DNA of 25,419 bases from a virus (IMGVR_UViG_3300035531_000116:1-25419); one strand, 5' to 3'. Shown: positions 1-25,419, counted from the first letter of the stretch. A program made the numbers and translations. Notes: generated by a model not told the origin, from the letters alone.

Positions 1-51
1 ATGCGGCACACATGCCCATGGGGCACATGCACAACAAAAAATAGCGAAAAC

Positions 52-72
52 TTGCCACAAAAGAGGTGGCAA
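52..72 (-). terminator. Candidate intrinsic terminator downstream of the RT gene
   Basis: TTGCCAC-N7-GTGGCAA inverted repeat, followed on the minus strand by GTTTTCGCTATTTTTTG. Confidence 0.45.
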
Positions 73-145
73 AAAGAACCCCGGACAATAGCATTGCACT
101 GCAAAGGGCTGTTTTCTTCAAATTCACTGTAACGCGTTACGTAAT

Positions 146-1213
146 CTAAGATTTTCTTTCACGCAATATCATATTTTTATTTTTTCTCCGTGCGCTTTTG
201 AAGACCGTATTACACAGGATGCCCTTGCGTAAATTATCTGTATTTGCATGGCATGCATGGGCGGTCCATGAAGCTATTGTGGCGTTGACTTTTTCGATTG
301 TTATCATATTGCGTGCGTACTGCCAACGCATAGTTTTTATTCTGCGTTTCATCCGTCTAACAGAATCCTTGCGCAGCAGGCGCTTATTCGCCCAAATTCT
401 GTAACCGAGGAAATTAATTCCCTTGCTGCTTGGCAGGACGCTTGCTTTGCTGAACTTTAGCCCCAGGCTTAAAAGCTTCGATTCAAACTCATCCTTTATA
501 TATAGCGCCTCCTCTTTGCTGCGCACCAGGACCACCATATCATCCATATAGCGGATATACCTTTTCAATCTTAGTTCTCTCTTCGCCCATTGATCTACCC
601 TATTCAGGACCAAATTGGCTATCCATTGGCTTGTTAGGTTGCCAACCGGGATGCCTACGGGGTCCGACTCATCCTGGCAGGCCGTGCTATCGATAATTAC
701 GTCCAATAAGGCAAGAACCTCATAACAGTGGATATAATCGCGGATCACCTCTTTTGCCAGCCTGTGCCGAATTGAAAAGAAATACTTGCTTACGTCCATC
801 TTTAGCACCCAGCATGTCCCGCTGGCCACCATCCCTTTCAACCATTTTTCCACTCGATTGGCCCCGGCGTGGGTTCCTTTCCCGGCCCTGCACGCATAGG
901 TGTCAAATATCATGGCTCTATCCCATATGGGGCCACAGACGTTACAAATGGCATGCTGGACCACTCGATCTCGGTATGGGGCTGCCAGGATCTCTCTCTT
1001 TTTGGGTTCATACACAACAAACGATCGGTATCTGCCCGGCTGATATGTATGCCACATTAATTCTATTTGGATTTTGCCCAGTTCCTCCCATAGATTCGTC
1101 TCGAAGTATGCAACATCCGGATTTGAGCGTTTACCCCGCCGTGCTAATTTATGTGCATGTATAAGATTTTGCCAATCGACTACATCTTCGATTAGAGCTT
1201 CGTGTTTCTCCAT
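146..1213 (-). CDS. DGR reverse transcriptase (355 aa)
   Basis: Motifs EPKKREI..PYRDRVVQHA, YACRAGKGTH, LKMDVSKYF, GIPVGNLTSQ (DGR-type SQ), YIRYMDD and FLGY. No maturase/endonuclease extension. RBS AAGGAG upstream of the ATG. Confidence 0.97.
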   Translation of the reverse strand: MEKHEALIEDVVDWQNLIHAHKLARRGKRSNPDVAYFETNLWEELGKIQIELMWHTYQPGRYRSFVVYEPKKREILAAPYRDRVVQHAICNVCGPIWDRAMIFDTYACRAGKGTHAGANRVEKWLKGMVASGTCWVLKMDVSKYFFSIRHRLAKEVIRDYIHCYEVLALLDVIIDSTACQDESDPVGIPVGNLTSQWIANLVLNRVDQWAKRELRLKRYIRYMDDMVVLVRSKEEALYIKDEFESKLLSLGLKFSKASVLPSSKGINFLGYRIWANKRLLRKDSVRRMKRRIKTMRWQYARNMITIEKVNATIASWTAHACHANTDNLRKGILCNTVFKSARRKNKNMILRERKS

Positions 1214-1379
1214 ACCGCTCCTTTCTAAAAATTAAGGCGTCCCGAAGGGGCTTTCGCGCCTCCGGGACTATCGTATTCGGCCCTTCCAGGTCCGGGATAA
1301 ACCGGCTGACCCCTTTGCTGGGATCATGGGTGACGGGGAACGCGTCCCCGCCCTCTCTGTGTTTATAATTCCGCCATGG
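1214..1379 (-). ncRNA. DGR TR-RT spacer with RNA hairpins (probable 3' part of the TR RNA)
   Basis: 166-nt non-coding gap. Minus-strand hairpin GTCCCGGAGGCGC-GAAA-GCCCCTTCGGGAC at 1239-1268 and a 6-bp stem at 1334-1350. Confidence 0.6.
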
Positions 1380-1509
1380 GTCACAGGCGCAACGCAGGCC
1401 AACGTTCCCGTTCGCGTTCCACGGGTTCGCGTTGGAGTTCAGACAGCGCGCACCGCAGTACGCCCCGTTGTTCCAAGTGCCACCACCAATGAAGGCCCGC
1501 CAATCAGCG
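1380..1509 (-). repeat. DGR template repeat (TR)
   Basis: Intergenic copy of 1904-2033. In the target frame it reads ADWRAFIGGGTWNNGAYCGARCLNSNANPWNANGNVGLRCACD, with 8 AAC codons and 21 adenines. Confidence 0.97.
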
Positions 1510-1535
1510 CCAAAACCCGGCTCACCCCATAAATA

Positions 1536-1898
1536 TTAACAATGAAGCTTTTTCCGCCATGCTCCGATCATCGCACCGATTTCTGATAATTGCCGGCTGG
1601 CCGCGCCGACATGCTTGGGCCGTATTAGTTGGTTCTCGGCTGCGAAGCGCAGCAGGGCGTACAGATATCGCACCTGCTCATCTGCTCTATACACCTTGCT
1701 TTTCTGACTACTCATAGCCGCCTCAATTAAACACCTGACCAACAACCACAAGCTGTCTTCAAGCCGTGTCGCGAACCGATATCGTTGATATCGGGGGATT
1801 TTATTGATATGTGGCATCAAATAATTAGTCAATTGTTCCGCCTTGCTCAATACAACGAGCCCGCGCTGCCGCACGGGCCTTTCAGGGACCATGCTCAT
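1536..1898 (-). CDS. avd: Accessory variability determinant Avd (about 120 aa)
   Basis: Small basic helical protein with IPRYQRY..L and EIGAMIGAW, typical of Avd four-helix bundles; lies between target and TR. The ATG at 1898 overlaps the target stop (ATGA), so the ORF-track start at 2027 is over-extended. Confidence 0.9.
   Translation of the reverse strand: MSMVPERPVRQRGLVVLSKAEQLTNYLMPHINKIPRYQRYRFATRLEDSLWLLVRCLIEAAMSSQKSKVYRADEQVRYLYALLRFAAENQLIRPKHVGAASRQLSEIGAMIGAWRKKLHC
1859..1878 (-). promoter_or_regulatory. Candidate DGR target-recognition hairpin/cruciform downstream of VR
   Basis: Minus strand GCCCGTGC-GGCA-GCGCGGGC: 8-bp GC-rich stem with one T.G pair and a GRNA-type loop, 16 nt after the target stop codon. 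Confidence 0.65.
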
Positions 1899-2932
1899 AA
1901 GGCGCCACAGGCGCAACGCAGGCCAACGTGCCCGCCCGCGCCCCACGGGTGCGCGACGGAGCTCAGACAGCGCGCACCGCAGTACGCCCCGCCGTTCCAA
2001 GCGCCACCACCAATGAAGGCCCGCCAAGCAGCGTGATAAACAGCCCCCCTATAGTATGCAGCGTCTTTGCCGACATCCACCACCGAGGTAGACCAAGCAT
2101 AAGTATCACCCAGATCATGCTGGTCATCGAGCCAGTCCCACAAATTACCCGCCGCATCGATAATATTAAGCGTAGAAACAGCCTGAGCCACAGCGCCTGT
2201 GGTTGTCGGTCCGGTATTTGTCGTGGCAGCCCAAGCCGCAGTATTTGCGCTATCAGACCCTTGCGGAGCACCATCGGCGTACACGCAAAACTCACTAACC
2301 GTTGGCAGGCGCTTCCCGGCATTTCCGGCCAGTAGCCCGAAATCCGTCCTGGCATAGACATCATCCGTAATCGGGGTGACGCCGTACGCACTGACCGGCA
2401 CATTTTGCGGCCATATGCCGCTCCCCTCACTATTGTGATAAATATCCACCCACACAGCACCGGGTATAATTTCCGCCATCCCCACTGGGCTACACGTTGG
2501 CCGATGAGACAAGTCCCAAACGCTGTTCGGTACAATTTGAGTAGCCAGGGTCACAGACGTATCGTACCGATCCGCCACCTCCCGCACCCGGCCATAATGG
2601 TACCCGCCAATTTTCCGGCTTGTCAGCGATGAATATCCATCCGGGTACGTGCTGTTCAGGCTGGATATCACCCCGGCCCGCCCATCGCTGCCCGGGATCG
2701 CATACAAAGAGACATTATCTCCCAGCGCCAGCGAATCCAGCGTACCGTCTTGGTTGTCGGCGCTTGTCGGGTCCCAGTCCGCCCGCTCATTCAGGATATA
2801 CCCGCAACCGTTACCGCCGATATTCACTAAACCCTCCGGGATATTTAACGTGGATGCCGATGCCGCTGCAATTTGCCCCATTATTTGCCAGAATGCCGCC
2901 GCCCCTGCCGCAATTGCATACTTTACACTCAT
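1895..2932 (-). CDS. DGR target: Mtd-like receptor-binding protein with C-terminal CLec (FGE-like) fold (about 345 aa)
   Basis: Motifs RKIGGYHYG, GKRLPTVSEF, GNLWDW and GGAW...GLRC resemble the BPP-1 major tropism determinant; VR encodes the C-terminus. Start taken at MSVKY (2932), just after the upstream stop. Confidence 0.9.
   Translation of the reverse strand: MSVKYAIAAGAAAFWQIMGQIAAASASTLNIPEGLVNIGGNGCGYILNERADWDPTSADNQDGTLDSLALGDNVSLYAIPGSDGRAGVISSLNSTYPDGYSSLTSRKIGGYHYGRVREVADRYDTSVTLATQIVPNSVWDLSHRPTCSPVGMAEIIPGAVWVDIYHNSEGSGIWPQNVPVSAYGVTPITDDVYARTDFGLLAGNAGKRLPTVSEFCVYADGAPQGSDSANTAAWAATTNTGPTTTGAVAQAVSTLNIIDAAGNLWDWLDDQHDLGDTYAWSTSVVDVGKDAAYYRGAVYHAAWRAFIGGGAWNGGAYCGARCLSSVAHPWGAGGHVGLRCACGAL
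1904..2033 (-). repeat. DGR variable repeat (VR) at the 3' end of the target gene
   Basis: Aligns gap-free to TR at offset 524 with 14 mismatches, each at a TR adenine. Ends in an adenine-free GC-rich tract (GTTGGCCTGCGTTGCGCCTGTG), after which TR and VR diverge (IMH/IMH*-like). Confidence 0.97.
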
Positions 2933-2933
2933 T

Positions 2934-3287
2934 TTACACACCCAACTCATTCAGCACGGACATTTTTACCTCAACCTCATCAGCCGTAAAGCATAGTAAC
3001 ACCATCCGGCATGCATCATCTTCAACCCGCCGGTATTGTTTGCGCACCTCATCTCCGGACGATTCATCCAGAGACGTTAAAACGATATACTCGGGGGACT
3101 CACCATCCGCCTCATCATCGTCCGAAAGCGTTTTATCGTAATCATATTTATACCTGCCGTTCAGCAAACCCTGCCAGTGCGCTTGCAGCGTAGTTCTTTC
3201 CGACTTGCTTAACCTCCCAGCCACAGCCATATCCTGCAATAATTCAAAATCGGCCCGCGTCAGCAGGCCTTTGGGAACTCCCTGCAT
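2934..3287 (-). CDS. Hypothetical protein (117 aa), possible fibre/receptor-binding protein adaptor
   Basis: GGAGG RBS; packed between the fibre stub and the DGR target; no recognised motif. Confidence 0.7.
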   Translation of the reverse strand: MQGVPKGLLTRADFELLQDMAVAGRLSKSERTTLQAHWQGLLNGRYKYDYDKTLSDDDEADGESPEYIVLTSLDESSGDEVRKQYRRVEDDACRMVLLCFTADEVEVKMSVLNELGV

Positions 3288-3306
3288 AATTTAATCCTCC
3301 TTTGGG

Positions 3307-3549
3307 TTATTCTTCTATATCAACCGTACACACCGCCACGCCATCAACCAACTCAAATACACGGCCTTGAAGCAACCCGCCGAGCTGCGCATTATTTTCT
3401 GAGTCCAGCTCCACCCCAAGCATTTCAATGGCCTGGGCAACCTCCTCCTGGAGCGCATACAGCCAGGCCGCCGTCACCCGGGTACCCTTGGTGCCTGTGG
3501 ACGCATCCCCATCCGTAAATGTGCCGTCATCCGTGTCTATTCTCTGCAT
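3307..3549 (-). CDS. Short tail-fibre N-terminal (baseplate-anchoring) domain protein (80 aa)
   Basis: MQRID...FTDGD..TG...T.V.A.W..ALQEEV..AIE..G..L.....QL matches the N-terminus of Mu-like/SfV-like tail fibres; AGGAGG RBS; follows the gp48-like gene. Confidence 0.75.
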   Translation of the reverse strand: MQRIDTDDGTFTDGDASTGTKGTRVTAAWLYALQEEVAQAIEMLGVELDSENNAQLGGLLQGRVFELVDGVAVCTVDIEE

Positions 3550-3557
3550 ATATCCTC

Positions 3558-4118
3558 CTAAAAATTAGGGTAGGTGAAAAACACCAAAGTCTCTGCGGGT
3601 TTTAAATCTTCGAATATGGTTTCCAGATCATCCACACCGAAATCGGCCAAACGATCTCCGGCCCCGTTGGTGCCCGCGTAAAAATAATATCCCGGGATCT
3701 CAGTATTGAGCACGTTGGCCCACCAAGCATAGACAATGTTTTCATCATTCAACTTATCCCCTGCGCAGGACCACCCAGCCATGAACTCTGTGGGCTCCTC
3801 GATCTCAACGTCATACCCTAACATCTCTGCCAACGCGATAAAGTGCGGCCTGGATAAGCCCCCCTTAGCCCGGATCTTTGCAAGCAGCGCCGCCACACGC
3901 ACGCCCGTGCTGGCATCCGCATCAGGCGTCAGCCCATAAACCCGCTCCCAGGCCGACAACAGCTCATAGCAAGTGTCAGGGAAAATATTAACAAAAACCC
4001 GGTCCGCAGAATCCTGGGCACGATCCAACGCCTTGGCCTCGGTTTCCATGTCCATGTCGGCAACATCACCAAGCCGAACAGGAGTCAAATACCGCAGTGT
4101 TTTAGAGTTTTGTTGCAC
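3558..4118 (-). CDS. Baseplate protein, Mu gp48/YmfQ (DUF2313)-like
   Basis: FPDT..ELLSAWERVYGL, GGLSRPHFIALAEMLGY and LKPAET; follows baseplate J. Confidence 0.85.
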   Translation of the reverse strand: MQQNSKTLRYLTPVRLGDVADMDMETEAKALDRAQDSADRVFVNIFPDTCYELLSAWERVYGLTPDADASTGVRVAALLAKIRAKGGLSRPHFIALAEMLGYDVEIEEPTEFMAGWSCAGDKLNDENIVYAWWANVLNTEIPGYYFYAGTNGAGDRLADFGVDDLETIFEDLKPAETLVFFTYPNF

Positions 4119-4887
4119 TGATCGTCCCCGCTACAATCCGTTGATAATCCGTCACACTGACATTTGTGGCCGGAGCGGAAAGCGGTGTCGGTACATCTGT
4201 CAAATCATTGCCCTCGATTAAGTATTTGGTCAGCTGGGAGATAACCAAATCATCCCCCGGACCAAATCCTGCCAAGTATGCCGCCACATCGTCCTCAATC
4301 ACCGCCTCCTCCACATCGCCCTCATAGGCCAGGGTGATATCGACCGAAACGTCAACAGGGGCCAACACCCTTAAATACCGCATCCCCGCCGGCCGCCGCT
4401 CATCAATATAATCGGTCACCACATCGATCAGATCCTGATCCGGCACCCCCGTCTCATTATCCGCAGTAATCACAACATCAACAGATCCAAGCCCCTGGCC
4501 GAGCGGAACACTCCAGGCATCCGCCACCCCGTCCACCGCCCTGGCCCATTTTTCATAATCATATTGATTACCACCCGCAGGCGGCCGCCGCCGGTCGTCC
4601 AGATCCCGGGAAAGCAGCGACGCATCGGACTCATCGACCTTGCGGTCAATCCCGTTGATATAGGCGTGGTGTTCCATATTTTCCGGATCTGCCGTATCCG
4701 GAAAAATCTGATCCGATATCCACGCCTGATACCGGTATATGCCCCACAACGCCGACGCCGTACACGCAGCCCTTATATAAAGGATAGTCCCCTTGCTCGT
4801 ATCCGCATCGGGAAACTGCCCCCGGTAATCCACCAGGATCTGGTTAAGGATCTGGTCAAAATATTTGAGCCACACACTGTCCATCAC
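4102..4887 (-). CDS. Baseplate J-like wedge protein (Mu gp47-like), short form (261 aa)
   Basis: QIFPDTAD..E.HA...GI.RK, ESDASL..R, PPAGGNQYDYEKWARAVDGV and G.GSVDV. Confidence 0.88.
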   Translation of the reverse strand: MMDSVWLKYFDQILNQILVDYRGQFPDADTSKGTILYIRAACTASALWGIYRYQAWISDQIFPDTADPENMEHHAYINGIDRKVDESDASLLSRDLDDRRRPPAGGNQYDYEKWARAVDGVADAWSVPLGQGLGSVDVVITADNETGVPDQDLIDVVTDYIDERRPAGMRYLRVLAPVDVSVDITLAYEGDVEEAVIEDDVAAYLAGFGPGDDLVISQLTKYLIEGNDLTDVPTPLSAPATNVSVTDYQRIVAGTISATKL

Positions 4888-5258
4888 ACAATCTCCGTAA
4901 ATGTGGTAAATTCAACTGCCTGCCCGTTCGCCTTGACGGCAAGTATCCGGATGTTCAACCGGTCGGTGCCGGAAAGCTTCTCAATTTCCGTCTCAATCTC
5001 GAACGACTTGGCCCGGCCCGCCTCAATCATCCACGCCAGGGCCTCCTCACAATAATCCTTTGCCAGCCGTGCATTGCCCTCAAGTGATTTAGCCCGTTTA
5101 AGCAGATAAAGCCGGCTGCCAAACTCAGGGTCCTGGAAAAATGTACCTCTATCCACCATTAATGACAGATATATATTATTTATGAATGAATCTCCCGCCG
5201 TAAGCGCCATATCTGCCTCACCGGTACCGGCATCTATATTAAGCACAAAGTCCTGCAT
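4884..5258 (-). CDS. Baseplate protein, Mu gp46-like
   Basis: FGSRLYLLKRAK...AKDYCEEALAWMIEAGRA; expected position. Confidence 0.88.
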   Translation of the reverse strand: MQDFVLNIDAGTGEADMALTAGDSFINNIYLSLMVDRGTFFQDPEFGSRLYLLKRAKSLEGNARLAKDYCEEALAWMIEAGRAKSFEIETEIEKLSGTDRLNIRILAVKANGQAVEFTTFTEIV

Positions 5259-5812
5259 TACATCTGATCCCCTGGGATAGGCTCGTCTGTTGGCCCTCCA
5301 CCATCATTCTCAGGATGAGCGTGGCGGTTATAAATAGACCTCATACCCGACATTGTTAACCCGGTACCACCGGCCATATCATGGATATCTCCATCTGCCG
5401 TAATATTTCCACCGGACGTGATATGCAAATCGGCCTCGACCTCTCCTGTTATCTCGACCAAAGGCGTATCCAGAATAACTTTAGTGTCGGCAATAACCTC
5501 AAGCGTACTCGTTTTAACCTCAACGAGGTTACCCCGCTTAAGATGCACGTAATCCCCTTCGTCCGAATAAAGAGCGACCTCTCCGTGCTCAACTTTAATC
5601 CTGTACCGCCTGTCATCACTGGCAATAAGCATGATCTGGTTACCCTGCTTGAGCAAAATCCCCTCCGCACCGGCCAGCGCACGGCTGGTAAATCCGTAAT
5701 GCTGGAAACACTCCCTGTCCGTAAACGTCTCTCCGGACCGTCCAGCTCCTGAAAACCGTTTGACCACACCCTCAGACACACTGCTTAATATGGACCGGAT
5801 CATAGTAATCAT
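5258..5812 (-). CDS. Baseplate spike, Mu gp45/gpV-like
   Basis: QHYGFTSR, DDRRYR, GEVALYSDEGD and C-terminal HAH metal-binding tip motif. Confidence 0.9.
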   Translation of the reverse strand: MITMIRSILSSVSEGVVKRFSGAGRSGETFTDRECFQHYGFTSRALAGAEGILLKQGNQIMLIASDDRRYRIKVEHGEVALYSDEGDYVHLKRGNLVEVKTSTLEVIADTKVILDTPLVEITGEVEADLHITSGGNITADGDIHDMAGGTGLTMSGMRSIYNRHAHPENDGGGPTDEPIPGDQM

Positions 5813-6849
5813 GATGGCACCACTCCTGGATCAGACAGCCGTAACCTTGTAACAACCCCCATCCGTCCGAGCTCGAAAGTCCGGGCCGCAACAAAAAATA
5901 CCTGGGCGTAGCCATAATATTCATCCTCAACATGACACAAGGTGTTCGCCTGGAAATTCTTCCCGCCCTGGCTGTGCCCGGCCACCTGAACTTCCATGCT
6001 GAATCCATCAAATCTCTGCTGGTTCAGAACCGTCCTGGCATACTCCATCGGGCTGGCCATATCACTGTGCATGCATGTACAATACGGCTTGTAAAATGGG
6101 ATATCAGGATCTTTAACAATAGCCTGGACATTGACCTCATCACTGCTAAAAAAATCCTCTCCCTGCTGCTGACCGATCACTGTAATCTTCGAAAACCGGC
6201 CGGCAATATCCCGGGTCCTGTCACTGGATAAAATATTATTCCCATATCCATCCATCCGATTTACCAGCCGGAACACAGGCTTACCCGTGCGTACCGGCTG
6301 ACCGAACACAAATGTGCCGTCCGCCTGGCACCAAAAAAATAAACCCCGCTCCTGGGCGTGCCGGCTTAACAGGTCGAAAATCGTATGGTCCGGATCACGC
6401 TGCACCTTGGTGGACTCAAATTCCCATCCCTGCTCCGAGATCTTTGCCTTATGGCCCTTACCGTAAATGATCGCTTTGCGGTTGATATACGGCACATCCT
6501 TGAGAAGATCCTTTGCCAGCGCCTTCAGATCAATATTTTCGTCCGTCTGCCCGATCCCAACATGGCTGTCCACCAGTAAGCCCATCAGGTCGCGACCGGC
6601 AACCGTTAAGTGCGTCCGGTCATTACCATACCCGTCCCGGACACGGTCTATTATCCCGTTGAGCTCAAGCTGATTATTGACAAAAACACGGCATCGCGCC
6701 CCTGGATCAATTGCAAACCCGGGCTGCTCAAAATCAAAGGAAAAATCATCCGCCGCCTTGAACAGATCCGATTCAATCCGGTACCGGGTGAAGTTCTCAA
6801 TCCGCCGTCCCGAAACTTCCAGGGAAACAGTATCCTGATCAGCTTTCAT
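5809..6849 (-). CDS. Baseplate hub, Mu gp44 (gpP)-like
   Basis: Y.IESDL..AADDF, GRDLMGLLVD, DGTFVFG and NNILS...RFSKITVIGQ. Start chosen at MKADQ (6849), after GAGGTGG. Confidence 0.85.
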   Translation of the reverse strand: MKADQDTVSLEVSGRRIENFTRYRIESDLFKAADDFSFDFEQPGFAIDPGARCRVFVNNQLELNGIIDRVRDGYGNDRTHLTVAGRDLMGLLVDSHVGIGQTDENIDLKALAKDLLKDVPYINRKAIIYGKGHKAKISEQGWEFESTKVQRDPDHTIFDLLSRHAQERGLFFWCQADGTFVFGQPVRTGKPVFRLVNRMDGYGNNILSSDRTRDIAGRFSKITVIGQQQGEDFFSSDEVNVQAIVKDPDIPFYKPYCTCMHSDMASPMEYARTVLNQQRFDGFSMEVQVAGHSQGGKNFQANTLCHVEDEYYGYAQVFFVAARTFELGRMGVVTRLRLSDPGVVPS

Positions 6850-8155
6850 AAATATCCACCTCTCCGGACACAAAGTTAGGATGTTTGATTCTGTTGATCC
6901 TCAAAATACGTTCTGCGGATCTGTATGGCAGACCGTATTTCAAACAGACAAGATGCAGGGGCATGGCATTATCCACATCAATGGTGACAATCTTTTCGGC
7001 ATCAAGCTTGACCTGGACTACATGGTCCAGTAAAGCGTCGCTAAGCAGTTTTACTGCGTCGACACCCCGGGCCGCTTCAACAGCCAAATCCGCGACTACG
7101 CGCACCCGGTCCAGGCTCTCCTCAATTTGATTTACATTCAATGCAGATTCAACATCCGGGGCCTGGGTCATGCGCCCATGGGCATCAAACACCTGCACAT
7201 CCTCAGCCTGGGCCTGTGCCGATCTAACCTGTTCATCATCTGCGTAAATTTGGGCCGCTGCGTGGGCCAACCCAATTGCCGACGTGGCCAGATATGCATC
7301 TGCCGCAGCACGATCTGACAGCGACATGGTATCACTGTCCGTGGAGTCTTTACCAAACAACGTGGAATCAAACGGATATGTGAATCGAGCCAGCTGATTG
7401 ACAATACTGTCTAAAAACCGCCCTGGCGCATTCTTCAGCGTAATGAACCGAACGGTAAGTTTCTCCACGGTGGCGGCAACTTTACCGATAATCCGCCCTG
7501 GAATAGATGTGGCAAGCTCGACAGTATCCACCAGGCTGTCAACCGGAGATGTAATATCGTCACAAAAACTACCGATATCTTTATCCATGCGGTCAAGTTT
7601 CTTTAGATAACTGCGCGCCTCAGCAGATACCGCGGTTATCTGATCAAGAATCCCCTGATCCGGGTCGAGGGCCTTGTCAATAGTCTCGGCATCCAGCACA
7701 CCGTCTGCCACCATCGCGTCCCGGTAACTGTTTTGAGCCTCCAAGTACCCGTCTGCGGCCAGTTCATCCGCCTGCCCGGCAATATCCGTTGCGCCGGACA
7801 CAGCGATCGAAGAGATCCCGACAATAAAATCAATGTCGATCTCCGCCGTCCGATCCCGGTCGTCATGACGCACATGGATATCATCCACCGCGCCCTGGAG
7901 CAGCCCGTATTTAGGATGGTTCAGCTCAAAAGACTGCTGCCCCCAGAGCAACTTCAGCACATCTTTGTGGGTGTCATACGTGTCAGACCAGAAATAACAA
8001 CGCAACCGGATGCGCCGGGCCTTCAGCCCCATATCCTGAATCAATGTCCGGTCAGAAAACGGGATATGATGCCTGACTATGGCTTTGTCAAAGCTATCAG
8101 AGATCGTTTCCAGATCCAGATTAATCCCGTTTAATGTTGCGTATGTTTCCGTCAT
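6839..8155 (-). CDS. DNA circularisation / tail protein, Mu gp43 (gpN)-like
   Basis: N-terminal HHIPFSD...QDMGLKARRI and L.HPKYG; C-terminal PLHLVC..YG...AERILRINRIKHPNFV. Confidence 0.85.
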   Translation of the reverse strand: MTETYATLNGINLDLETISDSFDKAIVRHHIPFSDRTLIQDMGLKARRIRLRCYFWSDTYDTHKDVLKLLWGQQSFELNHPKYGLLQGAVDDIHVRHDDRDRTAEIDIDFIVGISSIAVSGATDIAGQADELAADGYLEAQNSYRDAMVADGVLDAETIDKALDPDQGILDQITAVSAEARSYLKKLDRMDKDIGSFCDDITSPVDSLVDTVELATSIPGRIIGKVAATVEKLTVRFITLKNAPGRFLDSIVNQLARFTYPFDSTLFGKDSTDSDTMSLSDRAAADAYLATSAIGLAHAAAQIYADDEQVRSAQAQAEDVQVFDAHGRMTQAPDVESALNVNQIEESLDRVRVVADLAVEAARGVDAVKLLSDALLDHVVQVKLDAEKIVTIDVDNAMPLHLVCLKYGLPYRSAERILRINRIKHPNFVSGEVDIYES

Positions 8156-8198
8156 TCAAACTCTTTCTAAATATCAATTTAATACAATATTATCTTGA

Positions 8199-9395
8199 TT
8201 ATAGGACAAGGGCACTCTGGCTCATTCCACTCCCACCGATAACGAGCTGTGGGGTAACGCCACCAGCCCCCTCAAGCACTGTCACGCCTGCCTTGGGGGT
8301 AAACTGCGTTATGTTGCCGACAAGCCTAACTGTGATCGATTCGGCATCAGTTTCATTTAAGGCCGACATGTCAACATGCCCACCAACACCGCTAAATGTT
8401 ATCGTATCCCCGGCAGTCAGCAGATCACTTGCAGCTGTATAGTCCTCGCCGGCAGTCAGCATTATCGAGATGTGATTGTTAGGTGCTGTAACGCCTATTA
8501 ACGCGTCAACGGCATTAGCGTATAGCCCACCAATGACCGTGTAGCCAGCCCCGTTTGGGTGCAGTCCGTCGCCAGAGTCATACGCTGTCGCTAAATCTAA
8601 TGATCCCTCGGACTCTGCCAGCGCTGTGTAAATATCAACGTATTGCAGTCCCATGCCAGCCGCATACGACTGCAACCACATATTGTATTCTTCCGTCCAG
8701 GTCTGCCGCTCTGCCGTCCAGTATTGATTGTGTGACCAGGGGGCAACATTAACCAATATGGGCAGTATTTTAGCCGTCCGTGCGGCCGCAACCATTGATT
8801 GTATTGACGCTTGCATGGAGGCCAATGGACTTGATACTGCCGCCGCAAGATTGTTTACACCGCCTTGGATGATAACTATCTCAGGATTATTAGCGACAAT
8901 ATCAGCATTAAAGCGCGCGGCTATTGAATGCAGCGCTTCGCCCGAGGCCCCCTTTGTCGTTACTGTCATGCCTGTTATTTCGCTAAGCTCGGTATCCGCT
9001 GATCCATTCGCTGTAAACGAATCCCCGATGATATAGGTAGGACGGTCAACAATAGTTTCGCAACGGAACTCAGTAAACGTCAAAACGTCACCACCACTGC
9101 CTGAATACATACTCACCATTAGGGACGTTCTTTCTGCTGTGAACGACCTACTGCCAAAGCCAGAAAGAAAAATAGGCGTATTGTCCGCGTCCCGAATATC
9201 AAACGCGCACCCTGGGGTTATTGCCCCATCTGTATAAAGCCGATATTTTTCACTAACTGTTAGCGGAGTCGGTGGCTCACCGTACATATAGCCGTTTCCA
9301 TCAACCCCCGTCTCAAAAGAATTTGCTGTAACATTTACGGCCCCTAGCCCAGCCGTCCACGTCGTAAAATCATAACCGGCCATTAAGTCAGTCAT
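8199..9395 (-). CDS. SGNH/GDSL hydrolase (esterase/deacetylase) with extra N- and C-terminal domains (398 aa)
   Basis: All four blocks visible: GDSFT (Ser), GASGE (Gly), QGGVNN (Asn), DGLHPN (Asp/His). Confidence 0.88.
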   Translation of the reverse strand: MTDLMAGYDFTTWTAGLGAVNVTANSFETGVDGNGYMYGEPPTPLTVSEKYRLYTDGAITPGCAFDIRDADNTPIFLSGFGSRSFTAERTSLMVSMYSGSGGDVLTFTEFRCETIVDRPTYIIGDSFTANGSADTELSEITGMTVTTKGASGEALHSIAARFNADIVANNPEIVIIQGGVNNLAAAVSSPLASMQASIQSMVAAARTAKILPILVNVAPWSHNQYWTAERQTWTEEYNMWLQSYAAGMGLQYVDIYTALAESEGSLDLATAYDSGDGLHPNGAGYTVIGGLYANAVDALIGVTAPNNHISIMLTAGEDYTAASDLLTAGDTITFSGVGGHVDMSALNETDAESITVRLVGNITQFTPKAGVTVLEGAGGVTPQLVIGGSGMSQSALVL

Positions 9396-9416
9396 TAAAC
9401 TTTATTCCTCATTAAA

Positions 9417-11246
9417 TTAATCAACGTCCTGAACCGCACCAGCGCCAAACTTTCCTCTGCGGTTGGTATCGCTGGTCACCGTGGTGTTGGGGTCATCGCT
9501 GACAGTCATCATCCGGCCGGACCAGTCGAAATTAATCGCCAGGTTGATGGCATTTTTTATTTCCCCTGGCAGCTCCCGGCTCAGATCATAGATCTTTTCA
9601 CCCAGCGCCCCAGGCCCTGACCATCTACCGCTTGACGCTTTCTCAACCTGTTTGTTGATCAGCCAGTTGATCTTATCTCCGATCCACCACCCTGCCAATC
9701 CGGACCCGATTACGCCCGCCGCAGTGGCCGCAACAGGGGCGGACCTTACACTTCCACCCAGCAATGCTTTGCCTTTACCTAAAATGCTTTTTAGCCAACC
9801 CTTACCAGCTGCTCCTCCTGCCATACCCCCTGCAACATCATCCATCAGCCCGCCGCCAGGAATTCCACCACCAAGACCGCCCGCCGGCCAGTTGGTAACA
9901 AACACCGGTGCTACACCGGTCATCTTTTCCACGGCTTTCCCGGCAGCAATGCCGGCAGCTGTCGAACCGCCGCTCTTAAAAAATTTCCCGGCAATCCCAC
10001 GCATAGCTTTGGGAAGCAAACGCCCGGCAACCACACCACCGCCAAGCAGGGCAGTTCCCCACAGCATCATATCTTTTCCATCCATGCCGAATCCGCCGTC
10101 TGCCTTACTGGCCCGCAGTTTTTTAATCGCATTGGTCAGGCCGCGATCCAGCGGCTGCACAAAGCTGTCCGCAGCGGACCTGAGATCGTTTTTGAGCATA
10201 TTTATTTGATCCGGCAGGTTTGATGTGGCTTCATCAAAATTTTCTTTAAGCGTCCCGCCAGCTTCATCAATGGCTTTAAAAATACCTTCCATCTGATACA
10301 TCGCGTCACCATTCAAAAGCGTTTCAAGACCCTTTCGCGTCTCTTGATCAGCCTTTCCAAACGCACCAAAAATAAATTGGGCGCGCTTTGCATCAGTTGT
10401 CAGTGTAGAGTATTTTTTCTTGATATCCATAAGGACGGCCCTTGCATTCCGCCTTGATTCATCATCATTAAAAAACATGACCTTAGATGCTTTTTGGGCC
10501 TCTTTCATATAGTTCAGATTCGTAAACACCCTAATCGCACTATCCGCCAGAGTGGCAAGCCGGTCTGGGTTTTGTTCAACCTTGCTAAGGGTCTCAACAA
10601 AAGCCAGTGTGTCGCTAAAGCCCATCTTCGCCGCCTTTGCATTCTGTCCGACCCGTGAAAAAACAGATGACAGATCCTGTAATTCCGCATTTCCGAGACG
10701 TCCCGCAACAGTCATCTTGTCAAGCATATCCATAGCCTGACCCGGCTTGGCAAGGTCAAAGTCAAACGCTGAGGAACCAACTTTTAAAGCATCGGTAAGA
10801 GACCTGGCGCTTGCATCTGTAACGGCCATGGCAATATTCACAGCTTTGAGACTGGCTGTGGATTCATCCATATTAAGACCACCCTGGACAAGACTATCAA
10901 ACCCCTCCTTAAGACCCTCAATACTCTTCCCGGACTCCCTACCCATCCCAAAAAGATCTTGCCGCAAGGTCTTGATCTGGTCATCTGTCCCGCTGGCCGT
11001 CTGCTTTATCCGTGTCAGGGATTTAGTCAGCTGGGCGGAATCCGCAATAACCTTCCCGGCACCGATGCTAAGCCCCATGGCCGCCAACTGGCCATGCACC
11101 GAACCAAACGACGATTTCAGCGCAGCCAGTTCCTTGCGTGCCCCCCGGGTAAACCCGGCCACCGAGCGCTTGGCCCTGGATATGCCACGGATCAACCCTG
11201 CCGGTTTGGCTCCCAACTCAAGGAATAATTTCATAGGACTTGCCAT
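9417..11246 (-). CDS. Tail tape measure protein (TP901-like core, 609 aa)
   Basis: Ala/Gly-rich helical protein after the chaperone; AGRLGNAELQDL, PVFVTNWP and hydrophobic segments. Confidence 0.9.
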   Translation of the reverse strand: MASPMKLFLELGAKPAGLIRGISRAKRSVAGFTRGARKELAALKSSFGSVHGQLAAMGLSIGAGKVIADSAQLTKSLTRIKQTASGTDDQIKTLRQDLFGMGRESGKSIEGLKEGFDSLVQGGLNMDESTASLKAVNIAMAVTDASARSLTDALKVGSSAFDFDLAKPGQAMDMLDKMTVAGRLGNAELQDLSSVFSRVGQNAKAAKMGFSDTLAFVETLSKVEQNPDRLATLADSAIRVFTNLNYMKEAQKASKVMFFNDDESRRNARAVLMDIKKKYSTLTTDAKRAQFIFGAFGKADQETRKGLETLLNGDAMYQMEGIFKAIDEAGGTLKENFDEATSNLPDQINMLKNDLRSAADSFVQPLDRGLTNAIKKLRASKADGGFGMDGKDMMLWGTALLGGGVVAGRLLPKAMRGIAGKFFKSGGSTAAGIAAGKAVEKMTGVAPVFVTNWPAGGLGGGIPGGGLMDDVAGGMAGGAAGKGWLKSILGKGKALLGGSVRSAPVAATAAGVIGSGLAGWWIGDKINWLINKQVEKASSGRWSGPGALGEKIYDLSRELPGEIKNAINLAINFDWSGRMMTVSDDPNTTVTSDTNRRGKFGAGAVQDVD

Positions 11247-11247
11247 C

Positions 11248-11440
11248 TTATTTTTTCCTGCGCCTCACTTTATAGGTTTTCGGGGTCTTTTTCCCCCGGG
11301 ATCTCTTTTTACCGGCCGGCATGGCCGCAGCCAGATACCCGGCCGCCGCGCCCTCCGGCAATGCATTAATCTCAGCCCCGCTAAACCCCAGTTTTCGCAG
11401 CGCCAGATGCATCTGCCGCTCCGGCATCAGCCTGGCTTCG
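11248..11440 (-). CDS. Overlapping downstream frame of the tail assembly chaperone (GT-like extension) or small independent ORF
   Basis: Open +1 frame overlapping the chaperone 3' end and stopping just before the tape measure ATG; LALRKLGFSGAEINALPE resembles pre-tape-measure extensions. Confidence 0.55.
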
Positions 11441-11737
11441 AAACTCCAACCTCCGTTTATCCAGGCGGCCGGAGGCGGCGTGCAGCTCGTCAAAGTCCAG
11501 CTGCCTGGCCTGCATGAGCATATCCGGGGTCACACCGCCCTCCGGGATACCGTCCACAGACACCCGCCTGGCCATGATACACACCCCGTAAAAGGCATCA
11601 TTGGCCAGGGCGCGTTCAGCGTCATCTGACTCAAACACCGCAACAGAATCCCCCACAATCTGCTCCCGCAATGTAAATTCTGTGCAGAGCTTTCCCTCAT
11701 ATTCAATGCCAACAGGCAAGTTACCGGTTTCTTCCAT
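11381..11737 (-). CDS. Tail assembly chaperone, Mu gp41-like
   Basis: 118-aa acidic protein between tube and tape measure; LPVGIEYEG...FTLRE. Confidence 0.75.
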   Translation of the reverse strand: MEETGNLPVGIEYEGKLCTEFTLREQIVGDSVAVFESDDAERALANDAFYGVCIMARRVSVDGIPEGGVTPDMLMQARQLDFDELHAASGRLDKRRLEFRSQADAGAADASGAAKTGV

Positions 11738-12093
11738 TACTCTTCCGTCCTTTCTTCGGCCCCAAGCTCAATAGGCCGGGTGGTTTCGTTCTCCCCGTCC
11801 GTCTTGGCCTCACCGATTTTAAGTGTATATACCCCGGTAAACGTAACCCGCTTGCCGTTATCGTATTCAACCGTCAACCGGCCGCCCACCACGGCCCGCC
11901 AGTCAAATTCATCCGTCACCGGCACCACATAATCCACCTTGCACCCATACCGGGGCGTGGCCTTCATATGCCCGGTCTTGTTCATGAGGTTGACCTGTTT
12001 GTACAGCTCCACCTCATTTTCCGTGAAAGTCTTGAAATCCTCAATGGTGGTGCCGTTCACATCCAGCTCCACCCGGTTTACATATTCACTCAT
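11737..12093 (-). CDS. Tail tube protein
   Basis: 118-aa beta-rich protein downstream of the sheath and upstream of the chaperone; AGGAGG RBS. Confidence 0.75.
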   Translation of the reverse strand: MSEYVNRVELDVNGTTIEDFKTFTENEVELYKQVNLMNKTGHMKATPRYGCKVDYVVPVTDEFDWRAVVGGRLTVEYDNGKRVTFTGVYTLKIGEAKTDGENETTRPIELGAEERTEE

Positions 12094-12105
12094 GCCTGCC
12101 TCCTG

Positions 12106-12525
12106 TTAATCATTTCGAAGCTGCAGCACCCGGCAGCTGCCGGAGCCGGTCACCAGGAATCGTTTAGTCCGTCTGTCTGTTTCAAATAAAAAAATACCGT
12201 CCGACTTCTGGTGATCTCTCAGCACCGGCACAGATCCATCATGATTGCGGTGTACCGTCACCATGTCCGTGATCTGCAAAATCAACACCAGCCGGGTTGC
12301 CGGATCAACCGTAACAGCCTGCGGGGATGAACTTAGCCCGGTCAGGACATCGTCAGACACCTCCCGCTCATAGTACGGGGTCTCACTGTCCATGGTGAGG
12401 CCCAGGGTCTCATGATCGCAAAAATACACCGTTTCCATTGTCTTACCTGGCTTAAGTTCCTCAAGGTCCCCCTGGGAATTTTCGATAAAAACGACGTTGC
12501 TTGTCCCGTTTGTATACGTAGACAT
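12106..12525 (-). CDS. Hypothetical protein (139 aa) between sheath and tube
   Basis: GGAGG RBS; fills the sheath-tube gap; no recognised motif. Confidence 0.7.
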   Translation of the reverse strand: MSTYTNGTSNVVFIENSQGDLEELKPGKTMETVYFCDHETLGLTMDSETPYYEREVSDDVLTGLSSSPQAVTVDPATRLVLILQITDMVTVHRNHDGSVPVLRDHQKSDGIFLFETDRRTKRFLVTGSGSCRVLQLRND

Positions 12526-12537
12526 CCAGTTATCCTC

Positions 12538-13959
12538 CTACAGCAGCAGGTCAATACGCCCGGCGAATACATGCAGGCCGTTGACTACGTCCGTGGGTAT
12601 CTTTGCATTGAGCCGGTTGGCGTCCTGGGTATCCCGTTCCACCACCAACAAATCGATGTTGTCCGAAACAGCCTCCACGATCTCCAGGCTTTCGAGCTGG
12701 TACAACACATCCAGCAGCTCAGACCGAACCTTGGGCGGGGTCTTGCTGGAAAGTTTGCTCCGGGGGAACCGCAAGGCAATCCGGGTCCGGCACGCCTTGC
12801 GCACATAATCCAGGGTCATGATCGTGGTGACATCCAGCAGGCTCACATCGTCAATGCCCTGGGCGTCAACGGTGTACGTCGACACGGCCCGGACGATCTG
12901 TACCGCCTCTCCAGGCCCCACCTCCAGCGGTGTCACCCCGTTGTACAGCAGATTCTCCTGCTCCGTGCGCGAGAGCCTGTCATCAATATCCGGCGCGTGG
13001 ATGCCGTCCAGCTCCAGGGTGTTCAGGGGCCGGGCAGGGTCCTCTTCGGACGCCATCACCCCCGCCATGGCCGCCGCCACCTCCATGGGCAATGATCTTG
13101 TCCCCCGAAGATATGCGCACACCATCCGGCCGTCATTGAGCCCGGCCGCCAGGGTAACCGCATCCGCCAAGGCACCGGTATACCCGAACACACCCACACC
13201 CGGGCGCTGCTCCAGAGGCCCGGATACACTCTCCAAATGATCTGATAAATCTTCCAGCTGCTCACTGACGGTCCAGGGCACGCAAATTTTGGTGTATTGC
13301 TCGGCAAACACCGTGCTCAGCGCCGTGGTAATATCCGGATCACCTGATCCGGTTGACATAGCCGTAACGGTCAACGCACAGCAGTCATTAGCTGCCGTAT
13401 AGGCCAGGCCGATATCATTACCGCAGGTGCCGTTGTTCTTGGCAGTCAGGGTCAATGTGTCCGTGAGCACGGCTGCCGTCACCGGCAGGATCGGCTTATT
13501 GTCAATGGCGTCCTTGAGGTCAGCGGCAATATCCGCCGCCGCATCCCCCTTGGCCACCGCCACCTCAACATAGGCATTACCAACATACAAGCGCAGGGTA
13601 CCGGACGCACCGGCCGCAGCATCGACAGCCACTGTGCCCACAGCCGGAACGCCCGTGGCACTGTCATCCACCCCCACCATGGTCAGCGACACATAGGGAT
13701 ATGCGTTCAGCATGGCCGATGCCATGATGTGGGCCTGGGACCCATACCCGAAGTACTGAGCCGCCTGGACATCCGAGAATACCGACACCGGAACGTTCTC
13801 CGCCACGCTGCCGCCGGACGTCCGCCCGGCCACGATCAGCACCTCCTGCTTGTTGGCAGGCAAGGTGCGCACAGCCAGAGTGGTATTGAATTCGAAATAT
13901 TTGCCAGGCTTCCGGATGGAGCTGGGGATTTTGTCAAAGGATATATTTGGGCTGGCCAT
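12538..13959 (-). CDS. Tail sheath protein, Mu gpL-like
   Basis: IPSSIRKPGKYFEFN, DPARPLNTLEL, LLYNGVTPL and DVVNGLHVFAGRIDLLL. Confidence 0.95.
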   Translation of the reverse strand: MASPNISFDKIPSSIRKPGKYFEFNTTLAVRTLPANKQEVLIVAGRTSGGSVAENVPVSVFSDVQAAQYFGYGSQAHIMASAMLNAYPYVSLTMVGVDDSATGVPAVGTVAVDAAAGASGTLRLYVGNAYVEVAVAKGDAAADIAADLKDAIDNKPILPVTAAVLTDTLTLTAKNNGTCGNDIGLAYTAANDCCALTVTAMSTGSGDPDITTALSTVFAEQYTKICVPWTVSEQLEDLSDHLESVSGPLEQRPGVGVFGYTGALADAVTLAAGLNDGRMVCAYLRGTRSLPMEVAAAMAGVMASEEDPARPLNTLELDGIHAPDIDDRLSRTEQENLLYNGVTPLEVGPGEAVQIVRAVSTYTVDAQGIDDVSLLDVTTIMTLDYVRKACRTRIALRFPRSKLSSKTPPKVRSELLDVLYQLESLEIVEAVSDNIDLLVVERDTQDANRLNAKIPTDVVNGLHVFAGRIDLLL

Positions 13960-13962
13960 GGC

Positions 13963-14136
13963 TTATGCCTCCTTTGCCGTTTTTGATTCGGCCTTGGCCG
14001 GGATCAACGATCCATCCCGCACCAGGCGCTTGTAATATGCCGTCTCCGGCACATCTACGGCCTTGTTGTCTGTGATATACTTCCTGGGCCTGCCCTCCAT
14101 AGGGCAGCGCGTTCCGGCCGTTGATTTGACTTTCAT
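13963..14136 (-). CDS. Small Mu gp38 / DUF2635-like protein (57 aa; absent from the ORF track)
   Basis: Manual translation: MKVKSTAGTRCPMEGRPRKYITDNKAVDVPETAYYKRLVRDGSLIPAKAESKTAKEA. YY.R..RDG.L motif; fills the gap before the sheath gene. Confidence 0.8.
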   Translation of the reverse strand: MKVKSTAGTRCPMEGRPRKYITDNKAVDVPETAYYKRLVRDGSLIPAKAESKTAKEA

Positions 14137-14139
14137 CGC

Positions 14140-14655
14140 TTACTCCTCAAGTGTCACAAGATCCGAGGCATCCGCCACGCCGTCGTCTTCCGGATCTTGC
14201 AGGTAATATTCGAGTCCGATCCTGAGCAGGTCGGCCACATCTTCCTCTTCCACCCGCGCCATGATGTAGGACGTGGTGAATTTGATCTGGTACAGCAGGG
14301 TGTTTTTCTCCCGGAACTCGACATCCGTGATGTTGGCGAACCGGTCCGGGATCAGCGGGGTGATATCCAGACCCAGATCCGCCAGCATGAGACCCTGCAT
14401 CACACCCTCCAAAATCGGATAGAGCCCGTGCCTCCGCTCAAGTTCGTCCCGCACACTGCGGAAGGCAATCAGCACATAGACATCCAGGCTGACCTTGATC
14501 TTTGACATGGCCGCCCGGGTCAGCTGACCGGCCTCGATATAGACAAATACCGCAGGCTTTTTAATGCTCTCACCCTTTGTGACATCCGTGGCCCGTACAC
14601 CCAGGCCCGCAGTATCCAGCCAGTCCAGAATTTTATTTTCGACTTCAGCGATCAA
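14140..14655 (-). CDS. Tail terminator-like protein, Mu gp37/DUF1834-like
   Basis: MIAEVENKI..., PAVFV, C-terminal DA.DLV.L; position upstream of gp38/sheath. Confidence 0.7.
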   Translation of the reverse strand: MIAEVENKILDWLDTAGLGVRATDVTKGESIKKPAVFVYIEAGQLTRAAMSKIKVSLDVYVLIAFRSVRDELERRHGLYPILEGVMQGLMLADLGLDITPLIPDRFANITDVEFREKNTLLYQIKFTTSYIMARVEEEDVADLLRIGLEYYLQDPEDDGVADASDLVTLEE

Positions 14656-15175
14656 GTTTCAAATAATCCTTAAGTGTGTTGATAAGTTCTTTCCTGTCAC
14701 GGTATGCCCGGAATCCAAGGAACGGCCGTGGCGGCAAGTTGACATCTCGGTCATGCGCTTTCACAAAAGTAACACCGGCCTGAATGCCCCTTTTATTTCT
14801 TGTCTTAACCTTCCGGCGGTGTGACCTGATATTAAGCTTCTCTTTGATGCCGAACTGATGCGCAGCGGCATAAGCACGGTTTGAGCCGACGCGCACATGT
14901 AACGGTCCTGCCTGACGATGTATGCTGTTTCGTAAAAAAGACTTCTCGGTCAAAATGAGGTCATTTTTTTTATACTTCAGCGTCTCAGGAGACAAGGGCC
15001 GCCAAGCTTTTCCGGACGGTTCCTGTTCTTTTTCGAATCTGTCAACCGTTTCCTTGACCAGGTAATCCCCAAACGCTTTCATCACAGGCGTCAGATTGTG
15101 CCCACGTGCTGCGACCTCATACAGGCGATGCATGACATCCCGATCGTCTATCTTGACCTGGACAAAAGCCGTCAT
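14645..15175 (-). CDS. Virion morphogenesis (tail completion, Mu gpG-like) protein
   Basis: RFEKEQEPSGKAWRPLS, VGSNRAYAAAHQFG and LPPRPFLG. Confidence 0.9.
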   Translation of the reverse strand: MTAFVQVKIDDRDVMHRLYEVAARGHNLTPVMKAFGDYLVKETVDRFEKEQEPSGKAWRPLSPETLKYKKNDLILTEKSFLRNSIHRQAGPLHVRVGSNRAYAAAHQFGIKEKLNIRSHRRKVKTRNKRGIQAGVTFVKAHDRDVNLPPRPFLGFRAYRDRKELINTLKDYLKLDR

Positions 15176-15600
15176 TACAACCCCCGCAACCGGTCCCGGG
15201 AGAACACCCGGTCCGCAGAACTGATCTGCACCGGGTTGCTCCCGGAGTCAGCCGCCGCAGACACAGCGTCTGGGATCACAGCCGATCCAGATCCGATCTT
15301 CTCCAGCAGCCGAACCGCCTGCTGCCGTTTCTGCTCCCGGTTCTCGGGCGGGTCACTGCGCCGGGAACAGATCTCGAATACGGCCAGGTCCACAGCCAGC
15401 CGCTTGACCAGATCCGGCACCGGATCAAGGGGCACCTGGTACCGCCCGCCCACATAGGCATCGATCATCACCCCGGCCATCTCAATGGCCTGATCCACCC
15501 GGGACTGATCCACGGTGCCGGCGTCGTCGTCATCGGTGTATCCGATGACATCCGCCTCATCCATGCTGCCCAGTATGTCTTCCAGGGTGCAATAGGCCAT
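15175..15600 (-). CDS. Head-tail connector, Mu gp36 / DUF1320-like
   Basis: MAYCTLEDI, IDAYVGGRYQVPL and RVFSRDRL. Confidence 0.9.
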   Translation of the reverse strand: MAYCTLEDILGSMDEADVIGYTDDDDAGTVDQSRVDQAIEMAGVMIDAYVGGRYQVPLDPVPDLVKRLAVDLAVFEICSRRSDPPENREQKRQQAVRLLEKIGSGSAVIPDAVSAAADSGSNPVQISSADRVFSRDRLRGL

Positions 15601-15965
15601 TATGCGTTACTCCCCGCCTGCCATTCTGCCCAGCCTTCATCCCGCTGCTCTGAGGTGATGCTGTACCCCAGGATCTCCTCCATGGCTTCGACAGCCGGCG
15701 CACCGCTGCCGATGGTCTTACCGTCGGCCACCGCCTGGCCGGCCGCCCGGGCAAGATCAGACAACGTATTTCCGCCGCCATTTTCAAGCTCCAGATCAGG
15801 CATTTCTTCCGAGACGCCTGCCAGCATGGTGATCTCAGGATCGTCGTTAAGCTGCTCAAGCTGTTCATCCGTAAAATGTCCGGCCGGAAATATCCGCCCC
15901 TCACGGGTATGCACTTCTCCGCACCGCCGGAACCCGTCATGACGCGATTGGATAAAAACATCCAT
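15600..15965 (-). CDS. Mu gp35 / HI1506-like protein
   Basis: GFRRCG..H......FTDEQLEQL..DP.I; directly after the capsid gene; AAGGAG RBS. Confidence 0.75.
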   Translation of the reverse strand: MDVFIQSRHDGFRRCGEVHTREGRIFPAGHFTDEQLEQLNDDPEITMLAGVSEEMPDLELENGGGNTLSDLARAAGQAVADGKTIGSGAPAVEAMEEILGYSITSEQRDEGWAEWQAGSNA

Positions 15966-15982
15966 GTCACTCTCCTTTTATC

Positions 15983-16041
15983 CGCCCTGGGGAATCACTT
16001 CACCCAGGGCGTGTTAAGTTAAAAGGTCCACCATAGTGGAC
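15983..16041 (-). terminator. Tandem hairpins after the major capsid gene (attenuator/terminator or mRNA stabiliser)
   Basis: GTCCAC-N4-GTGGAC (16026-16041) followed by CTTTT on the minus strand, and CGCCCTGGG-N11-CCCAGGGCG (15983-16011). Confidence 0.5.
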
Positions 16042-16055
16042 ACTTTAATTCATTA

Positions 16056-16979
16056 TTACTCAGTCCCTGTAGATCCCCAGGAAAGCGGCCACAATGCATA
16101 TCCGCCGGCCATCCGGGCTTCCGCTCCGAATTTATACTCCGCCCTGTCAAACACCGACTCAGAGGCCATATCCGTCTGGGATACAAACACCGGCTTTTTG
16201 CGCTCAACAATGACGAACGGCTTTATGGGCCGGGTGGTGACATGGAGCATCCACTGTGTGCTGCTGGTCAACCTGGGGTTCACCACCAGTTTTGCCGTGC
16301 CGTAATATGGGTTTGGCTTGTCATCTTCAAGTTTCGGGTTGTCGCACAGGATTTTGCCCGTTGCTTCCAGGGCCGGCGGCACCTCAAGGGTATCCGGTAT
16401 CAGCCCCAGGGGGCGGCCCTCATCATCCGTGAACGACATGATGGCGGTTCTCGCTGCCCCATAGGATGCCTTGGCGCCGGCCAGGGTGGCGGCAGATAGC
16501 GCCATGGTCCCCTTGTTGGATACAGACTGGACATCGCCGTCTTTATCCGTCACCGGGTGGTCTGTATCGTAGAAGTATTGTCCGTCATAACCCTTCTCCG
16601 TGAAGGCGTTGTTCTTCAGGTCCGCGTCAATCTCATCCGGTAACTGCTTAGCCGAGAACCCTGCATCCTGTGCCATTGGCTTGTAAATACCGATCTGGTC
16701 ATCTTCGATATCGTTTCGTTTGACCACCACCGTGGCCTCCCAGTCATCCACCACCACCGAGTACTGATGCACCTTCAATTTCCGGTACACCTTGTCTCCG
16801 ATCCATTTGCGCATTTTTGGGAATCTTGCGATCCAAGAAAAATCCATGATCGCTCCGGTTCCCATGGGCACTTTCATGGACGTCTGTTCCCAGATGGACG
16901 GCGCGGCTTCAAACGCTTTGTTAAATACGGTTTTTAGAACCGTAAACACCGCTATAATGTTTGATTTATTCAGCAGCAT
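16056..16979 (-). CDS. Major capsid protein, Mu gpT-like
   Basis: FPKMRKWIGD, RNDIEDDQIG, YDGQYFYDTDHPV, LEVPPALE and FGAEAR..GY. Confidence 0.95.
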   Translation of the reverse strand: MLLNKSNIIAVFTVLKTVFNKAFEAAPSIWEQTSMKVPMGTGAIMDFSWIARFPKMRKWIGDKVYRKLKVHQYSVVVDDWEATVVVKRNDIEDDQIGIYKPMAQDAGFSAKQLPDEIDADLKNNAFTEKGYDGQYFYDTDHPVTDKDGDVQSVSNKGTMALSAATLAGAKASYGAARTAIMSFTDDEGRPLGLIPDTLEVPPALEATGKILCDNPKLEDDKPNPYYGTAKLVVNPRLTSSTQWMLHVTTRPIKPFVIVERKKPVFVSQTDMASESVFDRAEYKFGAEARMAGGYALWPLSWGSTGTE

Positions 16980-17032
16980 GTTATCTATCTCCTAAGATGT
17001 TATGTCTTTCATCAATACGGGATCAGCACCGG

Positions 17033-17452
17033 CTACTGAACGGCCGGGGCAATATCCACATATACCTTGTTACTGACGACGAACTCGGCAATTTTACCGG
17101 CCGGGATGCCGTTGGTGGTCATTGCGGCCAGGGCCACGGTCTGGTCATCTACGATGCAGACGCTGTCCCCTACATTGGCCTGGGTCGCCGTGCCGCTGAA
17201 GTTCATCAGGTGCAGGCCGTCCCGCTCGTACTCTGCGGTCAGATCGCCGTTGGCCCCGGCGGAGTTGTCCTGCTGTCCGGCGCATACCCCGGCAAGCACA
17301 AGCCCTGCCGTGTCAGAGCCTGGCACCACATAACCGGCCGCATTATGGCAAACCATGCCCCCGCCATAGAGTTTGGTCGAGGCTGCAACCGGCCCCTGAC
17401 CGATCCTGCCGTCCTTTCTCCGGGTATCCCGGTCTTCCGTTAATGCCGTCAT
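17033..17452 (-). CDS. Probable capsid decoration/cement protein
   Basis: MTALTEDRDTRR...; small Gly/Ala/Val-rich protein between protease and capsid genes. Confidence 0.6.
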   Translation of the reverse strand: MTALTEDRDTRRKDGRIGQGPVAASTKLYGGGMVCHNAAGYVVPGSDTAGLVLAGVCAGQQDNSAGANGDLTAEYERDGLHLMNFSGTATQANVGDSVCIVDDQTVALAAMTTNGIPAGKIAEFVVSNKVYVDIAPAVQ

Positions 17453-17496
17453 GTCTGTTTCCTCTCAAATTTCAGGTTAAAGTGATGACAAAATGA

Positions 17497-18021
17497 CTAT
17501 TCTTTTTCCGTCAAATCATCAGGGTCAACATCCATCATGCCGGCCACCTGCATAACGGCGTCTTTGTTTTTTGAGTCGTCCGGTGTAAACGATCTCCCTG
17601 GCAATTTGTCCATGGGCACCACCACAGACGCCTTGGCCACATACACCTTAAAGCCGTCCAGATCCTTGCGGGCATAGTCCATGGCCCAATCCTTTTGCGC
17701 CGGAGTAACCTTCCCGGCATCCATAGCCGCCGCCACCGCGTCCGCCGCGTCCCGTTCCGCCAGCCGGTCCTCAAGGGCCTTGAGCTGGTCTGCAGTTGCA
17801 CCTGTACTTGCGGTCTGCTTCAGGGCCAGGATGGACGCCTCCACAACAGATACCGTGTCATCGGGCTTAAGCCCCAGTGCGGCGGTAACCCGTTCCGGCA
17901 TGACCTCTTTAGCCTCGCCCTCCGGCAGTTTCACCCCAAGCGCGGCGATAGCGGCCACAATCATATCGTCCGTGGCATCTTCAGCCAGCCCCAGCGCGGC
18001 GATCAATTTTTCTCTGTCCAT
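17497..18021 (-). CDS. Internal in-frame scaffold protein (Mu gpZ-like, 174 aa)
   Basis: GAGGAG-ACAATT-ATG at codon 166 (MDREKLIAALGL) of the protease gene; Mu Z is known to be translated this way. Confidence 0.65.
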   Translation of the reverse strand: MDREKLIAALGLAEDATDDMIVAAIAALGVKLPEGEAKEVMPERVTAALGLKPDDTVSVVEASILALKQTASTGATADQLKALEDRLAERDAADAVAAAMDAGKVTPAQKDWAMDYARKDLDGFKVYVAKASVVVPMDKLPGRSFTPDDSKNKDAVMQVAGMMDVDPDDLTEKE

Positions 18022-18516
18022 AATTGTCTCCTCGTTCTCCACCATCCCGGCTTCAAGCGCCGCCAGGATGGGCGTTAAATTATCGGTCTTGGGCCGATTG
18101 GTCAGCGCCACGCTGTCCAGATAGCAGACCCGTTTGTCACTTTTTTTGATCCCGAACACCGGGGAAAAATACTTGTACTCCCGGGCCGCCAGATGGGCCG
18201 CAGCCTTATCGGTCCAGGAAACACGGGCCATGATGCCCTTTCCGTCTTCCCAGGCCAGTTCCTCAATCCACCCGGCCGCCGGTGCACCGGCGGCAATCTC
18301 GCCGCGATGCTGGACACTGGCATGCTCGTAATCAAAATGGATCTGGTTGCCCCGGCTCCGGATGGCTTCCATCATCAGTTTGAAACCCGCCTGGTCCACC
18401 AAAAACTTTTTGCCGTCGGCAAGACGTCCCCATCCGGCTGCAAACAGCAGCACCCATTCCGGGGCTTTGCCGGTATCTGTATCCAGGGAAGCAATCATCT
18501 GTAAAATTTTTAACAT
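17497..18516 (-). CDS. Prohead protease I with C-terminal scaffold (Mu gpI/gpZ-like)
   Basis: DYEH, APAAGWI, V.WT..A, EYKYFSPVF and SVALTNRP; Ala-rich helical C-terminal half. Confidence 0.93.
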   Translation of the reverse strand: MLKILQMIASLDTDTGKAPEWVLLFAAGWGRLADGKKFLVDQAGFKLMMEAIRSRGNQIHFDYEHASVQHRGEIAAGAPAAGWIEELAWEDGKGIMARVSWTDKAAAHLAAREYKYFSPVFGIKKSDKRVCYLDSVALTNRPKTDNLTPILAALEAGMVENEETIMDREKLIAALGLAEDATDDMIVAAIAALGVKLPEGEAKEVMPERVTAALGLKPDDTVSVVEASILALKQTASTGATADQLKALEDRLAERDAADAVAAAMDAGKVTPAQKDWAMDYARKDLDGFKVYVAKASVVVPMDKLPGRSFTPDDSKNKDAVMQVAGMMDVDPDDLTEKE

Positions 18517-18518
18517 GC

Positions 18519-19616
18519 TTAAAATCCTTTATCCTTTGCCTCAAGCTGCGTGATTGAATAGTGCCTGCTGCCCTGTACCATCGTGGCTTTATAGCGCTTA
18601 TCCGCTACATCGCTGACGATCTGTAAGGCATCCCCATGCCTGATGACATTCCCGGTTTCGATGAGTGTCTGAATCAGTGAAAAATCATCAATGGAAATGT
18701 CAGGGGCAGCGGACTTGATGGCATCAATATGTGCTTTGGAGATCCAGACCGTCTGGGCCTTGCTGCCCATGGCCGCTCTATCCGCTCCGGACAACACAGC
18801 CACCGGGAACTCACCGGCAATCTTGCCATCAAAAAACCGTTCAAACACCGGCCCCTTTAAGAACTCGGACACAAACGGACGGGCAATGTCATAATCCAGT
18901 GTCTCCATCCGATCCGCCAGCACCTTGTAAGATCTGTCTCTGGCCTTCCCAGGGTTGTAATCAAACCCCGGGTCAATTCCCTGGGGAACCTGCTTGACGT
19001 TGCCGTCCCGGTCCGTATACTCCCGGTACTTAATCTCCGGTGCCGTATCCGGACCTTTCTTTCCCATGCGTTTCAAATCTCTGTCAGACACGGAATCCAC
19101 CCGGCAGTTGCACCCCCATCCGTTCTGGGGCGCGTGACTGTCCCACCAGGGATCGTTATATGGCAGTACTAATCCGTTCCAGGCTTGATGTTTGGGCCTG
19201 GGATTGGCCGAGCCGGAGTGCCGATACATCAGATAGGGCCGCAAGCGCACAACATCCGGATCAGTCACCTGTTCCCACCGCCCCGTGTTATAAGCGCTGC
19301 GCAGATTTGTATGGTAAATCACCCGGGTGCGCCAGTTCCGGCCGCCCTTGTACCGCCAGCCGTGATCCGATACAATCTTGTCAAAATCTGTTCTAAAGCT
19401 CTCCAGGGTGCCGCCTCCGGCAATCACACGGTCAACTGCCCCACGCAGATCTGTCAACAGCTCGGCCTTCATTGCCCCGGCCACCATAAACCCCTTGGCG
19501 TGCATCTCCTTGGCAAGGTCGTCATACCGCTCCGTGGGCACATTAAGCTTGTCCCTGAAAAACCGGATCGCCTCATTAAAAGGCATGGCACCGTATTCCA
19601 CAGACGCCTTAACCAT
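18519..19616 (-). CDS. MuF (gpF / SPP1 gp7 family) head morphogenesis protein with C-terminal extension
   Basis: PFNEAIRFFRDK, F.VAGA, RVIYHTNLRSAY..GRW, P.NGWGCNC.V and GIDPGFDYNPG. Start taken at MVKAS (19616). Confidence 0.92.
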   Translation of the reverse strand: MVKASVEYGAMPFNEAIRFFRDKLNVPTERYDDLAKEMHAKGFMVAGAMKAELLTDLRGAVDRVIAGGGTLESFRTDFDKIVSDHGWRYKGGRNWRTRVIYHTNLRSAYNTGRWEQVTDPDVVRLRPYLMYRHSGSANPRPKHQAWNGLVLPYNDPWWDSHAPQNGWGCNCRVDSVSDRDLKRMGKKGPDTAPEIKYREYTDRDGNVKQVPQGIDPGFDYNPGKARDRSYKVLADRMETLDYDIARPFVSEFLKGPVFERFFDGKIAGEFPVAVLSGADRAAMGSKAQTVWISKAHIDAIKSAAPDISIDDFSLIQTLIETGNVIRHGDALQIVSDVADKRYKATMVQGSRHYSITQLEAKDKGF

Positions 19617-21180
19617 TTGACGCCTCATACCGCCCGCCCAGCTCCGACGCCAGCATGGCCCGTTCAATCACAGACCCCAGGGCCGCCGTGTCCATGTCCG
19701 GCCAGGCCCGGACCAGGGCATCACGGAACTCTTCCAAAGACTCCGCCCCGGCCAGGATCTCTTTTACCGGCTCCAGCATCGCGGCAATGGATGTGTCAGA
19801 CGCTTCCCCGATCTGTTCCAAAACCATGCCTGTGAAGTCCATTTCTTCGTTTTCAGGCTCATTTGGCTGTTTCGCAGCTACATGTACCATAGACGCCTCA
19901 ATCTCATTTTTAGGGGCAATTTTAGCCCGAAGGCACTCTTCATCCTTTTCCGGGGCAGGGATGTTGAATTTCTCCCGCACATGGGAGACGGGGATATCCA
20001 TCCGGTCGGCGAATTTATCCAGCAGTTCGGCATGTTCCTCCGGATTAAATTTTTTGAACGAACCCCGGTATTTTGGCACTGCAACGTCCCACCCGAAGTT
20101 GAACCCCACCCATGGCCGTATCAGCTGGCCACGGATGGTGCCGGCAAGGGCTCTGGCATCGGCATTGATCAGATCATGCCGCACATCGTTATGGGTGTTT
20201 GCAGCCGCATAAGAGCCCCTGCCGTCAACATCACTAGTGAGCGTCCCGCCCAGAATCGCCTTTGACATCTCCTTGTTGGCAAAACCGGCCAGGCCCTTGT
20301 AAAGGTCGCCGGATGCTTGTCCGGACATTGCGTTTTCAAAAGAGATCTCTGTAGACTTTGAGATAATCCCCGCCGCATCGGTGCCAAGGGCCTGCACGGC
20401 AATGGCAAGCGCCTCCTTGTCCTCCTTGCTGGCACCCGGATCATACTTGCCAAGGCGCAGGGGCATGCCGTACACCTCGCAGAATATAACCCAGTCCTTG
20501 ACCGAATAATTCTTAAACAGATACCACCAGGCGCATATCCGGTAGATCCCTGCACGTACCACATGTCCTGACATACCGCCGTACCTGTGCATCATCACCC
20601 TGAACGGAGGGATATCAATACCCAGCGGATCTTCATCCGTAATCAACAGCGGCACACGGCTTAAAATCCCGGACCCGTCCGTAAACCTGAACCGCTTCTG
20701 TTCAATAAACTCAAACTTGTCCACCCACACCTGGCCCTCGGAATAATCCCAGTGCAGCTCAATTGGGGCATACCCCTTGCCCACGGCGTCCTGGAGGGAG
20801 ACCAGGATATCCGGCCAGTTGGTAATCCCGTCCAGGTATTCATTGACCGCCTCGGCCACTGCATGGTCCCGCTTGTCATCGGACGCCGGCTCCAGTACGA
20901 AATCTGCGTCCAGTATCACGTTGCGACGCTTGGACATATCCCCGGTAATGTGGCCGTCCCGCTCCTCGATCTGGTCAAACAGCTCGGCCTGGCGGCTGAT
21001 CTCGCCTGCGTCCGCCTCTTTAAGCAGCTCTGCCAGCCGCTCCGGCGTTAACCCGTCCGCCACATAATCCCGAAACCCGTCGGTCAGGGGCGCCGCCGGC
21101 ATGGGATTTCTGTCCGGCCTCTTTTCCGGCCGCTTCAGCAGCCTCATGAACTGATCGTAGATCCTGCGCATCACCAGCAC
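19609..21180 (-). CDS. Portal protein, Mu gp29 / DUF935-like
   Basis: GLTPERLA..LKEAD.G, KDWVIFCEVYGMPLRLGKY and MSKAILGGTLT. Start may be the ATG at 21171. Confidence 0.95.
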   Translation of the reverse strand: MLVMRRIYDQFMRLLKRPEKRPDRNPMPAAPLTDGFRDYVADGLTPERLAELLKEADAGEISRQAELFDQIEERDGHITGDMSKRRNVILDADFVLEPASDDKRDHAVAEAVNEYLDGITNWPDILVSLQDAVGKGYAPIELHWDYSEGQVWVDKFEFIEQKRFRFTDGSGILSRVPLLITDEDPLGIDIPPFRVMMHRYGGMSGHVVRAGIYRICAWWYLFKNYSVKDWVIFCEVYGMPLRLGKYDPGASKEDKEALAIAVQALGTDAAGIISKSTEISFENAMSGQASGDLYKGLAGFANKEMSKAILGGTLTSDVDGRGSYAAANTHNDVRHDLINADARALAGTIRGQLIRPWVGFNFGWDVAVPKYRGSFKKFNPEEHAELLDKFADRMDIPVSHVREKFNIPAPEKDEECLRAKIAPKNEIEASMVHVAAKQPNEPENEEMDFTGMVLEQIGEASDTSIAAMLEPVKEILAGAESLEEFRDALVRAWPDMDTAALGSVIERAMLASELGGRYEASNG

Positions 21181-22562
21181 CCCGCTTTCTTAAACCGCCG
21201 TGGCGTGACGGATTCGTATTCGATATCTCCCACCGGCTGGTCCGCCGCATGGATTGCCAAGGCCAGCGCCCAGAATCGGTCACTGTGGCCATTGGCCCCA
21301 CGGTCCGCCTCAAACCGGATATTTCCGGCTGCCGTGGTCACTTTTTTAATGCCACGCAAATCCGCCCGGATCTGGTCATCCTTGGGGATCTTGACAGCCT
21401 TGTCTTCGAATAGCGCCCGGACCGGATACGCCAGTTCCTCCTTGATCTGCGCTGAAAAACGCACCCCCTCAACCCGGTAAGTTCCGAATTTCTCCTGGGC
21501 ACGCTCGACAAGCTGCATACCCAGTCCAGTTGAATCAATACAGGCCCGCCGAACAGCGGGAACTGCCAATAGATCATATAAAACCGTCTCCTGCTCCGAA
21601 AATGTCCGGTTCTGAAGGGTAATGATCCGCCGGGTAAAAAAGGTCCCGGAGACCCGTTCCAAAATCCACATCACCGTCAAATCACTGGTCCGGCCCACGT
21701 CCATACCCAGGTACAACTCCTTTTCATCCCCGGTCATCTCCCACACCACGCCCGGCCGGTACTCACAGGCGGCAATCATGTCATAGGAGATAAACGCCCC
21801 TGCATCGTCCGCCGGCACACACATGTACTCCTGGAGGAACTGCTCTTCGGACGCACACCCGGACCGGATAAAATCAAAGTAATCCTGCTCATCCATCTCC
21901 AGGCACTCATGTCCCCGAGGCAGGTTCTCCTGGAGCTTGAATAAAAAGCCCTGGTCCAGGGCCGTCTCCAGGGTCACCGTGTGCAGGGAAAATCCCTTGG
22001 GGTTGCCCCGGTGCTTGATATCCTCCACCAGCTCGTTGAAAAAGTTGGCCGATCCCCGGTGGGTGGAGATGATCTCCATCTGACCGCCCCAGGTGATGCC
22101 CGGATAGGCGATGGAATAAAGCTTTCTTGGGTCAGGATGCAGGGCAAATTCGTCGAGCACACGCCCGCCCCGCTTACCGGCCTGGGCATCGGCGTTGGAA
22201 CTCATGGAGTGGATGCGCTTGCCGTTGGCAAAGCTGATCACATAGGCCGACAGCTTTTTGGCATCGTCTACCACCATCACGCCCATATCCTTTGCTACGG
22301 CATTGAGCATGCCCGCAAACTTCTTGCAGTCCTCAAGAAAAAGCCTGGCCTGGATATCATCCCTGGAAGAGACCCACTGGTCGTGCTTTGCCTCCCTGGG
22401 TGCCGTGCGCTCCACCGTTGCAAAAGCAGAGCTCCAGGACAACCCGATCTGCCGGGATTTCTCCATGAGCTTAAGCCGGCTCTGGTCCGCAATCCATGCG
22501 TCCTGGTACGGCAAAAACAGTTTGCCCGGCGCCTTGGGTATGTTATTGGCTCTGCCTGTCAT
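21171..22562 (-). CDS. Terminase large subunit, Mu gp28-like
   Basis: FLPYQ, KSRQIGLSW (Walker A-like), VLDEFA (Walker B), ISTHRG, GMDVGR..D and GHSDRFWALALA. Confidence 0.95.
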   Translation of the reverse strand: MTGRANNIPKAPGKLFLPYQDAWIADQSRLKLMEKSRQIGLSWSSAFATVERTAPREAKHDQWVSSRDDIQARLFLEDCKKFAGMLNAVAKDMGVMVVDDAKKLSAYVISFANGKRIHSMSSNADAQAGKRGGRVLDEFALHPDPRKLYSIAYPGITWGGQMEIISTHRGSANFFNELVEDIKHRGNPKGFSLHTVTLETALDQGFLFKLQENLPRGHECLEMDEQDYFDFIRSGCASEEQFLQEYMCVPADDAGAFISYDMIAACEYRPGVVWEMTGDEKELYLGMDVGRTSDLTVMWILERVSGTFFTRRIITLQNRTFSEQETVLYDLLAVPAVRRACIDSTGLGMQLVERAQEKFGTYRVEGVRFSAQIKEELAYPVRALFEDKAVKIPKDDQIRADLRGIKKVTTAAGNIRFEADRGANGHSDRFWALALAIHAADQPVGDIEYESVTPRRFKKAGCW

Positions 22563-23110
22563 AGGTTCAGCATGCTCCGGATCTCTTTGAGTCGTTCCGC
22601 ATCCGGGATATGGTCTCCCAGGGTCTGTTCCACTGCGGCAAGGGCCTCTTCCTGGGCCTGTTTTCTCACCTGGTTCTCCCGATCCAGGGTGATTTTGCTG
22701 GACCGCTCAATGCGCTGGGATATCAAAGCGATCTTGTTCAGGGTGTCCACGTCCACTTCGCCGCCATTGAGCACCAGATTAAACGCCAGGGTCTTCACAA
22801 TCTCCGTCACACCCCGGCCGATATCCGTGCCTTTCTGTTCGTTTAGACCGCCCACCAAAGCGTCTGCAGCCTCCCGGGCCTCGCGCATCATGGCCCCTTT
22901 CTCCTCCACGGCCATGGCGTACCGCCCCAGGGCACTCTTACTTATTGGCTTCTCCCCCCGGACCTGGAGCACGGGGTTGATCGCCTCAAGGATCTTGGTC
23001 TGGGTCAAGCGCCGGTCCCTCAGGGCCGCGTTGATCTCCACCCGCAGATCTTCCGGCAGCTGGTCTATGGATGAGGGCCGTCCCCGGCCTTTACGTTTGT
23101 TTTTGGCCAT
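22559..23110 (-). CDS. Terminase small subunit, Mu gp27 / DUF3486-like
   Basis: GRPSSIDQLP and ISKSALGRY; directly upstream of the large terminase. Confidence 0.85.
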   Translation of the reverse strand: MAKNKRKGRGRPSSIDQLPEDLRVEINAALRDRRLTQTKILEAINPVLQVRGEKPISKSALGRYAMAVEEKGAMMREAREAADALVGGLNEQKGTDIGRGVTEIVKTLAFNLVLNGGEVDVDTLNKIALISQRIERSSKITLDRENQVRKQAQEEALAAVEQTLGDHIPDAERLKEIRSMLNL

Positions 23111-23112
23111 AT

Positions 23113-23418
23113 TTACCGCCGTTTCATCCTTGGCGTGGGCCGACGCACCCCCGGCACCGTAACCCGGCCTTTTGCCGCGTCCAGGCCCCGTGTGGTCAGC
23201 GTGGCAACCATGATGCCCGGGTCGTCATCCAGTTCCACCAGCCCCTGGTCTGCCAGCCATGCCAGCTCCGTGCGCACCCGGTCCCGGCCAGGTGTAAACC
23301 CGTATGGCTCGGTCCCGTCCGCCAGGATGGATTCATTCAGCGAATAGCTGGCCGTCTCTTCCAGCAGCCGAAGCAGGGTTATCCGCAGGTGCTGGGATAT
23401 GGTATCGTTCAGGCTCAT
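23113..23418 (-). CDS. Mu gp26-like winged-helix protein
   Basis: RITLLRLL, NESIL, LAWLADQGLV and A.LT.RGLD.A.G...VPGVRRP.P. Confidence 0.85.
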   Translation of the reverse strand: MSLNDTISQHLRITLLRLLEETASYSLNESILADGTEPYGFTPGRDRVRTELAWLADQGLVELDDDPGIMVATLTTRGLDAAKGRVTVPGVRRPTPRMKRR

Positions 23419-23741
23419 GATTTGTTCTCCGGCTTCATTAAAGTATCCAGGATCATATCCACGGACCCGCCGATATTATCCAAAGACCCATTCATTTCTG
23501 ACACCTGATCGGACACTTTGTTGATCCGGTCATGCACAGCGGCAAGATCACGGTGTCCGATCTTATTCTCTTCCAGGCGTATCACGCGTTTATCAACTTT
23601 TTGGATATCACACTTGACTGCGGCAACATCCTTTCCGTGTGCCTTGTCTTTATTCGTGATCCAGACACCCAGCCAGACAACGACATTGACCACTGCCGAA
23701 ATCACCATGAACCAGAACTGCAACGCCTTGTAATCAATCAC
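23415..23741 (-). CDS. Mu gp25 / DUF2730-like membrane-anchored coiled-coil protein
   Basis: N-terminal transmembrane segment followed by coiled coil; position upstream of the gp26-like gene. Confidence 0.65.
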   Translation of the reverse strand: MIDYKALQFWFMVISAVVNVVVWLGVWITNKDKAHGKDVAAVKCDIQKVDKRVIRLEENKIGHRDLAAVHDRINKVSDQVSEMNGSLDNIGGSVDMILDTLMKPENKS

Positions 23742-23938
23742 GACGCCCTCTCAAATACTGCCTGGCACGGCAGGCACCGGCAGCATCCCGGCATTGCCTT
23801 TCGCCGGGCCAAGGGGATTGGCTCCCCGCAGTCAATGCACTCACTACAGCCGGGCTGGTCATATCCGTTCCGGGCCTTTTCAATGGCTTTGTTCCGTAAA
23901 AATTGCTCATGGCCGGCGGCAATATCGCACTCATCCAT
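23738..23938 (-). CDS. TraR/DksA C4-type zinc-finger protein (66 aa)
   Basis: MDECDIA...CIDCGEPIPLARRKAMPGCCRCLPCQ; true start at 23938, overlapping the holin stop. Confidence 0.9.
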   Translation of the reverse strand: MDECDIAAGHEQFLRNKAIEKARNGYDQPGCSECIDCGEPIPLARRKAMPGCCRCLPCQAVFERAS

Positions 23939-24411
23939 CACATCCCCTTGTTTCCGGTGATCATGGATATTACCTTGGCGGCTGCGCCCTTGGCCTGGGC
24001 CGTCTTCTCTGCACTGCGTCCGACCATCCACACGGAACAGACCCCGCCCCAGGCCCACCAGAATTCTTGGGGCAGCGCCAGTAACGGCAGCGTGGGCATT
24101 TCGGTTTTAAACAATCCGGCAAAATAGAACACCATGGGAAACACCACATGCACCAGACCGATGAACACCAGGCCCATATAAACCACACTGGGCCGCGCCC
24201 GTTTGGTGTACGCATCCGCCTGGTTCATCTCCGACACAATGATGTCCCGTTTCAATGCGTCCCGCTGCACGTCCCGTTCGTCAATGGCCTGACTCAACTT
24301 GGCCTGCATCGCCGCCCGGTCCGCTTCAGTCATCTGTTTGGGGAAAAACCTGTCCAGAAGTCCGCCGGCAAAATCAAAGGCCGATCCAAGGCCTGTCAAA
24401 TCAAGTCCCAT
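23938..24411 (-). CDS. Holin, 3TM (GTA-holin-like) family
   Basis: D.YTKRARP, two hydrophobic segments and GRSAEK; adjacent to the endolysin. Confidence 0.8.
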   Translation of the reverse strand: MGLDLTGLGSAFDFAGGLLDRFFPKQMTEADRAAMQAKLSQAIDERDVQRDALKRDIIVSEMNQADAYTKRARPSVVYMGLVFIGLVHVVFPMVFYFAGLFKTEMPTLPLLALPQEFWWAWGGVCSVWMVGRSAEKTAQAKGAAAKVISMITGNKGM

Positions 24412-24420
24412 GCGTCCTCC

Positions 24421-24888
24421 TTAGGCCACCAGGCCGGTAAAATATTTACCGCCGGAATAGGTCAGCACCTGGCGGCGGTTGGCCCCGGCCTTATAGCTCA
24501 CATGCACCCACCCGGAATGGGGCTTGCCCAGGGTGTGGCACTCCAGGATCAGCTGGTCTAAAATCAGATTCTTGCGCATCCAGTCGGCCAGGTCGTAATT
24601 GCTGACGCCCGGCACCTCAAAGTCCACGGCCTCGCCCTTGCAGTGCTGGGAGGTCTTTGAACCGCCTACCGCCGCGTTGAGTTCCGGGCTGCGGTAGCCG
24701 CTGGACGGAACGATCGGAACCCCGTAATGCAGGCGCACGGGCTCCAGGATCTGCACGCACAGGTCCCGGAGCTTATGCACCACATCCTGGGGCGGCAGAT
24801 TATAAATACCTTTGCGCGCTGCGGTCTGGGACCGGGTCAGCTCGCGCAGGGTAAAATTCTCTGTCAGCTGGAATTCTTTAGTATCCAT
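24421..24888 (-). CDS. Endolysin, peptidase M15A family (about 155 aa)
   Basis: LTENFTLREL, SGYRSPELNAAVGG, SQHCKGEAVD and WVH zinc-peptidase motifs. Start at MDTKE (24888), after GGGAGAG. Confidence 0.9.
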   Translation of the reverse strand: MDTKEFQLTENFTLRELTRSQTAARKGIYNLPPQDVVHKLRDLCVQILEPVRLHYGVPIVPSSGYRSPELNAAVGGSKTSQHCKGEAVDFEVPGVSNYDLADWMRKNLILDQLILECHTLGKPHSGWVHVSYKAGANRRQVLTYSGGKYFTGLVA

Positions 24889-25081
24889 ATCCGTCTCTCC
24901 CGGCAGGTGCGGCCACCGCAAGCCGGCACCATAAATGGCCAGCCTGTATCCGCAATCCATGCCCTTGGCTCCAGGGGGGTGATCCCCCATGAAAAATTAA
25001 TGCTTATGGATACTGTTTAGATAAGATCGTGATTGAATGAAAATAACGTGTTTCAAGAAGATATTGAGAGGATGGAAAGGA

Positions 25082-25115
25082 AAAACCGGGCGGCCCGATA
25101 AAGCCGCCCGGTTTT
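25082..25115. terminator. Strong intrinsic terminator, potentially bidirectional
   Basis: Perfect 13-bp inverted repeat AAAACCGGGCGGC-N8-GCCGCCCGGTTTT with T-runs on both strands. Confidence 0.8.
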
Positions 25116-25119
25116 CTTT

Positions 25120-25253
25120 AAATTGACCCGAGCCCCAAGCCGACACCTGCCGGGCGGGCTATCCATTGAGGGGCAAAACCGAAGCGTTTGCACAATTCCG
25201 GACTGTCAATGTCCAGGGCTACCGGGTTCCGATGCTTGGGCTTTGGTCAATTT
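25120..25253 (-). ncRNA. Candidate structured small RNA
   Basis: Complementary ends (TTGACCAAAGCCCAAGC ... GCTTGGGGCTCGGGTCAA), two internal hairpins including a C(UUCG)G loop, a promoter-like sequence upstream and a terminator downstream. Confidence 0.5.
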
Positions 25254-25256
25254 TCT

Positions 25257-25284
25257 ATATTATTAAGTTTATTCTTAACTTCAA
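25257..25284 (-). promoter_or_regulatory. Candidate sigma70-type promoter with palindromic spacer
   Basis: TTGAAG-N16-TAATAT; the spacer is TTAAG-N6-CTTAA. The region is AT-rich, so a chance match is possible. Confidence 0.4.
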
Positions 25285-25419
25285 AAAATAATTTCGTTTC
25301 AGTTTTTATTCATCTTGACAAATTTCAAGCTGATACGGCTTATCAGGCCAGATCAAATTAATTGTTTTTCGGCCAATGTTTGCAGATGCTCCCATGACGA
25401 ACGATAGTGCCAAGACGTA

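Follow-up and report, generated by a model that had tools for sequence, protein, structure and literature searches.

Phage Mu carries an invertible G segment, gin, and mom at the place where the DGR described here stands, and the hankyphage is said to be a transposable phage with a DGR. Among the described systems closest to this locus, the cultured Mu-like myophage YPCBV-1 (Chromohalobacter, OP380511; PMC9769972) matches the module in every gene, likewise at the right end of the phage, in the order gp46-47-48, a 90-aa anchor, a 116-aa protein, a 349-aa Mtd-like target, avd, TR, and RT. The accessible text of the YPCBV-1 paper notes avd and the RT, describes the target as a non-heme iron enzyme, and makes no mention of TR/VR or of DGR activity (PMC9769972). 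The same gene order is found in the BPP-1 DGR (mtd-avd-TR-brt), which is architecture B1 of Wu et al. (PMC5758913), although that phage is not Mu-like and integrates at a tRNA site. Further phages with DGRs include Mushu, which is Mu-like and has a Hoc-like target, and for which DGR activity was seen from reads (PMC5883640); Desulfovibrio piger group B prophages, which have Mu-like genes, a DGR, and an FGE-type tail target (PMC12724379); and BalMu-1 (NC_030945), in which a DGR and an FGE-type tail target are annotated, the RT belongs to another clade, and lysis genes follow. Recent activity was reported for 50-75% of surveyed DGRs (Roux et al., bioRxiv 2020.04.01.020958).

The locus analysed here lies in a single virus record of 25,419 bases, referred to as the window, and is encoded entirely on the minus strand in the order RT, spacer, TR, avd, and target, with VR at the 3' end of the target (Table 1). 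Our preferred reading, to which we assign a probability of about 0.88, is a BPP-1-type DGR that stands as the final module in a Mu-like contractile prophage and likely rewrites a receptor-binding face, allowing progeny to attach to altered host surfaces. It is a real and complete DGR of a known system, and its architecture, for which the sequence-only reading had claimed novelty, was already published in YPCBV-1 with the same gene order. Identity to YPCBV-1 is 67% for the RT, 65% for Avd, 54% for the target, and 41% for the 117-aa protein encoded upstream of the target. The two phages differ in that YPCBV-1 has a gammaproteobacterial host, its head and tail genes are only about 25-42% identical to those of the window, and its RT stop is about 63 bp from the phage end, compared with 18 bp inside the Mu right end here. 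ORF53 of YPCBV-1 was published as a metabolic enzyme but is, by its sequence, the DGR target, and the 14 mismatches among the 126 positions of that phage's TR and VR all fall at A.

Table 1. Features of the DGR and its surroundings, in positions counted from the first base of the 25,419-base window
Feature	Position	Strand	Remarks
Host DNA flanking prophage	1-127		In contigs L001 and L161 the match to the window ends at 127/128, and another flank follows
Phage right end	128-145		Begins TG read from outside; 1 base uncertain
DGR reverse transcriptase (RT), 355 aa	146-1213	-	Open frame; RVT_1; R73, VGNLTSQ at 190, YMDD at 222
TR-RT spacer RNA	1214-1379	-	TCAGCC at 1309-1304; predicted priming adenine 1307 = BPP-1 spA56
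Template repeat (TR)	1380-1509	-	Predicted copied part 1384-1509, 20 adenines; IMH* from 1381
avd, 120 aa, pI 10.3	1536-1898	-	Open frame; start overlaps target stop (ATGA)
GC-rich DNA hairpin, GGCA (GRNA) loop	1859-1878	-	Inside avd, 25 nt past VR
IMH side of target	1895-1905	-	Parts from IMH* right after TGTG, as in BPP-1
Variable repeat (VR)	1904-2033	-	Within 3' end of target
Target, Mtd-like, 345 aa	1895-2932	-	Beta-sandwich and FGE-type C-type lectin; likely receptor-binding
117-aa acidic protein, pI 4.5, unnamed family	2934-3287	-	Predicted Mtd partner
Tail-fibre N-terminal (baseplate anchor) domain, 80 aa	3307-3549	-	Separate gene; matches PHROG tail-fibre N-termini

Genes for a Mu-type terminase, portal, head, sheath, tube, and baseplate were identified in the window by Pfam and PHROG matches. 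An overlapping contig (L167), 99.93% identical to the window over 10.3 kb, encodes a 714-aa transposase-like protein with an rve match of 27.7 bits (below the cutoff) and Mu DNA-binding matches, together with an AAA ATPase (AAA_22), GemA, and Mor. With Mu head and tail genes in the window and early genes in this contig, the earlier assignment to a Mu-like contractile-tailed phage is upheld. The right ends of YPCBV-1 and of contig L002 start with the same TGTA.CGCG pattern as the window's. At this end, two phage copies have different host flanks, one of them inside a host gene, and in runs X15 and X16 a contig of 3.5 kb carries window positions 1-127 followed, among the matches listed, by no phage, which we read as an empty site. 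The host DNA, the two flanks, and the empty site bear out the prophage state proposed from the sequence. The left end of the phage was not found in L167 or L172. In L161, the flank belongs to an interrupted hydrolase gene whose product shares 87% identity across 68 aa with that of a gene in a Desulfobacter genome; this was the best of the 80 matches listed, the others being shorter or less identical. Taken alone, the L161 flank points to a host that is likely Desulfobacter-like. The window's own host flank had no exact match in the genome contig collection and is absent from the Desulfobacter genome G001.

TR and VR, offset by 524 positions, differ at 14 of 130 positions, all at TR adenines and without indels, exactly as the sequence-only reading had counted; the full 130-nt TR has 21 adenines, and the hypergeometric chance of such an adenine-only pattern is 5e-14. 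The diversity that had been calculated from these repeats reproduces as arithmetic (4.4e12 DNA variants, 2.62e12 proteins, no stop codons), but the figure itself is about four-fold too high because TR A1381 is not copied and VR position 1905 is not variable. In BPP-1, copying starts at TR G117, and the spacer primer positions spA56 and spC55 are paired to TR118-119 (PMC5703328). BPP-1 TR G117 corresponds to window position 1384, and A1381, the counterpart of BPP-1 TR120, is on the 3' side of the base where copying starts and is able to pair with the spacer primer. Position 1905 is constant in the contigs of four runs, and its codon specifies Gly in all eight other target sequences compared. 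It was therefore rejected as a variable site, being outside the copied segment and representing the IMH/IMH* difference; in the BPP-1 record, IMH and IMH* likewise diverge right after TGTG. The corrected programme comprises 20 mutable adenines in 12 codons (302, 307, 311, 313, 314, 317, 324, 326, 328, 331, 333, and 335 of 345), 13 mismatches, and 1.1e12 DNA or 6.6e11 protein variants.

The frames of the RT, avd, and the target are open and match profiles at the expected minus-strand places, so that the intactness of these genes and of TR claimed from the sequence is borne out. The best solved relative of the RT is PDB 8ub7 chain A (328 aa; E 2e-62), which we take to be the BPP-1 bRT, compared with an E-value of 6e-18 for a group II RT. 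R73 of the RT corresponds to bRT R74, and the RT motif with this arginine has been described as promoting adenine mutagenesis (bioRxiv 2020.04.29.068544). A phylogeny, which the sequence-only reading had proposed, contained 27 rows, five of them group II RTs and none of the retron type; it grouped the RT with those of BPP-1, Lagaffe, and YPCBV-1 in the DGR clade, apart from the group II RTs with support of 100/100. Avd matched PF22296 at 70.3 bits (cutoff 40) and NF033474 at 99.6 bits (cutoff 80). The spacer motif TCAGCC is kept in 13 of 13 aligned spacers, with a 12-nt identity to BPP-1, and 6 bp of pairing is possible between the spacer and the TR 3' end at this putative cis-priming site; the priming role of the corresponding BPP-1 site has been described (PMC5703328). 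The 8-bp stem of the hairpin includes one T-G mismatch. All ten close relatives likewise have a stem with a GRNA loop, formed by 5-9 perfect pairs, and a requirement for such a hairpin has been reported (PMC3240598). The 3' invariant tract is A-free but not GC-only. A promoter scan found four candidates against 3.7 expected, that is, chance level, and none stood out. Taken together, the RT motif and tree, the Avd profile, the priming motif, the IMH, and the GRNA hairpin mark the enzymes and signals as DGR-type. Beyond gene order, the locus has in common with BPP-1 the DGR RT motif, the spA56 priming motif, the TGTG boundary, IMH/IMH*, the GRNA hairpin, the Mtd fold, and the register of variable codons, with identities of 40% for the RT and 29% for the target. 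Unlike in BPP-1, the hairpin lies inside avd, a GC-only 14-mer is absent, and the target is without the N-terminal region of BPP-1 Mtd.

Allelic variation was examined in assembled contigs, from which rare variants are lost. Across 7,087 bp shared by contig L001 and the window, the two disagree at just 14 bases, each of them a VR site with A in TR; the TR itself is identical, and over 11,395 bp only three other differences were found. The background rate from those three differences predicts 0.006 changes at TR-A sites, against the 14 observed, and this excess indicates that the mutagenic events are very recent. The 90% cluster of the target has seven members, and together with the window these represent six alleles, whose proteins are identical outside the variable codons, plus one diverged strain. 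All of the allele changes are reachable by A-only mutagenesis with the exception of Tyr317His (P0001) and Val336Ala (P0126): the former arises in one allele from a non-adenine change at 1984, adjoining a TR-A site, and the latter, in the diverged P0126, is unreachable from the window's TR. Across positions 1300-2400 in contigs of four runs (X1, X14, X17, and X19), 20 VR places vary, 19 of them at TR adenines; outside VR only position 1472 varies, which we read as a VR fragment aligned onto TR. Two or three alleles coexist within single runs. Of the 23 runs with the phage, 22 are 2020 oil-field metagenomes that may belong to one campaign, and 11, X1 included, may be the window's own source; run X22 has no cover over VR, and run X24 has next to no window words. 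The sequence-only reading had called the element apparently functional, had looked to enrichment of variation at TR-A sites, and had held that an invariant VR would mean inactivity. On the contig data, VR varies among six alleles, whose differences are nearly confined to TR adenines (14 of 14 differences from L001; 19 of 20 places), and all cis elements are present. The DGR has been recently active, its recency resting on the alleles seen in contigs.

The target matches PF21916 (mtd_2nd) and PF03781 (FGE-sulfatase) and is related by sequence to Mtd structures (E 2e-14). A structure prediction, as suggested beforehand, returned an Mtd fold with a C-type lectin domain (pLDDT 95.8), for which the best Foldseek match was Mtd (TM 0.72, E 2e-20). 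In a gap-free alignment with BPP-1 Mtd, ten of the 12 variable codons fall on codons carrying TR adenines. Upstream of the target lie the 117-aa gene and then an 80-aa gene consisting only of a tail-fibre N-terminus. An anchor of this kind is fused to an Mtd-like protein in L022, P0019, P0036, P0090, and P0113, supporting a place for the target on the baseplate. By analogy with Mtd, the target is likely the receptor-binding protein of the tail, and its homology to Mtd together with the natural anchor fusions suggests that the DGR may serve receptor and tropism switching. An exact search for the target gene in the metagenome contig collection gave no matches.

The same few alleles recur among the four runs when the allele table is read by hand, and L001 has neither the allele nor the insertion site of the window. 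Both observations, as well as the T-G mismatch in the hairpin, are what might be seen if an intact DGR were now silent and its alleles were relics frozen in separate lysogen lineages, each at its own insertion site. We consider this unlikely, as 14 TR-A differences stand against only three at about 11,300 other sites and the full set of cis elements is retained; moreover, few alleles are also expected of an active element under selection when contigs lose rare variants. Still harder to reconcile with the data, and given virtually no weight, is an assembly artefact or plain TR-VR conversion with an RT of the group II intron or retron type. TIGR04416, a group II RT model, is indeed the best NCBIfam match of the RT, and one VR fragment did align onto TR. 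That match reaches only 119.9 bits against a cutoff of 300, however, and the RT has VGNLTSQ and YMDD rather than the QGxxxSP and YADD of group II maturases, while the retron model NF038233 scores 42.4 bits against a cutoff of 235. TR conversion also cannot supply the C, G, and T found among alleles at TR-A sites, and TR is invariant in L001. Group II intron, retron, conversion, and artefact are accordingly ruled out by the RT motifs and profile scores, the tree against group II RTs, L001, and the allele bases.

A different doubt concerns not the retroelement but the role of its product, which might be a tail-borne auxiliary adhesin for biofilm, surface glycan, or particles rather than a determinant of host range. 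There is a precedent in Mushu, whose Hoc-like DGR target was proposed as a mucus binder (PMC5883640), yet we think such a role improbable here. ORF, Pfam, and PHROG analysis of the tail module revealed no second long tail-fibre gene, and the target is a direct Mtd homologue with its variable sites in register and with relatives fused to a fibre anchor.

For the BPP-1-type DGR that we favour, the following course can be proposed. An RNA spanning avd, TR, and the spacer would be transcribed, and the RT with Avd, by analogy with BPP-1, would prime cDNA synthesis at spacer A1307 paired to TR 1383-1379; copying would then run from TR G1384 upstream with adenines misread, for which the sequence elements are in place. 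The cDNA would replace VR, presumably guided by the IMH and the GRNA hairpin, both of which are present. Up to 12 lectin-site residues could change in this way, as the alleles illustrate. The altered target would be mounted on the baseplate via the 80-aa anchor, possibly aided by the 117-aa protein, and selection for host binding would keep few alleles.

The 117-aa protein belongs to a family of 204 clusters and has a confident structural model (pLDDT 93), but had no match in Pfam, PHROGs, or PDB sequences and no usable lead in the Atlas; a viral Foldseek search with the model returned only two uncharacterised phage proteins, with one of 500 counted matches at E<=0.001. The gene lies beside an Mtd-type gene in all 23 loci where it was found. 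An Mtd-family gene is present in 17 of 164 RT loci, and the 117-aa gene accompanies it in all but one, BPP-1, for which no homologue was present in the 9 kb examined; 15 of the other 16 fall in one RT clade, duplicates included, and are thus not independent. The gene is found in none of the 147 RT loci lacking an Mtd-family gene, 85 of which hold at least 3 kb upstream. Seven further loci with the family all have Mtd-family genes. In six near-copies among these (L263-L268), the domain stands in frame after the RT, and these DGRs have no avd match; in L269, an Mtd-like gene flanks it on either side, and the surrounding 4 kb contain no RT. Four database proteins (P0202, P0217, P0235, and P0238) have an RT-domain fusion. 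AAGGAG precedes the domain's own ATG in all three in-frame cases inspected, suggesting that in fused loci the 117-aa domain is probably produced on its own as well. The most economical reading, and somewhat better than an even bet, is that the protein is an Mtd assembly partner, acting as a chaperone or adaptor. We doubt that it is instead an RT cofactor and fifth component of Mtd-type DGR cassettes; if it were, the domain might replace Avd in avd-less DGRs or tie mutagenesis to the target.

Other searches for this family gave no lead. None of 401 genomes from the phylum of G001 matched in a neighbourhood search run without a positive control, and P0217, P0249, P0196, and P0205 returned nothing as queries in other collections. 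In the accessible material of Wu et al. (PMC5758913), the protein is by eye unlike the accessory genes PAG1-4 and differs in length from CH1, and six of its short motifs had no matches in the supplement, a comparison that is not a profile test. In the portions of the literature available, nothing was found on an Mtd-partner protein of this kind.

The locus is a clean example of a recently active DGR in a transposable phage, with a probable sulfate reducer as host in oil-field samples, and its six natural binding-site alleles could help to find the receptor. The cassette is carried by ten close relatives on Mu-type, P2-type, and other tails (tail types assigned by eye from ORFs), and the 117-aa family may be the partner through which Mtd-type modules plug onto Mu-type and P2-type tails.

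Judged from its repeats, ORF53 of YPCBV-1 (a Mu-like phage with the same module as the window) is the DGR target of that phage. The TR and VR of YPCBV-1 differ at 14 of 126 positions, every one of which is an A in the TR. The published description presents ORF53 as a SUMF1/EgtB auxiliary metabolic enzyme (PMC9769972).

Features of the window and of related contigs
Feature	Location	Remarks
YPCBV-1 ORF53	L170 (OP380511) 33159-34208	contains VR 34074-34199
YPCBV-1 TR	L170 (OP380511) 34591-34716	
avd-less DGRs	L263-L268, about 1568-4303	Mtd-like target, TR, RT
Desulfobacterales DGR	L093 3855-16420	single TR 9017-9147; four VR-like copies, on both sides
two Mtd-like genes	L269 2510-5499	96-aa 117-family gene in between
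baseplate J (gp47), 261 aa	window 4102-4887	
SGNH/GDSL hydrolase-like gene, 398 aa	window 8199-9395	between tape-measure and DNA-circularisation genes
139-aa ORF	window 12106-12525	flanked by sheath and tube genes

In a close relative (L007, identical to L099), little of avd remains and the TR is missing its 5' portion (5567-5816), so that the repeat measures only 95 bp; the VR, hairpin, and RT are still present, and this DGR is probably disabled. In the avd-less DGRs, the RT continues in frame into a domain of the 117-aa family (unnamed acidic proteins accompanying Mtd-type genes), the internal ATG of which is preceded by a ribosome-binding site, and inspection of the spacer by eye did not reveal the TCAGCC priming motif. 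The paired Mtd-like genes of L269 have a 300-bp repeat in common (89%), and no RT was found in the 4 kb around them.

Within the tail region of the window, the SGNH/GDSL hydrolase-like gene falls in a stretch of lower GC, and its place in YPCBV-1 is taken by a small, unrelated gene. The 139-aa ORF had no match in Pfam or PHROG. Baseplate J lacks an internal segment relative to its YPCBV-1 counterpart (261 versus 350 aa); this short form looks natural, because that of L007 is similarly short.

One VR allele of the window phage carries a non-adenine change at position 1984, adjoining a TR adenine. The related protein P0124 differs from the window allele only at the two 5'-most variable codons (window 2014 and 2028), a hint of mosaic alleles or partial homing tracts.

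A second element end matching the 52 bp at window 128-179 was found in three sequencing runs (X15, X16, and X23), with six mismatches in the X16 copy. Both its flanks and its inner sequence are unlike those of the window, and it may represent the left end of the window phage or a sister element. The 52-bp match suggests that the terminal site of the phage overlaps the last RT codons.
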